Shown here: positions 1 to 64,000 of the stretch, in pieces | Numbering within the stretch: position 1 is the stretch's first letter | Layout: every line of letters begins with the position of its first letter | Source of the DNA: a virus | Lineage: Duplodnaviria; Caudoviricetes | Length of the DNA: 64,000 nucleotides | Direction: 5' to 3' (one strand) | IMG/VR virus record: IMGVR_UViG_3300021400_000143 | Location: 16,616 to 80,615 of that record | Translations under genes and position numbers: made by a program | Notes under the pieces: generated by a model | What the model was told of the DNA's origin: nothing | Database searches by the model: none | The model's input: the letters and a program-made list of their open reading frames with translations, nothing else

Positions 1-5
1 GCTAA

Positions 6-1388
6 TTACCACACCTCTTCATTCTTCATGATTTCGATGCAAGCCTTCATCGCCTTTGCCCAGCGATTCTGCTTGTGTTCAAGGTGAGTGTAAAGGATGT
101 TTGTTTCATCCACCTCCTTCTCCTGCAATACAGAGCCACGGAGCAAGTGAGCGTCATTGTTCTTGACACATTCCTGCAACTGAGCAAGGTCTGCAATCTG
201 ACGATAGCTGCAAAGCTGTAAGATTTGTGTTTCACGTGCCGCCTTGCGCAAATCGTGTGCGAACTCAACGATTTCCTTGTCACCGTTAGCGAGCTGCAAC
301 TCGATACGCTCGTCATACGTACACAACTCGAAGAAGAATCTATTCTTGAAACTGGTGTCCTGCATCTGACGTGCGGTGTACGCCAAGGTCGCACCTGTCA
401 TTCTGGTGTTACCTGCTGCCACAACCCTAAAATTAGGGTGTGCCTCGACATTGCCAATTACTGGGAAATCGAATCTCTTATTAGCGACCGCATTGTTCAT
501 AACCACGAGTGCTTCTGGCGCACTTGCATCCACTTCATCCAAGAAGAACAAACCACCATAGAAGAAAGCCTTATAAAATGCTGTTGGCACGAACTTGCCA
601 GCCGCGTCGCCATAGCCTTTCAGCTCATGTGCGAACATGGCTTGGCTTGTTTCGTAATAGTCAAGACCGAGAGCTTCTGCAATCTGCTTTGCTTCATAGC
701 TCTTGCCGCAACCAGCAGGACCATAGAGATACAACGGCTTGCCTGCGTTGACAAGGTTGCAATGTACCTCGAAATCCTTGCTTACAGTGCCCTTGATTAC
801 GTTTGCAGCAGTTGGTGTCTTCACAACGAACTCGATGCGGTGCACCTTGTCCGCGATACGTTCAACTTCTTTCTGAATGAGTTTATTCAACTCTTCACGG
901 TCGATAGGCTGCGCTGGTGCGTTGACCTGCAAACCCTTCAATGCGTTTGCAATAGCTTGCGCTGTTGCATCAATGTTCGTGGATGGCTCAGCTACCTTTG
1001 CGCTCTTCTTCGTTGGTGCTGCCGTTGGTGTTGGTTCGCTCACGATTGGCTCTGGCTCTACTGTTGCCGTTGCAGGCTCGATAGGCTCGCTTACAGGCTC
1101 TGTAACAGGCTCGATTGGCTCTGCTGGTGTTGGTGTAGGTTCTGACAACTTTGCTGTGCGTGGTGTGCGTGGCTTGCGAGAAGTGTCAAGCACCCAACCA
1201 TCACGGAGGCAGTGGGTGTCCCTGCCATCCTCCGACTTGCCAAGTGGCAAAACCATAGGATATGAATTATAAAACCTCGTACCCTTGTTTGGGCGACGTG
1301 CTTCGCTCACGATTGTGCCGTTTTCTACTGTTACATTGAGTACGTTGATAATCTCGTTCGTCTGAATGTTTCTAACCTTAATAGCCAT
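6..1388 (-). CDS. CobS/MoxR-like AAA+ ATPase with N-terminal extension and Pro/Glu/Thr linker
   Basis: Walker A YGPAGCGKS, Walker B FFLDEVD, FRVVAAGN, FKNRF Arg-finger region. Confidence 0.8.
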   Translation of the reverse strand: MAIKVRNIQTNEIINVLNVTVENGTIVSEARRPNKGTRFYNSYPMVLPLGKSEDGRDTHCLRDGWVLDTSRKPRTPRTAKLSEPTPTPAEPIEPVTEPVSEPIEPATATVEPEPIVSEPTPTAAPTKKSAKVAEPSTNIDATAQAIANALKGLQVNAPAQPIDREELNKLIQKEVERIADKVHRIEFVVKTPTAANVIKGTVSKDFEVHCNLVNAGKPLYLYGPAGCGKSYEAKQIAEALGLDYYETSQAMFAHELKGYGDAAGKFVPTAFYKAFFYGGLFFLDEVDASAPEALVVMNNAVANKRFDFPVIGNVEAHPNFRVVAAGNTRMTGATLAYTARQMQDTSFKNRFFFELCTYDERIELQLANGDKEIVEFAHDLRKAARETQILQLCSYRQIADLAQLQECVKNNDAHLLRGSVLQEKEVDETNILYTHLEHKQNRWAKAMKACIEIMKNEEVW

Positions 1389-1466
1389 AATTCTTTTTGT
1401 TTTTGTTGTTGTTAATGTTGTGAATTGTTTCTTGTTGGCTGCTTTGTGTAACGCGCAGTCGTGCGT

Positions 1467-1637
1467 TTACACCATTCTATCAAAATTGATGTCTTCAATA
1501 TCGTCCTCTGGAAATTCACCAGATGCTGCCAAATGCTCGCAAGCATCCATGAGCGCGGAGTCCATATTGTAACCGCACCCTTCTTGCGAGAATGTAACAC
1601 CAGTAATGAGTGTCACAATGAATACGTATTTTTTCAT
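1467..1637 (-). CDS. Small acidic hypothetical protein, 56 aa (MKKYVFIVTLITG...DINFDRMV)
   Basis: Translated by hand; below the ORF-track cutoff; fills the gap between neighbours; ggagga upstream. Confidence 0.5.
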   Translation of the reverse strand: MKKYVFIVTLITGVTFSQEGCGYNMDSALMDACEHLAASGEFPEDDIEDINFDRMV

Positions 1638-1721
1638 TTTTCAGTCCTCCATAAATAAGCGATGCACAAAAGCTGCGCACCGCACAAAGTTAATCCTACT
1701 AACATATACGACCCTCCTGCT

Positions 1722-1940
1722 TTAGTATTCAAGGATGCACTGCTTCGTGCGCTCGTTGATGAAACGCACCTTCTTAATCTGGTCATAATTGATTACACGA
1801 CCTGCATAGCTATCCCAAGACTCGATGCCGCACTTGACAGCTTTGCGAAACTCGCTCACGAAATGAGCCATCTCTCGGTCGTTGATGCGCAAAATCTTTG
1901 TTGCGCCAGACTTCATTGTTGCGATTGTTTTGATTGTCAT
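1722..1940 (-). CDS. Hypothetical protein, 72 aa (MTIKTIATMKSG...)
   Basis: 3' part of track ORF 1722..2009; ATG at 1940 follows an A/C-rich leader. Confidence 0.55.
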   Translation of the reverse strand: MTIKTIATMKSGATKILRINDREMAHFVSEFRKAVKCGIESWDSYAGRVINYDQIKKVRFINERTKQCILEY

Positions 1941-2342
1941 TGTTGTTGAATTGTTATTGTTAATACTTATGTTTCGAGGGTTGGCGGCGTGTTGATAGTG
2001 TTTGCACACCTGCCCTGCTTAAAAGTTAATTTGTTGCGTGTGCCGTGCCCGACACCTATTTCAACTGGTTGCATCCCTTTGCCTCCTCAACGGTACATTT
2101 CGAGAAGTATTTTCATAACTTTGCAGCCAGAACACACGCAAAATATATGGATGGTCGACAAATGCCGACCGCGTTTCGTTTCGTTTGAGCTAACGTGTAT
2201 TTGCTTTTTATGTGCAGATGCTTTGTGCATGTGCTTTATTAAGCAAATGACCCTGTGTATCTTTTTCCCCACATCTCACGGAACACTTTGCAAAATTCAT
2301 TTGCTTTGTGTTTGAATTTGAAATATCAGCTATTATTTGCCA

Positions 2343-2350
2343 CAAAGATA
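2343..2350 (-). promoter_or_regulatory. Bacteroidetes-type -7 box TATCTTTG flanked by the inverted repeat ATTATTTGC/GCAAATAAT
   Basis: Matches TAnnTTTG; no properly spaced -33 TTTG. Confidence 0.4.
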
Positions 2351-2389
2351 GTCAACCAGCAAATAATTACGCCGACCGTGTTTTCCTCA

Positions 2390-2824
2390 CGCCCTGTTTA
2401 CACCTTTGCGGCTGCATCCCTTATCATTAAAATACTCGCATGTGTGAAATCTTCACTTACAACTTACAATGCACGCCCTTATTGTCGTTTGCTTTCTTAT
2501 TGCCGCAAAAACGTAAATTTACGCCCTGTTTGTTTTGTTCCAACATGCCAAACAAAACCGAAGTTTTGCGAGTGTTTCACTCTAAATTTACGCCGTTTGC
2601 GTACTAAATAAAGAATTTAAGGTCGCGCGCCCTTTGCGCCTTATTGCTACCTTATTTTCGCGCCCTTTGCGCTATCCTTACCTTTCCGCGCCCTTTGTGC
2701 CCTATTTGGGCAAAGGTACATTTTAACGCCTTAAAACGCCCTTTGTTAGTGGGTGCAAAAGTTTTTGCAACCTATGCCAGCCGCGCGTTATTCACATAAT
2801 AACGGCTACATTTTGCACCCTTTG
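2390..2824. repeat. Non-coding array of CGCCCTTTG-like direct repeats
   Basis: Exact copies at 2628, 2661, 2689, 2737; variants at 2390, 2474, 2522, 2591, 2816. Confidence 0.75.
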
Positions 2825-2838
2825 CGCGTGTTACTCGC

Positions 2839-3492
2839 TTACTTTGTGCCCTTAATTAGCGCATACTTTGCGAGTACTTCGTTACGTGTGAATGTGTTTG
2901 CAAATTCACCAAATACGGCACTAACTGCTGCAAAAGCTTTGTTATAAATCTTTTCATCCTTAGCAGCTTTCTTTTCATCCTTTGCAGCCTGTTTTTCCGC
3001 TTTTTCACTTGCAACCAGTGTCACCTTTGCAACCTTTGCGAAAGCTGCAAAATATGCGCTAATAGTGCAGGCAATAGGTGTGAAAATTACATTGTTTCCG
3101 TTTTCATCTTTGCACACTTCGCGCCCTTTGTTATCAACTGCAACGGCAGCAGATACGCCGCAAATATCCATGTAGTCGGTGTGTGTGACACACTCATTTT
3201 TAAGTGTTTGCATAGTGCAAAATCTACCAGCATAGTCCTTCACGAACAAATCCAAGTTAAAAGCATAGCGACCAGTGTGCAAGGACTTCACTACCTTTGC
3301 AACCGCTGCAATGTTTTCACGCAGTAAGTTGTCGCAGTTTTCAATCTTCGAAAAGTCACCCTTTGCAGCTTTATTCAGCTGATTTACGATAACAAACGGA
3401 CTGGTGAAAATACCCTTAACTTCGTTTTTTGCATTCTTGAAAGTGGTGTTAAATTCTTTTGCACTCACTTTTGAAAAATTCTTTGTTGCCAT
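2839..3492 (-). CDS. Hypothetical protein, 217 aa, Ala/Lys-rich C-terminus
   Basis: Long ORF with an AT-rich start and a -7 box upstream. Confidence 0.75.
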   Translation of the reverse strand: MATKNFSKVSAKEFNTTFKNAKNEVKGIFTSPFVIVNQLNKAAKGDFSKIENCDNLLRENIAAVAKVVKSLHTGRYAFNLDLFVKDYAGRFCTMQTLKNECVTHTDYMDICGVSAAVAVDNKGREVCKDENGNNVIFTPIACTISAYFAAFAKVAKVTLVASEKAEKQAAKDEKKAAKDEKIYNKAFAAVSAVFGEFANTFTRNEVLAKYALIKGTK

Positions 3493-3499
3493 AATGTTT

Positions 3500-4380
3500 G
3501 AATGTTTTTAAATTGTTAATACTATATTTTATTAAATGTTTTAATAAGTTAATCAATCAGCACATTTTCAAAATCACGATGCAAAGGTAGTGAAAATTTA
3601 GTTATTATATGATATATTTAAAAAAAAGTGAGTTTTTTTTGAAATATATTTGTTTTTAGTGACAAAATACCCTATTTTGTAAAGTAGAGATTGCAATTTA
3701 ACATTTTTATACATTTTTCTATGTTATTTATTTCTTATTTTGTGTATTAAATTACATATTTTTACACAAATTGCACAGTTTTGCTCTTTTTGTGCAGATT
3801 TTAAATAACATCTATTTATTTAGTGTTTTATTTACACTATCTTTTATTATATATAAGGTATATTATAAAAGTTATAACTATAAATAAAAATAGTTATAAC
3901 ATAATATATATATTTTATTACTTAATTACTTAATTAGTTATATTATTATCTATTATTGTCTATATTGTAATATTAGTTATATATATTTTTTATATGCTTA
4001 TAACTTAATAATATTTAGTTATTAGTTATATGTGCAAATATACGTATAAATCAAAAAGTAGTGTAAAGATGAAAAATGAATAAAAGAGTCGTTTTTGTTA
4101 GTACGTGAAAAGATGAATAAACAAGCTATAAATAAATGTGTTTTTTTTGTTATTTTTTGGGCTGTTTTTGTTATGTATTTTTAGATGTTCATTTGTGAAA
4201 ATATAAAACGCATAAAAGCGACCCAAAAAGCGCAAAACGCTGGAGGCGGGGGGGGAGTAAAGCCCGAAAGCGGTTATATGGTGCAAACGACTCATTTTTA
4301 AAAAAATAAAATTTAAAAAAACGAAATTTTCAAAAAAGAGAAAATTTAAAAATCAAAAAAAAATAAAAAATCGAAAAAAG
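3500..4380. other. Extremely AT-rich non-coding gap with a G8 island (4248-4255) followed by A-tracts; candidate packaging site, terminus or origin
   Basis: Only 7 G+C in 3841-3900; no credible ORF; separates divergent genes. Confidence 0.5.
3582..3589 (-). promoter_or_regulatory. -7 box TACCTTTG(CA) upstream of the leftward operon
   Basis: TAnnTTTG about 90 nt upstream of the 3492 start; -33 box not seen. Confidence 0.5.
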
Positions 4381-4411
4381 TTTGTAGATGGTAAAAAAGT
4401 TTTTATATTTG
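4381..4411 (+). promoter_or_regulatory. Bacteroidetes sigma-A-type promoter TTTG-N19-TATATTTG
   Basis: Both boxes at consensus spacing, 30 nt before ATG 4442. Confidence 0.75.
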
Positions 4412-4441
4412 CATAGAATTTGAAACGTTATTAAATCAGTT

Positions 4442-4831
4442 ATGGAAATAGTATTAAGTTTAGAGCGTCTGTTGCAAGACGAGAGTTTTAGGACTAAGTC
4501 GGGTGATGTAAAGGTACGTCATTCGTTTGTTGGTAAGACGCAGGGTCAGTATCCTCGTTTAGTCAAGGTAGATATATTCAATGATACTGTATGGCAGGGT
4601 GTGTCTTGGAAAGTTGGTGAAACTTACGATGTCAGTTTAGATGCTGATAGTAGGGAGTACAATGGTCGTTGGTACACGTCTTTGACTGCTTGGAGGGTTG
4701 GTTTGCATAATAGCCAGAATAGTCAGAGTGGTGGTTATGCTAATAATGGCAATAATAGTCAGCAATCTTCCGCACAGGTGTCTCAACCTTCTTCTGGTGG
4801 TGGTAGTAGTGATGAAAATGTACCGTTTTGA
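4442..4831 (+). CDS. DUF3127-like OB-fold ssDNA-binding protein
   Basis: SREYNGRWYTSLTAWRV signature, S/Q/N/G linker, acidic tail DENVPF. Confidence 0.8.
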   Translation: MEIVLSLERLLQDESFRTKSGDVKVRHSFVGKTQGQYPRLVKVDIFNDTVWQGVSWKVGETYDVSLDADSREYNGRWYTSLTAWRVGLHNSQNSQSGGYANNGNNSQQSSAQVSQPSSGGGSSDENVPF

Positions 4832-4847
4832 TTGAATTGTTAAATTT

Positions 4848-4919
4848 GCGTTTTAAGGTGTGTTTAATCTTTGGGTGGTACAAGTTACCACAAATGCAGT
4901 TAAATTGCCTTAGAAACGC
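4848..4919 (+). repeat. Dispersed ~70-nt structured element, copy 1
   Basis: GCGTTTTAAG...GTGGTACAAGTTACCAC...CTTAGAAACGC; aligns with 40047-40115 and 52459-52528. Confidence 0.75.
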
Positions 4920-4935
4920 TAAAAAGTGGCAAATT

Positions 4936-5337
4936 ATGGCTGATTTCACTTTAGTGGGGTTTATAAGGGCTATAAAATACATGGATGATTCGGTTTTGGT
5001 GTTCATAGATGAATACAAAAACGGTTATAAGAAGTCGAATGGTGAGTATGTTCAAGACAGGTATATTTCTTGGAGATGTATATTTAAGTCATATTTCAAG
5101 GGTTATATAAGCAAGCATTTTGGTAACAGGATGCTGGTTCAAGTCAAGGGAGAGGTATTTCCTTATGCGATAGAGCATGACAAGATGGTTGAGGGTGTTT
5201 CTGTTATAGGTCAGACGATAAATGTTTTCTCTTATCCGAGGGCGTCTGCGAGCAGGGAGTTAAAAGCCATAAGAGATAGTCAGTTTCATGTTGATGGAAC
5301 TCCAGATTTAGATGATTTTAAAGAAGAGGATTTTTAG
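4936..5337 (+). CDS. SSB-like OB-fold protein with acidic tail
   Basis: SSB-like pattern (FTLVG...GE...W.C.F...VQVKGEV), tail DLDDFKEEDF; ATG 4936 preferred over TTG 4828. Confidence 0.6.
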   Translation: MADFTLVGFIRAIKYMDDSVLVFIDEYKNGYKKSNGEYVQDRYISWRCIFKSYFKGYISKHFGNRMLVQVKGEVFPYAIEHDKMVEGVSVIGQTINVFSYPRASASRELKAIRDSQFHVDGTPDLDDFKEEDF

Positions 5338-5402
5338 TAATTTACGTTTCATTTCATGTTGATTTAGTTAAAAGTTAGTTAGTTGGTTAGTATTTATTGA
5401 CT

Positions 5403-5449
5403 AAAAAGCGGTATCGAATCTGTGATAGACTTGATACCGCGATTTTTTT
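5403..5449. terminator. Bidirectional intrinsic terminator between convergent genes
   Basis: GCGGTATC (5408-5415) / GATACCGC (5433-5440) stem, A-run before and T-run after. Confidence 0.75.
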
Positions 5450-5473
5450 GTGTTTGATGTGTTTGTGTTGTGG

Positions 5474-5959
5474 CTATTCCACTGGTCTAAGTGTATGCAA
5501 AGTTGCTGTTGCGAGGATATACGAGTTTATTCCTCTGTGTAGGTCTTCTGTTGTTGGTTCAAATCCTTTCAGACAAGTAACGTATGCAGATTTGTTTGTG
5601 TAAGCTGATTTGATATAGAATCCTCCGTTGTTGCATATAAATGCTTTGAAAGCGTCGTATGCTTCTTGTGTGTCTATGTTATTATTGGCTGAATAGCGAG
5701 TGCCAGCGATGAACGTGAGAGACAAGTCAACGTTTTGTCTTATCACAACATCGTTGTTTTGGTTGTCTTGTGTTGTAACCATCATGTCTTCCACGTTGCT
5801 GTCAATCCACTGTTGTGTAAAGATGTTCACAGCGTCTCCTACGGCGTTCATACCGCTTACTTTGAGTATTTTGATACCGTCGAACTTTGTCGTCACATCT
5901 TCCCACTGTGCTTCTTCGCTTAGTCTCACGAAGTATTTGTTTTTTAGCTCTGTGTTCAT
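5474..5959 (-). CDS. Putative distal tail protein
   Basis: Last gene of the tail operon, beta-rich 161 aa; assigned mainly by position. Confidence 0.45.
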   Translation of the reverse strand: MNTELKNKYFVRLSEEAQWEDVTTKFDGIKILKVSGMNAVGDAVNIFTQQWIDSNVEDMMVTTQDNQNNDVVIRQNVDLSLTFIAGTRYSANNNIDTQEAYDAFKAFICNNGGFYIKSAYTNKSAYVTCLKGFEPTTEDLHRGINSYILATATLHTLRPVE

Positions 5960-6543
5960 AGTTTGAGTTGTTTGTCGAATGATTTGATATTATTGCTTAG
6001 GCAGAATTTGCCGAGATTTACAATAGATTCCTTGCTATATCTGAATACGATAGCGGAACTCTCTGTGTCAACATCTTCAAATACAACCTTTGATTTGTCA
6101 AAGAGGTAGATGTGTGGATGATTATAACCTTCGCAAACGATATGCACTTGACTGTTGTTGCTGATATAGATAACAGGTGACTTTGTTTGTGGTATGATGA
6201 TTCTAAGATTATCGCACCACATAACATGAATAACATCTTTGTCAAGTATTATGTCGTTGTCGTAGTTATAACCAGCATACAAGCCGTATGTGTAGCCATT
6301 CACGTTGTCTGCATCACGTATTGTATAACCGTTGATATAATAACCAAACGTGCTGATGATATAGTCTTTTGTAAGTCCTCTACCTTCGTATGCGTATGTA
6401 GCCACGTGCGGTATTGACTGTTGTTTCATTGCGAGTTTAACAAGCTTTTCCTTGTCGTTCTTTGAAGCCTGCCAATAGCCTTTGTATTCATCGCAAAGAC
6501 CATTGAGCAGGGATTCTTTATAGTATCTATTTAATGCGTCCAT
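5956..6543 (-). CDS. Hypothetical protein downstream of the tape measure gene
   Basis: 195-aa ORF coupled to both neighbours. Confidence 0.7.
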   Translation of the reverse strand: MDALNRYYKESLLNGLCDEYKGYWQASKNDKEKLVKLAMKQQSIPHVATYAYEGRGLTKDYIISTFGYYINGYTIRDADNVNGYTYGLYAGYNYDNDIILDKDVIHVMWCDNLRIIIPQTKSPVIYISNNSQVHIVCEGYNHPHIYLFDKSKVVFEDVDTESSAIVFRYSKESIVNLGKFCLSNNIKSFDKQLKL

Positions 6544-6547
6544 ATCT

Positions 6548-9500
6548 TTAAATCATTTCTACTTTAACTGCCATGCCACTTGGGTTAGACCACCCTAATA
6601 AGATATTCTGAATAGCCATCTGAACGGCATAGGATTGCTGGAGTTGCAATAACATCTGCGCTTGAATACCCATTTGTATGTCGTTATCCATAGAAACCAC
6701 AGCGTTGCGGATTTCAGTCAATAATTGGCTGTGCAAGTACACTTGCTGGCTTACTCCGTTCATATAAGCCTCCAATGCTCCTGCTGTGTCCTCGGTTATG
6801 CCCTGAATCCCTTGTTGCAAGGCAGAGAGCTGCTTGTTTGCTTCACTTGATTGCGAGATAATGTCGAGCGCGTCGAGATTACCATAGAACTCGCCAAGTG
6901 CCGTATTGATTTGTTCTGCGGTAACACCAGCCATTTGAGCAAGTTGTCGAAGTTCGTTTATTGTTAAGGCATCACCCATTTCGCTTTCAGCACTTGTCAT
7001 TCTGTCCACTTCTTTGTAGAATGGATTCAACAAGGTTTCAACTATCTTACTCGTCATAGACTTCTTGATTAAGTTGAAGATTACCTCGTCCATCTTGTCT
7101 TGTATAGCATCAAGCGTTGTTTCTCCAGCTCTCCATGCTTCAACCCATGTGTCAACAAATTCCTCGGCGGCACTCTTTACGTCGCTACCAAGCAAGTTGT
7201 TTACGATTTCTTCTTTTGCGTCTTGGATTTCTTGCTTCAAGCTTTCAATGCTATCAAGATAGTCCTGTATGCGCTCTTTCTGCTCACGCTTATCAGAATT
7301 CTTCTTGTAGTCTTTCTGTTGTTCAAGTGCGAGCTGTCTTTCAAGTTCGGCAAGCTCTTGCTCTTTTACAGCAATAGACTCACGTTTGGCAACCGTTTCT
7401 TCCGTTCCAAGTGCTTTCTTTGCAGCGTATTCGAGTTTCTTGTAAGCCAATTCAAGTTCTTGCACTTTGAACTTGCTTTTCTCGATTTGTCTGTCAATTT
7501 TCTTGTTGTCGTTATCAAACCAAGTGCTAATTGCTTGCCATGCACCCTTGATTACGTTCACTGTGCCACCGATATAGTCACCAGAAGCAATCTGCGACAC
7601 ACCTTGTCCTGCCGTTGCAATACCCTCCATCGAAGTAGCAACATCGTTGAGTATTTCAGTCGTATCTTCATCACCACCGAGAGCGTCGAAGATTTCAGCA
7701 ACGGTGCGTACACCATCCGCTGCCTTTCGTGCTTCTTCGGCAATCAATTCAAGACCTTTCGCCCAATCTTTTTGTGTGTTCGTTCCTTTGTCACCAGTAA
7801 ACGCATTTTTGATTTTGGCAAATGCTGATTCAGACTTCCGTATCTCTTTGAAAACATTCTTGTATTCTTTGTTTAATCGCTCTGGTGTGAGTTCTACGGT
7901 AACATCACCCTCTGTAAGCGTGTACTTACCGTTGTTGTTCAAACCTCGCTTTTTCGCTTCATCAAGAACTCTTTTGTAGTTCTTTGCAAGACGATTAACA
8001 ACACCGTTACTATAATCGGTAATACTTTCAAACAACGCCTTGTAAGCAGGTAGTTCAGACAAGATTTGTTCTTTCAACTTAGAGATTGCTTGCTCTTGGT
8101 CTTGTATTTCAAGTTCAAGTAACGCTTTTTTTTCAGCGTTCTTTTCCTTTTCGGCTTGAATTTGCAAGTTTGTAAGCTTCTTTGTTTCAATGGCAATCTT
8201 TTCGTTAATATCGCCAAGCTTGTATTGTAGTTCTTGTGTTCTTTTAAGCGTGTCTTCTCTATCTTTCTTGCGGAGATTACGGATTTCTTTTGTTTGCTTT
8301 TCGATTTCCTTATAGTCTGCTTCCGTAATTAGACCTTTTGGTTTCTCTGATTCGGCTTTGTATGCTTTCAAATCATCGTCAGTAAGTTCGATTGTAGGAA
8401 GTCTAAAGTTTTTCTTTTGCTTCTCAAATGACTTGTTAAGCGCATCGGTAACTCTTGCAGCATATTCGTCAAGGTTTTGTGGTAGTTCGTTTGGGTCGAT
8501 GTCGAATATATCTGTAAAGATATTACCTAACTCTGGATTTGCATCGAGTTCTACAGCGAGTTCGTATTCATCTTTGATTTTAGAAAGTTCGTTATTTAAG
8601 CCGTCCGTAATACGCTTGTAGTCTATCTTTGTAATCTCGGTATTAAGGTTTGCAATGGCTTTTTCAAGAGCTTCTACGCCATTTGTGCTTGCTGATGCAC
8701 CACTTAATTGCTCTTTATAGAAATCACGGATTTTTTGAATTGGCATTGACGCGAGTTGAGAAGACGACAGCGTTTTAATACCATACTTTTGTAGAATGGC
8801 ATTATTACGAACAATACTTTTACCGTATTCGTTTGTAGCAAGTGTAAGTGCTTCTTGTGCGTCAACACCTGCTTGCTTGTATTCCTTGAATCTCTTTTGA
8901 ATATCGTTGATGTATTGAACCTCCTTGGAAATAGCTTCACCAAGTACATCTTTCTTTGATGTTTTTTCTTTGGTTTTCTTATTTAAAGACTCTAAGTCTG
9001 CACCAGCTTCTTTGGCAACTATTTGCGCTTTCTTAGCGGCTTCAATAGCTTTATCTAAGTCTTCTTTTAATCCAGTGCCTACATTTAGCTTTCTTCTTTG
9101 AACTTCAACCTCTTCAAGTTTATCTTTATAATCCTGTAGAGTTCGTTTTGCATACGACAATTCTGTGTCGTTTGTTTGAAAATCAAGTTTTACATCAATC
9201 TTGTTATTGTTAAACCAATCTTTCTGCCTTTTCTGCCATGCTTGCAAATCTTCCTCTGCACTTTGTTTTGACTCTTCTGATATTTCTATCGTTGTGCCAA
9301 ATTTTCTATTTAAAATTTGTCGAGCAAACTCTTTTTCAAACTGATTCCAGTTGTGCAAAGACGCTTCTTCGTTGATTGCAGCATTTAATTTAATAGTTCG
9401 TTGTTCAACAGGTATGTTGTTTATATCTACCTCTTTTGCAACACGCATTACTTGCTGTTCAAACTTTTTTGCAGCCACACCAGATGTATAGTAATAGTCT

Positions 9501-12500
9501 TGCACATCGGTAAGCATACTCGCGAATACCTCTTTGTTCTTAATGCTAAGTCTGTTAAGTGCTGCTTCTTGGTCTTTTTGTAAAAGAATAAAATTGTCGA
9601 TTGATTGAGTTCCACCAACAGGGACAACACTTTCTTTTTTTCCTATAAGTCCAAGCTCTTCATAAAGACTAACCATTCTCTGAAGATACTCTATGCGAGA
9701 TTCTCCGTCTTTTGGCTTTGCATCAAGTTCTTTTAGTATTTCAATATCTCGTGCGCTTGCTTTTCCTGTAGAGGCAAGCTCTTCCAACCCAACCTTGACT
9801 GCGTTAATGGATTCTGTTATTCTTGTGTATGTGTTTCTTGCTTCAGAACCAAACTCATTCATCCTTTCATTTAAGTCTGTTCCGATTGCTTTTTCAGAAA
9901 ATAATTGAGAAAAATTAACGTAGTCTTCTATAAGCTGTTTCGTTTCTTTTAGCTTTTGCTTAACATTGCTCTCATTTACATCTTCAAGGTTTATAGGAAT
10001 GGTAACTCCAAGCTCTGTTTGTGCAAGCTCAAGCATGTCACGTAGCTTCGTGAGTTGTGTTCCCAAATTGTCTGTTGATATAGCATTTGCGTATAGGTCT
10101 TCTACTTCTTTTCTTACTCCGCTATAAGCATTTGTAATTTCACCAAGTTTTTGCTTTGTTTCTTCACTTGTTTGGTTGAAAAGTACAAAATACGATGCAA
10201 TGGTAGCAATTGCTGTAACCCATGTGGTAAAAGGTATGCTTCTCATTGTTAGACCGAGAAGAGCTATGTTGCCTTGGGTTGTTCTAACTGTATTTGCAAG
10301 CCTAAGCCACGCAGGAATTGTGCTACTAACGGCTCTGCTTGCAGAAATACCAGCAACCATAGACGCTGTTTTGTAAGTGCCAATTGCAACAATTACAGTA
10401 GAAATAATCCTACTAAGTTCACGCCAATGCTTAAATAATACCGTAAGTCCTTTCAATCCAGTCGTCGTTACACCTTGACTATCTTTACCTATATCATTAA
10501 GCATGTTATTCCACGCAAGAGTTAGGTTTGCAAGACGGACTTTTAGTGTGTCAGCCATTTTTGCTTGGAAATCATAGAACTTGCCCCCTTCATCAGTCAT
10601 CTTGTTTACAACCTTCATCACATCGGCATAGTCGATTGCTTTCTTTTTCATGCGGTCGTAAACGTCGGCAGTACTTACCATCTTTCCTTCAAGTTCTGAA
10701 TAGTAATCTGCAAGCTGCTTTACAAGTGGTATGCCAGCGTTGGCAAACATACGTGCGTCGCGGCTATTAAGATAACCGTATGCTTTAATTTGTCCTAACG
10801 CATAAGTAAGACGTTCAACAGGAACACCAACCGCACTTGCCATATCAGCAAGCCTTCTTGTTGTATCTACAACATCTTTTGCAGCAATGTCGTATGCGGT
10901 AAGCTGTTTTGCTGCATTGGAAAGCTCAATAAGTGTGTATGGAGAAACCAACGACATTTGTGATAACTCGTTAAAGATACGAGTACCACGTGAAGCACTA
11001 TCCAAAAGAATACCTAATGCCTTTTCGTTCATTTCGTATTGCGAGCGTACTTCAATCAAATTCCTTACAAACTGCGTAGAAGCACCAACGGTAAAGTAAA
11101 AAGCAAGACGGTTTTTCATATAGTTCCATGAACGTGTAAGGGCATTATTGAGTTCAGAAGCTTTCTTTGTAGTACCCATGTACTTGTTCAAATCTGTGTT
11201 CAAACGATTGATTTCTGCATCAATCGTTTTTATTTCTGCGACTTGCTTCGGGTCGGTAAGGTTTATTCCACGTTTATAAGATTGCAACCTCTGTATTTTA
11301 TACGCTATATCATCAAGCGTCTTTTCAGGACCTTTTAATGCCGCGTCTAAGTTTATAGGTGTTGATAAATCCTTTCTTAATTGTTGAACATATCTTGACG
11401 TGGTTTGGAACTCTTCTTTCAACATCCTACCAAAATTGCTGTTTTGCATAGTAGGGGTAAGTCTATTCCACGTTTGTTGTAGCTGATTTAAATAGACATT
11501 TAGTCTTTGGATTTCTTGCGAAGAAGTTTTTACATCAGATACTCCAATGTTAAGCGTATTTGCCACCATTTTTTCAAATGGAGTGCCTATTGACGGTGTT
11601 TTGTATTGCTTACGCTTGATTTGCTCTTCTGTTATTTGACGCTCTATATTAAGCTGTTGCTGTGCTACACTTACAGTTCCTTGTGTTTCTATTTTAATTT
11701 TCTCTTCGTTCTCTCTTTGAACATCTTGTAAACGTGCAAGTTCTTTTTGATTTCTTAATAATTGTTCTTCGATACTAAATTTGCTATCATTATAAATAGC
11801 AAATGTTTTGTTTCCAACATCATAAGAAAAGATACCAGTTTTTCTAAATTCTTCGTTTTTACGTATAGCATCTGCCTGCCGACGAATTTCATCAGTATAT
11901 TTTTGTGCTGACGACGTCGCTGCTTCGTAACTTGTCGTTTGTTGTTGTAGTAATGATTTGCCAGATTTAAATTGCTCATTAAGTAGAGCGAGTTGAGGAT
12001 TGGTTTTTTGCAAGCTGTTCACGTAATTTTGCATGGTATGACCTTGTGGTGCGATAACATCACCCATCTGCTTGATACCTGTCTGTAAATTACGTATTTG
12101 TGGAATAAGATTGTGAACTTCCTGCTCGTATCTATGCACACCCTCTGTTGCAAATTGAAACAAACCTTTATCACCCGTGGTAGTTGCGTGTGCAGCCAAA
12201 GCAACGAATGATGAATATTGCTGTCTTGCCTCTCTCAATCTTTCTCTAAGCAAGTCGAGTTGAACATTCATCGTTTGCAACACATCAGCATTACGAATAG
12301 AACTTGAATCTCCGCTACGGACTGCAACTTGTTGCACTTTTGCAAGTTGGTCGTAAGCCATTGCAGTGTCTTTTACCGCTTTTGCTTCTTCTGTTTGCGC
12401 TTTCGCTCTCCTTGACGAACCACCATTGGCAGACCCACCCATATCTACCTTAATTTCACCAAGCTTGTTAAGTGTTTGTGTTATTTCTTGAACAGCACTT

Positions 12501-12622
12501 GTTGAATCTTTTTTCATTTTCTCCAACTGTGAGTTGAAGTGAGTAACAAGTGAATCTATTGAAGCTCTTAACTTATCATCGTCAAGTTGAGCTATAACAA
12601 CTGTTGGATTGAGATTTGACAT
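6548..12622 (-). CDS. Tail tape measure protein
   Basis: 2024 aa, helical; tape-measure domain (SPYTLIELSNAAKQL...LTYALGQIKAYG...NAGIPL); follows tube and chaperone genes. Confidence 0.92.
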   Translation of the reverse strand: MSNLNPTVVIAQLDDDKLRASIDSLVTHFNSQLEKMKKDSTSAVQEITQTLNKLGEIKVDMGGSANGGSSRRAKAQTEEAKAVKDTAMAYDQLAKVQQVAVRSGDSSSIRNADVLQTMNVQLDLLRERLREARQQYSSFVALAAHATTTGDKGLFQFATEGVHRYEQEVHNLIPQIRNLQTGIKQMGDVIAPQGHTMQNYVNSLQKTNPQLALLNEQFKSGKSLLQQQTTSYEAATSSAQKYTDEIRRQADAIRKNEEFRKTGIFSYDVGNKTFAIYNDSKFSIEEQLLRNQKELARLQDVQRENEEKIKIETQGTVSVAQQQLNIERQITEEQIKRKQYKTPSIGTPFEKMVANTLNIGVSDVKTSSQEIQRLNVYLNQLQQTWNRLTPTMQNSNFGRMLKEEFQTTSRYVQQLRKDLSTPINLDAALKGPEKTLDDIAYKIQRLQSYKRGINLTDPKQVAEIKTIDAEINRLNTDLNKYMGTTKKASELNNALTRSWNYMKNRLAFYFTVGASTQFVRNLIEVRSQYEMNEKALGILLDSASRGTRIFNELSQMSLVSPYTLIELSNAAKQLTAYDIAAKDVVDTTRRLADMASAVGVPVERLTYALGQIKAYGYLNSRDARMFANAGIPLVKQLADYYSELEGKMVSTADVYDRMKKKAIDYADVMKVVNKMTDEGGKFYDFQAKMADTLKVRLANLTLAWNNMLNDIGKDSQGVTTTGLKGLTVLFKHWRELSRIISTVIVAIGTYKTASMVAGISASRAVSSTIPAWLRLANTVRTTQGNIALLGLTMRSIPFTTWVTAIATIASYFVLFNQTSEETKQKLGEITNAYSGVRKEVEDLYANAISTDNLGTQLTKLRDMLELAQTELGVTIPINLEDVNESNVKQKLKETKQLIEDYVNFSQLFSEKAIGTDLNERMNEFGSEARNTYTRITESINAVKVGLEELASTGKASARDIEILKELDAKPKDGESRIEYLQRMVSLYEELGLIGKKESVVPVGGTQSIDNFILLQKDQEAALNRLSIKNKEVFASMLTDVQDYYYTSGVAAKKFEQQVMRVAKEVDINNIPVEQRTIKLNAAINEEASLHNWNQFEKEFARQILNRKFGTTIEISEESKQSAEEDLQAWQKRQKDWFNNNKIDVKLDFQTNDTELSYAKRTLQDYKDKLEEVEVQRRKLNVGTGLKEDLDKAIEAAKKAQIVAKEAGADLESLNKKTKEKTSKKDVLGEAISKEVQYINDIQKRFKEYKQAGVDAQEALTLATNEYGKSIVRNNAILQKYGIKTLSSSQLASMPIQKIRDFYKEQLSGASASTNGVEALEKAIANLNTEITKIDYKRITDGLNNELSKIKDEYELAVELDANPELGNIFTDIFDIDPNELPQNLDEYAARVTDALNKSFEKQKKNFRLPTIELTDDDLKAYKAESEKPKGLITEADYKEIEKQTKEIRNLRKKDREDTLKRTQELQYKLGDINEKIAIETKKLTNLQIQAEKEKNAEKKALLELEIQDQEQAISKLKEQILSELPAYKALFESITDYSNGVVNRLAKNYKRVLDEAKKRGLNNNGKYTLTEGDVTVELTPERLNKEYKNVFKEIRKSESAFAKIKNAFTGDKGTNTQKDWAKGLELIAEEARKAADGVRTVAEIFDALGGDEDTTEILNDVATSMEGIATAGQGVSQIASGDYIGGTVNVIKGAWQAISTWFDNDNKKIDRQIEKSKFKVQELELAYKKLEYAAKKALGTEETVAKRESIAVKEQELAELERQLALEQQKDYKKNSDKREQKERIQDYLDSIESLKQEIQDAKEEIVNNLLGSDVKSAAEEFVDTWVEAWRAGETTLDAIQDKMDEVIFNLIKKSMTSKIVETLLNPFYKEVDRMTSAESEMGDALTINELRQLAQMAGVTAEQINTALGEFYGNLDALDIISQSSEANKQLSALQQGIQGITEDTAGALEAYMNGVSQQVYLHSQLLTEIRNAVVSMDNDIQMGIQAQMLLQLQQSYAVQMAIQNILLGWSNPSGMAVKVEMI

Positions 12623-12644
12623 TATATATGGGTGTTTTATGTGG

Positions 12645-13465
12645 TTACTTTTTCTTTTTGTTGTTTTTCCTTACTGGTACTTCGTATTCCTCACCTTCTT
12701 TTAGGGTTGGAACTTTTAAGCCACCAAAGAAATTATCGAGTTTGGTCTGCGCTTTAAGTGCTTCGGAATAATTATTCCATGCTTTTTTGTCAGAACCTTT
12801 TAAGTATTTTGTGTGTGTGTTGTCAACAGCCATAAACTGTATTTGCGCACAACTTAATTTATAGAGATAATCATCAAGAGTATATTGCGTGAATACTTTT
12901 ATGAAGTCTGAGGCGTCTGCAATGATAGTGCTTCCATAAACTGTGATGCTGTCTCCACTGATTTCTTCTTCCGCATCAGCAGAGAATCCGTAGCCATACT
13001 CACCGATTTTTTGAGTAAAAAAAAACCAGATAGGTCAACCGACTTAATCGCACCAAGTATGATAGCCGCCCATTGGTTGATTTCAAAGGTGCTATTCATT
13101 ACCTTCATCTTCATGGTGCTAATCAACCTATCGTTACGAGATACCGCATCTTCATAATCCCTTACATTGTCTGGTGTAAACAAGTGGTTGCAAAGAATAA
13201 TTGCCATGATTTCAGCCATAGCATCCAAGTCGGTGCATAAAGCCGTTATAATTGCGTTGTCGTCGCTTAAAGTTTCATCAGCCTTACGCATATCCATACA
13301 AAGCCTTGCAATGCGATATACGCTATAAAAACGCATGTTTTTAACCGTGTATTCTTTATCACCAAGCTGCACCAAAGACGGTGTATCGTTAATGATGTCG
13401 ATTATATCCCTTTTGATGTCTATTGGGAAATCCTGCAATTCCTCCTTCTCTTCTTGTTTTTTCAT
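12645..13465 (-). CDS. Tail assembly chaperone, -1 frameshifted (GT-like) product of about 273 aa
   Basis: The -1 frame is open from just upstream of the slippery site to the stop at 12645 and includes track ORF 12645..12833. Confidence 0.7.
12899..13465 (-). CDS. Tail assembly chaperone (G-like)
   Basis: Between tail tube and tape measure genes; contains the slippery GFFL codons. Confidence 0.8.
   Translation of the reverse strand: MKKQEEKEELQDFPIDIKRDIIDIINDTPSLVQLGDKEYTVKNMRFYSVYRIARLCMDMRKADETLSDDNAIITALCTDLDAMAEIMAIILCNHLFTPDNVRDYEDAVSRNDRLISTMKMKVMNSTFEINQWAAIILGAIKSVDLSGFFLLKKSVSMATDSLLMRKKKSVETASQFMEALSLQTPQTS
13016..13025 (-). promoter_or_regulatory. -1 slippery sequence T TTT TTA within a T9 run
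   Basis: tct ggt ttt ttt tta ctc is in frame; X XXY YYZ heptamer. Confidence 0.7.
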
Positions 13466-13487
13466 GTTTTAATGGTTGTTTGGTAAG

Positions 13488-13530
13488 AAAAAAGGGAACG
13501 TTACAGGGAACACCCCTAATAACGCCCCCT
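13488..13530 (-). terminator. Intrinsic terminator after the tail tube gene
   Basis: AGGGGGCGTTA...TAACGTTCCCT stem followed by T6. Confidence 0.7.
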
Positions 13531-13569
13531 ACGGTTACATAGCACTTTATTCTCTCACATGGTAGATTA

Positions 13570-14079
13570 TTACTCAGATGGCTTTGTGCCGATAATCTTA
13601 TACATGTGGTCGGTGGTTACTGCATCAGTACCAGTACCAGTGGTTACTTCGTGGTTGAGTGCCGTGATGGTTACAGAGAAATTCAAAGCACCATCTTCGT
13701 CCTTCTTGATTGTACCAACGGTCAGACCCTTGTAGATGTAAAGAGCGAAGTTACCACGCTGGAACTCCAACTGCCAAGAGTGTTCTGATGTGAAAGCTGC
13801 TGGTGCGCCTTCGTACACATCGCTTGTAACAGAGCCACCAAACAAAGCAGGAAGTTCTGTCAATTCGTAGTTAGCAAGCTCGAAGTTCAGAGTTATAGGG
13901 TTTCCATCGTAGAAGATGTCAAACGGAGTGTCAAAGAACTCGGCTTCAATCTCGGTGCTATCAGGTTCGTCCTGACCTACTGTAAGACCTTTCAACACAC
14001 CCATCAATGGGGTAGTTGCGTCACCACCGACTGTACCATATTTCAGTGCAATGGCTTTAACGGTTGTTTTCTTTGCCAT
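13570..14079 (-). CDS. Major tail (tube) protein
   Basis: 169 aa, beta-rich, biased codons, directly upstream of the chaperone and followed by a terminator. Confidence 0.75.
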   Translation of the reverse strand: MAKKTTVKAIALKYGTVGGDATTPLMGVLKGLTVGQDEPDSTEIEAEFFDTPFDIFYDGNPITLNFELANYELTELPALFGGSVTSDVYEGAPAAFTSEHSWQLEFQRGNFALYIYKGLTVGTIKKDEDGALNFSVTITALNHEVTTGTGTDAVTTDHMYKIIGTKPSE

Positions 14080-14117
14080 GATTATTTTCCTTTTAAAATT
14101 TTGGTTACTAATAAAGT

Positions 14118-14555
14118 TTATTCTTGTTCTTCAATTTGTACGATGAATGATTTGATAAAGGTGAAATACACGTTGTTCGCGTTGCTTGTTTCTTCTGCAT
14201 CCATAGAAAGAATATCTTCACTTTCAATATGATATGTACCAGTATTGTCTTCAGATGCCAACTTGATAACTTCGTTAATACTATCTTCAAACGCTTTGTA
14301 CTTATCATAATCAAGACGACCTCTGCTTATTGGTGGAACAAACGCTTCAATGTAGCATCTTACTCTACCATAAGTATGCAAGTCAAACTCGCTTTCATCA
14401 AGAATACTACCAACACGAATAACAATAAACCCGTCAGCGGTATCAGATGCGGTAAGTTCTTGCGGTTCTTGCATCGAATACACATTTCTCGTTACAACCC
14501 CATAAAAGAGATTGTAAAGATAATCGTATATGTCAATTCTTGATTCGTTATACAT
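14118..14555 (-). CDS. Putative tail terminator/completion protein
   Basis: Acidic 145 aa immediately upstream of the tube gene. Confidence 0.55.
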   Translation of the reverse strand: MYNESRIDIYDYLYNLFYGVVTRNVYSMQEPQELTASDTADGFIVIRVGSILDESEFDLHTYGRVRCYIEAFVPPISRGRLDYDKYKAFEDSINEVIKLASEDNTGTYHIESEDILSMDAEETSNANNVYFTFIKSFIVQIEEQE

Positions 14556-14564
14556 ATTCTATTC

Positions 14565-15212
14565 CTATTCGTAAGCCTTTTCAAGCAATTTCTCGTATGG
14601 GATATTTGGTGGCAAAGATACGTTGTAGTAATACTTTCTTGCTGGTTTCAACTCTTTGCGCACTTGGTCGTAAACCTCTGCCATAACAGAGAACTTTAAA
14701 AAAGTTACTGTACGTGGTATTGGTGATTTTCCACCACCTCGTTTCAAAGTAAAACCTTTTTCCCAATAACCCCAATAAGGCGCGAGGATGCCGAATACGA
14801 TTTTCCAACCTCTTGTGCCTGTTGACGCAGCCTTTTGTATATATTCTTCTGCGAACTTTCGTCCGTTGACTGGAAACATCGAGTATATTTGCGAGCCATA
14901 GAACTCATGCAAGTGTGATTCGCTTGTTGCTTCTTCACCCCACAACTTTCGTCCTTTCTTTAATGGTGCTTTCTCATAAAATCCATATCCTACGACATTT
15001 CCTTTATAAGAAACACTCCAGCAAAGACTTTGCAATAAATGACCTGTTCTATACAAGTTGTTTTTGCTATCGAAAGTCTGGATTTTGTCTCCAATGCTGT
15101 CAAGCTTCTCTTTAGCGTATTCAACAAGCCTTGCGTTGTTCAATTCAATGGCTTTGTTTAACAATACGTTGTGGAAATAATTTTTATCCCAGATTAGCTT
15201 TGACTCTTTCAT
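14565..15212 (-). CDS. Putative neck/tail-completion protein (HK97 gp10-like position)
   Basis: Basic protein with an RTGHLLQSL motif, in the connector block. Confidence 0.5.
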   Translation of the reverse strand: MKESKLIWDKNYFHNVLLNKAIELNNARLVEYAKEKLDSIGDKIQTFDSKNNLYRTGHLLQSLCWSVSYKGNVVGYGFYEKAPLKKGRKLWGEEATSESHLHEFYGSQIYSMFPVNGRKFAEEYIQKAASTGTRGWKIVFGILAPYWGYWEKGFTLKRGGGKSPIPRTVTFLKFSVMAEVYDQVRKELKPARKYYYNVSLPPNIPYEKLLEKAYE

Positions 15213-15213
15213 G

Positions 15214-15549
15214 TCACCAACTATTACGTGAAGAATAAATGCTTACACCACCTAATTGCGATGGTTCAGCGTTATCTACGGTTAGACTGAATGTTTCGCC
15301 ATAACGAGTGATTGAAATCTTGTCACCTTTCTTTGGTATTCTCCAAGTACCATCGACATCTTGTGTAAGTGGAATAGAAACAATATAACTCGAAGTTTGT
15401 AGTGTTCTACCTTCCTCGTCTGTTACCATGTGTTCATCCATAACACCTTCGTAAACAGTAATGGTTGTATCTGATTCACGACCACTGCCCTCAATAACTC
15501 TTGTAATGATACCAGTGTAAGGATATTCAAGTATTTCACCACGCATCAT
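15214..15549 (-). CDS. Putative head-closure protein
   Basis: 111 aa, beta-rich, follows the adaptor gene. Confidence 0.5.
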   Translation of the reverse strand: MMRGEILEYPYTGIITRVIEGSGRESDTTITVYEGVMDEHMVTDEEGRTLQTSSYIVSIPLTQDVDGTWRIPKKGDKISITRYGETFSLTVDNAEPSQLGGVSIYSSRNSW

Positions 15550-15935
15550 AAGTGTTCAACATCAACGATTGGTACAAATCTGATTTTTCTCTTGTTTGAC
15601 AATTCCTCTAACGTGTCACCTCTATCATCATCGTACTTATTGTAAATACGAATCGCGTATTTGATTTTATCATCTTGGTAAAAGTCTTGTTCTTGCCCAA
15701 TGGATTTTTGATAACCATTGTGCGATTGAGACAAAGACGCAGTATTAGATGGACTTAAAAGTACGGCGGTGAAAATGATGTCCGCAGTCATAAGTTCCCT
15801 TTGCCGCTTAGACACCAACATTTCGTCGTACACATCGTCGTCTGGGTTGCACTGTCTATCCAATGCAATCTTAATGAAGTTTTGCTCTTCAAAAGAGTAA
15901 CGTGTGGATGCTTTAAGCCATTCTAATACTGTCAT
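15546..15935 (-). CDS. Putative head-tail adaptor
   Basis: 129 aa, helical, directly after the capsid gene. Confidence 0.55.
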   Translation of the reverse strand: MTVLEWLKASTRYSFEEQNFIKIALDRQCNPDDDVYDEMLVSKRQRELMTADIIFTAVLLSPSNTASLSQSHNGYQKSIGQEQDFYQDDKIKYAIRIYNKYDDDRGDTLEELSNKRKIRFVPIVDVEHL

Positions 15936-16002
15936 CTTCTACAACCATTTAATAAACATAAACAATTAACAACGATGAAAAACAAAATGCGAGAATTACG
16001 TG

Positions 16003-17280
16003 TTAGTCTGCCTGAGAAATGTCAACCACAACGTGATATTGGCTTTCGTTCAGCACGGTAGCGTAACGACCAATAACATCGGTGTGATAAGACTTCAACA
16101 TTCCGTTTGGTGTAATCTTGTTGATAACATACAGCATGTTCTGCACCTTTGCAAGAGAGAACTGAATACCGTTGTTTACCTCGCCAGACTGCATCAACTG
16201 AACGTCTGCTGGCTTTGCATGAACAACAACACCAGCGTAACCAAGAGGACGAAGAACAACGACGTTTTCTTTCCAACCTCTAACGGTGTGGTATGTTGTA
16301 ATACCCTGTACTTGCTGCTGCTCGCGAACAATGCGGATAGGTGAAATCTTGCTGATTGGTGAGCGAGAATACTGAACAAGCTGCTCCCAAGTAATGCTGT
16401 CAACAGAAGTGTTAGCATTACCATTGTTGATAACGATAACCTTGTCTGGAGCGTAGAGCTGGATGTAACGATTTACCTGCTCGATGAACTTAGCGTTCTT
16501 CAAGAGTACATTAACTACGGTGTCCCAAGGAATATCCCACTCAAATGGTGTATCGTCAGGAATGTAGTTTGCTTCCTTGAAATCCTGCTCAATCTTACGC
16601 ATCTGTTCAGGAATATCCGCGTTAGCATTAGACCAAGCAAGTGTGCCTGCCGTCTTGTAGTTTGCAAGTGGAATGTAAGGCTCTTGGTATGTAACAACAC
16701 CGCTAAAGCCGCGTGTAGTTGCTGTACCACCACCAATCTTTGTAAGGCTGATATTGTTACCATATTCACCACCACGAGAGAGTGTCATGGCTGCCATGTT
16801 GGAAAGACGGAGGTTGTGTGTCTTAACAAGGTCGGCAACACCACGAACGAAACCAACAACGAGATTCTGGTCTGTTCCAAGTTCCTGCAAACGTGCAGCG
16901 AGTTCGAGCTTAGACATGGAAGTTTCAAACAAGCCTTTACCATACTGGTAGATAGAGCCAGTCTTTTCTCCAAAGCCCTCAGCATCAAGCTGCATAGTTT
17001 CTGACAGAGGTGCCATTGCATCAGCCATAGGAACTGTGCGATTGATTTTCTGACGAACAGTCCAAGCTGGGTTCTTCTTCAAGTCGGAAATGTCAATATC
17101 GTACTCGTTACCCTCTACGGTAAAATGCTCCTGCCAAAAGAACGAGTTCTCTTCAATCTCGATTGTGTTGTCAATCAACGACTGCAAAAATCCTTGATTA
17201 GTGCCGTCAAGGAATCCTTTCTGATACAGCTTTTCAACCGCTTCTTCAGGAGTCCACTGATATTTAAGTGCATTAGCCAT
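16003..17280 (-). CDS. Major capsid protein
   Basis: 425 aa, strongly biased codon usage, between scaffold/decoration and connector genes. Confidence 0.75.
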   Translation of the reverse strand: MANALKYQWTPEEAVEKLYQKGFLDGTNQGFLQSLIDNTIEIEENSFFWQEHFTVEGNEYDIDISDLKKNPAWTVRQKINRTVPMADAMAPLSETMQLDAEGFGEKTGSIYQYGKGLFETSMSKLELAARLQELGTDQNLVVGFVRGVADLVKTHNLRLSNMAAMTLSRGGEYGNNISLTKIGGGTATTRGFSGVVTYQEPYIPLANYKTAGTLAWSNANADIPEQMRKIEQDFKEANYIPDDTPFEWDIPWDTVVNVLLKNAKFIEQVNRYIQLYAPDKVIVINNGNANTSVDSITWEQLVQYSRSPISKISPIRIVREQQQVQGITTYHTVRGWKENVVVLRPLGYAGVVVHAKPADVQLMQSGEVNNGIQFSLAKVQNMLYVINKITPNGMLKSYHTDVIGRYATVLNESQYHVVVDISQAD

Positions 17281-17299
17281 AATTCAAATCTCCTTTCTT

Positions 17300-17995
17300 T
17301 TAAATCCAGAAAATACCGTCGATGTAGGAACGATTCTTAGCGAGAACGTAGTTTGGCAGTGGCTGCATACGAGCAATCCAAGCCTCCTTGTCGTGTACGG
17401 TGCTAATAGAGTAGTTGGCATTTTCGATACCATAACCCTCTGTTGGCATCAAGTCACGGTCTGCTTCAATGAACGTGTTAGGGTTTGGAACAAGCACGTT
17501 TACAGAATTTGTTGGAGTGTCAAGTGCTGCGTCAGCGGCTGCATCAGCCTCAACAAGAATGTCACCTGCTGACAATGCAGAACCAAGAGCTGCTGCAACT
17601 GTTACTGAAAATTCCTGTGTGTCTGTGTCGTAAGTAACACCAGTTACTTTAACATAAGCACCCTTTGTTGTAGCGGTAGTAGGTGCTTTCATAAGGTACA
17701 TTCCTACCTCAGGAGCATCGCTATAACCGTCACCCTTAATCTTAATCGTTGTTGCAGAGCTAATTGCGCTTGCGCTTACCTCAAACGAACGGAAGATAAG
17801 GCATCCCTCTGCTGGTGTGTACTGAACCAACTGTGCAGCCCACAAGTGTCCGAAACCCTTGTTAGGGTTAAGGATTGTGCCGCCAAGCAACACATTCTTG
17901 CGAGATTCACCGTTGCTGTCTTTTACCCACACCCACTTACCACCACGTACCTTGCGTGATGTTTCGTAGAAATAAGATAAATTAGTTACTTGCAT
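17300..17995 (-). CDS. Putative head decoration/cement protein
   Basis: 231 aa, Ala/Thr-rich beta protein between scaffold and capsid. Confidence 0.55.
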   Translation of the reverse strand: MQVTNLSYFYETSRKVRGGKWVWVKDSNGESRKNVLLGGTILNPNKGFGHLWAAQLVQYTPAEGCLIFRSFEVSASAISSATTIKIKGDGYSDAPEVGMYLMKAPTTATTKGAYVKVTGVTYDTDTQEFSVTVAAALGSALSAGDILVEADAAADAALDTPTNSVNVLVPNPNTFIEADRDLMPTEGYGIENANYSISTVHDKEAWIARMQPLPNYVLAKNRSYIDGIFWI

Positions 17996-18009
17996 AATAA
18001 TCTCTAAAA

Positions 18010-18633
18010 TTAAATTTTAATCTTTGGTAATGAACCGATGAACTCTTCATCTTGTTTCCTTGTCTGTCGTGGTGCAAGTGGCTTTATTTCACCAATGCTA
18101 TCACGGAAAATGTCTTGGAAACGATTTGACAATCTCTTTGCTTGTTCTTCAGTTGTTTCGTCCAAGTTGACTGCGAAATCGGCTGCGTAAACCTCAAACG
18201 ACTTATGCAAATCTTCTCGAACACTCTTTTTTGCCAAATCCACAACCTCCTTGTACTTTTCCCTTTTCTTTGCATCATCCTTGAATTTTTCAAGTTCTTG
18301 CAACTGCTTTTTCACATCTTCGGGAAGTTCAGTAGGTGTTGGTGGTTCTTCCTTTGGCTTTGTCAACTCTGCAATTTGTTTCTTGTAGTCGTTCTCTTTG
18401 GTTTCAAATGCTTTGTTTGCAAAGGAAATTCCTCGCAAAGCTGCACTTCGTGCCGTGTCGATATTAAACTTCAAGTCAGACAAAATGGCTTCATCATTGA
18501 TGTCACCTTCTGGATTTCTTTTTGCAAAAAAATCAGCGAACTTGTCTTTAAACTCTGCTGTTAGTGTTGACTCGTCGTAACTTCTCTCGTTACAATAATC
18601 GTTTGCTCTCTGCAAAACTTCTTCTTTTGTCAT
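18010..18633 (-). CDS. Putative capsid scaffolding protein
   Basis: Charged coiled coil with a Pro linker; first gene of the head operon. Confidence 0.6.
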   Translation of the reverse strand: MTKEEVLQRANDYCNERSYDESTLTAEFKDKFADFFAKRNPEGDINDEAILSDLKFNIDTARSAALRGISFANKAFETKENDYKKQIAELTKPKEEPPTPTELPEDVKKQLQELEKFKDDAKKREKYKEVVDLAKKSVREDLHKSFEVYAADFAVNLDETTEEQAKRLSNRFQDIFRDSIGEIKPLAPRQTRKQDEEFIGSLPKIKI

Positions 18634-18659
18634 AGTTCTCTCCTAAATTTTTGTTTCAA

Positions 18660-18691
18660 CAAAGTTATGTTTATAATAAAATTAGCGCAAA
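18660..18691 (-). promoter_or_regulatory. Promoter TTTG-N20-TAACTTTG for the head-tail operon
   Basis: Both boxes at consensus spacing, 27 nt before ATG 18633. Confidence 0.75.
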
Positions 18692-18754
18692 GCAATTTAT
18701 TCTTAAAGTTGTTTGTATCTTGCGTCTTGTGAAAACTTTAATAATATTTGTATG

Positions 18755-18784
18755 TTCGTGCGTGTGTTGTATTATGTAACTTTG
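18755..18784 (+). promoter_or_regulatory. Promoter TTCG-N18-TAACTTTG for the terminase-portal-lysis-fibre operon
   Basis: Perfect -7 box and near-consensus -33 box. Confidence 0.65.
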
Positions 18785-18816
18785 TGCGAAATTTAAATAA
18801 AGCAAACATTTACGAT

Positions 18817-20592
18817 ATGGCAAAGCGTAGAAACGACACGGTTTTATCACCTTTGGACGACGGCAACCAAAAGTATGCCATACGTTCAAATGCTGATATT
18901 GTGTGCTTCACTGGTAACACAGGTGGAGGTAAGAGCTATGCTTTGTATTACGCACCTATCGAATACCTTGCAATGAACGATAACGCAAAGATTGTTTGTT
19001 TCATGCGTAACGTATCCGACTTTTGGGGTGCAGGAAAAGTAAACGATACGCTAAAGAAAATGTATCCGCTTGTTGATAGGTCTGTAAAAAAACAACCACA
19101 CGACCCAATCGGTGAAATCATACGTCGACAAGAGGATATGGGTATGAAACTTTACAATGGTAGCGAACTAAAGTTTCAGCAACTCGATAATGAAAGCCCT
19201 ATTGTTATAGATAAAATCGCAAAAGGTTTGCAAGCAAAGAAACTAATCTTTGACGAGTGTAACAAGTTTCTTTGGAGAACAATATCTACATTCTTTCCAC
19301 GTTTACGTAGTGACTCAAATGGTAAGGCACAAGTGTTTCTTGCGCAAAACCCAGAGCGTGAGTGTTTCATGCGAAAGATGTGCGGAAAAGGTGAGCATGG
19401 TGGTGGATGGATAAACGATGATGGCACTACAGACAAGTCGATGGATGGTGTCGTAATGTATTTCTTTATGCCAAACGGTGATTACGAACGTGCTGTTTGG
19501 GGTAGAACAAAGAAAGAGGTTTACGATAAAGGGAAAGAGGAAATAGATGCAAGATTGGCTATCGACAAGGATATGTCTTACGAAGATTTTATTCTTTCGA
19601 TGGTTTTCTATACATTTGATGTGCGAGATAACAAGAAAATGCTTGCAAAAAACAAGAGTTATCGTGGTTTGGCTGCAAACTCTGCTACCGCACAATCATC
19701 TTATGCTGCAAATTGGAACTATTCAATAACTGATGAAGAAACAAGTGTTGATGATTTGGTAAATGTGCAACTTAGCACAATGGATGTCGAGCGGATGTTT
19801 AGACCTATGGAAATGCCGCATAATAGCGAGCTTGTAAAGAGGTTTATGACGGTCGATATGGCAACTACTGGATTTGATAACCTTGTTATGAAATATTGGG
19901 AATTGTATTCACATTATGGTTTTGTATGTAAAGATATTAAATATTCTATAAAGAATAGTAATAGAGAAGCTGTAATGATGATAACAGATTTCAGAGATAG
20001 ACATGGTTTAAATGAAAGAGAAATGATTCTTGATGTGCAAGGGTTTGGATTTCTTCGTGACTGTTATCCCCATGCTTTGTCTTTCTCTGGTGCTTCACAG
20101 CCAAGCAAACGTTCCAAAGCACAATACAAAACGCTAAAAGACGAAGCTGCACATTTGGCTATGGAAATGATTCAAAGCGGTTTGATACATTACGAGCCAA
20201 GACTTTCAGAAGCGAGATATATGCACCAAAACATGAAACGAGAAGGTGCTACAACTATCTTACGGCACATGAAATTTGAGAGCGTAATCTTCCAATTCAA
20301 CAAGACACCAAATGGTCGAATTGCTATGTTGGATAAGGAGAAGCAAAAACCTTTGCTTAAAGGTATGTCGCCCGATTTGTTCGATAATGTTATAATGCTT
20401 TGTGGTGGTACATATTATGATTGCTATAGAATGTTGTCAACCGATGCAGGTATAATGCGTAAAACGATACAAGCAAGTGATATGCTATCTATGCTCAATG
20501 TTGGCAATATTAGCAATGAGCCAGATACAAGATTAGTTAGAAGAAAGATACATCATTCAGATAAAATACTTAACATATTAAGTACAATATGA
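18817..20592 (+). CDS. terL: Terminase large subunit
   Basis: Walker A TGNTGGGKS, Walker B LIFDE, nuclease motifs TVDMATTGFD and SPDLFD; start MAKRRND. Confidence 0.88.
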   Translation: MAKRRNDTVLSPLDDGNQKYAIRSNADIVCFTGNTGGGKSYALYYAPIEYLAMNDNAKIVCFMRNVSDFWGAGKVNDTLKKMYPLVDRSVKKQPHDPIGEIIRRQEDMGMKLYNGSELKFQQLDNESPIVIDKIAKGLQAKKLIFDECNKFLWRTISTFFPRLRSDSNGKAQVFLAQNPERECFMRKMCGKGEHGGGWINDDGTTDKSMDGVVMYFFMPNGDYERAVWGRTKKEVYDKGKEEIDARLAIDKDMSYEDFILSMVFYTFDVRDNKKMLAKNKSYRGLAANSATAQSSYAANWNYSITDEETSVDDLVNVQLSTMDVERMFRPMEMPHNSELVKRFMTVDMATTGFDNLVMKYWELYSHYGFVCKDIKYSIKNSNREAVMMITDFRDRHGLNEREMILDVQGFGFLRDCYPHALSFSGASQPSKRSKAQYKTLKDEAAHLAMEMIQSGLIHYEPRLSEARYMHQNMKREGATTILRHMKFESVIFQFNKTPNGRIAMLDKEKQKPLLKGMSPDLFDNVIMLCGGTYYDCYRMLSTDAGIMRKTIQASDMLSMLNVGNISNEPDTRLVRRKIHHSDKILNILSTI

Positions 20593-22115
20593 TACGAGAA
20601 CATGACATAAATTGGTTTTTACAAGACCCTACGAGGTTGATGAAGATGAAGCCTTTTACACGTGGCGGCGAGCCTAATTCTCACGGCTACGAAGGTTCAA
20701 GCATACTCAACAACCAGACACTCGAAACGGGTTTTGCAAGCTTAAACTTGCACCCTATTTCACAAGATACTTATATCACAGAGTATCGACCAGACTTGCA
20801 CCATATTATTCTTAATAAAGCAATCCCGAAGATAAAAGTATCAATCAACGGTGTTCGTCTTCCTTTTGATGAAATCACACAAACAGCTTCGTTCCAAAAG
20901 TTGATTCACTCTGCACATGTAAGAAACTTAACAGCCAACCAACTTGAATTTAGTCTTTGTAACGAGAACCCTGATTCAGAAGAGCAAAAAGCTTTTAGCG
21001 AAATCAAACAAGATTGGTTGTGGCGCGGTCTTGAATGGAATAAGTATCAAGCAATCAACACATGTAAGCAAGTAGGTAACTGCGCTGTACTTTTCTCTTA
21101 TGACAAAACAACAAGTAAGTACACGGTTACTAACTACTCATACGAAGATGGCTATCAGATTGTACCTAACTATGACGAATATGGCATTGAAATAGCACGT
21201 TCTCTTGTTTATCAAGTTGAAAATTCTATTATCATTGACACATACGATGCAAGAAAGCATTATAGAACTACACAGGGTGAAACATCGTGGACTACACAGG
21301 TTGAAGTACATGGCTTTAGCCGTTGTCCTTTGCTACACAAACGTGGTAAGGTAGCGTGGGAATATGCCGAAAGTAGTATTGAAATGTGGGAGTTGATGGC
21401 TAACATTCAAGCTATTGCTTTAAAACGTTTTGGTACGTTTGCACTCGTATTTATCGGTGAGATGGATACAGATTCGTTTAAGCGCGACTCCAGCACACTG
21501 ATTATCAACTTGTCGAGCGACACAACCAATGGCAAGCAAGATGCAAAAGTGTTGGATTTCCCAGAGCCTCAAACGATGGACGGTTATCTTAAAACACTCG
21601 AAGAAAAAATATCGTTGTTTAGCTCAACATCATTTATCACACCAAAAGATATTACAACATCTAATAGTGGTGGTAATGGTATTGCGCTTGCAATGTCTAA
21701 CGATTACTCTCTTGCTACACAGTCTGCTATGGATTGGCAGAAGTTTGTAAACGAGATGGTATATCTGCACCAAGAAGGTCTTGACCTTGAAAATGGTGGA
21801 ACTGCACATTACGCAAAGGTAAAGATTGGTGCAAAGATTGTTCCTTGGTCTCTTGAAACGAACAATACTAAGATTACCAATTTGGCAATGGAAGCTCCTT
21901 ATTTGTCAACTCAAACAATCATCGAGCGATGCCCAGATGCTGCGCCAGACGAGGTTGATAGGGTTATCAAAGAAAGGGGTGCGCTTATAAGCAGAAACGA
22001 TAAGAGTATTGAGGATAATGCTGAAAAAGCGCACAACATTGCTGTTAATCGTAGCGATGAAATTCGTGATAATGAAGAAAAAATAGAAATCCAAAACGCG
22101 GAAATAAATCCGTAG
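20589..22115 (+). CDS. Portal protein
   Basis: 508 aa, coupled to terL by an ATGA overlap. Confidence 0.75.
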   Translation: MIREHDINWFLQDPTRLMKMKPFTRGGEPNSHGYEGSSILNNQTLETGFASLNLHPISQDTYITEYRPDLHHIILNKAIPKIKVSINGVRLPFDEITQTASFQKLIHSAHVRNLTANQLEFSLCNENPDSEEQKAFSEIKQDWLWRGLEWNKYQAINTCKQVGNCAVLFSYDKTTSKYTVTNYSYEDGYQIVPNYDEYGIEIARSLVYQVENSIIIDTYDARKHYRTTQGETSWTTQVEVHGFSRCPLLHKRGKVAWEYAESSIEMWELMANIQAIALKRFGTFALVFIGEMDTDSFKRDSSTLIINLSSDTTNGKQDAKVLDFPEPQTMDGYLKTLEEKISLFSSTSFITPKDITTSNSGGNGIALAMSNDYSLATQSAMDWQKFVNEMVYLHQEGLDLENGGTAHYAKVKIGAKIVPWSLETNNTKITNLAMEAPYLSTQTIIERCPDAAPDEVDRVIKERGALISRNDKSIEDNAEKAHNIAVNRSDEIRDNEEKIEIQNAEINP

Positions 22116-22122
22116 TAAGAAA

Positions 22123-22560
22123 ATGGGAATTGTATTTGAAATAATTGCGCCTATTCTAACGCTCATTGCTGGAGGTGGTTGGTTTATAACCTATCGCGCA
22201 TACAAGCGTGGTGCTAATGGTGAAGCAACGCAGAAAGAAGCTGAAGGGTGGAAATCTATTCAAGATTTGTATCAACAAGCTATTGAAGATTTCAAAACTC
22301 ACAGCCATGATATGCGTCAAGAGCGTGCTGTATTAAAGCAAGAGAATAAGGAAATGCGAGATAAGTACAACCAGATTGTCGAGGAAATTCTTATATTAAA
22401 AAAGCAGTTATCACGACAGGGTAGGAAAATAGAAGCTCTAACACCTTTCTTATGTAGTATCATAGGTTGCAAAAAAAGACGAAGGGACAACCTCGATGCT
22501 TTTGCATCTGATAATAGTCAAGAAAGCGATGATGAAGACACCACTGAACAAGAAAACTAA
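22123..22560 (+). CDS. Holin-like membrane protein
   Basis: N-terminal TM helix followed by a coiled coil; precedes the endolysin candidate. Confidence 0.5.
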   Translation: MGIVFEIIAPILTLIAGGGWFITYRAYKRGANGEATQKEAEGWKSIQDLYQQAIEDFKTHSHDMRQERAVLKQENKEMRDKYNQIVEEILILKKQLSRQGRKIEALTPFLCSIIGCKKRRRDNLDAFASDNSQESDDEDTTEQEN

Positions 22561-22565
22561 AAGAT

Positions 22566-23009
22566 ATGGAACTTATATTAAAACGAATAGCAAGAAAGCC
22601 AACATACACGATTGGTAAACTATATGTAAACAAAAAGTATGTCTGCGACACGCTTGAAGATTACGATAGGATTTACTTTGGTGGCTCAAAGGTGGCTGGG
22701 AAAACAGCTATCCCATGCGGTCGGTATCAGGTTATTTTAAATAGCTATTCGCCTCGTTTTGGTGCGAAAGAACCATATAAATCGGTGTGTGGTGGTTGTG
22801 TGCCGTTGATTGCAAATGTACCTAAGTTTAGCGGTATCAGAATACACATCGGAAACACAGAAGCCGACACGGATGGATGCCCTCTCGTTGGGAAAAACAA
22901 ACAAGTTGGTCGCTTGGCTGATTCGAGAGTTACTTTCGTGTCTCTTATGAACGAATATCTTACACCAGCAAGAAAGCGTAATGAAAAAGTCTATATCACA
23001 ATCTATTAA
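22566..23009 (+). CDS. DUF5675-family protein, endolysin candidate
   Basis: TIGKL...CDTLED...TAIP.G.Y...IRIH.GN...TDGC.LVG signature. Confidence 0.75.
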   Translation: MELILKRIARKPTYTIGKLYVNKKYVCDTLEDYDRIYFGGSKVAGKTAIPCGRYQVILNSYSPRFGAKEPYKSVCGGCVPLIANVPKFSGIRIHIGNTEADTDGCPLVGKNKQVGRLADSRVTFVSLMNEYLTPARKRNEKVYITIY

Positions 23010-23013
23010 TGGT

Positions 23014-23436
23014 ATGAACGATTATCAGCATAACATAAAGAAACATTTCAAGTATTGCTTATTATTTTTTGCAATAATGATAGGACTTTGTGCGCTATGC
23101 TCGTGTTCACACAAGTCTATTGAATACGTGGATAGAGAAGTCGTAAAGTACAACACAAAAGAAGTGCATGATACAACGTATATAGATAGACATGATAGTA
23201 TATACCACACTATCTTTCAAAAAGGAGATACAATCTATGACACGAAGTATGTAGAGAAAGTAAGGTACAAAGACAGGATGGTGTATAAGTGCGACACGCT
23301 TACAAGAGACTCTATACAAATACAAGAAAAAACGATAGAAAAAGAAGTTACACCAAAATGGTGTTACTATTCTTTGGTTAGTTGGTTGATTATTATTATA
23401 TTTGCAACATTAAAAGTTAGGAAATGGCTACATTAG
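23014..23436 (+). CDS. Spanin-like lipoprotein with C-terminal TM helix
   Basis: Signal peptide with lipobox LCSC; C-terminal hydrophobic WCYYSLVSWLIIIIFATL. Confidence 0.6.
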   Translation: MNDYQHNIKKHFKYCLLFFAIMIGLCALCSCSHKSIEYVDREVVKYNTKEVHDTTYIDRHDSIYHTIFQKGDTIYDTKYVEKVRYKDRMVYKCDTLTRDSIQIQEKTIEKEVTPKWCYYSLVSWLIIIIFATLKVRKWLH

Positions 23437-26400
23437 GCAGAAACATATCATTCCCTATCAAGAACGCAGACGATACACCGTTTGAGAATCTTGTTTTACA
23501 CAAAGCAACATACGAAAGTGTTGTTATGTCTCTTGCTGACAAAATCACAGGAGATGTGTACTACAAGAATAATCAGTTAGTGTGTACTATGCAGGAGTAT
23601 ATTAAATACGAAGATGTTAAATATTATCTCGTAAATCCTCCAACGATAGTACGTGAAGGTATTGTTTCTGATAACAGTGAGCTTAAAGGAATGACAAAAT
23701 ACTCGTTTGAGTTTTATCATCCTATGTATAAGCTCAATAATATTCCATTTAGCGATGTTGCTGTTAGCAATGATGAAAAGCGTTATCTTTCTGAAAACAA
23801 GTCTTTCTATTGGGTTGGAAAGCCAGATGATTTCATTGCTAAACTAAACAAGAATCTTGATAACACAGAATGGGTTGTAATTAAGAGCGACTATTTCCCA
23901 AAAGACAAAGTTGATATGTTAAGTGAAGTTCTCCAATTCGACAACAATACGATTGGAGATGCTTTGCAAAAACTTTACGAAACTTGGGGTGTTGCTTTTG
24001 TTATTAGTCAACTAAAAGAAAACGAATACTATAATGATGTAGATTATTATGGTGCAGGAAAACGTTTTGTTATCATAGTTGGCAATCCGTCTAACGAAGT
24101 CGTTGACAAAAACGCTGTAAATGGTATTGTTGTAAATGCAAGCACACTTGCCACACAATACGGAAATATACACTATTATCCTACACCAATAACCGTTCCT
24201 GCTGGAGTAAAAATACTTGTTACTTCACTTGAAGAAGGACTTGCTCCTTTAATTCTTAACTCGACTCACGATGGTGTTATAGGTAGCACAAATAGAACGT
24301 TTGACACAGAAACAACGGTTTACGTTGCTCTTTCTGGCGAAGGTCGTGTGATGTACTCTTTTGATGGAAGCGTAAACAATATTTATGTTTTCAAATTCGG
24401 TCAAGGTGTTGGCTTAAAGAACAACTCTCGTACACCACGAAACAACAAGATTGTAACACGTATTGCAGGTTATGGTAGCGAAAATAATATTCCTTATGGT
24501 TATCCACAAATAAGATGGTATGGAAACCCTAATTGGGAATACACAAGTTACGAAACAAACCCTACGATAACAAACGTAGATACAACATCGTATAGCACGT
24601 TTGAAAGTTCACTCGATGCAATTATCCAACGTTCACCTAATTCAGCGGAGACAAGAGCCGCTGTGAACGATTTTGCTTCGACTGTTTATAATGGACTTAA
24701 AATCAAAAGTGCTGGAACAACATCAAAGCAAAGCACAAGTGGAAGCGTTTATACGTATAATTGGAACGTTGTAACACACTCTAATTATGTGGCTGCGACA
24801 TACCACGATGATTACGGCGATTGGCCTTATTTGGTTAGTTTGCAGGGTGGAAACGTAACAGAAGTAAGTAGTGCTACACCAAGTGTAAATAGTTATCCGT
24901 TATACAAAGGTATTGTTGGTGGTGAATACGTTATGCTTGTCAAGCATCCATTCACACGAACACACTTAATGCCGTCTGTTTATTCTGAGGCTGTATTCAA
25001 CAAAGTAAGTCCATACCTCTCAAACGGAAATGCAAATCCAAATTACAATCCAGACATTGAGCTTGTAGATTACTACGACGCAATTTCTGATAGCACATAC
25101 ACTTATCCAAACGAAATAAACCCACAAGCTCCTTCTTACGACATACATGAATTTGATGTTAAGCCAGAGCTTGAAGATGGCGAGCCTAAAAGCATTGTAA
25201 ATGCAATTGCAATCAATGACAAAGATTCAACTCCTGCAAGTGGTTGGGATGATACAATGAACGACAACGCGGAGTATAATCAAGGTTATTTCCGTATAAC
25301 ATTGCCTGTTCTCGACTTTGATGTTTACGCATGTGCGGCTATTACGCAAGAAATGCAAATCAACATGCGTAGTGGTGCATGTATTGGGTGTACCTTTACA
25401 GTTCAAGTTGATTGGGAAGATTACAAGAAGAGTTTTTGGGATGAAAACGGTAATTTTGTTCCAAATGGCACACAAAGAGATTACGTAAAATATCCAAAGT
25501 CAAATCAACAGCAAATAGATGTTATCGTACAAAAAGAAACATCTACATTTGGCACATTGATGCCTAACGTGTACCAAAATCCAAAAGCTGGAGATTCGTT
25601 TGTTATATTAGGTATATCGTTACCTCTTACGTATATTAGCAATGCTGAAAGACGATTAGATGATGAAATGAAGGCTTATATGCTTTCAAATAACATCTAT
25701 TATTACGATTATCCATTAAAGTTCGATTCGTATTTTTTTGCAAAGCACACCGATATTCTTAGTCAAATAAGAACAAATACGATTATAAGATTCTTGTTTG
25801 GTGAAGAGCAATTACATCTATACGTAAAGCAGCTTGTTATCAAATATGGTGAAAGTCCACTACCACAATACGATATTACTCTTACAGACAATATAGAGGT
25901 TGTCCTTAACCAAATAGGTCAGGTTGCAAAAGACATCGAAAGATTAGGTGCTTTGATAAGCAACACCAAACAAGCATCCACATCTGTTTCGCAACAAGAA
26001 CTTAATAAAAAACTATCTAAGGTATCAGACGATGAAACACCATACACATTAACAATGGGTGGTGCGCATATTACTGGTGAATTAGAAGTTGAAGGGCAGT
26101 CAACACAACACGGCGACGAAGTCCATTTAGGTGTAGAAAATCATTTTGGTAGAGAAACACATCAAGGAACAGAAGTACACTACGGCAACGAAACACACAA
26201 TGGTGAGGAAAGCCATACGAACTATGAAACCCATACAGGCGATGAAGAACATGGTGGTAATGTGAACATCACCAAGAACTTGTCGATTGACGAGGGTGCT
26301 ATTGCCGAGATATTGGGGACGATGTTCTTTGGTAGGGGTGATGGTTTCGTGAGTGGACTGAATGGCAATGGTGGAAAGATTGATTCAGAAGCATCCGCAG

Positions 26401-29400
26401 AACTGAAAGACTTGTTTGTTAGGGAACTGACTACAATAGTTAGAGGTATCTTTAACGAGTTGGTTTCAAGTCACCCAACAAGCAAGGTAGGAGAGTGGTT
26501 TCAGCAAGGTTTCAACGGTCACGGCACAAAGATTTGGTACGACCAAGATACAGGCTGGAACATGGAACTTGATACATTGACTGTTAGGCGTATCATGTAT
26601 ATCTTCGAGCTTGTCATTCAGAAGATACGTTCAGTTGGTGGTATCTTGATTGTCAGTGCTGCAAACGGCAAAATCAAGGAAGTTCAGAAAGTTTGCCGAT
26701 ACGCGAATGGTGCTTATCAGTATTACTATAAAATCAAGTTCGAGGACACGAATACTTTTGTGCGCCACGACTTGATGCGCTGCCAGCGTTGGAATAATGG
26801 CAGATATGATGATGTAACGAAAGAAGATGATGCAGAATTGCCTGACGCAAGAGCAATGCAGTATTATTGGGTGGAAGTTGCTTACCCAGATTCCGCTGCC
26901 TTCAACTACCCACCTCTTGACACTCCCGAAGATTTCATAGTATGCGATGATAGTTGGACTCCTATTCAAGAAGGTGGAAATCTTGTTGACGCAGAGGTGT
27001 CAAACGCATACGATATACTCGTGCCACGAAGTGAGTTCGGTAAGACCGTAGAAGTGATTGACCCAACAACACAAGAAACGATTATACTTCCTGCCGATAC
27101 CGAACCACAAGTGGGCGACGATTGCGTGTTGATGGGAAATACCCAATACACCAAGCGTCAGAACTACATCTATATCAGTGCTACTGAGGATGGTGTGCCA
27201 CGAATAGATGTGATGGACGGCTGTAGCACAAAGGGTGACGGTGGAAATCTGCGTTGTAGGTTAGGCTGTTTGGATGGTATCAACGACTCCTATTGGGGAT
27301 TGGAACAACCAAGCGGCTATGGCCTGTATTCAGATAACGCATGGCTTAAAGGAAAGTTCATCGTTAGAATTGGCGACAGGGATAGAGACGTAAGCACGAT
27401 GTTTGAGGTGCTTGACGGCATGATACGTTCTTCCGTTTCCTCTCTGCGTGAAGATACGATAGGTGGAGAGGGTTGTATCAGTAATAACGTGTTTACCGAT
27501 GGACTTGACAAGTGGGGTATCTACGGTGAAGGTCAGTTATTAACTGATGGGACGAAAGCACTCCACGATGGAATAAACCTTCTTGCTTTGTTTGGGTTTA
27601 CCGAATATGCAAAACTCGTCGAGGATAACGGAACGTTTGCGGTGGAAATAAAAGGCTCTGCGAACACCCCTCATGGCATCATCCAGCTGAACGCCAACAT
27701 GCACGATGTACCAACATTTGAAACAAATAACGGTGCCATCGTTCCTCGTACTTTTGCTGTATCGTTCTATGCAAGGTCGGCAGAAGTAGGCGGAACTAAC
27801 GTGGTTGTCGAAATTGGCGATGCGCCTCCATTCACTATTGCCGTTGCGCAAAGCGAGAAATTCAGAAAGTACGTCCATACGCTCGATTTAACGTCTGTAG
27901 GCGACTTTTCCATCTATACCTATGGCGGCGCAGTTCAAGTGCGTGGTATCGTTGTGAGCGTCAATATTGACGAAGCAATGATTGACAGGCTTGTGTCAAG
28001 GATTGAGCAAATTCCAGACTCAATTACTGGCATTGTAGAGGCATTTACGCTAAATCAGACAACATGCAAATATGAACTATCTGCGTTTACATCTTTCAAG
28101 GCAGCGTATGGTAAATGGCAAACGTCTGTTACTGATAATTTCAGAAACACTAACTCGAAGATAGACCAACTATCCGATTCGATTACAAGCAGCGTCAAAG
28201 CACTCGTTCCTATCAACGAGAACGACTACATCGTTGACCCTGCGTTCAGTCGTGAGACATCTACACCACAAGACCCAAACAACCCGTTCGTGCATATATC
28301 GAAGTGGAATATCACAGAGAACGATTCAAGCAAGCATTTGACTATTAACACTTCTGGAGGTGAGAACTATGTCGATATTCTGAATAACGATGCGTCAAAT
28401 CCAGTCGGTTTCTATCCTGCATTAAAGAATATTCCAAGTGCCCAAGGGCGACCAAATAGCAAAGCCGTTGATGTAAGCATCGCCGTGCGCTGTGTAAGCA
28501 ATGGAACGCTCGTTGTCTATCAGGACAATGGAAGTGGAGGAACGACTGAAATCTATCGCAAAAGCCTTGCTGCATCCACCACTTACGAGTATGTGCGTTT
28601 CAGTCCAGCGTGGCGATACGGAAACATCTACATCGGTGTGTTAGGTGTTAATGCACAAATGTATATCAGCAGCGTTTGCATGGCTGACAACGGGAAGGCT
28701 GTGATGGCTGAAATGAGTTCGAGAATCACGCAGACACAAGAAAAAATTACATTAGCCGTACAAACCGAAGTCCAGAACGCAACTGGAGGATTCAACACTC
28801 GCATTTCCACGTTAGAGCAAACAGACAGTTCCTTCACGTTCAAGATTGATAGTCTGATGAACACTATTTTCTCGAACATTAACGCTCCATTCGATTATTC
28901 AGCATCATCCGATGAATTGACGCAGCAAGATTTGGCTATTTGTGTTAGGAAGATTTCTGATTCATCGGGCGATTACTTGCATATCGACGATTCTGATGAA
29001 AACGGCATTACGGTTTCATTCGGTCTTTCTGATTTGGCGAATGATTCAGATATGGAGCCTGTAAAAGTCCGTATTCGCGGAAAAGCTGATGATGTAACCA
29101 CTCTTCGTATTTACTACGGCTCTGGAAGTAACGACTACATAGATATTGCTTCTGACTTTGCTGGCGATGCCATTACAGAACATGAATATACCATCAACTT
29201 TGTAATAGATTACGGAGTGGAGATTTTCATATACGGTGGTGTTTTCGACATCTATGGTATTTACGGTAAACCAAATACAATCACTTCTCCTGTGTCGGTT
29301 TTAAAACTGACGCAAAAGTATTTTGAAGCGTATGTAAGTGAGCATTACATTGATAGCGACACATTAACAGAAACATTGAGGGGCTATGCTCCAAAAAACT

Positions 29401-30494
29401 ACGTTGACAACGCAGTCGGTGGCGTGTTTAGTTCCACTCAGTTTAGTTCGATATTCCAAGGCTACATTGAAAATGGTCGCTTTACAATCGCTTCACAGAT
29501 TAAAACGTTTGTTAGTTATAAGACAGACCAACAAGGCAATGTTATTCGGGATGCAAACGGAAAGGCTGAACTTGAAGGTGGTGTTCTAATCAAAGCAGAT
29601 GTAATCAATCTTGAAGGCTATACAACCATCAACGGAAATTTCAAGGTTGATGAATATGGCAATGCCGAAATGAACAACTGCACTATTGCTGGTGTGTTGA
29701 ATAACTTAATACAACAGAAGAAATTCGCATCCAACGAAAGCGTTTGGAACTTGAATCCTCTACAATGGGGTAGTATCATTGAATACACTCCTTTCTACGG
29801 CGGTTCTACAACAACATACGAAATACGCTTACCTTCCCTCTATTCTGACTCGCAAGGGGCACACATAGAATATGCCAAAGTCAATGGGGAATTTAGTGGA
29901 ATGACGAGCGATGATATGCGCCAGTGCATCGGAAAGAAACTCTACTTGTTCTGTAACATATCTGGTGTTGGCTACACTATGACTATCAAGAGTAGATTCC
30001 TTGTTCAAGTATTTGATGGCAGTATGACATTCGATGATTCAAACGGAGAGATAGCAGACAACTCTGTGATACCATATCAGCCAACTTACACCAAGGTATC
30101 TTCTACACAGATACAAGCAACACAAGTAATACTGTTGGAGTGCTGTTTAGGACAATTCAACGGAAAGGAATGTATTTATTGGAAAGTGGAAGGTTCTATG
30201 CAGCGAAGTGATACAGAAATCTATGTCTATGGTAGGCTCATTAATGGCTCAAATGTCGGGCTTTCAAACGTGACTATTCAATTCGAAGATAACGACGACG
30301 AGAACATTATTTTCCAGTGTCAAACCGATAGTAATGGATATTACGCTTGTCGAGTTACGGCTTTAAAAGAGTATTCTGTTATCGCATTTGATAGTTCCAC
30401 GATTTCAATAGAAGGTGAGGCTGGGCAGAATTTGGCAGCGTTTGAGGTGGAGTCTAATAGTGTGGCATTGAATTTAATAACGACAAATAACTGA
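23424..30494 (+). CDS. Tail tip hub / central fibre-spike protein, 2356 aa
   Basis: Hub-like N-terminus (TRIAGYGSENNIP), beta-repeat segment, FELVIQKIRSVGG module, repeated linker+domain units. Confidence 0.75.
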   Translation: MATLGRNISFPIKNADDTPFENLVLHKATYESVVMSLADKITGDVYYKNNQLVCTMQEYIKYEDVKYYLVNPPTIVREGIVSDNSELKGMTKYSFEFYHPMYKLNNIPFSDVAVSNDEKRYLSENKSFYWVGKPDDFIAKLNKNLDNTEWVVIKSDYFPKDKVDMLSEVLQFDNNTIGDALQKLYETWGVAFVISQLKENEYYNDVDYYGAGKRFVIIVGNPSNEVVDKNAVNGIVVNASTLATQYGNIHYYPTPITVPAGVKILVTSLEEGLAPLILNSTHDGVIGSTNRTFDTETTVYVALSGEGRVMYSFDGSVNNIYVFKFGQGVGLKNNSRTPRNNKIVTRIAGYGSENNIPYGYPQIRWYGNPNWEYTSYETNPTITNVDTTSYSTFESSLDAIIQRSPNSAETRAAVNDFASTVYNGLKIKSAGTTSKQSTSGSVYTYNWNVVTHSNYVAATYHDDYGDWPYLVSLQGGNVTEVSSATPSVNSYPLYKGIVGGEYVMLVKHPFTRTHLMPSVYSEAVFNKVSPYLSNGNANPNYNPDIELVDYYDAISDSTYTYPNEINPQAPSYDIHEFDVKPELEDGEPKSIVNAIAINDKDSTPASGWDDTMNDNAEYNQGYFRITLPVLDFDVYACAAITQEMQINMRSGACIGCTFTVQVDWEDYKKSFWDENGNFVPNGTQRDYVKYPKSNQQQIDVIVQKETSTFGTLMPNVYQNPKAGDSFVILGISLPLTYISNAERRLDDEMKAYMLSNNIYYYDYPLKFDSYFFAKHTDILSQIRTNTIIRFLFGEEQLHLYVKQLVIKYGESPLPQYDITLTDNIEVVLNQIGQVAKDIERLGALISNTKQASTSVSQQELNKKLSKVSDDETPYTLTMGGAHITGELEVEGQSTQHGDEVHLGVENHFGRETHQGTEVHYGNETHNGEESHTNYETHTGDEEHGGNVNITKNLSIDEGAIAEILGTMFFGRGDGFVSGLNGNGGKIDSEASAELKDLFVRELTTIVRGIFNELVSSHPTSKVGEWFQQGFNGHGTKIWYDQDTGWNMELDTLTVRRIMYIFELVIQKIRSVGGILIVSAANGKIKEVQKVCRYANGAYQYYYKIKFEDTNTFVRHDLMRCQRWNNGRYDDVTKEDDAELPDARAMQYYWVEVAYPDSAAFNYPPLDTPEDFIVCDDSWTPIQEGGNLVDAEVSNAYDILVPRSEFGKTVEVIDPTTQETIILPADTEPQVGDDCVLMGNTQYTKRQNYIYISATEDGVPRIDVMDGCSTKGDGGNLRCRLGCLDGINDSYWGLEQPSGYGLYSDNAWLKGKFIVRIGDRDRDVSTMFEVLDGMIRSSVSSLREDTIGGEGCISNNVFTDGLDKWGIYGEGQLLTDGTKALHDGINLLALFGFTEYAKLVEDNGTFAVEIKGSANTPHGIIQLNANMHDVPTFETNNGAIVPRTFAVSFYARSAEVGGTNVVVEIGDAPPFTIAVAQSEKFRKYVHTLDLTSVGDFSIYTYGGAVQVRGIVVSVNIDEAMIDRLVSRIEQIPDSITGIVEAFTLNQTTCKYELSAFTSFKAAYGKWQTSVTDNFRNTNSKIDQLSDSITSSVKALVPINENDYIVDPAFSRETSTPQDPNNPFVHISKWNITENDSSKHLTINTSGGENYVDILNNDASNPVGFYPALKNIPSAQGRPNSKAVDVSIAVRCVSNGTLVVYQDNGSGGTTEIYRKSLAASTTYEYVRFSPAWRYGNIYIGVLGVNAQMYISSVCMADNGKAVMAEMSSRITQTQEKITLAVQTEVQNATGGFNTRISTLEQTDSSFTFKIDSLMNTIFSNINAPFDYSASSDELTQQDLAICVRKISDSSGDYLHIDDSDENGITVSFGLSDLANDSDMEPVKVRIRGKADDVTTLRIYYGSGSNDYIDIASDFAGDAITEHEYTINFVIDYGVEIFIYGGVFDIYGIYGKPNTITSPVSVLKLTQKYFEAYVSEHYIDSDTLTETLRGYAPKNYVDNAVGGVFSSTQFSSIFQGYIENGRFTIASQIKTFVSYKTDQQGNVIRDANGKAELEGGVLIKADVINLEGYTTINGNFKVDEYGNAEMNNCTIAGVLNNLIQQKKFASNESVWNLNPLQWGSIIEYTPFYGGSTTTYEIRLPSLYSDSQGAHIEYAKVNGEFSGMTSDDMRQCIGKKLYLFCNISGVGYTMTIKSRFLVQVFDGSMTFDDSNGEIADNSVIPYQPTYTKVSSTQIQATQVILLECCLGQFNGKECIYWKVEGSMQRSDTEIYVYGRLINGSNVGLSNVTIQFEDNDDENIIFQCQTDSNGYYACRVTALKEYSVIAFDSSTISIEGEAGQNLAAFEVESNSVALNLITTNN

Positions 30495-30500
30495 TAAGAT

Positions 30501-31619
30501 ATGACACCAGAAGAGAAACAAGAAATAATAACCGCTGCAACGACCGCAGTTCTACAGCAACTGTTTGGAGCGAAGGGCATTGACATCACGGGACTTAGTT
30601 CAGTGCAGTCTCTTGATGGTATCTCCACGTTCCCTGCAATACAGTCTGTCAATGGAGATTTGGCACTCGTAAGCGTTCCCATCTCGCTCTTGACACAAGC
30701 TGTTCAGACTGTGATTGGTCATGCAGAACAAGCAACCGCTAACGCTCAAAGTGCTGCGGCTGGATGGGCTGCGGCGGCACACAAAACGAATGGTGAGATA
30801 ACTATTATCAATGGAAATATAACCACACTCCAGAACGCCGACAAATCGCTCTCTACGCTTACTTCTTACGCGGAGTGTTCTACTGGTGCAGACACTGCTT
30901 CAAAAGCCGTTACGATTCAAGATTTTGCATTACCTATACGTGGTGGTTGCTTGCATATCAAAATGGCAAATGCGAACACGGCTGCATCGAATGTAACACT
31001 TAATATCAACGCAACAGGAGCAAAGCCTTTGTACTACAACGGTAGTGCTGTTAGCGCAACAAACACATGGGAAGCAAACGAAGTTATCGAGGTGTACTAC
31101 GATGGCAATAATTACCAAGCCAGCAATGCGCGAGGTGGTGGAGGTCGCGCTGATAAAATCTCGTTTGATAACACCGTTAAAGACAAGTACGAATCTGATG
31201 ATGTGCAAGGAGTAATTGATGAAATGTCTGACGAGATTGACGATGTAGTAAGTGGTGTAGAAAGTAATACAAGTGCTATTACAACGCTGAACAACACGAC
31301 TCTTCCTACTTTACAAAGCACATTGCAAGGTAATGTTGATGCAATCGCATCGGTGTATAACGTCACAAAGAATCATCCTCTCCAAAGCGGTTCCTACGAT
31401 ATAGCCAGCGCATCTGCTGCCGTCCCTTCTGCAAAAAGAAGTGTCGGTTTAATTATAACTTACCAAACAGGTGCAAGTACATGGGAAGCCAAGCAATTCA
31501 TCGGTAGCAACGTATCTGGATGGGCTACCGAATCCAACTGGACTGACTTTGGTGGTGGAGGTAGTGATTTCGTAGAGGTAACGAGTGCGCAGGTCGCTAC
31601 AATGGAAGACCCGACATAA
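30501..31619 (+). CDS. Tail fibre-type protein
   Basis: Bacteroidales-phage fibre-like N-terminus (MTPEEKQEI...SLDGI..FPA...VPISLL), coiled-coil and beta segments. Confidence 0.65.
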   Translation: MTPEEKQEIITAATTAVLQQLFGAKGIDITGLSSVQSLDGISTFPAIQSVNGDLALVSVPISLLTQAVQTVIGHAEQATANAQSAAAGWAAAAHKTNGEITIINGNITTLQNADKSLSTLTSYAECSTGADTASKAVTIQDFALPIRGGCLHIKMANANTAASNVTLNINATGAKPLYYNGSAVSATNTWEANEVIEVYYDGNNYQASNARGGGGRADKISFDNTVKDKYESDDVQGVIDEMSDEIDDVVSGVESNTSAITTLNNTTLPTLQSTLQGNVDAIASVYNVTKNHPLQSGSYDIASASAAVPSAKRSVGLIITYQTGASTWEAKQFIGSNVSGWATESNWTDFGGGGSDFVEVTSAQVATMEDPT

Positions 31620-31643
31620 ATTAACAAATAAAGATATGAGAAA

Positions 31644-32738
31644 ATGAAAGCAAGTTATCCAATCAAAAGAGTAAAAGGCAACTGGTTTGCTATAGTGCAA
31701 CCTCTCTCAAAAATCACATGGGAGGGTGTGACAAAGCAGAAAGTTGACTATATCCCAGATATTGGTGACAAAATCACAGTTACTTTTGTTGGCAACTACA
31801 ACAAATACGACGTGGTGAATGTGACTATTGATGGGAGTCGTTTGTTATATACATGCAATGGAGTTTTAAGTATTGGTACATACGGGATTGAAATCAAAGT
31901 AACTTGTGCTGATGGCAAAAAGCTCCGTTCTTTCCAAAGAGATAGAATACAGATTGTCGAGTCAAACGAAGAAGCTGGCATTCCAAGTGGTGACGAGTTC
32001 GATATTGACACCATTGAGCTTGATAGTGCTGTGTTCCTTTACGAAAAAGGCGACAGAGGCTATTCCGCATACGAGATTGCTGTTCAGCAAGGCTTTGAAG
32101 GTGATGTTGATGAATGGCTTGAATCACTAAAGGGAGCTGATGGCACGATGGTGTTTGAGGATTTAACTCCAGCACAGAAAGCATCATTGAAGGGCGATAA
32201 AGGTGACACAGGTGTAGGTATCGCAAGCATCGAGCAAACAACTACTTCTGACGAAAGCAGAGGTACGAATGTGGTGACTGTCACGATGAATGACGAGAAC
32301 CACACGGAATACACCTTCGAGGTGAAGAACGGTGCGCAGGGAACGAAAGGTGACGATGGCAAGTCGGCATATCAAGTGTACCTTGATACCATTCCCGAAG
32401 GTGAGACTCCAATGACAGAACAAGAGTGGTTTGATTCATTGCAAGGACCGAAAGGCGATGATGGCGATGCAGGAAAATCCGCTTACCAAGTCTATCTCGA
32501 CAATGTTCCAAGTGGAGAAACACCATTGACAGAAACGCAATGGTTGGCATCGTTGAAAGGCGAGAAAGGAGACAAGGGTGTGAAAGGTGATACATTGGTC
32601 GTTGACGGGCAAAACACTTACAAACTCTATTATGAGTTAGGTCAGAACACAGATGGAGCTGTTTCCCAAAAGACGCTGACGGATTTGTTTGTTCCCGTAA
32701 CAAGTTCCGCTGTTGCTGATATGCTCGACCCAAGTTAA
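31644..32738 (+). CDS. Collagen-like fibre/adaptor protein
   Basis: G-x-x runs, three G.SAY...EW..SL.G units, LGQNTDGAVSQK motif. Confidence 0.7.
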   Translation: MKASYPIKRVKGNWFAIVQPLSKITWEGVTKQKVDYIPDIGDKITVTFVGNYNKYDVVNVTIDGSRLLYTCNGVLSIGTYGIEIKVTCADGKKLRSFQRDRIQIVESNEEAGIPSGDEFDIDTIELDSAVFLYEKGDRGYSAYEIAVQQGFEGDVDEWLESLKGADGTMVFEDLTPAQKASLKGDKGDTGVGIASIEQTTTSDESRGTNVVTVTMNDENHTEYTFEVKNGAQGTKGDDGKSAYQVYLDTIPEGETPMTEQEWFDSLQGPKGDDGDAGKSAYQVYLDNVPSGETPLTETQWLASLKGEKGDKGVKGDTLVVDGQNTYKLYYELGQNTDGAVSQKTLTDLFVPVTSSAVADMLDPS

Positions 32739-32769
32739 ATGAATGTTGAACGATAAATAATTAGATATT

Positions 32770-35664
32770 ATGGCTATAAAAGTTTTACAAGGCACAGAAT
32801 ATGCGGTAAGCCACTCGGATGTTGTCAAGATGCGTGGCGAGAGAAAGACGCTGACGCAGAAGATGACAAAGGTGGATGATACACTTATCGGTATCACCTT
32901 TGTTGATGAAAATAAAAATGTAATTGATGGAAATCGGTATATCCATCAAGATGGAAACTATTCTTCATCAGGTACTGGTTCTTGGAGAATTTCTCCTGGT
33001 TTTGAACTTGAGAATTACAGAGGTTGTACGATACATTTTTATCGTATCTTCATGTTGAGTAACGTGATGTTAAGTTATGCCCTGTATAGTGGAAACTCCA
33101 TGAACGATTTCATTGCAAACTCTGGTTACATCACCTCACAGACTGATAGCCTAAGTTGGGGAGAGGTTGACGTAGATACCCTTCTGCAACAATTTCCTAC
33201 TGCAAAATGGATTCGGTTTACATTGCATACAGAGAATCTTCATTACCCTTATTTAACGAAGACTGGAATTGGACTTGAATTGAAAGCCACACATGAAGCT
33301 GTGGAACAGATTAAAGGGCAAATGCCAACAAAACAAGATTATTCTTTTGCTGTCCAGCCTTTGGTAAGAGAACGTGAATTAACAAACTATCAGTTGACCA
33401 GTGACTTCCATTGGAAATACTATAGCAATGGTAGCAATCAGAGGAAAAGTGAGTGTTTTTATGTTCAGGAAGGTGATGTTATTCACTTGGAGTCCCCCAA
33501 CAGTGACACAGAGTATGCTTTTCTTGATGGAATCGGAACTCCAAACAACGCAAGTACAGGAACAGCTACTGCTGTGAGCGAATTGTTTGGACTTGAAATG
33601 GGCAATAGTGTTGATATTGTTGCACCCAAGAATGCTCATTATCTGTATGTGGCATCAGAAAAAGCTGGTACTTCGCAACTACCTCTCATGGCTAAATATG
33701 CTCCAGTTGTCAATGTGTTACCTAATATAAGTTTTACAACAAATCTTGTCGGCAAAGATGACGATGCGTTTGTATCAAGAACTTTTTTGAAAGGTGGAAA
33801 AACGTATATTGCGACGCTTGATAAGACAAGCTGGAATACAAGTTCAAGCACTTCTTCTTCTTCTCCTATTTTTGCACTGGTAGTCAATAATGAAATAATA
33901 GCAAATGTGCGTAAATCGGATGGTGTAGCAGAAAAGACTTATCAATTTGATGTACCTGAAAATGTATCGTCTGTCGAAATGCACTTTGTATTTCGAGGTA
34001 GTGTAGGTGAGACGGTTGGTGTGACCATTGCAGATAACGATTCAAATCAGAATACGACATCTCAAAATTCAGCAGTTTCACTCATTGGAGCTGGGATGAC
34101 TTCATCATATAACTATTTCAATGTTCTTGGAGGTCATACTTATATGGTGTCTCTTACAAAAAATGATTGGGGACAGACAAGTATAAGTAACGGCTATTCA
34201 GTGTTTATTTTAAACTTAGGTGGTAATGTTATAAGAGATGTCAAGAAGGGCTCTAAACCGAAAAAAAATTATTATTTTCATGTAGAAGAAGATGCACGAT
34301 TGACTATTGGATATAGAGCAGACGTTGGTTGTGACAATGTTGTTAGCATAAAAGACGTCAGCACGAAGTTCAATAAGCTGATATACGACGTTCATTTTGT
34401 GGTGAATAGTGGTGTTGCTACCTCTATGCTGGTGAAATTAAGCGAGGGAGACCTTGTAAGGTATCGTGTCAATGCAAATGCCAACAGTACGCCAATCAAG
34501 ATGTATAGCAGAGCTGTTCGTAATGGTTCTTATCTTGTAGAACAGATAGATGCGGAGAGTGGCGGAGTGCTGGAAGGAATATATATACCGACGAGTGATG
34601 TGTATATGGTGATGGAAAGTGTGGTCGCTTCTGGATTTACACCGAAGTTTGAGGTGTATAACTACGGTGAATACGAGAAAGGCAAGTGCATCACTCCATA
34701 TCAGTTGGTGTTTGACACTGACAATCAATTTACGATATTATCTCCACTGGATGAAGATGCAGATGCTGTCTATGAAGAGAATATATTTTATGGACAGATA
34801 ATAGGATATAAGAACTATTTCTGCATGCTCTATTATGCAACAGGTACTGCGTCTGGTAACAATATATTGATGGCTTATTCCGAGGATGGAACCACATGGC
34901 ATAGGGGATTCCCAAGTGGAATTGAAGCTCCATACACAGGCACAAACGTGATTTTCAAAAAAGGTTCTACACATCTTGAGCATGATAAAGAAGTGATTAA
35001 CGAGTTTGCTGTTTGCAAAGTTAATGACAGTGAATACCCGTACCGAATGTTTGCCAATGCTCGTGGTAGCAGTATTGTAGGTGAGAAGGCATGGTTGTTA
35101 AAGAGTTCTGACCTTGCGCATTGGGTTCCAGTCAGGAGAATAACGGAACACGCGCATGACACATTCCCTTCTTTGATTTCATACGGAGACTACATTAAAG
35201 TATATCTCAGAATGTGGGACTATGGTCAAAGTGTTGCACGCCAGAGGATGATAGGTGAGATGTTCATAGACTTGTGTGGTAACGTCATTGTTCCTCCAAG
35301 CGGAATAGGTGGATATGGATGGTATCAGCCAAGTGCAACTCGTATAGGGAATGACAAAGAGCTATTGATAACTACTAACTTCATTGCATCTTCCACAATG
35401 AAAGGAGACAACACTTTTGAGGCTTACATCAAAAATGGTGATGAAATCAGATGGTGTCCTTGCTATGGAATTGACAATCTGAAAAAACCAACGGACAACG
35501 ATGGTTGGGGCTATGGTCAAGGTCTCGTCGGCATAGGACTTAACCAGTATTTCCTTTATGGGCAACGTAACGCCAAACACGATATTTCATTTGATAACTC
35601 AGAGCTTCGGCTTTGTCCTGTCAGATGGATTACTTACGATTCGTATAATACTGATGGTGAATAA
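32770..35664 (+). CDS. Putative receptor-binding/depolymerase protein with a C-terminal beta-propeller glycosidase-like domain
   Basis: Asp-box-like YSEDGTTW and KSSDLAHW; tandem beta-sandwich repeats; follows the fibre genes. Confidence 0.55.
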   Translation: MAIKVLQGTEYAVSHSDVVKMRGERKTLTQKMTKVDDTLIGITFVDENKNVIDGNRYIHQDGNYSSSGTGSWRISPGFELENYRGCTIHFYRIFMLSNVMLSYALYSGNSMNDFIANSGYITSQTDSLSWGEVDVDTLLQQFPTAKWIRFTLHTENLHYPYLTKTGIGLELKATHEAVEQIKGQMPTKQDYSFAVQPLVRERELTNYQLTSDFHWKYYSNGSNQRKSECFYVQEGDVIHLESPNSDTEYAFLDGIGTPNNASTGTATAVSELFGLEMGNSVDIVAPKNAHYLYVASEKAGTSQLPLMAKYAPVVNVLPNISFTTNLVGKDDDAFVSRTFLKGGKTYIATLDKTSWNTSSSTSSSSPIFALVVNNEIIANVRKSDGVAEKTYQFDVPENVSSVEMHFVFRGSVGETVGVTIADNDSNQNTTSQNSAVSLIGAGMTSSYNYFNVLGGHTYMVSLTKNDWGQTSISNGYSVFILNLGGNVIRDVKKGSKPKKNYYFHVEEDARLTIGYRADVGCDNVVSIKDVSTKFNKLIYDVHFVVNSGVATSMLVKLSEGDLVRYRVNANANSTPIKMYSRAVRNGSYLVEQIDAESGGVLEGIYIPTSDVYMVMESVVASGFTPKFEVYNYGEYEKGKCITPYQLVFDTDNQFTILSPLDEDADAVYEENIFYGQIIGYKNYFCMLYYATGTASGNNILMAYSEDGTTWHRGFPSGIEAPYTGTNVIFKKGSTHLEHDKEVINEFAVCKVNDSEYPYRMFANARGSSIVGEKAWLLKSSDLAHWVPVRRITEHAHDTFPSLISYGDYIKVYLRMWDYGQSVARQRMIGEMFIDLCGNVIVPPSGIGGYGWYQPSATRIGNDKELLITTNFIASSTMKGDNTFEAYIKNGDEIRWCPCYGIDNLKKPTDNDGWGYGQGLVGIGLNQYFLYGQRNAKHDISFDNSELRLCPVRWITYDSYNTDGE

Positions 35665-35722
35665 AGAATGTTGACTAAAAAGGCAGGAATGGTGAGTCTC
35701 TGTTCATAAAACATAAAACGAT

Positions 35723-36037
35723 ATGAAAAAGATTATTGATTTCTTAAAGAAAATCGAAGCATGGATTTTTCGATTGTTTGATAAGATTGCCGACACAGCG
35801 GTAGGTAAGTGGCTTAGTGAAGGTACACGATGGGCTTGGATGCTGATTGGCTTGGTAGTAGGTCTTAGTTCTTGCAACTGGTACAACGCTTGTCATTCGG
35901 GAATTATCATAGCCATATTTTATGTGGTGTATGACAGAATCGAATATAAACGTGACCATAGTTGGTGGACGTTTATTTTGACGTTCCTATGCTCGGTTGC
36001 AGGTCAAGGAATTATTCAACTTCTTACAGAGCAATGA
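35723..36037 (+). CDS. Small multi-pass membrane protein
   Basis: About three hydrophobic segments. Confidence 0.65.
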   Translation: MKKIIDFLKKIEAWIFRLFDKIADTAVGKWLSEGTRWAWMLIGLVVGLSSCNWYNACHSGIIIAIFYVVYDRIEYKRDHSWWTFILTFLCSVAGQGIIQLLTEQ

Positions 36038-36273
36038 GTGAAACTGAAAAGAAAGAAGTCTTGAAGCAAAAGACACAAGAAAGGTTATTACAGGCTTGTG
36101 AACGGCTTTACAATGCTGAACTTGGTTTGTGCGAATTGGTTGTCCCTCAATCGTGGAAAGATGAACACAGATTTGCTCACGATGAATGGGTAAATGCTTT
36201 TCAAGATTACGATGAAGCAAGGACTGCGCTATCTTTGGAGGACATGGAATTAAATTTTGATTATGGAGTATAA
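36034..36273 (+). CDS. Small acidic helical hypothetical protein
   Basis: ATG overlaps the upstream stop (MSETEKK...). Confidence 0.6.
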   Translation: MSETEKKEVLKQKTQERLLQACERLYNAELGLCELVVPQSWKDEHRFAHDEWVNAFQDYDEARTALSLEDMELNFDYGV

Positions 36274-36493
36274 TGCACATAAACGGAATATCATCGGCAC
36301 AATATGCTTCTTTGCTTTGGGCGTGCTGATAGGTGGATTTGCTTCCATGATAGCGGTTATTCGTGAATGGGTGCAATACAAGGCAAATGGTGTCTTGGAG
36401 CAGGGTGACTTGTGGAGATATGTGTTTGCATCTTCCATAGGCGCAGTGATTCAATTCATTGTATTACTAATAATTATACTTACAAGAATTTAA
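36263..36493 (+). CDS. Small two-TM membrane protein
   Basis: Two hydrophobic helices. Confidence 0.6.
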   Translation: MEYNAHKRNIIGTICFFALGVLIGGFASMIAVIREWVQYKANGVLEQGDLWRYVFASSIGAVIQFIVLLIIILTRI

Positions 36494-36554
36494 AAAAATA
36501 TTGTGACAAAAATATTTTTGATTGTAAGTATTTGACACACAATCTTTTAATAAG

Positions 36555-36597
36555 AGCAATAAGAACTTAATATAGTTTCTTATTGCTTTTCTTTTTT
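36555..36597 (+). terminator. AT-rich hairpin plus T-run ending the structural operon; overlaps the next promoter
   Basis: AGCAATAAGAA / TTCTTATTGCT 11-bp stem, then TTTCTTTTTT. Confidence 0.55.
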
Positions 36598-36612
36598 ATT
36601 GTTGTAAATTTG
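36582..36612 (+). promoter_or_regulatory. Promoter ATTG-N19-TAAATTTG for the 36.7-40.0 kb cassette
   Basis: Perfect -7 box and near-consensus -33 box. Confidence 0.6.
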
Positions 36613-36669
36613 CGCCGTAGTGCTACACAAAATCCTTATTACTTCACTAATTTCTTAAAACTTAAACTT

Positions 36670-37617
36670 ATGGCAGAAATTTATCAGCTTCCAGAAAATG
36701 GAAACAACAATGGAGGGTTTGGTAACATTCCTTTCTCTATTCCTATCGGTGGTTTTGGTGGTGGCGGTCTGTTCGGTAATGGTAATTACGGCATGAACGG
36801 GATTGCTGACTTGTTTGGACTTGCTATCATTGCTTCAATGTTCGGCTGGAACGGTGGTGGATTTGGCAATGGAGGCTTTGGCGGAGGCAATTCAGGCGCG
36901 GCTTTCTTGGCTAATCAGCTCTCGAACGATTCTGGTCGTGAACTCATTATGAATGCTATTACCAATCAAGGTGAGGCATCTCGTACCGCTATCCAGACGT
37001 TAAGTACAATGCTCGGGCAAGACTTTAATCTTGTAAATGGTGCTGTGAATAACGTACAGAGCGCACTTAGCAACCTTGCTTTGCAGCAAGCTGTAAGTGT
37101 ACCACAGATTATCAACTCCATCCAGTCGGGTGACGCGAGCATTATCAGTGCGTTCCAGAAGTGTTGCTGCGACCAACAGCTTGCTACTTGTCAGCAAACG
37201 AACACCTTGCAAAATGCAATCAACGGCGTAGGTAATCAAGTACAAGCAAAAGCAGCCGCAGACCAGCTTGCAATGTGTCAGCAAACTTACGCTCTCACAG
37301 ACAACATGAATCGCAATTTCATTGCAATCGACAACAAACTTGATGCAATGGAGTCGAATCGAAAAGACCGTGAGATTACTGCTCTTACCGCAAAGGTTGC
37401 ACAGCTCGAATCGCAGAACTTTACTACGGGTGTTGTTCAGCAAGCTGTTTCTCCTATTCTCGGTCAGCTCGCAGGTATCCAGAATCAGGTTGACGACATC
37501 AAGAACAAACTTCCAAACACCGTTCCTGTTCAGTATCCTAACTTACAGGTAGTGAACTCTACACCTTACATGGGTGGTTTCTATGGAAATGGTTTTGGTG
37601 GTAACATCATATTGTAA
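36670..37617 (+). CDS. Gly-rich, hydrophobic-helix, coiled-coil protein with a CCC motif (uncharacterised)
   Basis: G/N/F-rich N-terminus, IADLFGLAIIASMFGW helix, QKCCCD, heptads. Confidence 0.8.
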   Translation: MAEIYQLPENGNNNGGFGNIPFSIPIGGFGGGGLFGNGNYGMNGIADLFGLAIIASMFGWNGGGFGNGGFGGGNSGAAFLANQLSNDSGRELIMNAITNQGEASRTAIQTLSTMLGQDFNLVNGAVNNVQSALSNLALQQAVSVPQIINSIQSGDASIISAFQKCCCDQQLATCQQTNTLQNAINGVGNQVQAKAAADQLAMCQQTYALTDNMNRNFIAIDNKLDAMESNRKDREITALTAKVAQLESQNFTTGVVQQAVSPILGQLAGIQNQVDDIKNKLPNTVPVQYPNLQVVNSTPYMGGFYGNGFGGNIIL

Positions 37618-37640
37618 TTTAAGGCATAGGAGGTAAAAGC

Positions 37641-37976
37641 ATGAATTGTAACGCAAACATAACAATAAATGCAGGAGGTCAGCCTTACATTGCAAACACA
37701 CAAGTCGTTGTAGGAACTGACACGGTTAATATTGCGCTCGGATGGAGACGTATTCAGCCGATAGGTTACTTTACTGTTCGTATGGAAAATGCAATTCCAG
37801 CAGATGCAACCGCAACGCTTCCAATCACACTTACTTTGAATGGTGTAACAAGAGCGTTGACTTTGCCAAATGGTGCAGCGGTTACGGTTGCTGACTTACT
37901 GGCTACGAATGTGTTCCTTGTATTCAACGATAGATTTAACGGGATACTCTCGTTAATGTCAAGAACGATTGTGTAA
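37641..37976 (+). CDS. Small all-beta hypothetical protein
   Basis: 111 aa, alternating hydrophobic pattern. Confidence 0.75.
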   Translation: MNCNANITINAGGQPYIANTQVVVGTDTVNIALGWRRIQPIGYFTVRMENAIPADATATLPITLTLNGVTRALTLPNGAAVTVADLLATNVFLVFNDRFNGILSLMSRTIV

Positions 37977-37998
37977 TCAACCAATAAAATTTACTAAC

Positions 37999-38535
37999 AT
38001 GGATTTCAATTCTTTAGGTAACGGCAATCCGTTTTATGTTCTTCGTAGAGGTGAAAAGCCTTTATTGGAAGTTGGTGTCGTAAAAGCGAAAAGTCAGCCA
38101 AGAGCAAAGTTTCCAACGCAGACGCCCAATATTGCTATGGGTATGCAAGTGCAACAAGTTATTGATGTAACTGCTACTATCAATGGCAAAGATGAAGTGT
38201 TTAACGATATACCAATAAATGTAGAAATTGCCGCAAGAGGTAACGACACGTTCAGTGGTAGTCGTGAAGCAATGTTGCAAGCTGTTGACGCTATGCTTCA
38301 AACGTCAAAGAAAGCCATCGACCAGATTCCTTATCACAAAAGCGTGATTTCAGAAAGCGAAAAGATGCTTGAAGTGCTGAACCCACAATATGCAGAGAAC
38401 AAGAAACAAGCGAGAACGATTCAAAACTTAGAAGAAAAGCAAAAGGCAACTGACGCAAGGATTGCAACGATTGAATCGCAAAACGCAGAAATGCTTTCTA
38501 TTCTTCGCTCGTTAAACGGTGGAGCTTCAACCTAA
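37999..38535 (+). CDS. Hypothetical protein, beta N-domain plus coiled coil
   Basis: Start MDFNSLGNG. Confidence 0.75.
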   Translation: MDFNSLGNGNPFYVLRRGEKPLLEVGVVKAKSQPRAKFPTQTPNIAMGMQVQQVIDVTATINGKDEVFNDIPINVEIAARGNDTFSGSREAMLQAVDAMLQTSKKAIDQIPYHKSVISESEKMLEVLNPQYAENKKQARTIQNLEEKQKATDARIATIESQNAEMLSILRSLNGGAST

Positions 38536-38570
38536 AGAATTTGAACCCACAAAAAGAAAGGACTTTACAA

Positions 38571-38807
38571 ATGGGTTATATTTTTGTAGATAAAGACAGC
38601 GATGGAGGTCAGTCTTCCATGCGTCAACAGATGCGCAGAAATATGAGAGGTGGTTATCGTTATGGTGGCACAAATCCGATGATGCGCGGAGATTACAACG
38701 AAGGCTATCGTCAGGGCTATAGGCACGGCTGGGAAGATAAAGAAGATGAATGGGAAGATGAAGAGCATTATCGTCGTCAGCGTGATAGCAGAGGAAGGTA
38801 TATTTAA
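38571..38807 (+). CDS. Low-complexity R/G/Y/D/E protein ending RRQRDSRGRYI
   Basis: Start MGYIFVDKD; highly charged and probably disordered. Confidence 0.7.
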   Translation: MGYIFVDKDSDGGQSSMRQQMRRNMRGGYRYGGTNPMMRGDYNEGYRQGYRHGWEDKEDEWEDEEHYRRQRDSRGRYI

Positions 38808-38882
38808 AATAAAGAAAGGGATTGGATTGGGTAGTCTTGTACTATTCAATCCTTTCTAATATTAAATAAATTAGAAAGAATT

Positions 38883-39281
38883 ATGAAACATTATATTTCA
38901 GAAGATAGAGCAATCTATGAGGATATGTATCATGGTTTGTTTAGCAAAAGACTTGCAGAGTGGGCTATTTCAAATATGGAAATGAAAGACCCAGCAACAA
39001 AAACCATGAAACGCATTGTTGTTAGAAAGGTAGATGATGTTCAAGAAGTGTTGAAAGAAAATGGTGTTGAGTTACCAAGTGAATTTGTTTATACAAGTTG
39101 GTATTTGTTTAATATGGCTGTTGCTGATTATCAAAAGACTTGCAAGACGGATGAACTACGTGCGACGTTCGTAGAGGAAACGCTTTGTGACCCTGATGGT
39201 ATGCCAGAGAACGTGCTGGATTGCTTTGTAACAAAGATGTGTAACGCAGGCATTCCTATCTATTGGGAAAGGTATCTATAA
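38883..39281 (+). CDS. Helical hypothetical protein
   Basis: 132 aa, HGLFSKRLAEWAISNM...GIPIYWE. Confidence 0.75.
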   Translation: MKHYISEDRAIYEDMYHGLFSKRLAEWAISNMEMKDPATKTMKRIVVRKVDDVQEVLKENGVELPSEFVYTSWYLFNMAVADYQKTCKTDELRATFVEETLCDPDGMPENVLDCFVTKMCNAGIPIYWERYL

Positions 39282-39298
39282 TATAATAAGTTTGTCGT

Positions 39299-39691
39299 AT
39301 GGAGACCAAGTATATTAACGTACCACCTAACAATAGGTGGGGTGTAATAGTTGTTTATAATTTCGACACAAATAGAGACGCTGTTGAACTTATAGCAATA
39401 ATGCGTTCGTTTGGTATGTCGTTGTTTAATGCGAAAAAAGCATTAGATGTATTATCGGACTACAATACAGGTATGGCACTTTCGTTAGACGATTTACGTA
39501 TGTCGGCTATATTTATTGGTAAGGCAACAAGTGCTGAACAATTTTGGGATTCCGTGAACCATGAACTTTATCATGTGAATACGTCTATCATTGATTATTA
39601 CAATGAGCCTTATAATGAAGAGGGTGCGGCTTATCTCCAAGGATGGCTGATGCAACAAGCGGTTTTGTTACTTGGTGAACCTTGCTATTAA
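39299..39691 (+). CDS. Putative zincin metallopeptidase
   Basis: HELYH (HExxH) with downstream EEGAAYL. Confidence 0.6.
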   Translation: METKYINVPPNNRWGVIVVYNFDTNRDAVELIAIMRSFGMSLFNAKKALDVLSDYNTGMALSLDDLRMSAIFIGKATSAEQFWDSVNHELYHVNTSIIDYYNEPYNEEGAAYLQGWLMQQAVLLLGEPCY

Positions 39692-39718
39692 CAACAATAA
39701 TACATACAAAGAAAGATT

Positions 39719-40042
39719 ATGGAAAGAGAAAAACTTTTGCAAGAATATGAGACTACGCTTAATAGTCTCATAGAAAAAACTCGATTTGTGTATTCAGAAG
39801 AATTTTACAAACTTGACGAGTTTGAGAAGCAGAAATACACAAAAGACAAGATGGCAACAGAAGGACACCTTAACACATTAAGCACTTTGTTATGGGCAAA
39901 AGTTCCTCAACTAAGTAGCGTGACCGATTTGTTTGCGCTTGGTATTCTTGGCTCGATGTTTGGTAATAACTGGAGCAATCCATCTATGCTTAATGCACCA
40001 AAATTAGAAGGGGAAAAACTCGAAGAAGTTAAAATCGAATAA
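39719..40042 (+). CDS. Helical hypothetical protein
   Basis: 107-aa ORF, last of the rightward block. Confidence 0.65.
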   Translation: MEREKLLQEYETTLNSLIEKTRFVYSEEFYKLDEFEKQKYTKDKMATEGHLNTLSTLLWAKVPQLSSVTDLFALGILGSMFGNNWSNPSMLNAPKLEGEKLEEVKIE

Positions 40043-40046
40043 AATT

Positions 40047-40115
40047 CGTTTTAAGCACGTTTAAATTCAAAGGTAATAACTTGTACTATTCGATAGATAG
40101 AAGCCGTTACAACGC
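40047..40115 (-). repeat. Dispersed ~70-nt structured element, copy 2 (diverged)
   Basis: Minus strand GCGTTGTAA...ATAGTACAAGTTATTAC...CTTAAAACG. Confidence 0.65.
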
Positions 40116-40145
40116 ACAACAGAGCGCAAATAACGGCTATTTCTA

Positions 40146-40346
40146 TTATTGTATGTGTTCTTTTACGAACCTCCAAATAAAATTCATTTTGTGTGTAAGT
40201 TCTGTACCACCGAACAAAGGGTATCTTACACACTCTTTTGATTTAGCCATTATAAATATAGCACCAATAAATCCTTTATAAGAATCTATCTCCTTTTGCA
40301 TCTTGGCAATTTCTCTAACTTCGTTGTCGTTGAGTTTCGTTTCCAT
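40146..40346 (-). CDS. Hypothetical protein
   Basis: 66-aa ORF in an operon. Confidence 0.6.
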   Translation of the reverse strand: METKLNDNEVREIAKMQKEIDSYKGFIGAIFIMAKSKECVRYPLFGGTELTHKMNFIWRFVKEHIQ

Positions 40347-40354
40347 AAGCGTTA

Positions 40355-40582
40355 TTATTTTATATCGTTAATATAAGCCCATTTCTTAATTCTAAAATCA
40401 TTGCCACCATATTTTTCTCTTAGACGATTTGGAAAGCAATATGAAGTTTTGTAAGCATCTCTCCAAACACCATTTTCAAGCATATAGCAAATTCTATAAG
40501 GATAATGTTTGGTGTAAGTTTCGACAAGCACATATTCGTATGGTCTTGGTTTCTTTCGTAGGTTATACCATACTGATTCCAT
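40355..40582 (-). CDS. Hypothetical protein (DUF551-like layout)
   Basis: W...KPRPYEYVLV...Y...W...WAY pattern. Confidence 0.55.
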   Translation of the reverse strand: MESVWYNLRKKPRPYEYVLVETYTKHYPYRICYMLENGVWRDAYKTSYCFPNRLREKYGGNDFRIKKWAYINDIK

Positions 40583-40583
40583 G

Positions 40584-41204
40584 TTACAAATGATTTAGTT
40601 GAGGGAAAAATCTGTGCTGGCTTTCATCCCATTTTGCAACAAGACCACATCGTGTGCAACGGAAATCAAGACCTTCAACAGCATAACCCTCTACATTACA
40701 TTGAGGACAAATAATATCGTATTTCTTTGGTATCGTTATCCAATGTCGTTCAAAACTATCTCCAGAGTCAAGAGTGCCTGTTTCGTACATTGTTTTCAAC
40801 AAAGCAAGAATATCTCGGACAGATGCCTCTGATAAATCTGCCGACCTATCGTGTAACAAGTTGTTCAAAAGTTTTTGCACATCAGCACCAGTAAACTTGT
40901 AGTCTTGTAATGTACTCGCTTTGTCTTGTATGTCTGAATTGTATTGTGCTTCAAGTTCTTCTTTTAATTGAATACATGTTTGAGAGGTAAGAAGATTTTG
41001 TGCATTACTTTTATGTTTTGCAAGATATTCTTCTTCATCAACACTTGGAACGTTTCTTTTAAACTCAGCCGTGTCATATACACTTGCATAAGCAATTTCT
41101 ATACTTTCGCCAAGAACAACTTGTAAAACAAAAAAGTATTCTTGTGGTGTAAAATTTATCGTTCGTGTATGTAGTGTGTTTTGCGTACTTAAATAATCAA
41201 GCAT
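40584..41204 (-). CDS. Candidate terminase small subunit with C-terminal Zn ribbon
   Basis: FTPQEYFF..GESIEIAYASVY HTH-like start, helical core, CPQC/CTRC. Confidence 0.45.
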   Translation of the reverse strand: MLDYLSTQNTLHTRTINFTPQEYFFVLQVVLGESIEIAYASVYDTAEFKRNVPSVDEEEYLAKHKSNAQNLLTSQTCIQLKEELEAQYNSDIQDKASTLQDYKFTGADVQKLLNNLLHDRSADLSEASVRDILALLKTMYETGTLDSGDSFERHWITIPKKYDIICPQCNVEGYAVEGLDFRCTRCGLVAKWDESQHRFFPQLNHL

Positions 41205-41217
41205 GGTCTTATATTTT

Positions 41218-41778
41218 TTATAATTCTTCTATGATAAAGCGAAACGTGTTTTTGTTTTTCTTTTGCTCTGATTTTGCCCAAGAGAGGGTTGAAAGCGGTA
41301 TGTTTAATTTTTTAGAAGCCGCTGTTAATGATGGAAATATCTCATTATACAAACCGTCTCTTGATGAAATCAAAACTTTTAAAGTGTTTTTACCAACAGT
41401 ATTCGGGTTGTTTACGTTTTCAAGTCTTGTTGCCCACCTAAGATTAGTAACCAAATTATTTACTTTATCTCCATCTATATGGTCAACTTCTTTTTTACCA
41501 TGAATATTTGGAAGAAAAGCTTCTGCAACCAATCTATGAATATACTTTTCTTTTGATGTTTTTTTATTTCCATTACTTAAACATACAAATAAATACTTAT
41601 TATCCTTTACTCTTGGTTTTAAAATTTTTTCTTCGCACATTACTGTGCAAAAACCACGGGTGACTTTATGTGACAAAACTTTTACTCTTCCATAATTGCT
41701 AACTTGGTAATAACCTTTATAGCCAGCAATATCTCGCCAAACCTCGTTAGTCATATCAAAAGTTTTTTCTTCTTCCAT
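41218..41778 (-). CDS. NUMOD4-HNH homing endonuclease
   Basis: EVWRDIAGYKGYYQVSNYGRV, HRLVAEAF, VDHIDGDKVNN...NLRW. Confidence 0.9.
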   Translation of the reverse strand: MEEEKTFDMTNEVWRDIAGYKGYYQVSNYGRVKVLSHKVTRGFCTVMCEEKILKPRVKDNKYLFVCLSNGNKKTSKEKYIHRLVAEAFLPNIHGKKEVDHIDGDKVNNLVTNLRWATRLENVNNPNTVGKNTLKVLISSRDGLYNEIFPSLTAASKKLNIPLSTLSWAKSEQKKNKNTFRFIIEEL

Positions 41779-42286
41779 ATTCGCTTAACAACATACTATC
41801 TACTTTGTTATCGTCAGGTTTTTTAGAACGTGCAGACTTTCTCAAATCAATATTAGGAAATAATCTCTTACAAGCATTGATTGATGTTTGCTTTGTGTCA
41901 ACAACTTTTTTCTGCACTATTTTATCTTTTACACGAATTTCTTTATAAGTAACAACCATATCGGAATGAGTCCAAATTGTTTTTTGCCATTCCTTTGGTG
42001 CAACCAGTGTGTATGGTATCTGATTAGCTGCAAGCAATCCTATGAGATAACCTTTGTTAAAGCCAAAAGCAAACGTAGATTTTGCACTGCTACCAAATAT
42101 GGGTTTAACATCCTCTATCACACACGCAATACTTTCGTTTTCGATTCTTGCTCGAAGCATTATTTCACTTAGCTGGTACAAGTCGTTATCTTCTATTGAA
42201 AAGTGTTCCCATACACCATCTTTTTGCATGGATATAAACCCTTTACTACCAACGTCAATCCCTAAGTATAGCTTATTGTTTTCCAT
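41756..42286 (-). CDS. RuvC-like Holliday junction resolvase
   Basis: LGIDVG, VIEDV, DNKVDSMLL catalytic acidic pattern. Confidence 0.75.
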   Translation of the reverse strand: MENNKLYLGIDVGSKGFISMQKDGVWEHFSIEDNDLYQLSEIMLRARIENESIACVIEDVKPIFGSSAKSTFAFGFNKGYLIGLLAANQIPYTLVAPKEWQKTIWTHSDMVVTYKEIRVKDKIVQKKVVDTKQTSINACKRLFPNIDLRKSARSKKPDDNKVDSMLLSEYGRRKNF

Positions 42287-42288
42287 TC

Positions 42289-42720
42289 TTATAGTTTTTT
42301 GATTTCAACTTCAATTCCTTCTGGTACAGAAATTATAATTTTGTTCTTCTTTTCAAGCGTTTCATTTTTTATTGTAGAAACAACACGTTTAACAGCTCGC
42401 CATCGTTTTGCCCATTGTGGATGATAGTCAATCAGCTTTATAACATAGTTTATTCCTTTCCTAACACTATCCGCTGCGTATGTCTTATTAGGGATAGATG
42501 TTTTTGCTATAACAGTGTTGCTATCGTGTGTTAAATACCTTATCGAATACCAATAAAGATAACGAGCATGTGTGTTGTGTATCTTTCCATTGTCAGATAA
42601 CATTTCGTCAATATTTACGTCGCAGACAGCGGCAACGGTGTTTGCGAGTAATTGAATCTCTGCTCCATTGTAATCTTTCAATAGCTCTGTAATCTCTGAT
42701 AAAATACAAACATCATCCAT
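42289..42720 (-). CDS. Stand-alone DnaA domain IV-like HTH protein
   Basis: VAAVCDVNIDEMLS...ARYLYWYSIRYLTHDS...IA pattern. Confidence 0.55.
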   Translation of the reverse strand: MDDVCILSEITELLKDYNGAEIQLLANTVAAVCDVNIDEMLSDNGKIHNTHARYLYWYSIRYLTHDSNTVIAKTSIPNKTYAADSVRKGINYVIKLIDYHPQWAKRWRAVKRVVSTIKNETLEKKNKIIISVPEGIEVEIKKL

Positions 42721-43138
42721 TGCTTTTTCTTTTTCTATCGTTTATACTATTTATTAGCGTTTGTCTGCTCATTGGCAATCTTTCAACAAAGAAGTTTATC
42801 TTTTGTTTTTCCATGCCGTAAACCTTATCCCACACACCCATAACAACATACTTGAAATGCAAGAAAGTACACTCGCCTTTATAAGCCACAACACCATCTT
42901 TCTGCTTCTGTAAATAAGATTCCCACCGTGGCTCACTATGTCTTGTCTTGTAAGTCTGGCTTTCCATGTCGTATTCAAGGATAGGTTTTCTTTTTAGCCA
43001 TAGATAGGTATGCCCTTCCTCTTGGAAGAACATACCCTCTATTGGTGATAAATCGACTCCATCTATACGCAGATTTCCTTCGTATCTACCATTCTTGTTT
43101 TGTTCGAGAAAACCATTTGTGTAACTGTAGTCGCTCAT
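42713..43138 (-). CDS. Hypothetical protein
   Basis: 141-aa ORF coupled in an operon. Confidence 0.65.
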   Translation of the reverse strand: MSDYSYTNGFLEQNKNGRYEGNLRIDGVDLSPIEGMFFQEEGHTYLWLKRKPILEYDMESQTYKTRHSEPRWESYLQKQKDGVVAYKGECTFLHFKYVVMGVWDKVYGMEKQKINFFVERLPMSRQTLINSINDRKRKSNG

Positions 43139-43142
43139 TACT

Positions 43143-44276
43143 CTACGCTATTTGCATTGGCATAAGAAGTGAGATAAAGTCTGTTTCTGTATTTGCCGTA
43201 AAAGAAGTGATTAAAGCAGCCATAGATGAATCTTTCATCATAAACTTTACTTTTTCGTCTTTGATGTTAGAAACCATCTGTGAAAGATAAGAACCCTTAA
43301 AGGCAATCTTAAACTTGTCGCCGTTATAATCACAGAAGATTGTTTCTTTTGCAGATAGAGAGAAGTCTATATTTTCAGCAAATACGGTTACTTTACCATC
43401 TTGAAACATCAAGACCATTAACTCGCTTGAAGAACTTCCGAAAGGTAGCACACGTTTCATGCTTTCAAGAAGTAAGCTTCTATCTATCACAGCAATTACA
43501 TCGTTGTTTTTTGGTATTACTGCGTTATAGTTAGGAAATCGTCCATCAACAAGTCTTGCGTTAAGTTTGAATTGCTGGTTACTTATAGAGATAGAATTGT
43601 CGGTAAAAGCAAGCTTTACATCACCGTCGTACTTATCAAGAATTGTTGTGATAGCGTGGCATACTTTTGAAGATATTGTAAAGCCACACGCCTCCATATC
43701 GTTTAACTTAACCACATTATCCTGATAGCGAGCAAGCTTACAACCATCACTTGCAGCAGTAGTCATTGATTCGTTTGTAAAATCAAAGTGTACTCCGTTA
43801 AGTTGAGGTCTAAGCTCGTCAGATGCAACTGCAAAAACAGTCATATCGACAGCGTTGATAATTCTTGAAACAGGAAGAATGATAGTCTTTGGCTCTTGAT
43901 TATTAACTGGTATTTGTGGGTATTTGTCAGCATTTTGTATTGGCAAAGAGAAATCACCATTTTCGTACTCACCCTTAACCATCTGTTTGCTTTCATCAAT
44001 ATCAAGAGTTACGACACGACCACTAAGGTTACGAAGTGCTTGCAATAAATCCTTTGCATCAACACAGAATTTAAAATCGCTATCGCTACCGCCAGTAGGT
44101 GCTACAACTTGCAACCACATGTCGCCATCACCACTTGTAAGAATGGCTGTATTCTTTTCACTACGTGTTTCAATTTTTATAGTACCAAGGATTGGTAAAG
44201 CGTTTTTACTATTCACAATACTTGCCACCTGTGTTAGAAATGGCAAGTATGTGTCAACTATGATTGTTACTTTCAT
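43143..44276 (-). CDS. dnaN: DNA polymerase III beta sliding clamp
   Basis: KNALPILG, DELRPQLNGV, ASDG.KLA, GRFPNYNAVIP, LLMPM. Confidence 0.92.
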   Translation of the reverse strand: MKVTIIVDTYLPFLTQVASIVNSKNALPILGTIKIETRSEKNTAILTSGDGDMWLQVVAPTGGSDSDFKFCVDAKDLLQALRNLSGRVVTLDIDESKQMVKGEYENGDFSLPIQNADKYPQIPVNNQEPKTIILPVSRIINAVDMTVFAVASDELRPQLNGVHFDFTNESMTTAASDGCKLARYQDNVVKLNDMEACGFTISSKVCHAITTILDKYDGDVKLAFTDNSISISNQQFKLNARLVDGRFPNYNAVIPKNNDVIAVIDRSLLLESMKRVLPFGSSSSELMVLMFQDGKVTVFAENIDFSLSAKETIFCDYNGDKFKIAFKGSYLSQMVSNIKDEKVKFMMKDSSMAALITSFTANTETDFISLLMPMQIA

Positions 44277-44294
44277 AATGTATTTGTTTTATTG

Positions 44295-45125
44295 TTATTC
44301 GGTAAAGTCTGCAAACTTTTCAGCGGTTTCTTGTGCTTTTTGAGCGTCAATAATTTTCTGCTCTTCGTTGTCAATATACTCGTAGTTGTTTTCTTCACGC
44401 ATAACACTTTGGTCGGCACGAATGGCGTCTGCGAGTTCAACAGAAAGAACACCATTCTTGCTAAGATTAAGCTTGATAACGGTTTTCATTGCCATTGCAT
44501 CAAAGTCGGTAGTCCACTTACTCTGCTCACGAATGAATGATTCTTTCGACTTGTAAGTCTGTGAATAACGGAGAGCGTGTGCGTTCATCTCTTCTTTGCT
44601 CATATAGAACGTACTTTCAAAACCATTCAATAGTTGAAAATGATTTACATAACCAACGATAGGTGTTTGAAGTCTTTTAGCGTCGTCGTCAATCCAGTGC
44701 CATTCGATTTCGCCAGTAAGACGGTCACGCTTTCCAATCTCACCCTCACGAACTTCTGTTGTGTTAATGCGTTTGTATTGTCCTGTGCGCAAAGCAAGTT
44801 GCTGGAAACCCTTATAACCGATTTGGAATTGAGCTTCCGTAACACCACGTTTCTTATTCTTGTACGGAATAACGTGTGCCATGCCCAATGAAGGTTCAAT
44901 AGGGAGATTCAACGCAGTTGCTTTCAATGCAGCAAACATAACCGTGAATGGCTCACATTCTTGTAAGTTTACGTTGTTTGCAACGAGTGCGGTTACATTG
45001 CTTACAAATGCGCCCTTACGCTCTTTAAGCAAGTCAGAGAGGTACTTTTGTGTTGCAGGACTTGTAATTGTTTGGTTGAACGTTTTTAAGCTGTACGTAA
45101 CAGCTTTTTTTACTTCGTTTGCCAT
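44295..45125 (-). CDS. recT: RecT-family ssDNA annealing recombinase
   Basis: LGMAHVIPY, AQFQIGYKG..QLALRTGQYK, MAMKTVIK. Confidence 0.9.
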   Translation of the reverse strand: MANEVKKAVTYSLKTFNQTITSPATQKYLSDLLKERKGAFVSNVTALVANNVNLQECEPFTVMFAALKATALNLPIEPSLGMAHVIPYKNKKRGVTEAQFQIGYKGFQQLALRTGQYKRINTTEVREGEIGKRDRLTGEIEWHWIDDDAKRLQTPIVGYVNHFQLLNGFESTFYMSKEEMNAHALRYSQTYKSKESFIREQSKWTTDFDAMAMKTVIKLNLSKNGVLSVELADAIRADQSVMREENNYEYIDNEEQKIIDAQKAQETAEKFADFTE

Positions 45126-45152
45126 AATTGTTTTGTTTTAAGAGGTTGTTTT

Positions 45153-46139
45153 TTATTTGACTTTTACTGTAACATAACCGTTACGCTTTGTTACTTTCTT
45201 GTATTTCTCTTTAAATCGTTTTGCTTTTGTTGGATGCTTTGCTTCTATTTCATCAACAAAGAACTTTTTGTAATCAACAGTGCAAGACTCGGTAGGATTA
45301 ACCAATGTGAACGAAAAGCTTTCACAAGATATTTTCTTGATACCTTTTTCAAGCATAAAACTATAAAGACGAGTTTTAAATTCCTCGACTTTTTGCTCGT
45401 AATTTTTGATTTCATTCAAGCACGTAACAACGTTATCAAACTGCGACTTTATTCCAGTTGGCAACAACGTAGCGTCAATTTCTTCATCTTCTGAATAATA
45501 ATCGAATTTTTCGAGGAAGCCATCAACCATATTCATTGCGAAGTTGACATCAAGCACTTGTGTGTTGAACTTTACTTTATGCACCGACATTCTATCAGGA
45601 GTAAATTCGTTTGGCTCGTCAAGGTTAAGACCATCTGTAGAGTAATGGACGAGATATAAATTTACTCTCCAACGTCCTTCCATCTGTGTTGCGTATTCCT
45701 TTGCAAGTAGCCATTCAATGTAAAGTTGCGCACTATACATAATACGTGTTTTTCTCGCATCAAGTTTTGTGGCTTTCACTTCGTAGATGTTTATAGTTTC
45801 GTTTGCTTCATCCACATACATAAAGTCTGGGTGGCAGAATAACTTGCAATTCTTTTTGCTATATTTCTTACTAACAATCATCGGATTGCTTTTGTAGTCA
45901 CCATTGTTAGCAAGTAAGTGCTGATAGATTTGGTTTTCAATATAATCGCCAAATCGCATAGCAGGAGTTGTAGCGTGTTCTACGCTTGGTATAAGTCCTT
46001 TGCAAACAGCGAGCCTTTTATACGCATTTTTAGGTACATAGCCAAGGTTTGCTATTTGTGCAAGCATAGTTGCATCAGAGCCACCTAAACCACCAACTCT
46101 CGTGTTGATAATCTCTTCTTTGTGTTGATACTGTTCCAT
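45153..46139 (-). CDS. YqaJ-like viral recombination exonuclease
   Basis: GLGGSDA, HPDF, YEVK, Q..LY; adjacent to recT. Confidence 0.8.
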   Translation of the reverse strand: MEQYQHKEEIINTRVGGLGGSDATMLAQIANLGYVPKNAYKRLAVCKGLIPSVEHATTPAMRFGDYIENQIYQHLLANNGDYKSNPMIVSKKYSKKNCKLFCHPDFMYVDEANETINIYEVKATKLDARKTRIMYSAQLYIEWLLAKEYATQMEGRWRVNLYLVHYSTDGLNLDEPNEFTPDRMSVHKVKFNTQVLDVNFAMNMVDGFLEKFDYYSEDEEIDATLLPTGIKSQFDNVVTCLNEIKNYEQKVEEFKTRLYSFMLEKGIKKISCESFSFTLVNPTESCTVDYKKFFVDEIEAKHPTKAKRFKEKYKKVTKRNGYVTVKVK

Positions 46140-46150
46140 AATTGTTTTGT

Positions 46151-46459
46151 TTATGTTTTTACTACAAGAACTTTTGTTGCGTTAAGTCCCATTCTATATA
46201 CTGTTTTACCTTTGACGTCTTCTGGAAAATAATCTGTTCTCGCAACAACAACGACTATGTTTCCCTGTCTAAAATCAACTCGTTTTAAATAGTCGATAAC
46301 TTTTTTACTAAAGCAAGAGAAATGTAGAATTGCATAATTTCCACGATACGTTTCTTGCGATGTTTCTTCAATAGAGAAAGACACATATTCCACACCGCTT
46401 TCGCTTTTGGCATATTTAGGTGGTTTACCAACCCTGCCAGTGTAAAAACAATAATTCAT
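46151..46459 (-). CDS. SSB-like OB-fold protein without acidic tail
   Basis: TGRVGKPP...YVSFSI...CF...QGNIVVV. Confidence 0.55.
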   Translation of the reverse strand: MNYCFYTGRVGKPPKYAKSESGVEYVSFSIEETSQETYRGNYAILHFSCFSKKVIDYLKRVDFRQGNIVVVVARTDYFPEDVKGKTVYRMGLNATKVLVVKT

Positions 46460-46659
46460 CTTTTGATAATTCTTTGTTCGCTAAATTCGAGGGTGTAGTT
46501 CTTATTGATTAAAGACGGAAAAGCTTTTAATACTTGTGCGTTTGCATCCTTTTCGTCTATTGGTAAAATTGGCAGATACATATATGGTATTTGATTCCAG
46601 AAATAACCATCAACCATAATGTCTATATAAATCTTTTTTAATCCTGTTGTCTTTTCCAT
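46456..46659 (-). CDS. Hypothetical protein
   Basis: 67 aa, first ORF after the tRNA-like element. Confidence 0.6.
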   Translation of the reverse strand: MEKTTGLKKIYIDIMVDGYFWNQIPYMYLPILPIDEKDANAQVLKAFPSLINKNYTLEFSEQRIIKR

Positions 46660-46687
46660 ATTGTTTTCGTTGTTTTGTTTAAGTGTG

Positions 46688-46810
46688 TGAGTGGTGTGGG
46701 ACTCGAACCCTTCTAAATGACAAATCCTTGTTACTTCACTTTAATCAATCATTATGGCAAAAAAGAGTTGAGTGCTTTATTTCCTGTGACGCGCACAACG
46801 TCCACCACTC
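46688..46810 (-). ncRNA. Non-canonical tRNA-like element
   Basis: GAGTGGTG/CACCACTC closing stem and GGGTTCGAGTCCC T-loop; ~122 nt, no canonical anticodon arm. Confidence 0.4.
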
Positions 46811-46862
46811 TTAGTTTCTCACGAAACCATTTTATATGTGTAAACTCATTGAGATTCTTTTC

Positions 46863-46895
46863 AAAAGCGGTAGCGGCTTTCACAAGTGGCTACCG
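46863..46895 (-). terminator. Hairpin followed by CTTTT, downstream of the 46954 promoter
   Basis: CGGTAGC/GCTACCG stem. Confidence 0.5.
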
Positions 46896-46953
46896 AAATA
46901 ATGATAGACTAATAATCAAAATACCCTAATTGTGTATAATCAATAACGTAATG

Positions 46954-46985
46954 CAAATTTAGATATTTTTATTTAAGAATACAAA
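46954..46985 (-). promoter_or_regulatory. Promoter TTTG-N20-TAAATTTG
   Basis: Full consensus upstream of the recombination operon. Confidence 0.75.
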
Positions 46986-47026
46986 TCATTAGTACATTTT
47001 ATTTTCGATTTTAATTTATTTAACAA

Positions 47027-49828
47027 TTAGAACGGTGCTTCGCCAGCTATTGGTAAGCCAAGAGGGTCTAATTCTTCTTGTTGAACGTTTATTGTAGTAT
47101 CGTTTGCAAACGAAATAGATTGTTGCTCTTGTGCGTTTTCTATCTTGTTGATAACATAATTGCTATTATCCCAAGGTATCTCGTTAGGGTTGATATAAAC
47201 AGCTTTACCATCTATGTTTGGTATTGAAACGTATCTACCGTTATTGATATTAAATACAAATGTTGCACGACCTTTTTCTCCAAGATGTCTGAACTTCATT
47301 TTGGTAACGTGCATTTCAGCATAGTTGGCTTGCTCGTTTCTCCACACTGTTATACCTATATCAGCTTTGTCGTAGATTTCAGACGCACCTTTGCAAGCGT
47401 ACAAGTCAACGACAGGATATAGTCCGCTTTCAAGTTTTTGTTGTTTGGTTGGGTGCATAACAAGGAACAAAGCGACATCATACTTTCTTGCAAACCATCG
47501 TATCTTTTGCAAGAACTCGCTTATATATTCATCTTGCTTTTGTGTTGTTCTCTCTTTATCAGTTAAAGCGTTGAAAGGGTCTATAACGAAAGCTCTAATT
47601 CCTTTCTTACGAATGAGATATTTTCCACGTTCAAGCACGGAGTTAATATCTGTATCATCTGGGTCAATCCAAAAGAAATTGTTATTCACGTATTCTTTTA
47701 GAACTTCGTATGTACGTTGGTTGTAGTTTTGTGCGTTGAATCTTGCACCACCAAGCGTTTCTATTATCTGCGATATATGCAATGTAACAGGATAAAACTC
47801 TGGAGAGAAGAAAGCAATCTTCCAATCGTTAAGAATATTCAGTCTTGAAAGGAAATAATTAAGTAAGTACGTCTTGCCGTGGGATGGCACTCCAGTAACA
47901 ACCGTCAGCATACCAGTCTTGAAAGACAATATATTGTCAACATCGGGAATACCTATCGTTGCACCTTTTTGCAGTCCGTTGTGGAATAAATAGTCCAAAT
48001 CGGTTTGAACATCATAAAGTTCTTCAATGCCCTGTGGCTTTACATCGTAAGCGTTTTCAAAGCACTCAATAACTTTTTCACGACCATACTTGACAAGAAC
48101 TTCGTTTATATCTTTGCAACCGTCAGGATATTCGACAACCTTACACATTTCAGCACCGAACCTTCTAATAAGTTCATTCTTTGCTTCAATGCCTTTCTTG
48201 TCTCCATCCGTTGACACATAAATGATTTCAAGCTTGTCGAAATGGCTCTCCACATAATCATCCATCCATTCAAGATTTACGTTTGCACCTGCTGGCATAG
48301 ATATTACGTGTTTGTAGCCACATTCAAGATAAGCAAGAGTGTCACAGTTGCCACTAACAGTAATGTTTTCGTTTTGTCTAACAAGAAGCGTTCCTTTAGG
48401 CATTGTGCAACAATAAACCATTCCTTTATATGGAACAAGTCTTTTTCTATTAGAACTAATAGAAGAGAAACTTTTTTTCAACAAAGAAACCTTATACCAT
48501 TTTCCATGTTCGTTTTCTCTGTATGTTATTGTTGACATCATACCTCCTAAATGGCATAATGTTTGAACCCAAACTGCATTGTGATACAATTTTGTGTTGT
48601 ACTCTTTCATTGTTCGGTTGTTCACGCTATTACCATCCCACAAAACAAGTTCTTCAAGCATTACACGTATTTGCTCTTTGCTTGCAAGATAAAGCCATTC
48701 ATTAGGAAATTCCTTGTATGCTTGAATTTGGTGTCTATGCACATAAAAATCTACATAACCATCACGACTACTCTTATAAGCAGTATAGCGAAGATTGTTT
48801 TGTTCAAGCAACATCTTTATTCTTTCAATCTTTCGCTCTTTTTTAAAGCAAGCATAAAAGTCACCTTTTTCTCTTATAGTGAAATCAGCACTTATTGCAA
48901 TCAGTAAGCGTAAACGCTCTTCGCTTAAAGGAATACCTACACCATTGTAAATGCCGTTTCTTGGAATGTTGATTTGCGAATGAATATCTATTGCATGGCA
49001 TTTTTTGATTATACCATTTCGCTCGACAACAAGATTATGCAGTGGTGTGGTGAATGAAGTATAATTACCTCTATGACTATATAATTCGACCATATCCCCT
49101 TCGTATTGTTTACGAACAATAGCCAAAGGTTTTGCAAAGGTGATTATGCCATTTTCCCATTGCGCTACTTCATCGTTTTGCTCTAAGTCCTTAATCTTTT
49201 TCCAGCATCCGCTTTGTGTAAGAACCTGTGCGTCTTCATCAAAACACTCGCCCTCTGTAATGATGCAATACTTTTGCTCACCATCAGAATAAGATTTTTC
49301 AGCAATACTATCGAGGTTATAAGGAACAACCTTAGCACCGCCAATAAAAGTGAAATGTTTATCTCTTGTGCGGTATTTAGTGTTTACATGCTCACCATCC
49401 ACATAATAGTTAAACGCAATACAACCTCTCTTTGCTGAATCTTGTGGAAAGTAATAAGTCTCTTTCGTTACTTTCGCTTCAAGTAAAGTCTTTTCAGAGA
49501 TACCACGTCCTTTAAAATATGCAACCACACCTGCATCCAAAGTTGTTTGTATGTTTGGTTGTGTGCTTGGTTTCCTATATGTTTTTGGCATGTGCTTAAC
49601 CTCTCTATTTATCCGTTGTATAGACTCTCGTGTTCGTGATTTCAAATAACCACTCGCACCGCAATAATGGCACTTATATGCAAGTGTTGCACAATCTATT
49701 GACAAAGACTTGTCTTTCTTATTACTTCTTTGTTCGTGGCATAAAGGACAAATTACTTTTATGTGTCCTGTATTTCTGCCATTGAGATAATAAGCAAAGT
49801 CTTCGATATATAGTTTATCATTGTCCAT
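47027..49828 (-). CDS. T7 gp4/Twinkle-like primase-helicase, interrupted by an intein
   Basis: Zn finger CPLC/CHYC, Toprim EGE|CD, Walker A GVPSHGKT, IDPFN, HPTK. Confidence 0.9.
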   Translation of the reverse strand: MDNDKLYIEDFAYYLNGRNTGHIKVICPLCHEQRSNKKDKSLSIDCATLAYKCHYCGASGYLKSRTRESIQRINREVKHMPKTYRKPSTQPNIQTTLDAGVVAYFKGRGISEKTLLEAKVTKETYYFPQDSAKRGCIAFNYYVDGEHVNTKYRTRDKHFTFIGGAKVVPYNLDSIAEKSYSDGEQKYCIITEGECFDEDAQVLTQSGCWKKIKDLEQNDEVAQWENGIITFAKPLAIVRKQYEGDMVELYSHRGNYTSFTTPLHNLVVERNGIIKKCHAIDIHSQINIPRNGIYNGVGIPLSEERLRLLIAISADFTIREKGDFYACFKKERKIERIKMLLEQNNLRYTAYKSSRDGYVDFYVHRHQIQAYKEFPNEWLYLASKEQIRVMLEELVLWDGNSVNNRTMKEYNTKLYHNAVWVQTLCHLGGMMSTITYRENEHGKWYKVSLLKKSFSSISSNRKRLVPYKGMVYCCTMPKGTLLVRQNENITVSGNCDTLAYLECGYKHVISMPAGANVNLEWMDDYVESHFDKLEIIYVSTDGDKKGIEAKNELIRRFGAEMCKVVEYPDGCKDINEVLVKYGREKVIECFENAYDVKPQGIEELYDVQTDLDYLFHNGLQKGATIGIPDVDNILSFKTGMLTVVTGVPSHGKTYLLNYFLSRLNILNDWKIAFFSPEFYPVTLHISQIIETLGGARFNAQNYNQRTYEVLKEYVNNNFFWIDPDDTDINSVLERGKYLIRKKGIRAFVIDPFNALTDKERTTQKQDEYISEFLQKIRWFARKYDVALFLVMHPTKQQKLESGLYPVVDLYACKGASEIYDKADIGITVWRNEQANYAEMHVTKMKFRHLGEKGRATFVFNINNGRYVSIPNIDGKAVYINPNEIPWDNSNYVINKIENAQEQQSISFANDTTINVQQEELDPLGLPIAGEAPF
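48347..49246 (-). mobile_element. Intein, 300 aa, with a LAGLIDADG-like endonuclease region
   Basis: Block A CFDEDAQVLT, block B TPLH, block F VYCCTMP, ends SGN before Cys+1; removal restores EGECD. Confidence 0.9.
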
Positions 49829-50621
49829 TTTCTGTAAACCATTGTAGTATGAATTGCTTTCGGTTATTCATCCATCCTTCTTTTGCGCTTGCTGGTAGCA
49901 TGTGATATTGGTACGCATCTAATTGTAATATCTTAGCTTGCTCTGAATCTGTGAGAGACAAGAATTTTTGCATCATATCTTCTTCTTTGCTATTTGATGA
50001 TTGAGAAAATAAGTCGTTGTTATTGTTTCTATTCCCATACCATGTTGCACAACATTTTTTCCAATTAGATACTTTCTTTCGATTAGCTCCTTTACCATAA
50101 TGCCAGTCGTCAGCTTCATAATAATCAACAAAAGCCTTTGCACTAAAGTTATAACCCTTTTCTTTGATAAAAGCTTCAACTTCTTGTATTGTTGGTGGAA
50201 TAAATTCTTTTGGCTTTTTATTATCTTTATTATTATCTGGATTATTATTATCTTTATCTGGATTATTATTATAATTAAACTCACGCGCGTGAGAGGGTTG
50301 TTGCTCTTGGCAATGCAGACTTGTCGAAAACGACAATGCTGATTTGATATATCTTTTACGACCATCGAATTTTGTTTTTATAACATAACCCTTTTTCATC
50401 AATGAAGAAAGTGTTTTACTTGCGTTTGCTATACTAATACCTAACAACTCTGAAATATACTCATTGGAGAAATAACAATCCTTATCTTTTGAAGTGTAAC
50501 TATCTATTTCGAGAAATAATATTTTCTCATTCCATGAAAGGCTTTTATCCTTCCAAATTTCTATTGGAATCCAAATACCTTTTATTTGTCTTTCTTGTTT
50601 GATTTGTTCTTCTTGGTCCAT
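49818..50621 (-). CDS. Replication initiator / replisome organiser (winged-HTH N-terminus)
   Basis: GIWIPIEIW..LSWNEKIL...SNEYISELLG...LMKKGYV; directly upstream of the primase-helicase. Confidence 0.7.
   Translation of the reverse strand: MDQEEQIKQERQIKGIWIPIEIWKDKSLSWNEKILFLEIDSYTSKDKDCYFSNEYISELLGISIANASKTLSSLMKKGYVIKTKFDGRKRYIKSALSFSTSLHCQEQQPSHAREFNYNNNPDKDNNNPDNNKDNKKPKEFIPPTIQEVEAFIKEKGYNFSAKAFVDYYEADDWHYGKGANRKKVSNWKKCCATWYGNRNNNNDLFSQSSNSKEEDMMQKFLSLTDSEQAKILQLDAYQYHMLPASAKEGWMNNRKQFILQWFTENGQ
50219..50271. repeat. Iteron-like direct repeats inside the initiator gene
   Basis: TTATCTGGATTATTATTA at 50233 and 50254; TTATCTTTA at 50221 and 50248. Confidence 0.55.
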
Positions 50622-50627
50622 AATTTT

Positions 50628-50761
50628 GTAGCTGTTTGTTTAGAAAACCAAACGGACGATATTACTCACGTCAGCTACTCCGCTTTCATATCGCCCGTTT
50701 CGGCAAAAATAGTAATTACTTTATCTCGCTTTACTTTGCGTTTAATGTAGCTGGCAACGCA
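50628..50761 (-). ncRNA. Candidate structured 5' leader of the initiator operon
   Basis: 6-bp and 13-bp hairpins with complementary loops CAGCTAC/GTAGCTG; a second CAGCTAC lies before the ATG. Confidence 0.55.
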
Positions 50762-50781
50762 TCGTAATCATCTTTCTTTTG

Positions 50782-50813
50782 CAAAGAAAATACTTTTATT
50801 TTAAACACACAAA
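50782..50813 (-). promoter_or_regulatory. Near-consensus promoter TTTG-N20-TTTCTTTG
   Basis: One mismatch in the -7 box; directly upstream of the leader. Confidence 0.45.
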
Positions 50814-50836
50814 TGTTTTGAATGTTTTAACAAAAA

Positions 50837-51445
50837 TTATAATGGCTTGGTGTATTCGCCATATTGCTCACAACATTTAGTAACCTCAATCTTCGTAGCA
50901 TTATACCAAAGTTTATACACTTGGGAAACATTTTTATCAAACCCTTGTGCAACACATCTTGTTTCTGGTGTGCATGGGTAAATCTTGCAATCCGAATATG
51001 AGTCGCAAACACAACAATAATGAAGTTTGTTATCATATATTCTGGCATACGCAAACCAGTCGAGAATCCATTTGTTTTCTTTTGTTACGATATATACAAG
51101 CATACCTTTTGACAGAGGTAAAATATCGTCCCAAATAAGAATGTCGTTTTTATCATCAAACTGCTTAAACGTGCAGATACTCTTATCAAATGGCTCTTCT
51201 TTCTTTGTACTGTACCGTTCTTCATGACACTTAGCAATCTGGTCTCTAATTTTTTTAGAGACTTTCTTGTCAAGCATAGAAGCGTTTGTGATAGTATGCA
51301 GTTCATACTGAAAGAATAATTCTGTCGTAATCTTTGCGCAATGATGTTTTTTCGCAATTTCTGAAAAACCTTTGAGGGTTTTCTTTTTCTGATAATACTC
51401 TACCACATCACAGAGGTAGTTGTGAAATTTCTCGTAGTCAATCAT
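50837..51445 (-). CDS. Hypothetical protein
   Basis: 202-aa ORF. Confidence 0.65.
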   Translation of the reverse strand: MIDYEKFHNYLCDVVEYYQKKKTLKGFSEIAKKHHCAKITTELFFQYELHTITNASMLDKKVSKKIRDQIAKCHEERYSTKKEEPFDKSICTFKQFDDKNDILIWDDILPLSKGMLVYIVTKENKWILDWFAYARIYDNKLHYCCVCDSYSDCKIYPCTPETRCVAQGFDKNVSQVYKLWYNATKIEVTKCCEQYGEYTKPL

Positions 51446-51457
51446 AATCTTTAAGTT

Positions 51458-52243
51458 TTAAAAAAGTGAAAGTTGTGCTTGCTCGTTCTTGATTCTCTTG
51501 CAAGCAATGTCGTAGTATTCCTTTGAGAGTTCAAAGCCGATGAAGTGCCGTTTCTCTTTGATACACGCTATTGCAGTTGTGCCGCTGCCCATGCAGTTGT
51601 CGAGCACGGTGTCGCCCTCGTTGGTGTAGGTCAGAACGAGATAGCGCAACAGGTCAACGGGCTTTTGGGTAGGATGAAGACGCTCGGAATCTCTGTCAAA
51701 AGCGATAAGATTGATAGGGAATCGACTACCATCGCTGATTGTTAGAGTTCCACCATCTTGCGCCTTGCATACACCGCGAACCATTGCCGTGTCTTTCTTT
51801 TGCGCTCCACTCTTGCAGACGTATGGCTCAAAGCCTTGTCGCATTTGCGGATTGTAGTTGAGATAGATGCCGCGTTTGCTCTCGGTGGTTGCCGCTTGAC
51901 CGAATACGCAGATGTCCTCGGTTATCTTCAATGGCTGATGATGTGCGTTGAGAAAGTTCGTGCCGCTATCCTTTTGCCATATCCAATTATACTTGTAGTC
52001 GTTGACATTCGACATAATCAATGCCGAAGTAAACGGCTGCTGGCTGAACAATACGATTGCCGCTGTCGGCTTTACGATGCGTCGGTACTGTTCCCATAGC
52101 TTGTCGAAAGGTATCACGCTATCCCATGCGCAGGCGGTTGTCCCATACGGCAAATCGCAAATCACCGCGTCAATCGTTCCGTCGGGAATGTTTTTCATTC
52201 CTTCAAGGCAATCCGTGTTATATATCGTGTCGAGTTCAATCAT
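51458..52243 (-). CDS. Amino-DNA methyltransferase (N6/N4, beta class)
   Basis: DLPY, HPTQKP, VLDNCMGSGTT. Confidence 0.9.
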   Translation of the reverse strand: MIELDTIYNTDCLEGMKNIPDGTIDAVICDLPYGTTACAWDSVIPFDKLWEQYRRIVKPTAAIVLFSQQPFTSALIMSNVNDYKYNWIWQKDSGTNFLNAHHQPLKITEDICVFGQAATTESKRGIYLNYNPQMRQGFEPYVCKSGAQKKDTAMVRGVCKAQDGGTLTISDGSRFPINLIAFDRDSERLHPTQKPVDLLRYLVLTYTNEGDTVLDNCMGSGTTAIACIKEKRHFIGFELSKEYYDIACKRIKNEQAQLSLF

Positions 52244-52267
52244 AGACTTTGTACGCTTTTAATGATT

Positions 52268-52423
52268 TTATCTATTTGATAAATTCTTTACTTTAAACTT
52301 ATAGCAAGCATGGCAATAATCATTCGTTGGTGTTTCTAAGCCACCATAATTGCATATAGATTGCCCGAAAACAGTGCAACCATAATACATACACTCGTAA
52401 CAAAGATATTGTATTTTACTCAT
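52268..52423 (-). CDS. Cys-rich micro-protein, 51 aa (MSKIQYLCYECMYYGC...CHACYKF...)
   Basis: Translated by hand; six Cys including two CxxC. Confidence 0.5.
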   Translation of the reverse strand: MSKIQYLCYECMYYGCTVFGQSICNYGGLETPTNDYCHACYKFKVKNLSNR

Positions 52424-52458
52424 AATATTCAAAACATTCGTTTTAAGGTATCTGTCGT

Positions 52459-52528
52459 GCGTTCTAAGCGCATTTGTATATTCGTGTGGTAACTTGTACC
52501 ACTTTGAAAATAAAACCGCTTAAAACGC
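52459..52528 (-). repeat. Dispersed ~70-nt structured element, copy 3
   Basis: Minus strand GCGTTTTAAG...GTGGTACAAGTTACCAC...CTTAGAACGC, starting right after the 52531 stop. Confidence 0.75.
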
Positions 52529-52530
52529 AT

Positions 52531-52758
52531 TTATTCATTATTACCATATTCAAATTCAATTAGCATATCTATCGTGTGTTTCGCTTTTTCCAAATCTTCC
52601 CTACCACCTTTATCACGAAATCTTGTTACGTATTTTATGATTGTTTGTTGGCAAGGGTCTAAATGATTCTTCATTGCGTACTCCATTGGTTGTATTGCAA
52701 GTTTGGAATAATGATTTCCACCAACTTGACTTTTTAATACACTTTTATCGTTTCCCAT
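52531..52758 (-). CDS. DUF3310-family protein
   Basis: QVGGNHY...IQP.EY...IIKYVTR...KGGREDLEKA. Confidence 0.8.
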   Translation of the reverse strand: MGNDKSVLKSQVGGNHYSKLAIQPMEYAMKNHLDPCQQTIIKYVTRFRDKGGREDLEKAKHTIDMLIEFEYGNNE

Positions 52759-53158
52759 TTTCTTCTTCGTATTTGAATAGCAATCCTACAATAGCACGGC
52801 ATAAATCGTATTGAGTTTTATCTTTTGGAATCTCGTCAAGATGCTGCGAAAGATAATGTGCATACTTTTCCATTGTTCCAAGCTTTGCGAGTGACACATC
52901 TTGTAAGTCTCCAGCTTTCATGCACATATAGTTTTCGTATAAATACTTTCCGTTTGTAAACGATTTAGAGCCATAGTGTTTAACAACCACCCAAACACCT
53001 TCTGGTATATCGTTTGTTATAAGCATAGAGCATGGTGTGTATGTAACCTTCTTACCACGAACAACACGCTTATATAATTTGTTGTCGTATTCCTGTACTG
53101 GTTCGTGATATTCTTTATACCGACCATTCTTGTCTTTTATATACAATTTTTCTTTCAT
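52745..53158 (-). CDS. Hypothetical protein
   Basis: 137-aa coupled ORF. Confidence 0.65.
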   Translation of the reverse strand: MKEKLYIKDKNGRYKEYHEPVQEYDNKLYKRVVRGKKVTYTPCSMLITNDIPEGVWVVVKHYGSKSFTNGKYLYENYMCMKAGDLQDVSLAKLGTMEKYAHYLSQHLDEIPKDKTQYDLCRAIVGLLFKYEEENGKR

Positions 53159-53159
53159 G

Positions 53160-53501
53160 TTATTTTTTGTTTAATTTGGTTTTGAATAATATAGCACTCA
53201 CTTTACTGTAAATACCAACGTGTTTTAATTTCTTTATCTTATCAAAATCATCATCGTCAAAACACTCACGATAAGACTTTTCAAGAATATTTGGAATATC
53301 CTTACGTTGTACTCGTTCGTCATCACACAACCTTGAAAGCATTTGTACTTCTTTTTCAGTTGCTTCACATTCATGGTTTGAATTAGCTTTGATGATATTA
53401 TCTAACCATTCTCCAAGTCCATGTTTCTTTGCCATATATTTCAACTTGCAAAGATAACCACGACATAATTCTTGTAATTTGTTGTTGCGTTTTGTTTCCA
53501 T
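53160..53501 (-). CDS. Hypothetical protein
   Basis: 113 aa, downstream of a promoter. Confidence 0.65.
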   Translation of the reverse strand: METKRNNKLQELCRGYLCKLKYMAKKHGLGEWLDNIIKANSNHECEATEKEVQMLSRLCDDERVQRKDIPNILEKSYRECFDDDDFDKIKKLKHVGIYSKVSAILFKTKLNKK

Positions 53502-53534
53502 CTTCCATATTTTCTATTGTTAATAAAATTATTG

Positions 53535-53566
53535 CAAATTTATTGTTTTATTTTTAATATCCCAAA
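53535..53566 (-). promoter_or_regulatory. Promoter TTTG-N20-TAAATTTG
   Basis: Full consensus. Confidence 0.7.
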
Positions 53567-54255
53567 TCTTTTTCAACTAATTTTACATCGTAATTAACAT
53601 TAGGGTTTTCAATCTTTGCGTTCTCTAAACACTCGTTTACGTATTCACCACGCAAAAAACCTTTGCACATAATTTTATACAATCGTTCGTTTTCTTCTGT
53701 GTTCAATTCAACAAACGATTGTGTGGCATAAAAGTAATCACATAACTTCTCGAATTTTTGTTGAATATGAGACAAATTGAACTCGTTAAAATTATGCACC
53801 ATCGTACATTTGAAATGATTCTTGCCGTATTCCATTGTTAGTTTATAGTGGTCTGTTGCAATAGAAAACAACAATCTTGTGACTTCACATTCTGCAACAA
53901 GTTCGCTATCTTTACACTCACCATTATCAAGATGCTTCTTTAAGCTGTCTCTAAATAACGATATGTGTTCATCAGCCAAGTCTATTACTCTATCTGAATA
54001 ATCAAAGAAAAACTTTTTGTTCTTCATTTCAGACATAATATTAGTCTTTTGTATTGTTACATTTCTATCAATCTCGTTAGCAAGTTGCTTGATGCGTTGT
54101 CTGAAATACTTTTTGTTGTCACGTAACAAGATGTAAAAGTTTATAAATTCGTTCAGCGCAGCAGTAACCGTTAGTGATACACCAAAGTCCATTTCTTTTG
54201 CAATAACCTTTAGTGCTTCGAGTTGTTGTGGTGTTTGATAGATAATCTTTTTCAT
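53554..54255 (-). CDS. Helical hypothetical protein
   Basis: 233-aa ORF. Confidence 0.7.
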   Translation of the reverse strand: MKKIIYQTPQQLEALKVIAKEMDFGVSLTVTAALNEFINFYILLRDNKKYFRQRIKQLANEIDRNVTIQKTNIMSEMKNKKFFFDYSDRVIDLADEHISLFRDSLKKHLDNGECKDSELVAECEVTRLLFSIATDHYKLTMEYGKNHFKCTMVHNFNEFNLSHIQQKFEKLCDYFYATQSFVELNTEENERLYKIMCKGFLRGEYVNECLENAKIENPNVNYDVKLVEKDLGY

Positions 54256-54902
54256 AAATCAAATTTAAAATTCTGTTGTGTAATCGTGTTCCCTTTATTG
54301 TCGTGTGTGATACCCAGACATTCTTTTTCAAAGCGTTCACAGCCATTATTAAAATAATCGCTATCAATCTCGCACCCTATATAATCAAACCCCATCTTGT
54401 AAGCTGCTATACGACTTGATTGACTACCCATCATCGGGTCAAAAATAGAATCGCCATCTTGCGCATAGTATTTTAATATCCATGCGTACAAAGCGACACT
54501 TTTCTGCGTTGGATGAATTTTATCTTCACCATTAGATGCAACGTGTTGTCTAAACATTTTTGCTGGCTTATCAAAAGAAGTCCAAGCGTACTCACACATT
54601 GCCAAAGTGAAATCTATTGGCTGTTTCTTATCCCATACGATAAAACCTTTTGTTGGTGGTAAATCGAAATAGTTGCCACCCCAAATAATCTGATTCTTTG
54701 ACACACGAAACAACTCTTGAAAGAATGTTTTATCTGGGGTTGTATTATCCCACGTTTTCTTTTCATGCTTTTGTCTTACTGGGTTGCTTGAAATACCTAT
54801 ACCGTAATTTGGGTCGGCGATACTTAAAGAAAAATAATTATCTGGTAGTGTAGACATATATTCAACACAATCGCAGTTAAATACATCACTTCTCGGTTTC
54901 AT
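54252..54902 (-). CDS. Amino-DNA methyltransferase with variant DPNY motif
   Basis: Start MKPRSDVFNCDC; DPNYGIG, HPTQKS, IFDPMMGSQSS. Confidence 0.8.
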   Translation of the reverse strand: MKPRSDVFNCDCVEYMSTLPDNYFSLSIADPNYGIGISSNPVRQKHEKKTWDNTTPDKTFFQELFRVSKNQIIWGGNYFDLPPTKGFIVWDKKQPIDFTLAMCEYAWTSFDKPAKMFRQHVASNGEDKIHPTQKSVALYAWILKYYAQDGDSIFDPMMGSQSSRIAAYKMGFDYIGCEIDSDYFNNGCERFEKECLGITHDNKGNTITQQNFKFDL

Positions 54903-55771
54903 CTTTAAACAGCTTTTGTTGCATGTATTCTTTTCTTTTTTTCTCTTGTATGCTTTCATTGAATATATCTTGGTGTATATTCTTTGAAATAGCGTCACAA
55001 GCATCAATGTAAAACCTCTTGGAAATTTCCATACCGTATGCTTTTCTACCCATACTTGCTGCGGCTATCAGTGTGCTACCACTTCCTGCAAACGGGTCTA
55101 TTACAACATCGTCAACATCTGTAAACAACTCGATAAGTTTTTTTAGCATTGGTATGCTTTTTTGTGTCGGATGAATACGTGCCATACCTAAATCTCTTGG
55201 GTAGTCCATACAATTAAACACCATCGCACCATTGTTGTTGAATTTAGGCAACTTATCACGATACAAAATCAAACCATATTCGCAGTTACCTACCACTCGC
55301 ATATTTGCTTTCAACACTTGTGCTGAATAGTTCTTTCTAAACACAAGATTGATATAATGATTCAATCCATATCGCTTTGCAAGTTCTATCAAATAGAATT
55401 GTTGCTCGAACTCGCAAAAGACAATCATACAAGGTGCTTTACCACTTTCTTTTGGCTCTGGCTTTAGCATTTGTGCAGCAAAGTGCATGAACTCTGCTGG
55501 CTTGAAATTTTCGTCGGTAACAAATGCAGTCTCGCCAGCGAGTTCACTTTCTCCGTTCTTTCGATTACCCCCCTTGATACCACGAAGGATTAGAACCATA
55601 CATATTGGTCGACAGATTGTAGGGTATGTCAGTTAAAATCAACTGTGCTTTTGGCAATCCAAATTTCTTATGGTCTTGCATTGTTGTGTTAAAAAGACCT
55701 ACACGATTATTCATTATGCGAAATTCAGGATTTACGTTTGCTACATCTTTTGTTGTTAGTTTCATATTCAA
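54886..55771 (-). pseudogene. Amino-DNA methyltransferase split by a 1-nt frameshift in a G6 run (55568-55573)
   Basis: The N-part has DIPY and ends WYQGG*; the other frame continues GNRKNGESELAG...HPTQKS...DPFAGSGST. Confidence 0.8.
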
Positions 55772-55778
55772 ACCTTTG

Positions 55779-56072
55779 TTATTGAAAATTCATTAGTTGT
55801 TTAGGCATATTTGGATGCCACTTTTGTATTGTGTAGTTTATGCCATCACAATTCGTTAAATGTGTACCATAATACTTGTCTTGTATATAACCTTTTTCAT
55901 CAAGTAATGGTACAATGAATGTTTGGCGAAAGTAGTCGTTCTTTGGATATGGTGCAGCAATGGATATTTCACCATTTATCTTGTCTTGTTTCTTTAGCCA
56001 TAATGGATTGTTTCTATTGCTTGGAGAACAATTACCTCTAAAGTCTCTTGTAAGAAAATAAATCGTAATCAT
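55779..56072 (-). CDS. Hypothetical protein
   Basis: 97-aa ORF. Confidence 0.6.
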   Translation of the reverse strand: MITIYFLTRDFRGNCSPSNRNNPLWLKKQDKINGEISIAAPYPKNDYFRQTFIVPLLDEKGYIQDKYYGTHLTNCDGINYTIQKWHPNMPKQLMNFQ

Positions 56073-56078
56073 TGCGTT

Positions 56079-56390
56079 TCATAGTTTTATCAATTCAATG
56101 TTAAATATATGTGCTACCGCTTTTTCAAGTCTTGCGCCTTTACTTTTGCTCCACCCTTTAATCATGCAGATACCATCGCATTTCATAAGATACCATAAAT
56201 CATAAAGAAGTGTCAGCTTATAACCTAAGAGTTTATACACCCACAAATGTTTTGCTGGTAATAATTTTGTAGGGTTACAAACATTATACCCACGTTTTAT
56301 TAGTTCTCGCTCTACGTCGGAAAATCTCTCCATGTATTCGTTTCGAGGTAAGCCAGTGATTGCACCGCTTATGTAGATTTTCTTTTCCAT
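56079..56390 (-). CDS. DUF4406-family (nucleoside deoxyribosyltransferase-like) protein
   Basis: IYISGAITG...NP...CDGI.MIKGWSKSKGARLE. Confidence 0.8.
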   Translation of the reverse strand: MEKKIYISGAITGLPRNEYMERFSDVERELIKRGYNVCNPTKLLPAKHLWVYKLLGYKLTLLYDLWYLMKCDGICMIKGWSKSKGARLEKAVAHIFNIELIKL

Positions 56391-56395
56391 AACTA

Positions 56396-56611
56396 TTACA
56401 AATATAGTTTATAATGTTTTCTGTCTTTTGTTACTATGCGTACCGACTTTGTTTTATTGCCCTCTTTGTATTCGACAGCAAGCGCAATTTGAATGCCGTA
56501 GCGCATTTCAAGAACCGCCAACACACTTTCGTCTGTAATAACGGTTTCTGACCAACCATAGCCTTCTTTGTTAAACTCGTAGCCAGCATCTACTTGTTTT
56601 ATTTTTTCCAT
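56396..56611 (-). CDS. Hypothetical protein
   Basis: 71-aa ORF in a packed operon. Confidence 0.6.
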   Translation of the reverse strand: MEKIKQVDAGYEFNKEGYGWSETVITDESVLAVLEMRYGIQIALAVEYKEGNKTKSVRIVTKDRKHYKLYL

Positions 56612-56627
56612 ATCCGTTCGCTATTTG

Positions 56628-56819
56628 TTATTCACGATAACCGTCATAAATCTCAGCTTCCCAAATCTTTTCATCTTCATTCCAAGAAATGATAAGCCCT
56701 TCAACACTGTCTTTCTCTTGCTGCTTTTGTTTCGTAAACTCTAAGAGTTCTTCAAGGGAGTCAAAACTCATTTTTGTTGCGTTTTCATACTCCCATGTCC
56801 TGTAAACTTCAAATTCCAT
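56628..56819 (-). CDS. Small acidic hypothetical protein
   Basis: 63 aa ending EAEIYDGYRE. Confidence 0.6.
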   Translation of the reverse strand: MEFEVYRTWEYENATKMSFDSLEELLEFTKQKQQEKDSVEGLIISWNEDEKIWEAEIYDGYRE

Positions 56820-56826
56820 AGCCTTG

Positions 56827-57048
56827 TTATTTGTTGTTTTGCTCTCTTAGGTAGTCGACAATTTCAGCCATTTTGTCGAAACTTATGTTGCCGTCGATAT
56901 ATATGCGGTCGTTGTGTTCCATGTAACCAAAATCGGTTTCTTTATCAAAGTTCAATGGGAAATGCGAGATGGGTTCTCCCATACCCAAAATTTTCAAGAT
57001 GTGTTCTTTTTGTTCTTCGGTCTTCGCTTCTAACATATACTTTGTCAT
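56827..57048 (-). CDS. Hypothetical protein, paralog of 62643..62861
   Basis: Shared TEEQK and IDG.IS.D.MAEIVDYLR. Confidence 0.7.
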   Translation of the reverse strand: MTKYMLEAKTEEQKEHILKILGMGEPISHFPLNFDKETDFGYMEHNDRIYIDGNISFDKMAEIVDYLREQNNK

Positions 57049-57368
57049 ATCAAACCCTTTATTTCTTTCTTTAATTGTTCAAGCCTTGCTTTTAGCGCAT
57101 TAACAATGCAATCCCTTGTTTCTTTGTCAAGAAGCAATTTCTCTGTTTCTTTTATAGTTCCATCACTGTACGTAGGCGGTACTGAAAAATGCGCAATTTG
57201 TGTACTATAAAGTCTTGTTGTTTTCACACCACTTTCTCGTACAGTAATACCCAATGTGGCATATTTGTCTTCCTCATTTTCTAATGGATGTTCTAATGCG
57301 TCGATAAAGTCACTTATGTCACAGACAAGCCTTGACTTGTCCTCGAAGTTTTCTTTAATTGTTCTCAT
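57045..57368 (-). CDS. Hypothetical protein
   Basis: 107-aa ORF. Confidence 0.6.
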   Translation of the reverse strand: MRTIKENFEDKSRLVCDISDFIDALEHPLENEEDKYATLGITVRESGVKTTRLYSTQIAHFSVPPTYSDGTIKETEKLLLDKETRDCIVNALKARLEQLKKEIKGLI

Positions 57369-57387
57369 ACTCTTGTTATTTGTTTAA

Positions 57388-58170
57388 TTATAAATTTATT
57401 TGTAGTTGGCTCGTCTCGTTCTTGATTCGCTCGTTGGCTATCTCAAAATACTTTTCGTTCAATTCAATCCCGATATACCGACGTTTCTCTCGTATTGCAG
57501 CAACGATTGTGCTGCCACTGCCCATTGCGTTGTCGAGTATAACATCATTCTCGTTTGTGTATGTACGAATAAGGTAACGTAATAAGTTTACGGGTTTTTG
57601 TGTAGGATGATAGAACTCACCATTTTTGTGTTCGCTTTTAACTTGAATAATACTCTTTGGAAATTTCTCGTCTGAAATAACAGTTGGTGTAGAAGTGAAC
57701 TTACCATAACAGTTGTTTGTCATTCCTCTCATAACACTACCTCTACCGTGATTGCGTTGGTGTGGCTCGCACTTTTCCATTTGCGGATTGTATGTAGGTA
57801 GTTTCTTGTAGAACACGCAAATATCTTCATGACAACGCAGTGGCATTCGGTTTGCATTGAGAAAACCAGTAACACGACCTTTATTCCAAACAAGATTATA
57901 TCTAAACAACTTAGAATTTGACATCATCAACTGTGCCGTAAACATACCTTGTGCAAACAAAATGATTGCACCATTATCTTTTATGATACGTTCGTATTGT
58001 TTCCAAAGTGGCTCAAAGGGAATAATCTTATCCCACTTGGCATTTGGATTGCTTTTGTTTAGCACTTGATATGGCAAATCACAGATAATAGCGTCGATAC
58101 TTTTGTCTGGAATATCTTGCATTACATTAAGACAATTTCCTAATATATAGGCGTTTGGTGTTATCATCAT
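57388..58170 (-). CDS. Amino-DNA methyltransferase (beta class)
   Basis: DLPY, HPTQKP, ILDNAMGSGST. Confidence 0.9.
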   Translation of the reverse strand: MMITPNAYILGNCLNVMQDIPDKSIDAIICDLPYQVLNKSNPNAKWDKIIPFEPLWKQYERIIKDNGAIILFAQGMFTAQLMMSNSKLFRYNLVWNKGRVTGFLNANRMPLRCHEDICVFYKKLPTYNPQMEKCEPHQRNHGRGSVMRGMTNNCYGKFTSTPTVISDEKFPKSIIQVKSEHKNGEFYHPTQKPVNLLRYLIRTYTNENDVILDNAMGSGSTIVAAIREKRRYIGIELNEKYFEIANERIKNETSQLQINL

Positions 58171-58192
58171 AATCTTCTAATCCCTTTGTAGA

Positions 58193-59050
58193 TTAAGTCT
58201 TAAATTTGATTTTAAAATAGTCCTCAAGGAACAATTTACAATCTATCCCATCGTCGAAAAGAGTTTTACCAAATCTTTTTTGAAACCTTATATTTGAACG
58301 CTCGCAAAAAACATCAAAACAAAAAAATTGATAAGCGTCTTTGCATAATCGTGAAATCTTGCTGTTTGGATGATTATTGAGATATTGCCCCCCCCTCAAA
58401 ACGTAAAGTTTAACCATATTGGGGTATTTCTTAAATTCTTCTAATCTCTTTTTGTAACCAGCCATAGGACAACACATACAACCCAAACGTGCATTTATAT
58501 TGATGTTGTCATTACAATCATAATATAATGGGTGCAGCTTTATATTTCTTTCTTTGATAAAGTCGAGAACGTCTTGTTTAGTCCAATCCAAGATTGGAAA
58601 GTATTGCCTTGTTTTTTGTTTCTTACTATAAACCCTACATTGCTCTGGCTCTTTATACCTCTCTTTTCTTGCATTGCTTTCATCAGCTCGAATACCAAGA
58701 ATGGCATAGTCGAGTATCTTGTATTCTTTTAGGTATTGACAACAATATCTATTTCTTCTTGAAGGGAAACCGTGTTTAAGAATTAACTCACCAAAATTCT
58801 TCTTCGGCTTCATTATCTCTACATGGTTTTCTCTGCAGTGCTGTATAGTTCCTTTTGGGTCAATCCCTGTATTCTTGTATATTGCACGAAATTCCACGTT
58901 AGCCATTTTTGCAAGTTCAAGAATAACATCGCTGTCTTTACCACCCGAATAACAAAGTTCCAACGGTTGAGCGTGTTCTTTTGCTATCTTACTTGCTGAT
59001 TGAATAAGTTTAATGGCACGTTCAATTTTCTTTTGTAATTGTTCTGTCAT
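58193..59050 (-). CDS. PAPS-reductase-family (PP-loop) protein
   Basis: YSGGKDS, CC..LKE, GIRADES..R, PILDW, RLGCMCCP. Confidence 0.85.
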   Translation of the reverse strand: MTEQLQKKIERAIKLIQSASKIAKEHAQPLELCYSGGKDSDVILELAKMANVEFRAIYKNTGIDPKGTIQHCRENHVEIMKPKKNFGELILKHGFPSRRNRYCCQYLKEYKILDYAILGIRADESNARKERYKEPEQCRVYSKKQKTRQYFPILDWTKQDVLDFIKERNIKLHPLYYDCNDNININARLGCMCCPMAGYKKRLEEFKKYPNMVKLYVLRGGQYLNNHPNSKISRLCKDAYQFFCFDVFCERSNIRFQKRFGKTLFDDGIDCKLFLEDYFKIKFKT

Positions 59051-59454
59051 TTCGATGTTAGTATTTTAATCCCTTTGTAAGTTAGGTAGCCTGCGGCTAT
59101 GATGTTCAAAGTGCAGATGATGTAAATGTAAGTTGGTTCGAGTTCAAAATTAAAGTAAGACTTTTCGATTAAGTTTACACTAAGATAAACACACGCAAGT
59201 TTATTGTAGATGCAAGTTTCAACTGCAATACTGATTATACATAACACAATAAGCATTTGTACGTTGTATTCAAAATAATTACCAATAAAGAATGATAATC
59301 TTGTGTTTAGTATAATTACACCACTCCATTCAATATAATCGTTCGTTAATAGAGCCAATAGCGTTTCAGTATAATTAGAGCATACAAGTAAGCATAAAAC
59401 AAATGGTACGACTTTACCAATTCTAATTAGTAGTCGTCTGAATTTATATATCAT
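59047..59454 (-). CDS. Multi-pass membrane protein
   Basis: About four hydrophobic segments. Confidence 0.65.
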   Translation of the reverse strand: MIYKFRRLLIRIGKVVPFVLCLLVCSNYTETLLALLTNDYIEWSGVIILNTRLSFFIGNYFEYNVQMLIVLCIISIAVETCIYNKLACVYLSVNLIEKSYFNFELEPTYIYIICTLNIIAAGYLTYKGIKILTSK

Positions 59455-59624
59455 TGCTTTTTTCTAATCTTTACTCTAAATACTGGTGCAACACTTGCAG
59501 GTGGTCTACCTTGTATGCGTGGTATAGCATCATTTCTTACACTATCTTTGCGAACAACTTTCGCACCACTCTTTAACTTAATCTTCCCTTTCTTGGTGCG
59601 TCTTTTTCTTGGTTTCTTTGACAT
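59451..59624 (-). CDS. Very basic 57-aa protein (MSKKPRKRRTKKGKIKLK...RVKIRKKQ)
   Basis: Translated by hand; stop overlaps the next ATG. Confidence 0.55.
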   Translation of the reverse strand: MSKKPRKRRTKKGKIKLKSGAKVVRKDSVRNDAIPRIQGRPPASVAPVFRVKIRKKQ

Positions 59625-59636
59625 ATCCTATCAAAT

Positions 59637-59684
59637 AAAAAGGGCGAGGTACTACCAAACTTAATCGGTAGTACCACTACCCTT
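59637..59684 (-). terminator. Intrinsic terminator
   Basis: GGTACTACC/GGTAGTACC stem with outer AAGGG/CCCTT pairing, then a T-run. Confidence 0.6.
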
Positions 59685-59704
59685 ACGTTATCTTTGGTCG
59701 AACG

Positions 59705-60100
59705 CTAAAACTTACTTTTACAATCATCAACCGCATCTTCAAAGTCTTTCTTCAACTTAGACAATCTTTCTCGCTCTTCTTCTGGTGCGCCGTGATTACC
59801 CATGTGCCAGTGTTTGATGTTTATGCAATTAACACCAAATTCTATAGCCCAAGAATTGTAATCTTCGTTGTCAAGAAATTCGTCGTAGCTAACTTCGTTC
59901 TCAACACAGAAAATCAAATCGTCCATAGATAAGCAATGTTCGGTGTTTACAACAAGTACGTTTAAACCAACTCTATCACCAACCCACCAACAATATATAG
60001 AATCTACATTCCAAAGCTCGTACAAAGCGTTTACATACGCTTGGCATGCTCTTTCGTAGTTAAGCCGTAGTTCTGTTAGTTCTTTATTTTTCTTCGCCAT
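59705..60100 (-). CDS. Hypothetical protein
   Basis: 131-aa ORF. Confidence 0.7.
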   Translation of the reverse strand: MAKKNKELTELRLNYERACQAYVNALYELWNVDSIYCWWVGDRVGLNVLVVNTEHCLSMDDLIFCVENEVSYDEFLDNEDYNSWAIEFGVNCINIKHWHMGNHGAPEEERERLSKLKKDFEDAVDDCKSKF

Positions 60101-60105
60101 AGTCG

Positions 60106-60396
60106 CTATTTTTTCTTTTTCTTACCACCTCTTGCTCGTTTATCTCCAGCGGTATCTGACTTGCTACCACGATTGGCTGATGATGATTTGTAAACAATAC
60201 CGTGACTTGTATGCGAAGCGTCTTTACCTGCCCTTGAAGCCTTGCCGTATTTCTCGTCGTGTTCCCTGTTCTTCTGAACAAGCTCTGAACGCTTTTCCCT
60301 TTGCTCTGGCTTCTCGTTGAATTTCTTATCGTATTCAGCTTTCTTCGCCCTTGCTTTTGGGTGTGTACGATAATATTGCGCTGTTTTTGATACCAT
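60106..60396 (-). CDS. Basic small protein, possibly a degenerate HNH-like fold
   Basis: GKDASH...SANRG resembles the D-x-S-H...NR pattern; K/R-rich. Confidence 0.55.
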   Translation of the reverse strand: MVSKTAQYYRTHPKARAKKAEYDKKFNEKPEQREKRSELVQKNREHDEKYGKASRAGKDASHTSHGIVYKSSSANRGSKSDTAGDKRARGGKKKKK

Positions 60397-60398
60397 AG

Positions 60399-60569
60399 TT
60401 ATTTTTGTTGTTTTGGTACTTTAATTAAGATGCCATTCATTTTACCTCGCTTAAACTTCATTGTTTCGTATAAGCCGCATCTAACACGTAGATAGATTGT
60501 TTGGGCGGTTACACCTTCTCTTTCTGCGACTTCGCTTACTGAAACCCATTCAAATTCTTTTTCTTCCAT
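60399..60569 (-). CDS. Small HTH (excisionase/MerR-like) protein, 56 aa
   Basis: Translated by hand: WVSVSEVAEREGVTAQTIYLRVRCG. Confidence 0.6.
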   Translation of the reverse strand: MEEKEFEWVSVSEVAEREGVTAQTIYLRVRCGLYETMKFKRGKMNGILIKVPKQQK

Positions 60570-60583
60570 ATTTTTAACTATAA

Positions 60584-61054
60584 TTATTTCCCTGTTGAGC
60601 CATAACCTCCAGTACCTCTTTCAGAATCAGATAATTCTTCAACTTCGATAAACTCGATTTCTGGATATGGCATGATAATAATTTGACCTATACGTTCGCC
60701 AACATTGTATATTGTAGGCTTGTTCACAAAAGCACAAACTTCCTCATTCAACATTTCGTTACGCGAAGCATGAATTGACGCCTTAAACTTGAAAGAAATC
60801 TCACCACGATAGCCGCTGTCGATAACACCAACGGAGTTACTAAGCAATAAGTCCTTTTTTGCATTGCTTGAACGCGGAAACACAAGACCTACATAGCCTT
60901 TGGGGATTTCCATTGCAACACCACTACCATACACTACATTTCCGTTATTGTCATAAGACTTGGAATGAGCGTACAAGTCAAATCCAGCATCAGTCATGTG
61001 TGCTTTCGTTGGTAATATAGAATCCTCGTATAGCTTTTTAATCTTGACTTCCAT
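60584..61054 (-). CDS. dut: Trimeric dUTPase
   Basis: AGFDL, PRSS, GVIDSGYRGEI, ERIGQ, RGTGGYGSTG. Confidence 0.95.
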   Translation of the reverse strand: MEVKIKKLYEDSILPTKAHMTDAGFDLYAHSKSYDNNGNVVYGSGVAMEIPKGYVGLVFPRSSNAKKDLLLSNSVGVIDSGYRGEISFKFKASIHASRNEMLNEEVCAFVNKPTIYNVGERIGQIIIMPYPEIEFIEVEELSDSERGTGGYGSTGK

Positions 61055-61706
61055 TTTCTTCTTGTTCGATTGTTTGGTTTAACTCCTGTTCTTGTAATGC
61101 TTCAACGCTTTCTTTCATCACTTCATCGTCTGTCTTTTTCTTGAACACTACAACTTCATCAATCTCGCTAATGTATGTTTTCATGTTCTCGACAACCTTC
61201 TCGAAGAACTGCTTGTTTGTCATATCCTCTGTTTTTTCAGACAACAATACAGCGTTTCTTGCAATGTTATGAAGATAATCTTCGTAAACAAGAAAAGCTC
61301 CTGCATCACTTTCGCCAATCGAATACAAAGGAACAAAGCAATTAAAACACCACCAATCAAAATAAGTTGCGATGTTGTATTCAGCTTTGTTTTCTTCTTT
61401 CAGCACCTCAAACAACTTTGTATATGAATACTGAAAATTGTCTATGATTTTGTCATCATGCTCTTCAGTGATTTCAATAAATCGCTTTACATACAGGTAT
61501 GGGCGGCTAACCCCACTCGATGTGATGTTGCTAAACACATGTCTGTGGAAACCTGTCTCAACAATAGCGTAGTCTTCCGTCACAATCAACCTAAGACCTT
61601 TGTCGCTGAAATAGAACTCTTTTGTTTCCTTTGTTCTGTCGATATGCAACACAGCACGTTCAAGCCTGCGTTCGATTTGCGCTCTTGTTTGTTTTTTCTG
61701 TTTCAT
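61038..61706 (-). CDS. Hypothetical protein
   Basis: 222-aa ORF. Confidence 0.7.
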   Translation of the reverse strand: MKQKKQTRAQIERRLERAVLHIDRTKETKEFYFSDKGLRLIVTEDYAIVETGFHRHVFSNITSSGVSRPYLYVKRFIEITEEHDDKIIDNFQYSYTKLFEVLKEENKAEYNIATYFDWWCFNCFVPLYSIGESDAGAFLVYEDYLHNIARNAVLLSEKTEDMTNKQFFEKVVENMKTYISEIDEVVVFKKKTDDEVMKESVEALQEQELNQTIEQEENGSQD

Positions 61707-61708
61707 AA

Positions 61709-62257
61709 TTACTTTCTATTTTTATTCTTTTTGTTTTTGTTTTGTAGGTTAGACCAAATAACCGATAATTTCATAACGATTGTTTCGTGGTCGCGTGGTA
61801 TTCGTCCTCTAATCCTATTCGCTTTATTGTACGACTTGATAAAAGCAATAGCTTCTTCGTCGTTGTGTATTGTATCAAAGAAATACTCGTTCTTTGGCAT
61901 TTCAATCTTTTCTTCTTCGATACCTTCGTTTTCGAGTTCGTGGGCTTCTTCCAATAGTCTGTGTGCAGCTTGCTTGCTTTGCTCGTCTAAATCCATGTGT
62001 TCTATATCTTCATCCATGTAAGACGGAACAACAAAGATTTCGCTTACTTTAACGAATTGTTCAAGTGAGAACACTTTCTTGATTCGTGGCTCGCTATCGC
62101 TATCACTATCAAAAGTTGCTACTGCGTATGCTTGCGCTCCGTATTGTAGTTCTATAACAGCAACGCCAACTTTGAAAGACGTTTTACCGTCCCATTTTTT
62201 CTTTGGTATAGATGGTAAATTCAACCAATCTAAGATTTCGCTTTCAAATTTAATCAT
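61709..62257 (-). CDS. Hypothetical protein
   Basis: 182-aa ORF. Confidence 0.7.
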   Translation of the reverse strand: MIKFESEILDWLNLPSIPKKKWDGKTSFKVGVAVIELQYGAQAYAVATFDSDSDSEPRIKKVFSLEQFVKVSEIFVVPSYMDEDIEHMDLDEQSKQAAHRLLEEAHELENEGIEEEKIEMPKNEYFFDTIHNDEEAIAFIKSYNKANRIRGRIPRDHETIVMKLSVIWSNLQNKNKKNKNRK

Positions 62258-62278
62258 TTTATTTTAAATATTTAGTGT

Positions 62279-62521
62279 TTAAGGGTTAAAATATTCAAGT
62301 GCAATAAGAAAATCTTCTTTTAATGGGTATGTTCTGTTGTCTATTCGATAACATACTTGTCGCTTTTCGTTTCTTTTAGGTTGATTGTATCTGTCGTATG
62401 GTATAATAACAGCCAAACCTAAACGACCATCACTGCTTGCGTATTCTGAACGATGCTCGAATCTATTTGGTACATGTCTGATATATCTAAATCGTGTTTT
62501 GTTAAATTCACTTTCTGTCAT
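62279..62521 (-). CDS. Hypothetical protein
   Basis: 80-aa ORF. Confidence 0.6.
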   Translation of the reverse strand: MTESEFNKTRFRYIRHVPNRFEHRSEYASSDGRLGLAVIIPYDRYNQPKRNEKRQVCYRIDNRTYPLKEDFLIALEYFNP

Positions 62522-62642
62522 ATTGTTTCGCTTTTAATACGAACTCTTCTGCTTGCTTGCAGAATGTGTCAAAATCTTTTCTCATATCTGCAAGAACTTG
62601 CTCTATTGTTGAATCGTCTTGTGATTTCTCCGCAAAGTCTTG

Positions 62643-62861
62643 TTACTGAATATTTGCATTCTCGTAATCAAAACCAACGTTTTTTAGAATCGTTTGCGTC
62701 CGCAAATAATCAACAATCTCCGCCATATCGTCGTAAGAAATATAACCATCAATTCTAATTCCATCACGCATAGCATATATAATGTCTGATGTGCCACCAA
62801 CTGCGTTCTCTATATATTTTTGTTCTTCTGTGTTAGTTTCTAATGTAAATGCCATAATCAA
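62643..62861 (-). CDS. Hypothetical protein, paralog of 56827..57048; frame stays open after its TAA to 62508
   Basis: Shared motifs; in-frame continuation of 44 sense codons. Confidence 0.6.
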   Translation of the reverse strand: MIMAFTLETNTEEQKYIENAVGGTSDIIYAMRDGIRIDGYISYDDMAEIVDYLRTQTILKNVGFDYENANIQ

Positions 62862-62867
62862 TAAAGT

Positions 62868-63062
62868 TTAAAATGGGAAACTGCAATTATCTGGCTTATT
62901 ATAACTGATACTGATAATGTATTTCCAAAAATAGATATTGTAGCCCATCCTGCGTGGTTTTATTGCTCCACAAGTGGGTTTTGAACAAGAACATAAACTT
63001 TTGCGAAAACTTATAAACGAGTCAAAACGCAAATATGCTCTATTGTAAATTCGGATAGTCAT
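62868..63062 (-). CDS. Hypothetical protein (MTIRIYNRAY...)
   Basis: 3' part of the track ORF; fills the gap. Confidence 0.4.
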   Translation of the reverse strand: MTIRIYNRAYLRFDSFISFRKSLCSCSKPTCGAIKPRRMGYNIYFWKYIISISYNKPDNCSFPF

Positions 63063-63173
63063 TTGTTTTTGTTTTAAATTTGAATATCTAATGTGTATGT
63101 TCCCAACGAAAGTGTTAGAATGTACCCATTCAACCACGTTATGCAGATTGAGGGCAGCAGCTCAAACGTGTAC

Positions 63174-63413
63174 TTATGTTTTATTATCGTCAATTCCATA
63201 TTTAGGACTGAAATTAGGGTAGCAACACAAAATGTCTTGTGATGTTTCATCATTTGTCTTGATGCCGTTTCCCCAATGATAACAAGGGCGTAGGGTGCAA
63301 TTTTCATCCCCAACCTTTACATGACTAATTGTTCCAACTGGATAGGTAACACTTGACCCATGTGGGCAACTTCTTTGAGTGCCATCTTTGTTATAGATAT
63401 TTTCACTTGTCAT
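63174..63413 (-). CDS. Small Cys-containing hypothetical protein
   Basis: 79 aa, CPHG...C..RPCYHW...CCYP. Confidence 0.55.
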   Translation of the reverse strand: MTSENIYNKDGTQRSCPHGSSVTYPVGTISHVKVGDENCTLRPCYHWGNGIKTNDETSQDILCCYPNFSPKYGIDDNKT

Positions 63414-64000
63414 AATCTTTTCTTTTCAAATATAGTTTTTAGTTTGTTTAGATACCCGTCAGTTAATTCAATCCAGTTAATATGCTTGTATCTTTGAAGA
63501 GACATAATCAATAATGGATTGTGTATAACCGCAATGATTTGAGTATGCTCTTTTTTGAAAGACAATACGCTCTCGATTTGCTTGAGATTATCAAGTGAAA
63601 GATTCCTGTCTGGTTCATCCATGATGATAGTCCATGAGTCGGCACATTCAACTTTGTGTTCTTTTATATATTGCTGATAGGGTTCTAAATCAATGTTAGA
63701 ATAGTTGAATTTCAGTGGAGCTTTCTTACTAAACATATAGCCAAAGAGGTGATTGATAGCAATAACTATGCTTTCACCCGTTGAAGAATGTTTTTGTTCA
63801 AAGAGTGCTGAAAAGTTCTCCATGTTCTGCATATTCAAATCATCAGACTTGTTGTGTGTCAGATTAAAGATATTTCTCTCGTAGTCAGCATACACATCAA
63901 CACCAGTAGGAATATCATCGCTAATTCCTCGCCTTAAACGATTGATATTGCAATTATAAAGACCTTTACTGCAATCCATTTCATCTACCATTAGATAATA
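63410..64000 (-). CDS. ABC/AAA_21-type ATPase, C-terminal part (probably truncated by the window edge)
   Basis: SSTGE signature, IIMDEPDRNLS Walker B/D-loop, IAVIHNP H-loop; frame open to the edge and no Walker A in window. Confidence 0.75.
   Translation of the reverse strand, partial: YYLMVDEMDCSKGLYNCNINRLRRGISDDIPTGVDVYADYERNIFNLTHNKSDDLNMQNMENFSALFEQKHSSTGESIVIAINHLFGYMFSKKAPLKFNYSNIDLEPYQQYIKEHKVECADSWTIIMDEPDRNLSLDNLKQIESVLSFKKEHTQIIAVIHNPLLIMSLQRYKHINWIELTDGYLNKLKTIFEKKRL

Follow-up and report, generated by a model that had tools for sequence, protein, structure and literature searches.

The window analyzed here spans 64,000 nucleotides (16616-80615) of one 80,615-bp virus record that has direct terminal repeats and is rated complete. 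The phage to which it belongs (phage W) encodes a terminase, a portal protein, a primase-helicase, a sliding clamp, an SSB and several DNA methyltransferases. Domain searches detected no sigma factor, RNA polymerase, ParB, Y1 transposase or tyrosine integrase in this phage, and no tRNA or tmRNA was found in the window. Phage W is present in public DNA runs that are labeled mostly as bovine gut metagenomes, and it turned up in no public RNA run. Bacteroidales hosts do without Shine-Dalgarno-led initiation and have unusual promoters, and to our knowledge almost nothing has been established on gene regulation in their phages. The SSB operon of phage W has a promoter at 4381-4411 (TTTG, a 20-nt spacer and TAtaTTTG) that is of the Bacteroidetes -33/-7 type, the consensus of which is named in PMC6847099. 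Phased A-tracts lie directly upstream of this promoter. A 0.9-kb AT-rich non-coding region between divergent genes (3500-4440), with the repeated words TAGTTAT/TTATAAC and a G-run at ~4250, is a candidate origin or early control region.

The SSB gene (4442-4831, plus strand; phrog_4932, E 3.6e-9) is followed by the first of three dispersed copies of a hairpin-forming element. The first-pass annotation had placed these copies just after stop codons, each 2-30 nt behind an upstream gene on the same strand, and its coordinates and strands proved exact: c1 at 4848-4919 (plus) begins 16 nt after the SSB stop codon, and c2 at 40047-40115 (minus) and c3 at 52459-52528 (minus) follow their upstream genes by 30 and 2 nt. 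In c1 an outer stem (4848-4859/4907-4919) and a middle stem (4862-4868/4899-4905) lead to an apex hairpin at 4875-4891. The next gene (4936-5337, plus) starts 17 nt after c1, encodes a 133-aa protein of no known family and, lacking a promoter, can be expressed only by read-through across c1. The decayed copy c2, with its apex at 40073-40089 carrying four changes and with outer arms that pair poorly, closes a leftward gene block at a convergent junction. Three genes upstream of it, a free-standing HNH endonuclease with a NUMOD4 domain is encoded at 41218-41778 on the minus strand, as assigned by Pfam on the identical gene in L193. Small genes neighboring the element gave nothing in Pfam or PHROG. 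The third copy, c3, is a 29-bp rod hairpin with its apex at 52486-52502 and lies behind the 75-aa DUF3310 gene (52531-52758, minus). Directly after c3, ahead of a methyltransferase gene (51458-52243), there is a consensus Bacteroidetes promoter at 52401-52433 on the minus strand (TTTG, 21 nt, TAtcTTTG), and a solitary extra 3' arm word of the element (52439-52447, minus) sits between c3 and the -33 box. Public gene calls place no gene between the DUF3310 and methyltransferase genes. A 54-codon Cys-rich open frame with two CxxC pairs (52268-52432, minus), which is absent from these calls, overlaps the promoter and has its first ATG inside the promoter spacer; the frame and the promoter cannot both be used as described here.

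A fourth, possibly relic, site had been suspected near 2739 on the minus strand and turned out to be real. At 2712-2745 (minus), downstream of the gene at 2839-3492 (minus), two arm words of the element abut without an apex and form a 14-bp hairpin (z -3.0). Beside this "empty" form the region 2560-2860, read on the minus strand, is G+C-rich and holds several copies of a ~14-nt word of the type GCGCAAAGGGCGCG / GGGCACAAAGGGCGCG, which looks, from its sequence, like an array of binding sites.

Within the window the 10-nt core is found exactly three times, where ~0.1-0.3 exact matches are expected from length and composition, and the 9-nt arm word occurs five times (~0.6 expected), every time at an element or at the relic. 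The copies c1 and c3 make up the longest inverted-repeat pair of the window, and in the whole 80,615-bp genome there is no further copy of the 17-nt apex even at four mismatches. Both c1 and c3 fold into rods: above a lower stem there is a middle stem, which varies, and then an apical hairpin of 6 bp and 5 nt. The minimum free energies are -24.4 kcal/mol for c1 (25 pairs, z -3.5) and -28.3 kcal/mol for c3 (29 pairs, z -6.3), and none of 200 shuffles was as good in either case; the z of c3 was -4.5 in a test with its flanks shuffled. The earlier statement that the inner pairing is largely kept in the diverged copy has to be restricted to the apex of c2, where the changes are one G-C to A-U double change, one G-U and one A-C, because c2 as a whole folds no better than its shuffles (z -0.3). 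Scored with the covariance model R1, of which both are seed members, c1 reaches 79.5 and c2 55.5 bits. The absence of a U-tail, also claimed before, holds for c1 and c3. Behind c2 there is a weak hairpin of 5 bp plus extension with a U-run (40031-40052, minus; -4.4 kcal/mol, z -1.4), partly built from the 3' arm word of c2, which is a possible leftover terminator at the convergent junction. A promoter hidden in the 5' arm was considered as well: c1 has TTTG, 18 nt and a -7 box with 5/6 matches, the other copies have no properly spaced boxes, and the match was judged to be chance. No kissing partner for the loop was found in phage W except the copies themselves.

For the search of homologs, exact-word scans of IMG/VR, JGI metagenomes and GTDB genomes were followed by synteny, a mismatch search and the covariance model R1, which added diverged copies. 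Close relatives obtained by exact protein look-up were uninformative since their c2 and c3 sequences are identical to those of phage W. A 90%-identical relative, L100, has c1 in place. The remaining homologs, ~25 further copies at 2-5 per genome, come from unrelated small phages (27-29 kb) of ruminant-gut metagenomes that have almost no genes in common with phage W. Among them, the L003 contig and C104, a contig of the Bacteroidales MAG G001, hold 4-5 copies each, the L066/L089 contig at least two, and L206 three. In 401 Bacteroidales genomes, matches at one mismatch or less were no commoner than those of a reversed control word and the true ones were found only on the phage contig C104, so the element belongs to phages and a repeat of the host was rejected. 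Most exact 17-mer matches in metagenomes and genomes were coding (glmS-type and other genes), a gapped scan with the 5' arm plus core returned only coding chance matches, and a CRISPR-repeat mimic was dismissed, as no locus with arrayed matches appeared in any collection. On the unrelated contigs L059 (~1840-1880, plus) and L120 (~2850-2885, minus), one of which is from a Saccharibacteria MAG, the exact 17-nt apex tops ordinary-looking terminators with extra G-C pairs and a U-run; either these tops converged by chance or the top of the hairpin has spread more widely.

The three copies are thus true members of a family of ~70-90-base hairpin-forming elements that rumen Bacteroidales phages carry at gene-block borders. 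The apex of 17 nt is nearly invariant, with GUGGUA and UACCAC pairing around the loop CAAGU, and its most conserved part is UACAAGUUA. It is nested between a T-rich 5' arm and an A-rich 3' arm, which are usually complementary. In G002, a complete relative, all four sites have a similarly diverged centre with TGTAT in common, and these concerted changes speak for a co-evolving reader or for gene conversion. The apex may resemble the 3' minor domain of 16S rRNA, the DnaA box and the tRNA T-loop, possible likenesses on which no conclusion here is based. It had been predicted that no named family would match, and this was borne out: no Rfam 15 family reached its gathering score in the window, a comparison of four homolog loci with Rfam at E up to 5 gave only sub-threshold noise (microRNA, snoRNA and CRISPR-DR), and no paper with the sequence was found in the literature. 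As far as Rfam 15 and the literature show, the family is undescribed. The outcomes that had been named in advance as speaking against it were an Rfam match, a lack of homologs or of covariation, and scores no better than controls; none of these occurred, since homologs exist, the arms covary (see below) and the scores exceed those of the controls.

All copies are intergenic, and three kinds of places recur. One is directly after the SSB gene, in phage W and L100 (c1) and, with an unrelated SSB family, in C104, L116 and L184. Another is after a major structural gene of ~196 aa and its ordinary terminator. More than 30 relatives of this structural gene have only the terminator there, which makes the element an addition at this place. 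The last is before consensus Bacteroidetes promoters; in C104, copies precede three of the four plus-strand promoters. The apex starts 58-60 nt before the -33 TTTG in three C104 copies, L004/L003:12140, L003:3991 and L089, at 69 nt in c3 and at ~100 in L201. The copies c1 and c2, and those behind SSB and structural genes, have no promoter downstream. The description of the element as placed just after stop codons is therefore half of the picture: copies are equally often at a fixed distance before a promoter, and c3 does both. About 20 of 23 copies point along the flanking genes, which agrees with the earlier proposal that the element would be on the mRNA. Yet no fewer than three intact copies (L089, L072 and C104:13195) run against the direction of the genes, as do two weak matches, and in some copies the arms are not complementary. 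Reading the element purely as mRNA is therefore insecure, and a DNA-level reading has to be kept.

Several further observations concern C104. After its 195-aa structural gene (17455-17608; L186 2455-2608) the terminator and the 3' arm block are kept and the apex is replaced by an AT-rich stretch. The only minus-strand gene of this otherwise all-plus 29-kb contig (10893-11279; L185), with 128 aa and no family, immediately precedes the copy that stands ahead of the terminase operon, where a regulator gene would be expected. An A-tract array similar to that upstream of the SSB promoter of phage W stands ahead of an early-type promoter at 27891.

The conservation of pairing was examined on an unfitted, plain MAFFT alignment of 23 copies with a symmetric two-helix model. 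In this alignment 70.8% of the cells pair, compared with 40-49% when the partners are slid by 1-3 columns. The covariation score of 0.182 (0.122 in shuffled alignments) was reached by none of 500 shuffles, with 15 pairs changed on both sides, and the arms thus covary. There are at least four unrelated arm pairs, each of them self-complementary. In five strains (four plus L100) all differences from c1 keep or add pairs and leave the apex untouched; the variants 4856A>G, 4859T>C and 4906T>C turn A-U into G-U and U-G into C-G and create a new G-C. The apex-sense strand folds better in 18 of 19 forward copies, and apex variants show G-U rather than A-C. At one orthologous site, C104:20522 and L003:3991, the apex stem has grown to 13-15 bp with three G-U pairs and is followed by U5, while the loop varies; here the apex is a canonical intrinsic terminator, in the sense direction only.

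Other copies are less regular. Mixed-type arms in several promoter-proximal copies do not pair, and the z values of L004, C104:11475, c2 and L126 are near 0. In the L206 lineage (L206:1024/5868) another sequence stands in place of the 5' half of the apex stem, and the loop and the 3' half are kept, a pattern that looks more like a sequence motif than a helix. The excess of G-U on the sense strand (50 vs 15 in native copies, 59 vs 37 in shuffles) is partly compositional, the elements being G+T-rich, and part of the wobble tally comes from a search in which the 5' stem was fixed. A comparison of self- with cross-arm pairing was set aside as confounded by neighboring terminator halves and shared arm types.

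The first-pass annotation had named three candidates for the role of the element, namely an RNA processing or stability signal, a protein binding site and a REP-like element, and its interpretation is partly supported. The element probably ends, cuts or protects messages at gene-block borders. A more specific mechanism, which we favor tentatively and give somewhat less than an even chance, is that of an RNA hairpin, placed at message borders, by which the transcript is attenuated, processed or stabilized and whose tip docks a protein. It is suggested by the location at terminator places, by the long sense-strand helix that is kept and by the true terminator that has arisen at one site. The element would mark the end of one expression unit and the start of the next, after a stop codon or terminator and before a promoter (c3) or a start codon (c1). 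Read-through RNA of the upstream gene would fold into a 25-30-bp rod that damps further read-through, or is cut by a double-strand RNase such as RNase III, or both, and the cut would leave a protective 3' hairpin. By this route an upstream message that is needed in abundance (SSB, major structural protein) may be uncoupled from the genes that follow, and the next promoter may be shielded, with the conserved tip acting as the docking site of a putative protein. The copy c1 is not a full stop, as the gene behind it has no promoter; it must let polymerase or ribosomes through, and attenuation and/or endonucleolytic processing is therefore favored. The rods are long enough for RNase III. The RNase III domain was scored in Bacteroides thetaiotaomicron, used in a control panel, and was not found in MAG G001, an incomplete assembly in which a missing hit does not amount to absence. 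We infer action as RNA, cleavage or stabilization, and protein binding from these patterns, and several points count against the RNA mechanism: a second 3' hairpin is not obviously needed behind the ordinary terminator of the structural gene, RNase III does not need a conserved tip, and there are the inverted copies, the unpaired mixed arms, the loss of half a stem in L206 and the partly compositional G-U excess. An extension of the same idea, which is speculative and in our opinion unlikely, would have a single trans-acting factor dock at the tip in otherwise unrelated Bacteroidales phages; it would be either a host protein that the phages hijack or a very small phage protein that evolves fast. 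In that case the hairpins would act at operon borders as switches that need this protein, terminating or processing the message conditionally and so timing the change from early to late expression, and the changed centre of G002 would be a switch of specificity.

The main rival, which we regard as rather unlikely but as deserving weight, is that the element is read as double-stranded DNA: a dimeric regulator of phage or host would bind the 17-bp palindrome as an operator or upstream activating site and control the adjacent promoter or block elongating polymerase, and the A/T-tract arms would give curvature and an UP-like element. The spacing of 58-60 bp between apex and -33 box, kept in both orientations, would fit such a site, as would the apex sequence that is retained where pairing is lost (C104:13195, L206:1024/5868) and the arms of different types within one copy. 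The four similarly diverged centres of G002 would be expected if the sites co-evolve with a phage-encoded reader. Yet the copies that have no promoter behind them are left unexplained, and long complementary arms with pair-preserving changes are unnecessary for a 17-bp site. The spacing itself, since it differs in c3 and L201, may reflect shared ancestry of one phage group. No DNA-binding protein common to phage W and C104 was detectable; the only proteins that phage W has in common with C104 or G002 are a methyltransferase and a RecE-like exonuclease. A prophage repressor is unlikely as reader because ParB, sigma-70 and a tyrosine integrase were not found in phage W or G002. The placements could also be the product of spread alone, by a selfish or recombination-spread palindromic cassette (MITE/REP-like or PeSL-like) on which any regulatory effect is secondary. 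This we consider quite improbable as the main explanation, and it can coexist with a function as RNA or DNA. It would account for a near-identical apex in phages with almost no genes in common, for the structural-gene relatives that have the terminator only and for the two orientations, and the chimeric arms, the apex-less forms (window 2712-2745 and C104 after the 195-aa gene) and the solitary arm words resemble products of recombination between copies. A precedent exists in PeSLs, composite terminator/promoter repeats that have been implicated in indels (PMC2839356, PMC4122927). Nevertheless, no target-site duplication is seen at c1, c3, L072 or C104:3113, no Y1 transposase was found in phage W or G002, and there are only three copies in 80 kb. 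The orthologous copy c1 has been kept with pair-preserving changes in five strains, and unrelated phages carry the element at matching places (after SSB), a hint that position is under selection.

Two further functions seem very improbable to us. In one, the apical pentaloop hairpin would load a phage factor on the transcribing polymerase, as in nut- or put-like antitermination, and later terminators would be read through. A stem of 5-6 bp with a 5-nt loop, on the sense strand and just after the stop of an early gene, is about the size of lambda boxB, and nutR of lambda lies after cro. There is one form of the apex per genome, with a variant of its own in G002, as nutL and nutR share one form within each lambdoid phage. 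Against this, most copies precede promoters or follow terminators, and RNA started at those promoters always lacks the element; any boxA-like 5' arm would be sequestered by the 3' arm, and neither a boxA nor an N-like protein could be identified. In the other, which we rate about equally low, the hairpin would act in single-stranded DNA as an ssi/sso-like signal for lagging-strand priming, read on the displaced or lagging template strand. Plasmid single-strand origins are likewise long imperfect hairpins that are specific to one strand and have a small conserved block at the apex, and the strands of c1 as against c2 and c3 may be compatible with forks leaving the AT-rich region 3500-4400; but the direction of the genes accounts for the strands just as well, an all-plus-strand genome contains inverted copies, the replication proteins of phage W and C104 are unrelated, and the association with promoters has no link to priming.

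With respect to known systems, the element shares features with several and differs from each. Intrinsic terminators have a stable G+C-rich hairpin, which is present here, and a U-tract 3' of the stem, which c1 and c3 lack; among all copies it occurs only in the derived C104:20522 and L003:3991. The RNase III processing sites of T7 are likewise two-stem hairpins of 60-80 nt with an internal loop, similar to one another, co-oriented and situated between genes of polycistronic messages, and they leave a stabilizing 3' hairpin. Near-continuous double-stranded RNA of ~20 bp or more with an internal loop, intergenic and in the sense direction, is found in c1 and c3 and not in c2 or the mixed-arm copies. 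The T7 sites differ in that they have no invariant tip, are not known to be inverted and were reportedly proven by cleavage mapping (by Dunn and Studier). REP/BIME elements of enterobacteria are also imperfect palindromes just after stop codons, with mosaics of two inverted arms around a central protein-binding block and roles at the RNA and DNA levels. Unlike the three copies in phage W, REPs are chromosomal, number hundreds of copies, have a 5' GTAG and go with a RAYT transposase; no PF01797 domain was found in phage W or G002. The arms could serve as the inverted repeats of a MITE, but no flanking direct repeat was seen at the four copies listed above for target-site duplications. Stoperators of cluster A mycobacteriophages and other phage operator palindromes are short, conserved intergenic sites near stops or promoters, orientation-biased and with a phage-specific consensus; stoperators are double-stranded DNA sites of a prophage repressor, in contrast to an element with long covarying arms in phages (W and G002) without integrase. 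The promoter-early stem-loop (PeSL) cassettes of T4-type phages (PMC2839356, PMC4122927) are small composite units of a stem-loop and a host-type promoter, repeated at gene-block borders of a phage and associated with differences in presence and absence. This layout is seen in c3, three C104 copies, L004, L003:12140, L003:3991 and L089; c1, c2 and the copies behind SSB or structural genes lack it. In PeSLs the stem-loop is a short terminator confined to a close pair of phages, whereas here the 17-nt apex is common to unrelated phages, the arms are long, many copies have no promoter and most have no U-tract.

In kind, the family joins the known border repeats of phages (PeSLs, T7 RNase III sites) and REP/BIME mosaics, and its unusual trait is a single 17-nt tip found in unrelated phages whose hosts belong to one order. 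Should the element be no more than a terminator-like hairpin that recombination has spread, it would be an ordinary though useful feature for annotation. As a compact and portable marker of operon borders in several unrelated rumen phages it offers a handle for mapping phage transcription units, it is a candidate insulator or processing part for the genetic engineering of Bacteroides, and the conserved tip can serve as bait for the host or phage protein that reads the element. If a shared trans-acting factor does read the tip, the element would represent a border code shared by rumen phages, for which there is no described counterpart.

Follow-up and report, generated by a model that had tools for sequence, protein, structure and literature searches.

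An autonomous operon of uncharacterized protein families in Bacteroidales phages, tentatively interpreted as an accessory fibre-like module

Background

The tail fibres of several well-studied phages are encoded by multi-gene modules with dedicated assembly factors, e.g. gp34-38 together with gp57A in T4, Stf/Tfa in lambda, H/G in P2 and S/U in Mu, and modules of this type move between unrelated phages. At the level of single proteins, bead III of gp47 from phage Pa193 (PDB 9b45, chain 2) is composed of four-stranded sheets and forms part of a trimeric fibre (PMC11456595), and the head fibres gp21 (97 aa) and gp29 (118 aa) of crAss001 are small accessory fibre proteins, each encoded as a single protein (PMC10172136).

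Here we analyze a group of genes in a stretch of viral DNA of 64,000 nucleotides (hereafter the window). In the complete genome of a long-tailed phage (80.6 kb), genes g1 to g7 (36670-40042) close the plus-strand arm and form an operon that is self-contained and comprises six to seven phage genes. We tentatively propose, giving the idea somewhat less than an even chance, that this cassette builds an accessory fibre- or spike-like assembly together with maturation factors made at a low level; the proposal stems from the apparent tail-fibre domain of g2. All six protein families are uncharacterized: as the sequence-only reading of this DNA had already supposed, no functional characterization was found in Pfam, PHROGs, NCBIfam, PADLOC, the PDB sequences or the literature. 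A separate NCBIfam search of the cassette returned nothing, a nucleotide search against GenBank phages gave no match, and nothing was found in the literature on DUF7841, the PHROG numbers of the cassette, phage C3_41T2LP or the virion proteomes of Bacteroides phages.

Organization of the cassette

The six open reading frames proposed by the sequence-only reading were all found on the plus strand: g1 (36670-37617, 315 aa), g2 (37641-37976, 111 aa), g3 (37999-38535, 178 aa, with the ATG at 37999 as the likely start), g4 (38571-38807, 78 aa, likely start at the ATG at 38571), g5 (38883-39281, 132 aa, a helical DUF7841 protein) and g6 (39299-39691, 130 aa, a minimal zincin-like protein with the motif HELYH). 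The genes are genuine, since the order g1-g2-g3-(g4)-g5-g6 recurs in 80 contigs of IMG/VR and at about 60 loci of Bacteroidales genome assemblies. Thus the idea of a self-contained cassette of six genes stands as far as the genes and their order are concerned, but the unit also takes in a seventh co-oriented plus-strand gene, g7 (39719-40042, 107 aa), a variable last member that is often missing (present in 8 of 80 loci). None of the seven proteins carries a signal peptide or a lipobox, which fits assembly in the cytoplasm. Elsewhere, the same phage encodes a tape measure protein of 2024 aa (6548-12622; phrog_9959, E 8e-64) and, 13 kb from the cassette, a lysis set comprising holin-like (22123-22560), endolysin-like (22566-23009) and spanin-like (22981-23436) genes, the product of the last combining a lipobox-like signal with a TM helix at the C-terminus.

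According to RNA folding and inspection of the sequence, the upstream unit ends in an A/U-rich, terminator-like hairpin followed by a U-run (36552-36600, plus strand; -16.1 kcal/mol, z -3.63), and none of 200 shuffled sequences folds equally well. Pattern matching places TAAATTTG, a candidate Bacteroidetes-type -7 box, at 36605-36612 on the same strand, ~58 nt before the start of g1. With 95 occurrences in the window versus 80.6 expected, the motif shows no clear enrichment, so it is its position alone that argues for a promoter. As to the earlier claim that the cassette is insulated and has a promoter of its own, the hairpin and the box are indeed present upstream, but the motif is not clearly enriched and generic scans for sigma-70 promoters and for terminators remained at chance level; insulation from the upstream unit is plausible. 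Another stable hairpin, a candidate attenuator or terminator, lies between g4 and g5 (38818-38856, plus strand; -17 kcal/mol), where it splits g1-g4 from g5-g6, and it is also picked by the terminator scan (at 38824-38852). A hairpin occupies this gap in all 38 related loci that were printed (-14.5 to -25 kcal/mol), its structure being kept while the sequence differs.

For a 10-kb stretch, the only contigs with 100% identity in one small metatranscriptome span the end of g1 through g4, bridging the g1-g2 and g2-g3 junctions, and we regard this cover as a weak hint in favor of a fibre. In the same data, neither g5-g6 nor the early genes nor those of the tail fibre are covered, an absence that proves nothing.

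The g1 and g7 proteins

The N-terminus of g1 combines low-complexity sequence rich in Gly, Asn and Phe with a hydrophobic stretch of 13-16 residues, in which inspection of the sequence reveals one Asp and no flanking Lys or Arg. Next come a strongly conserved block at about residues 85-125, a helical middle that varies among homologues, and a C-terminal block that is again conserved and bears a Gly/aromatic tail, i.e. conserved ends and a mosaic middle, as in fibre proteins. The last residue is Phe in most homologues and Leu in the g1 of this window. The Cys triplet corresponds to residues 165-167, of which C167 is invariant and C165 and C166 occur in at least 90% of the sequences. The only match of g1 is phrog_16490, a family of unknown function; its profile finds nothing below E 0.1 among the PDB sequences, and the ESM Atlas returns only unnamed viral clusters. 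In g7, a helical N-terminus is followed by a copy of the g1 hydrophobic motif (DLFxLGIxxSMFG), and the g1 profile matches g7 homologues with E-values of 2e-6 and 7e-5.

The suggestion that the lead protein inserts into membranes finds no support, as its hydrophobic segment is too short and a secretion signal occurs in no protein of the cassette. Because the stretch measures 13-16 residues and lacks flanking Lys/Arg, it is not a canonical membrane anchor, and it is too short for one of the Sec type. Several other identities of g1 were considered and rejected. It matches no tape-measure family, in a phage that already has its tape measure; a role as scaffold or major capsid protein is ruled out because the cassette moves among phages with unrelated head genes, while crAss001 does without it; and a spanin is contradicted by the Asp within the hydrophobic stretch, the missing flanking charges and the absence of a lipobox from g1-g7. 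The idea that g1 folds into an antiparallel helical hairpin whose tip bears the Cys cluster was dropped for want of support: in a mutual-information scan of 126 sequences, all signals were local and confined to blocks, and a long antiparallel ladder was absent. The type of the g1 middle shows no association with the length of the g3 tail. Prediction of a complex of three copies of g1 (residues 100-315) with three copies of g2 gave no answer (score 0.00), which speaks neither for nor against binding.

The g2 protein and its similarity to fibre-like proteins

The AlphaFold2 model of g2 (pLDDT 89.6, pTM 0.80) is a compact all-beta domain, in agreement with what had been guessed for the second protein; its N-terminus frequently contains a CxCxC motif. 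Among solved structures, the top fold match is the tail fibre protein gp47 of Pa193 (residues 227-336), with 96 of 111 residues aligned at an rmsd of 4.7 Å and 12% identity. This match stands well ahead of the next row (Z 4.8 versus 2.8), which speaks for a fibre; its weakness in absolute terms counts against one, as does the origin of the deposited chain, an AlphaFold model that was fitted into density. The Foldseek search of the PDB was weak as well (E 0.2). In BFVD, g2 resembles domains inside many predicted fibre proteins (E 1e-3 to 1e-4, TM 0.5-0.59), the matched entries being annotated as tail-fibre, receptor-binding or collagen-like phage proteins. Taken from models, these similarities suggest that g2 is a beta domain of the tail-fibre bead type.

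By alignment, g2 is also akin to a domain of a fibre-like protein of 640 aa with repeated fibre-like motifs (P0002), which occupies the g2 slot of a variant cassette and is followed on its contig by genes of 159 and 68 aa, i.e. the size of g3 and g4, and by a DUF7841 gene. In hhalign, the g2 alignment matches the C-terminus of this protein over 70 columns with 99.6% probability (E 5.5e-24). As P0002 has no Pfam match, the label "fibre" derives from its repeats and its length. A weak match connects g2 with a 372-aa protein of the window itself (33%, E 4e-4). Relatives of g2 form 216 clusters in the representative library, nearly all of them free-standing proteins of about 110 aa, and the search for longer proteins containing g2 gave two only, so an embedded g2 is rare at the sequence level. 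Conservation of g2 is high (63% mean column identity), unlike that of typical receptor-binding tips, an observation that tells against a fibre.

The g3 and g4 proteins and gene fusions

In the AlphaFold2 model of g3 (pLDDT 85.4), an SH3-like small beta-barrel (residues 1-88) is followed by a helical hairpin and a C-terminal helix of 44 residues; this beta-barrel with three helices accords with the expectation of a beta protein with a coil. Its fold matches (EF-P domain I, Tudor and chromo domains) are weak, with Z up to 6.4 and within the range of noise, Foldseek finds nothing in the PDB at E ≤0.001, and the sequence matches phrog_28898. The g4 protein is disordered and rich in R, G, Y, D and E, its start (MGYI) and its end (GRY; GRYI here) being conserved. 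Clusters 6, 10 and 18 of g4 have both ends in common and differ in the sequence between them, and some homologues contain long GGY/RGG tracts.

Parts of the cassette are tied together by gene fusions: g2 with g3 in a protein of a phage that recodes TAG as Q (P0001), the g2 fold with g5 (DUF7841) in a protein of a crAss-like virus (BFVD A0A8S5LXP6), and a g4-like sequence with g5 (P0003).

The g5 and g6 proteins

The only cassette protein that reaches a Pfam family is g5, which matches DUF7841 (PF25223), a family of no known function, over profile positions 7-113 of 114 (E 4.9e-11; 43.3 bits versus a cut-off of 25.2). Its profile finds nothing below E 0.1 among the PDB sequences, and the ESM Atlas has no usable match. 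From its motif HExxH-x15-E, g6 is predicted to be a minimal zincin metallopeptidase; W14, H88, E89, H92, E108, A111 and G115 are invariant in 53 sequences, and E108 is the putative third zinc ligand. Pfam gives no match to g6 at E 0.1, and the best hits of its profile among the PDB sequences (E 0.16-0.35) cover the motif only. Weak matches to SprT-like, M78 and DUF6782 families occur in 2-4 of the 53 homologues. Membership in MPTase-PolyVal was rejected, as PF18818 matches nothing in the genome even at E 10; the annotators of C3_41T2LP named its g6 homologue a PolyVal metallopeptidase. PADLOC produced matches at chance level only for g5 and g6 (E 0.0056 and 0.046).

Distribution and mobility

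The recurrence in Bacteroidales phages, stated in the sequence-only reading, is borne out by a gene-neighbourhood survey, which reveals a wide spread that includes crAss-like phages. The same gene order occurs in the crAss-like Suoliviridae and Steigviridae and in the cultured Bacteroides phage C3_41T2LP, whose host is Bacteroides uniformis; crAss001 lacks the cassette. Relatives of g1 were found in 111 viral stretches, 28 GenBank phage records and 62 genome loci. The carriers, from gut and rumen, are crAss-like podoviruses, long-tailed phages and prophages, the last including those of cultured Bacteroides, Parabacteroides and Paraprevotella isolates. The analogues proposed for Firmicutes phages find no support: all that points to them is the MAG labels of short or phage-sized contigs (Clostridiales, Bacilli, Treponema, Synergistales), and such labels are no evidence of the host.

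All six complete genomes of the TerL lineage of this phage (five tested and the phage itself) possess the cassette, and within the lineage it sits after the tail-fibre genes, two observations in favor of a fibre. The true tail-fibre genes, located upstream, show no conservation across the loci that share the cassette, which is a point against a fibre. In crAss-like genomes and in many contigs the cassette adjoins holin, endolysin or spanin-like genes. A small HTH gene lies ~100 bp upstream of g1 in other loci, and many loci have an HTH gene and a promoter region of their own; in C3_41T2LP the cassette is oriented like the recombination genes and not like the tail genes. This autonomy and this orientation also weigh against a fibre. 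On one contig (L071), an extra gene between g4 and g5 encodes what by eye appears to be a peptidoglycan-binding-like repeat.

Possible roles of the cassette

In the scenario that we tentatively favor, an autonomous operon, horizontally mobile among phages, would direct a multi-protein assembly made in the cytoplasm of the infected Bacteroidales cell. Here g1 would be an elongated helical rod with sticky Gly/aromatic ends and g2 a bead domain of the tail-fibre kind, enlarged to a 640-aa fibre in some variants, while g3 (small beta-barrel and long helix) and g4 (disordered, R/G/Y-rich) would be their stoichiometric partners. The hairpin after g4 may lower the expression of g5 (DUF7841) and g6 (minimal zincin), both of which, present in small amounts, would help with assembly or maturation. 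Most likely, the product would be an appendage of an accessory kind that is carried out of the cell on or with the virion, and its target would be a conserved ligand, located either on the host surface or in the gut matrix. The cassette proteins presumably form one complex, which would reside on the virion, and g6 may cleave a partner protein. Two points speak against this scenario. Because the cassette travels between crAss-like podoviruses, long-tailed phages and prophages, all of these would have to offer a virion appendage the same docking site. Moreover, neither a zincin nor low-complexity sequence of the Gly/Phe and Arg/Gly/Tyr types occurs in any described fibre module.

The frequent vicinity of holin, endolysin or spanin-like genes, the glycine-zipper-like hydrophobic motif common to g1 and g7, and the fusion-protein-like layout of g1 (a hydrophobic Gly-rich peptide, long helices, a Cys cluster and a C-terminus mostly ending in Phe) could also point to a late module acting on the envelope. 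There, g1 and g7 would put their Gly-rich segments into host membranes around lysis, regulated or primed by the other proteins, in an accessory role in lysis, disruption of the outer membrane or exclusion of superinfection. We consider this unlikely: the g1 stretch is short, contains an Asp, lacks flanking positive charges and could not serve as a Sec-type anchor, signal peptides and lipoboxes are missing from g1-g7, the phage already has a complete lysis set 13 kb away, and a tail-fibre domain in g2 has no obvious place in it. The missing secretion signals also agree with a structure that stays out of the virion, e.g. a network of filaments or a condensate, located within or on the infected cell and formed by an intermediate-filament-like g1 rod with Gly/Phe-rich ends and an Arg/Gly/Tyr-rich g4 of the phase-separating type. 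It would organize replication or assembly, with g2, g3 and g5 as clients or adaptors and g6 dissolving or maturing it, and as a portable module it could be of use to podo-, sipho- and myoviruses. In favor of this are the composition of g1 and g4, including the GGY/RGG tracts of some g4 homologues, the design of the cassette, suggestive of high expression of g1-g4, and the independence of the cassette from virion type, with a regulator of its own. However, composition alone is weak evidence for filaments or condensates, such a structure is without known precedent in phages of this size, and the kinship of g2 to a fibre-like protein would go unexplained; we therefore regard it as a rather poor candidate. 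The domain of g2 and the separate lysis set point more towards a fibre-like role than towards an envelope-modifying or non-virion one.

Two further possibilities appear still less probable. Proteins g1-g4 might be packaged as pilot or ejection proteins that leave the particle with the DNA, g1 entering the host envelope and the zincin acting on the cell wall or on cargo, in a loose analogy to pb2 of T5, a fusogenic, peptidase-bearing tape measure. The hydrophobic Gly-rich segment and long helices of g1, the Arg-rich, disordered g4, the zincin motif of g6, the peptidoglycan-binding-like repeat on contig L071 and the PolyVal name given to the g6 homologue of C3_41T2LP are all in line with it. Nonetheless, we find it improbable, given that PF18818 has no match in the genome, that the phage has its own 2024-aa tape measure, that packaging signals would have to function in unrelated capsids, and that the fibre domain of g2 would not be accounted for. 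Least probable of all, in our view, is an anti-defence or host-takeover moron with no structural role. Mobility, an own regulator and a location at the early/late junction in either orientation are what one would expect of it, but six conserved genes with structural-looking products are unlike known anti-defence genes, matches to PADLOC or other defence-related families are absent, and in this TerL lineage the cassette is core.

With more than 100 viral contigs and about 60 genome loci, spanning crAss-like families and prophages, the cassette ranks with those accessory gene sets that gut and rumen Bacteroidales phages share most widely. Should it encode an accessory fibre, phages would have in it a portable device for attachment, with a bearing on the host range and persistence of crAss-like and other abundant gut phages; if not, it would represent a new kind of phage-built structure. 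Since C3_41T2LP is a cultured carrier growing on Bacteroides uniformis, the question is directly testable.

Comparison with known systems

Spanins (Rz/Rz1 and unimolecular ones such as gp11 of T1) and class I viral fusion proteins resemble g1 in the hydrophobic Gly-rich segment, long helices and conserved Cys, and the cassette often lies near lysis genes. Unlike spanins, g1 has neither a signal-anchor nor a lipobox. In this phage and its relatives, a spanin-like protein equipped with both a lipobox and a C-terminal TM helix is already present, and five more conserved genes of the cassette have no counterpart among the spanins. With the minimal zincins (ImmA/IrrE of M78, SprT-like, MPTase-PolyVal), g6 has in common the invariant HExxH and a downstream Glu; it differs in the spacing to this Glu, only 15 residues, and no family is significant for the protein of the window.

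Like the cassette, gp21 and gp29 of crAss001 are accessory elements of Bacteroides phages, found only in some crassvirus groups, and the gp29 gene lies among lysis genes, roughly where the cassette is situated in cr116_1 of the same family. However, gp29 and g2 have no sequence relation (hhalign probability 0.08%). The bead of Pa193 gp47 is part of a longer chain, whereas g2 is a free-standing protein of 111 aa.

From the fibre modules of T4, lambda, P2 and Mu the cassette departs in several respects: its proteins have no sequence relation to theirs, the conserved part of g2 is a C-terminal domain that is highly conserved and not hypervariable, it has its own regulator and a candidate internal attenuator, it includes Gly/Phe and Arg/Gly/Tyr low-complexity proteins and a zincin, and its attachment to the virion is putative. 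On the other hand, the cassette as we propose it would share with these modules the co-transcription of rod and bead genes together with helpers made at a low level, and it resembles them in the predicted bead domain of g2, in the mosaic middle of g1 and in its transfer across morphotypes.

Distribution and mobility of the cassette

All six ORFs that the sequence-only reading had placed in the cassette (g1 to g6, 36670-39691, plus strand) are present as it described them, and its statement that this gene order recurs in phages of Bacteroidales is borne out by 80 loci from IMG/VR and about 60 loci of the same gene order in species-representative genomes, nearly all of Bacteroidales, with crAss-like phages among the carriers. 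Relatives of g1 were found in 111 IMG/VR stretches, and the order g1-g2-g3-(g4)-g5-g6 is maintained in the 80 loci fetched, among which tblastn detected g1 in 80, g2 in 78, g3 in 73, g6 in 66, g5 in 62 and g4 in 41. Where g4 was not matched, its slot is still occupied by a short R/G/Y-rich ORF that likewise starts with MGY and has GRY at its end. At one locus (L071:7776-8928) g4 and g5 are separated by an additional gene of about 380 aa, in which a repeat of the peptidoglycan-binding type is recognisable by eye. The upstream tail-fibre genes show no conservation across the 80 loci. Cassette-bearing isolates include Paraprevotella xylaniphila, Bacteroides sp. ET71, Parabacteroides segnis and P. 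leei. Profile searches recovered g1, g2, g3 and g5 in the crAss-like cr272_1; g1, g3 and g6 in cr116_1; g1, g2, a weak g3 and a longer protein with the g5 domain in both cr109_1 and cr4_1; and g1, g3, g5 and g6 in Bacteroides phage C3_41T2LP, the closest cultured relative of the window phage (terminase identity 53%). The cassette is absent from crAss001.

The cassette was found in all five complete genomes tested of the window phage's terminase lineage, as well as in the window phage, and it is core in this lineage. In C3_41T2LP the cassette (proteins WLZ21182.1 to WLZ21177.1) is co-oriented with recombination genes and is preceded by an HTH gene and by an HNH gene, the latter just 5' of g1. 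Six contigs (L008, L019, L030, L041, L050 and L051) carry an inserted HNH homing-endonuclease gene on the opposite strand, between g2 and g3, and these inserted genes are homologues of the NUMOD/HNH-type homing endonuclease of the window (41218-41778, minus strand). Given its orientation and neighbours in C3_41T2LP and the HNH insertions, the cassette is therefore mobile and orientation-independent.

Genome setting

The window comprises bases 16616-80615 of a complete virus record of 80,615 bp with 107-bp direct terminal repeats. Its plus-strand arm (18748-40042) encodes the large terminase, the portal, a small lysis set and a 2356-aa tail protein, followed by three fibre-like proteins (372, 364 and 964 aa), then three small ORFs and the cassette. 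On the left, minus-strand arm lies a tape measure gene of 2024 aa (6548-12622; phrog_9959, E 8e-64), which indicates a long-tailed phage. The likeliest major capsid gene is a 425-aa ORF (16003-17280, minus strand) without a Pfam or PHROG match, and thus the head genes of this lineage are very divergent.

The lysis set (22123-23436) is compact, directly 3' of the portal gene and 13 kb from the cassette. It consists of a holin- or LysB-like gene with a single N-terminal TM helix (22123-22560), an endolysin-like gene (22566-23009) with 59% identity to an L,D-carboxypeptidase-like cluster that adjoins cassettes elsewhere, and a spanin-like gene of the unimolecular type (22981-23436), which combines a lipobox-type signal with a TM helix at the C-terminus. 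In cr116_1, a 65-aa ORF between holin and endolysin (L085:3898-4095) resembles the N-terminal, capsid-binding part of the crAss001 head fibre gp29 (44% identity over 34 residues, pairwise E 2e-4) without its distal Ig-like domain, and the cassette sits 1.7 kb beyond it.

Gene boundaries and expression

We consider ATG 37999 and ATG 38571 the most likely starts of g3 and g4, because their homologues start there. Downstream of g6 and co-directional with it lies a seventh gene, g7 (39719-40042, plus strand), which carries a copy of the g1 hydrophobic motif and whose homologues are matched by the g1 profile at E 2e-6 and 7e-5. One copy of a two-stem element of about 70 nt (40047-40115) immediately follows the stop codon of g7, where the cassette arm converges with minus-strand early genes.

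The proposal that the cassette has its own promoter and is insulated is only plausible: an A/U-rich hairpin with a U-run is present 5' of the cassette (-16.1 kcal/mol, z -3.6), followed on its 3' side by a TAAATTTG box (36605-36612), but generic promoter and terminator scans gave only chance-level results. In many related loci (clusters 5, 20, 22 and 32) a small helix-turn-helix gene lies about 100 bp 5' of g1. A tRNA-shaped RNA (46689-46810, minus strand) contains an insert antisense to the g1 5' leader (18/19 nt, 36630-36648 versus 46722-46740), a score reached by 7 of 2542 background windows, some of them self-overlaps; a second short match, over the region of the g1 start codon, was seen by eye. 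Possibly the RNA regulates the cassette by an antisense mechanism.

The gap between g4 and g5 contains a stable hairpin (38818-38856, plus strand, -17 kcal/mol), and the same gap holds an equivalent one in all 38 related loci listed (-14.5 to -25 kcal/mol), with differing sequences and often a T-rich tail. Its conservation argues for a greater output of g1-g4 than of g5-g6. In a small gut metatranscriptome, perfect-match contigs on a 10-kb stretch fall only at 37405-37710, 37933-38121, 38237-38531 and 38550-38774, together reaching from the end of g1 into g4 and bridging g1-g2 and g2-g3; as such contigs cannot rank expression, we take them only as a weak hint of an excess of g1-g4.

Parts of the cassette are linked to each other by gene fusions. 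In a related phage contig (L150, Logan contig ERR14020350_20581) all genes contain numerous in-frame TAG codons, read as Gln; here a single 280-aa ORF comprises both g2 and g3, and g4, g5, g6 and a Peptidase_M15_3 endolysin come next. Further fusions join the g2 fold with DUF7841 and a g4-like protein with g5.

Protein families and folds

Of the cassette proteins, g5 alone matches a curated family, DUF7841; g1, g2, g3 and g5 belong to PHROGs of unknown function, and profile searches of NCBIfam, PADLOC and PDB sequences returned no matches for the cassette proteins. In agreement with the sequence-only reading, the literature and libraries searched hold no characterisation of any of the six families. 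The g1 protein has low-complexity Gly/aromatic ends, a nearly invariant block C-terminal to the hydrophobic stretch, a conserved Cys triplet and C-terminal block, and a helical middle that occurs in at least two alternative versions. Its hydrophobic stretch has 13-16 residues, with an Asp inside and no flanking positive charges, and is therefore not read as a membrane anchor; with no secretion signal in any cassette protein, the suggestion that g1 inserts into membranes is not supported. The g3 model (pLDDT 85.4) begins with a small SH3-like barrel, continues with a helical hairpin and ends in a helix of 44 residues, and its fold matches are generic only (EF-P domain I, Tudor and chromo domains, Z up to 6.4). 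The zincin-like g6 has invariant W14, H88, E89, H92 and E108, and joins no named peptidase family.

The most conserved cassette protein is g2 (63% mean column identity), for which AlphaFold2 gives a confident all-beta domain, as had been anticipated (pLDDT 89.6, pTM 0.80). Only 29 of 48,161 solved chains score Z >= 2 against it, and the top match is set apart from the rest: the 227-336 segment of gp47, the Pa193 tail fibre (Z 4.8 over 96 aligned residues), which is a bead in that trimeric fibre (PMC11456595). The BFVD matches of the g2 model are small proteins from myo-, sipho-, podo- and crAss-like viruses of the gut, one of them a fusion with DUF7841, as well as domains within numerous proteins whose annotation reads tail fibre, receptor-binding, collagen-like or hyaluronidase. 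Sequence comparison aligns the last two-thirds of g2 with the C-terminus of P0002 (99.6% probability, E 5.5e-24). This 640-aa protein is rich in repeated fibre-like motifs, and on its contig (ENA sample ERZ27257205) it is followed by a 159-aa gene, a 68-aa gene and a DUF7841 gene, the pattern of g3, g4 and g5; a 261-aa neighbour is the candidate g1. In that cassette variant a long fibre therefore occupies the g2 slot. Such long forms are rare: among the 216 relatives held by the representative library, almost all stand alone as proteins of about 110 aa.

Possible function

We tentatively favor, at somewhat less than even chance, an accessory fibre- or spike-like structure that would be put together in the cytoplasm and in whose assembly g5 and g6, the low-level genes, are putative helpers. 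This reading best fits a g2 that has a fibre domain, the variant with a long fibre, a rod-like g1 whose middle is mosaic, the fusions and the split between abundant and low-level genes. Against it speak the conservation of g2, too high for a receptor-binding tip, the movement of the cassette among unrelated virion types and its possession of a regulator of its own. A late module acting on the envelope is unlikely, and the idea of an accessory role in lysis is weakened by the presence of holin-, endolysin- and spanin-like genes 13 kb away, the lack of secretion signals and the shortness of the g1 hydrophobic stretch. That the products form a non-virion filament or condensate is somewhat less likely; that they are packaged entry proteins is improbable, and an anti-defence moron is more improbable still. 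There is also a real chance that the cassette is something without precedent.

New here are the kinship of g2 with fibre proteins, the cassette variant that has a long fibre, the fold models for g2 and g3, the fusions of cassette genes, a conserved hairpin as candidate attenuator, a lysis set apart from the cassette, and the core status of the cassette in its terminase lineage. Among systems of a known kind, the cassette is best likened to accessory fibre modules, from which it differs in its low-complexity proteins and its zincin; these have no counterpart in the known fibre modules, which likewise counts against the fibre reading.

Follow-up and report, generated by a model that had tools for sequence, protein, structure and literature searches.

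The closest described analogues of the phage leader reported here are the seqA-CI-seqC region of P4 and the rep pseudoknots of IncI and IncB plasmids. In P4, an antisense segment (CI) lies between two complementary copies (seqA and seqC) in the leader of the replication operon, and control is exerted by RNA-RNA pairing (PMC4825925). The CI RNA is processed and acts in trans, by premature transcription termination, in connection with a lysogen or plasmid state. In the I-complex plasmids (IncI-alpha ColIb-P9 with its repZ gene, IncB and IncK), the loop of a hairpin in the rep leader pairs near the start region, and a competing loop-loop kiss decides whether this pseudoknot forms, with the loop bases setting the specificity (PMC10724649; Asano and Mizobuchi 1998). 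The competitor in these plasmids is a separate antisense RNA (RNAI or Inc RNA) from the opposite strand, and the pseudoknot, which depends on a leader peptide, is an activator of translation. A further system with a partial likeness is the guanidine-IV riboswitch (mepA motif), which has two kissing hairpins, the second of them before the gene and followed by U residues, and in which the kissing bases are conserved as the ligand site.

With P4 the phage leader shares the order of its three sites (here called X1, X' and X3), an antisense segment flanked by its targets in the leader of a replication operon. There is no homology of sequence or structure, and no match to the Rfam families C4, c4-a1b1 or isrK was found at E <= 10. 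In contrast to P4, the downstream copy lies directly against the AUG and so suggests an effect on translation, there is no evident processing signal, and the phage genome is without a tyrosine integrase, an HTH_3 repressor or partition genes. With the I-complex plasmids it shares a hairpin loop that pairs beside the start region of the initiator, in a helix that covaries among relatives (see below), but its competitor is a second hairpin on the same transcript, it has no conserved upstream ORF, and its pairing site overlaps the ribosome footprint, which suggests repression, unlike the activation seen in the plasmids. No opposite-strand antisense RNA gene of the I-complex kind was found, there being no conserved antisense promoter. 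Unlike the guanidine-IV riboswitch, to which Rfam gave no match, the phage leader has eight or nine versions of its kissing bases, and a third copy at the AUG. Since there is no model match, no conserved antisense gene, no leader peptide and no lysogenic or plasmid state, the phage leader is a member of neither of its two closest analogues. As read from its sequence, it is distinguished by a built-in competitor, a putative loop E-like module and hosts that appear to be those of Bacteroidota phages. No such phage leader was found in Rfam 15 or in the literature searched; the large catalogue of RNA candidates from the human microbiome in PMC8040213 may include it.

The element would be a self-contained form, with its own competitor hairpin, of the kind of control by antisense RNA and pseudoknots that has hitherto been described in plasmids and P4. 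To our knowledge, almost nothing is known about gene control in Bacteroidota phages, whose hosts start translation without a Shine-Dalgarno sequence, and a compact and widespread three-site RNA at the point where replication switches on could serve as a model for the dose or timing of an initiator. Its interchangeable 7-nt address is also a potential orthogonal regulatory part for Bacteroides genetics. Our preferred reading, to which we give a probability of about 0.6, is that the leader is a cis-acting translational gate, in which loop 2 masks the start region of the initiator gene and loop 1 competes for loop 2.

The locus and its leader

The window analysed here is a stretch of 64,000 nucleotides that covers bases 16616-80615 of a virus record; the record is complete, with 80,615 bp and direct terminal repeats. 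The part of it that was flagged in a first-pass annotation lies on the minus strand in an intergenic gap of 215 nt, and all leader features are read on that strand (Table 1). The annotation had placed the leader before an initiator and a primase-helicase, and this gene context agrees with the domains found, HTH_36/DnaD-like in the first protein and Toprim/DnaB in the second. The N-terminal domain of the initiator matches phage replication-initiator families. The stop codon of the initiator overlaps the start of the primase-helicase gene, and the second gene is therefore probably translationally coupled to the first. When the region was compared by blastn with 50,697 phage records, the sole match was the HTH region of the initiator, in a Bacteroides uniformis phage, and the leader itself had no match.

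Table 1. Features of the leader and its surroundings, in window coordinates
Feature	Position	Strand	Remark
202-aa ORF	50837-51445		Upstream of the leader
Promoter of Bacteroidota type: -33 TTTG, 20-nt spacer, -7 box TTTCTTTG	50782-50813	minus	Pattern match
Hairpin 1, 6-bp stem TGCGTT/AACGCA, 13-nt loop	50737-50761	minus	
Site X1, CAGCTAC in loop 1	50747-50753	minus	Kissing partner of loop 2
Perfect palindrome of 10 nt, AGTAATTACT	50711-50720	minus	In the A/U-rich spacer between the hairpins
Hairpin 2, overall	50650-50700	minus	
Hairpin 2, outer stem, 13 bp	50688-50700 with 50650-50662	minus	
Hairpin 2, internal loop GAAA / GAGTA	50684-50687 and 50663-50667	minus	
Hairpin 2, inner stem	50680-50683 with 50668-50671	minus	
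Hairpin 2, apical loop, 8 nt, AGTAGCTG	50672-50679	minus	
Site X', GTAGCTG in the apical loop of hairpin 2	50672-50678	minus	Complementary to X1 and X3
U-run 3' of hairpin 2 (GGUUUU)	50644-50647	minus	At best a weak or attenuating terminator
Site X3, second CAGCTAC	50628-50634	minus	Positions -13 to -7 relative to the AUG; loop 2 is proposed to pair here
Initiator ATG	50619-50621	minus	
Replication initiator gene, 267 aa, HTH_36 / DnaD-like N-terminal domain	49818-50621	minus	First gene after the leader
Primase-helicase gene, 933 aa, Toprim_2 and DnaB_C domains	47027-49828	minus	

A promoter had been reported just upstream, and one is present, at 50782-50813, although it is of the Bacteroidota type; a sigma-70 scan, which is uninformative for this host type, had no match at its position. 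A TAnnTTTG box is found at the equivalent place, directly 5' of the conserved leader, in most relatives, and from the promoter match the transcript would be expected to start near 50776 on the minus strand. Inspection of the sequence before the initiator ATG showed no Shine-Dalgarno, and its absence together with the promoter type fits a Bacteroidota host. The leader would be about 155 nt long, roughly 50776 to 50619, and is probably a cis-acting structured 5' RNA. Three elements described in the first-pass annotation are all found in it as claimed: hairpin 1 displaying its 7-mer, hairpin 2 with 13 bp and one G-U pair favouring this strand (it would be an A-C mismatch on the other) followed by GGUUUU, and a second CAGCUAC 7-13 nt before the ATG.

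Taken one at a time, neither the fold nor the 7-mers stand out by number. Single-sequence folding is unremarkable (z = -1.74), and the reality of the element was therefore judged by comparison with relatives. The 7-mer occurs six times on the two strands of the 64-kb window, as expected by chance, but three of these six lie inside 126 nt; the other three sit within coding-like sequence. No more copies of the address adjoin start codons in the window, and there is no other 9-mer in it that is complementary to loop 2. An exact 19-mer of loop 2 had no match in IMG/VR. The region had been put forward as a candidate RNA switch, and it is uncatalogued: a cmscan of 49500-52000 against all 4227 families of Rfam 15 at E <= 10 gave nothing but two chance snoRNA matches.

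Across the complete 80.6-kb genome, no match to Phage_integrase, HTH_3, ParB_N or AAA_31 was found, and by its gene content the genome is one with no sign of a lysogenic, prophage or plasmid state. Its sole recombinase signal is a resolvase-type serine recombinase of 281 aa (G000:C1:11749-12150, minus strand; locus L216), which lies outside the window. The primase-helicase is 933 aa long in the window and in L005, compared with 633 aa in L006 (2842-4743), and the window protein has a weak match to a Hint module at residues 191-268; a length difference of 300 aa would fit an intein.

Two other candidate features of the region were considered and rejected. A match to the Bacteroidota-type promoter lies on the opposite strand at 50598-50628, over the initiator start codon and pointing into the leader. 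It is the only promoter-like match on that strand and stems from the A-rich start region, and as a conserved antisense promoter it was rejected after reading the sequences of L054 and L058, neither of which keeps it. An ORF of nine codons with two in-frame ATGs (50741-50770, minus strand) spans the 5' arm of hairpin 1 and its loop. A conserved upstream ORF or leader peptide was also rejected, as the nine codons that begin at 50770 in the window correspond to two codons in L054, and L053 and L008 have no ATG there.

Relatives and conserved structure

The initiator has 778 homologues in a large protein collection, many of which consist of a highly conserved N-domain and mosaic C-terminal parts. 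Loci were gathered by exact-protein look-ups, by protein-pattern scans of viral, metagenome and genome contigs, and by one DNA-pattern scan. Between the promoter and the last base before the ATG, leader identity is ~96-98% in the three closest loci; the flanks diverge, and one compensatory change (G-C to A-U) is already seen in hairpin 2. The initiator of L005 is 62% identical, and the protein of L006 has a different N-terminus. More distant relatives have the same leader architecture with different sequences. A covariance model, which was built from 11 leaders and encodes the two hairpins alone, finds one element in the window and one in the whole 80.6-kb genome, at 139 bits, and it recovers the element in every close-relative locus searched, including L052, which was outside the seed. 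In L101 the architecture was recognised by eye; with model R1 it falls below the cut-off of E <= 5, and it is excluded from the counts given here. Two sets of leaders lack the element: those of initiator homologues with translational coupling to an upstream gene, and those of a second group (L009 and its kin).

The two hairpins are supported by covariation throughout. RNAalifold on 11 leaders gave 24 pairs, 17 of them with compensatory change. In the model-based alignment of 20 distinct rows, 95.6% of the cells are paired, compared with 76.9% in shuffled and 32-47% in slid alignments, and 28 of the 31 pairs covary. For the helix of hairpin 1 the paired fraction of cells is 97%, and three of its five pairs are compensated. 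In hairpin 2, all 12 outer-stem pairs and all four inner-stem pairs show compensatory change; across relatives, the outer stem has 9-13 bp, the inner stem 3-4 bp and the apical loop 8 nt, with an invariant A as its first base. Many of the G-U pairs in these stems would be A-C mismatches on the opposite strand. They are valid on the mRNA strand alone, and the structure therefore belongs to that strand. On this comparative evidence, the leader is a real, widespread and uncatalogued structured RNA, apparently of Bacteroidota-type phages.

The most conserved RNA segment is the internal loop of hairpin 2, with an entropy by column of 0.44-0.49 bits compared with 0.8-1.2 elsewhere. Of the 22 leaders, 19 have GAA-N on its 5' strand and N-AGUA on its 3' strand, and the remaining three have a different purine-rich internal loop. 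AGUA opposite GAA is the consensus of the bulged-G module known from sarcin-ricin and loop E RNAs. Such modules are common protein-docking or tertiary-contact motifs. The likeness here consists of the GAA/AGUA sequence in those 19 leaders, and by this consensus match the internal loop would be a loop E-like module.

A conserved internal loop and an invariant loop base could also make a binding site of another kind. If the leader were a transcription attenuator or riboswitch, hairpin 2 and the U-run behind it would terminate transcription, and a kiss stabilised by a small ligand or a protein would tune read-through toward the replication genes, much as in the guanidine-IV riboswitch. Four to seven U residues do follow hairpin 2 in the window and in many relatives, and GAA/AGUA and the invariant A are at hand for binding. 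However, the kiss requires a formed hairpin 2 and hence cannot serve for antitermination, and no other helix that could do so is conserved. In L058, L210 and L215 the U-run is down to 3 U. A simple terminator scan, itself uninformative for this host type, found none in the region, and the window hairpin has its 13-bp stem followed by GGUUUU but encloses 25 nt. A U-run that varies from 3 to 7 U among relatives is too variable for hairpin 2 to be called a conserved strong terminator. The kissing bases vary freely, unlike a ligand pocket, no Rfam riboswitch matches, and the third copy at the AUG would be left unexplained. We hold an attenuator or riboswitch to be quite improbable.

The palindrome of the spacer is found at the equivalent position in 19 of 22 leaders, in six variants that are all perfectly palindromic (the variant of L222 has 12 nt). 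It is kept even at its central dinucleotide, which a simple hairpin would not demand, and it may be a site of RNA dimerisation or a DNA site for a dimeric protein. The latter would suit a reading of the whole region as DNA, an origin or operator in which the palindrome is a binding site, the 7-mers are iterons or operator half-sites for the initiator or a repressor, and the hairpins are incidental or form in single-stranded DNA. Origins often adjoin initiator genes, and the spacer is A/T-rich around a 10-nt palindrome that is palindromic to its centre. Against this, covariation extends to all stems, these contain frequent G-U pairs whose counterparts on the other strand would be A-C mismatches, and the GAA/AGUA module is a motif of RNA. 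The 7-mers themselves bear on this reading most directly.

The three-site address

The first-pass annotation had claimed that GUAGCUG can pair either with loop 1 or over the translation-initiation region, and that claim held up well, as both helices covary and pass the shuffle and slide controls. The helix between loop 1 and loop 2 (columns 30-36 with 114-120) is paired in 100% of cells among 20-22 distinct leaders, with six of its seven pairs compensated. This kissing helix is not encoded in the covariance model, and the alignment is therefore not biased toward it. The helix between loop 2 and the pre-AUG copy was scored in a further alignment, made separately with MAFFT over the segment between loop 2 and the AUG; here 97.9% of cells are paired and five of the seven pairs are compensated, and its covariation score was reached in none of 500 shuffles. 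Conservation and covariation of the 7-mers among homologues, on which the annotation had staked its proposal, were thus found in 22 distinct leaders. These leaders have eight or nine different 7-mer addresses, which change jointly at X1, X' and X3. The address duplexes are similar in predicted stability, from -8.4 to -10.5 kcal/mol.

The pre-AUG copy is perfect (7/7) in 18 of the 22 leaders and matches at six of seven positions in two more, and it ends 1-8 nt 5' of the AUG. In L052 and L060, and in L101 (by eye), the kiss is kept and the pre-AUG copy is missing, and the loop-loop kiss is therefore the universal core of the element. The DNA-pattern scan found the leader before three other first genes (L196, L197 and L207), with a pre-AUG copy that matches fully or at six of seven positions. 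In L006 it precedes the initiator with the different N-terminus, again with the pre-AUG copy. From these differing first genes it follows that the third site is part of the leader and tracks the start codon and not one protein. In all four loci the leader behaves as a mosaic module, bounded sharply by the promoter on one side and by the start codon on the other, a pattern that suggests recombination at the leader edges.

The same loci help to decide whether the 7-mers act as RNA or as DNA. Co-evolving binding sites would likewise give 7-mers that change jointly in both orientations. However, in L210 loop 1 has a G where the pre-AUG copy has an A, and loop 1 still pairs with loop 2 by G-U wobble; the copies differ as DNA and still pair as RNA, and this is therefore a case of RNA pairing and not of identical DNA sites. 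Further, the same addresses occur with unrelated first proteins, and different addresses with initiator N-domains that are 62-83% identical. The address is thus uncoupled from protein identity, which argues against the 7-mers as binding sites of the initiator. The third copy, where present, also abuts the AUG. Together with the covarying stems, these points leave a DNA-level element very improbable.

Proposed cis-acting translational gate

The kiss and the pre-AUG pairing use the same bases of loop 2 and therefore cannot coexist; the two pairings would be mutually exclusive, as the first-pass annotation had inferred. Initiation in Bacteroidota needs an unstructured A-rich leader, not a Shine-Dalgarno sequence. 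Because of this need for an open leader, pairing of loop 2 with the start region (-1 to -15), which would hide the start from the 30S subunit, is proposed as the OFF state. When loop 2 kisses loop 1, the start region would be free and the gate ON. Hairpins 1 and 2 are transcribed first, and the kiss should therefore form first, such that new transcripts would begin ON and turn OFF once hairpin 1 is lost or occupied. Hairpin 1 might be removed by a cleavage in the A/U-rich spacer; other candidate triggers are the binding of a protein to the GAA/AGUA loop and a second RNA molecule that shares the address. The leader probably sets the amount of initiator produced; it would act on translation of the initiator and, by way of the overlapping stop and start codons, probably on that of the primase-helicase as well.

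Several features of the sequences speak for such a gate: the distance from hairpin 2 to the AUG is kept at 15-29 nt across leaders, the promoter lies directly upstream, and there is one copy per genome. By our own estimate, the pseudoknot is feasible in cis but taut, with a linker of ~10-16 nt between hairpin 2 and X3 for a stem of ~17 bp. Because L052, L060 and L101 are without the pre-AUG copy, masking of the start site cannot, as the sequences stand, be the sole function of the leader. A point against the gate is that a stable kiss that forms first might seldom give way to the OFF state in cis. It is also worth noting that pairing beside the AUG could in principle activate translation instead, by analogy with the IncI plasmids.

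The address may also be read by other molecules. In this alternative, which is compatible with the cis gate and which we consider unlikely, the leader is released, or a short form of it ends at the U-run or is made by processing, and its loop 2 pairs with the pre-AUG copies on other transcripts, in the manner of P4 CI RNA or plasmid Inc RNA. The targets would be sister genomes (dosage or copy control) or co-infecting kin of matching address (exclusion), and loop 1 would be a built-in decoy. The order of the sites is indeed that of P4, with targets on both sides of an antisense loop in a replication-operon leader (PMC4825925). The addresses form a small repertoire that is uncoupled from the similarity of the backbones, such that an identical address is found on backbones that are 42% identical and different addresses on backbones that are 76% identical. 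Phages from the same rumen samples have different addresses (L008 and L057; L058 and L060). In the I-complex plasmids, a single loop change alters compatibility (PMC10724649).

On the other side, the per-site diversity of the address is 0.78 bits and does not exceed that of the remaining leader, and faster evolution of the address, a candidate signature that was looked for, was not seen. The U-run is weak in many members, and a discrete short RNA is thus not assured. In any single molecule, loop 1 should already occupy loop 2. No gene for a tyrosine integrase, an HTH_3 repressor, ParB or a ParA-like protein was found in the genome, and no state that would need immunity is evident. No additional target sites lie beside start codons in the window. 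If the leader does also act in trans, it would be the basis of a new form of incompatibility between phages. A more specific form of this idea, in which the 7-nt address is a code of kin recognition and released leader RNAs silence in trans the initiators that have the same address, we regard as decidedly unlikely. Were it true, it would mean RNA-only control of replication dosage, and exclusion or incompatibility, among integrase-less Bacteroidota phages, with an address swap as the escape route. The cis gate, as set out above, remains our preferred reading.

Related leaders and gene calls

A second class of leader is found before initiators that are 61-63% identical (L009, L010, L014, L015, L017, L019, L032-L034 and L050). 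It takes up ~130 nt before an ATG near 1498-1501 and is without hairpin 1. An outer stem of 8 bp surrounds an apical loop like that of hairpin 2, and an inner 8-mer could pair with a complementary 8-mer that lies ~20 nt upstream of the AUG. Between L009 and L010, this 8-mer pairing shows a compensatory change from A-U to G-C.

The element can also mislead the annotation of its first gene. In L217-L219 the public gene call at 601-1374 (protein P0005) begins ~15 codons early and runs through hairpin 2 of an element at 500-634; the true start of P0005 is the one that lines up with the ME... start seen in its relatives. As gene callers extend ORFs across it in this way, the element merits an entry in Rfam.
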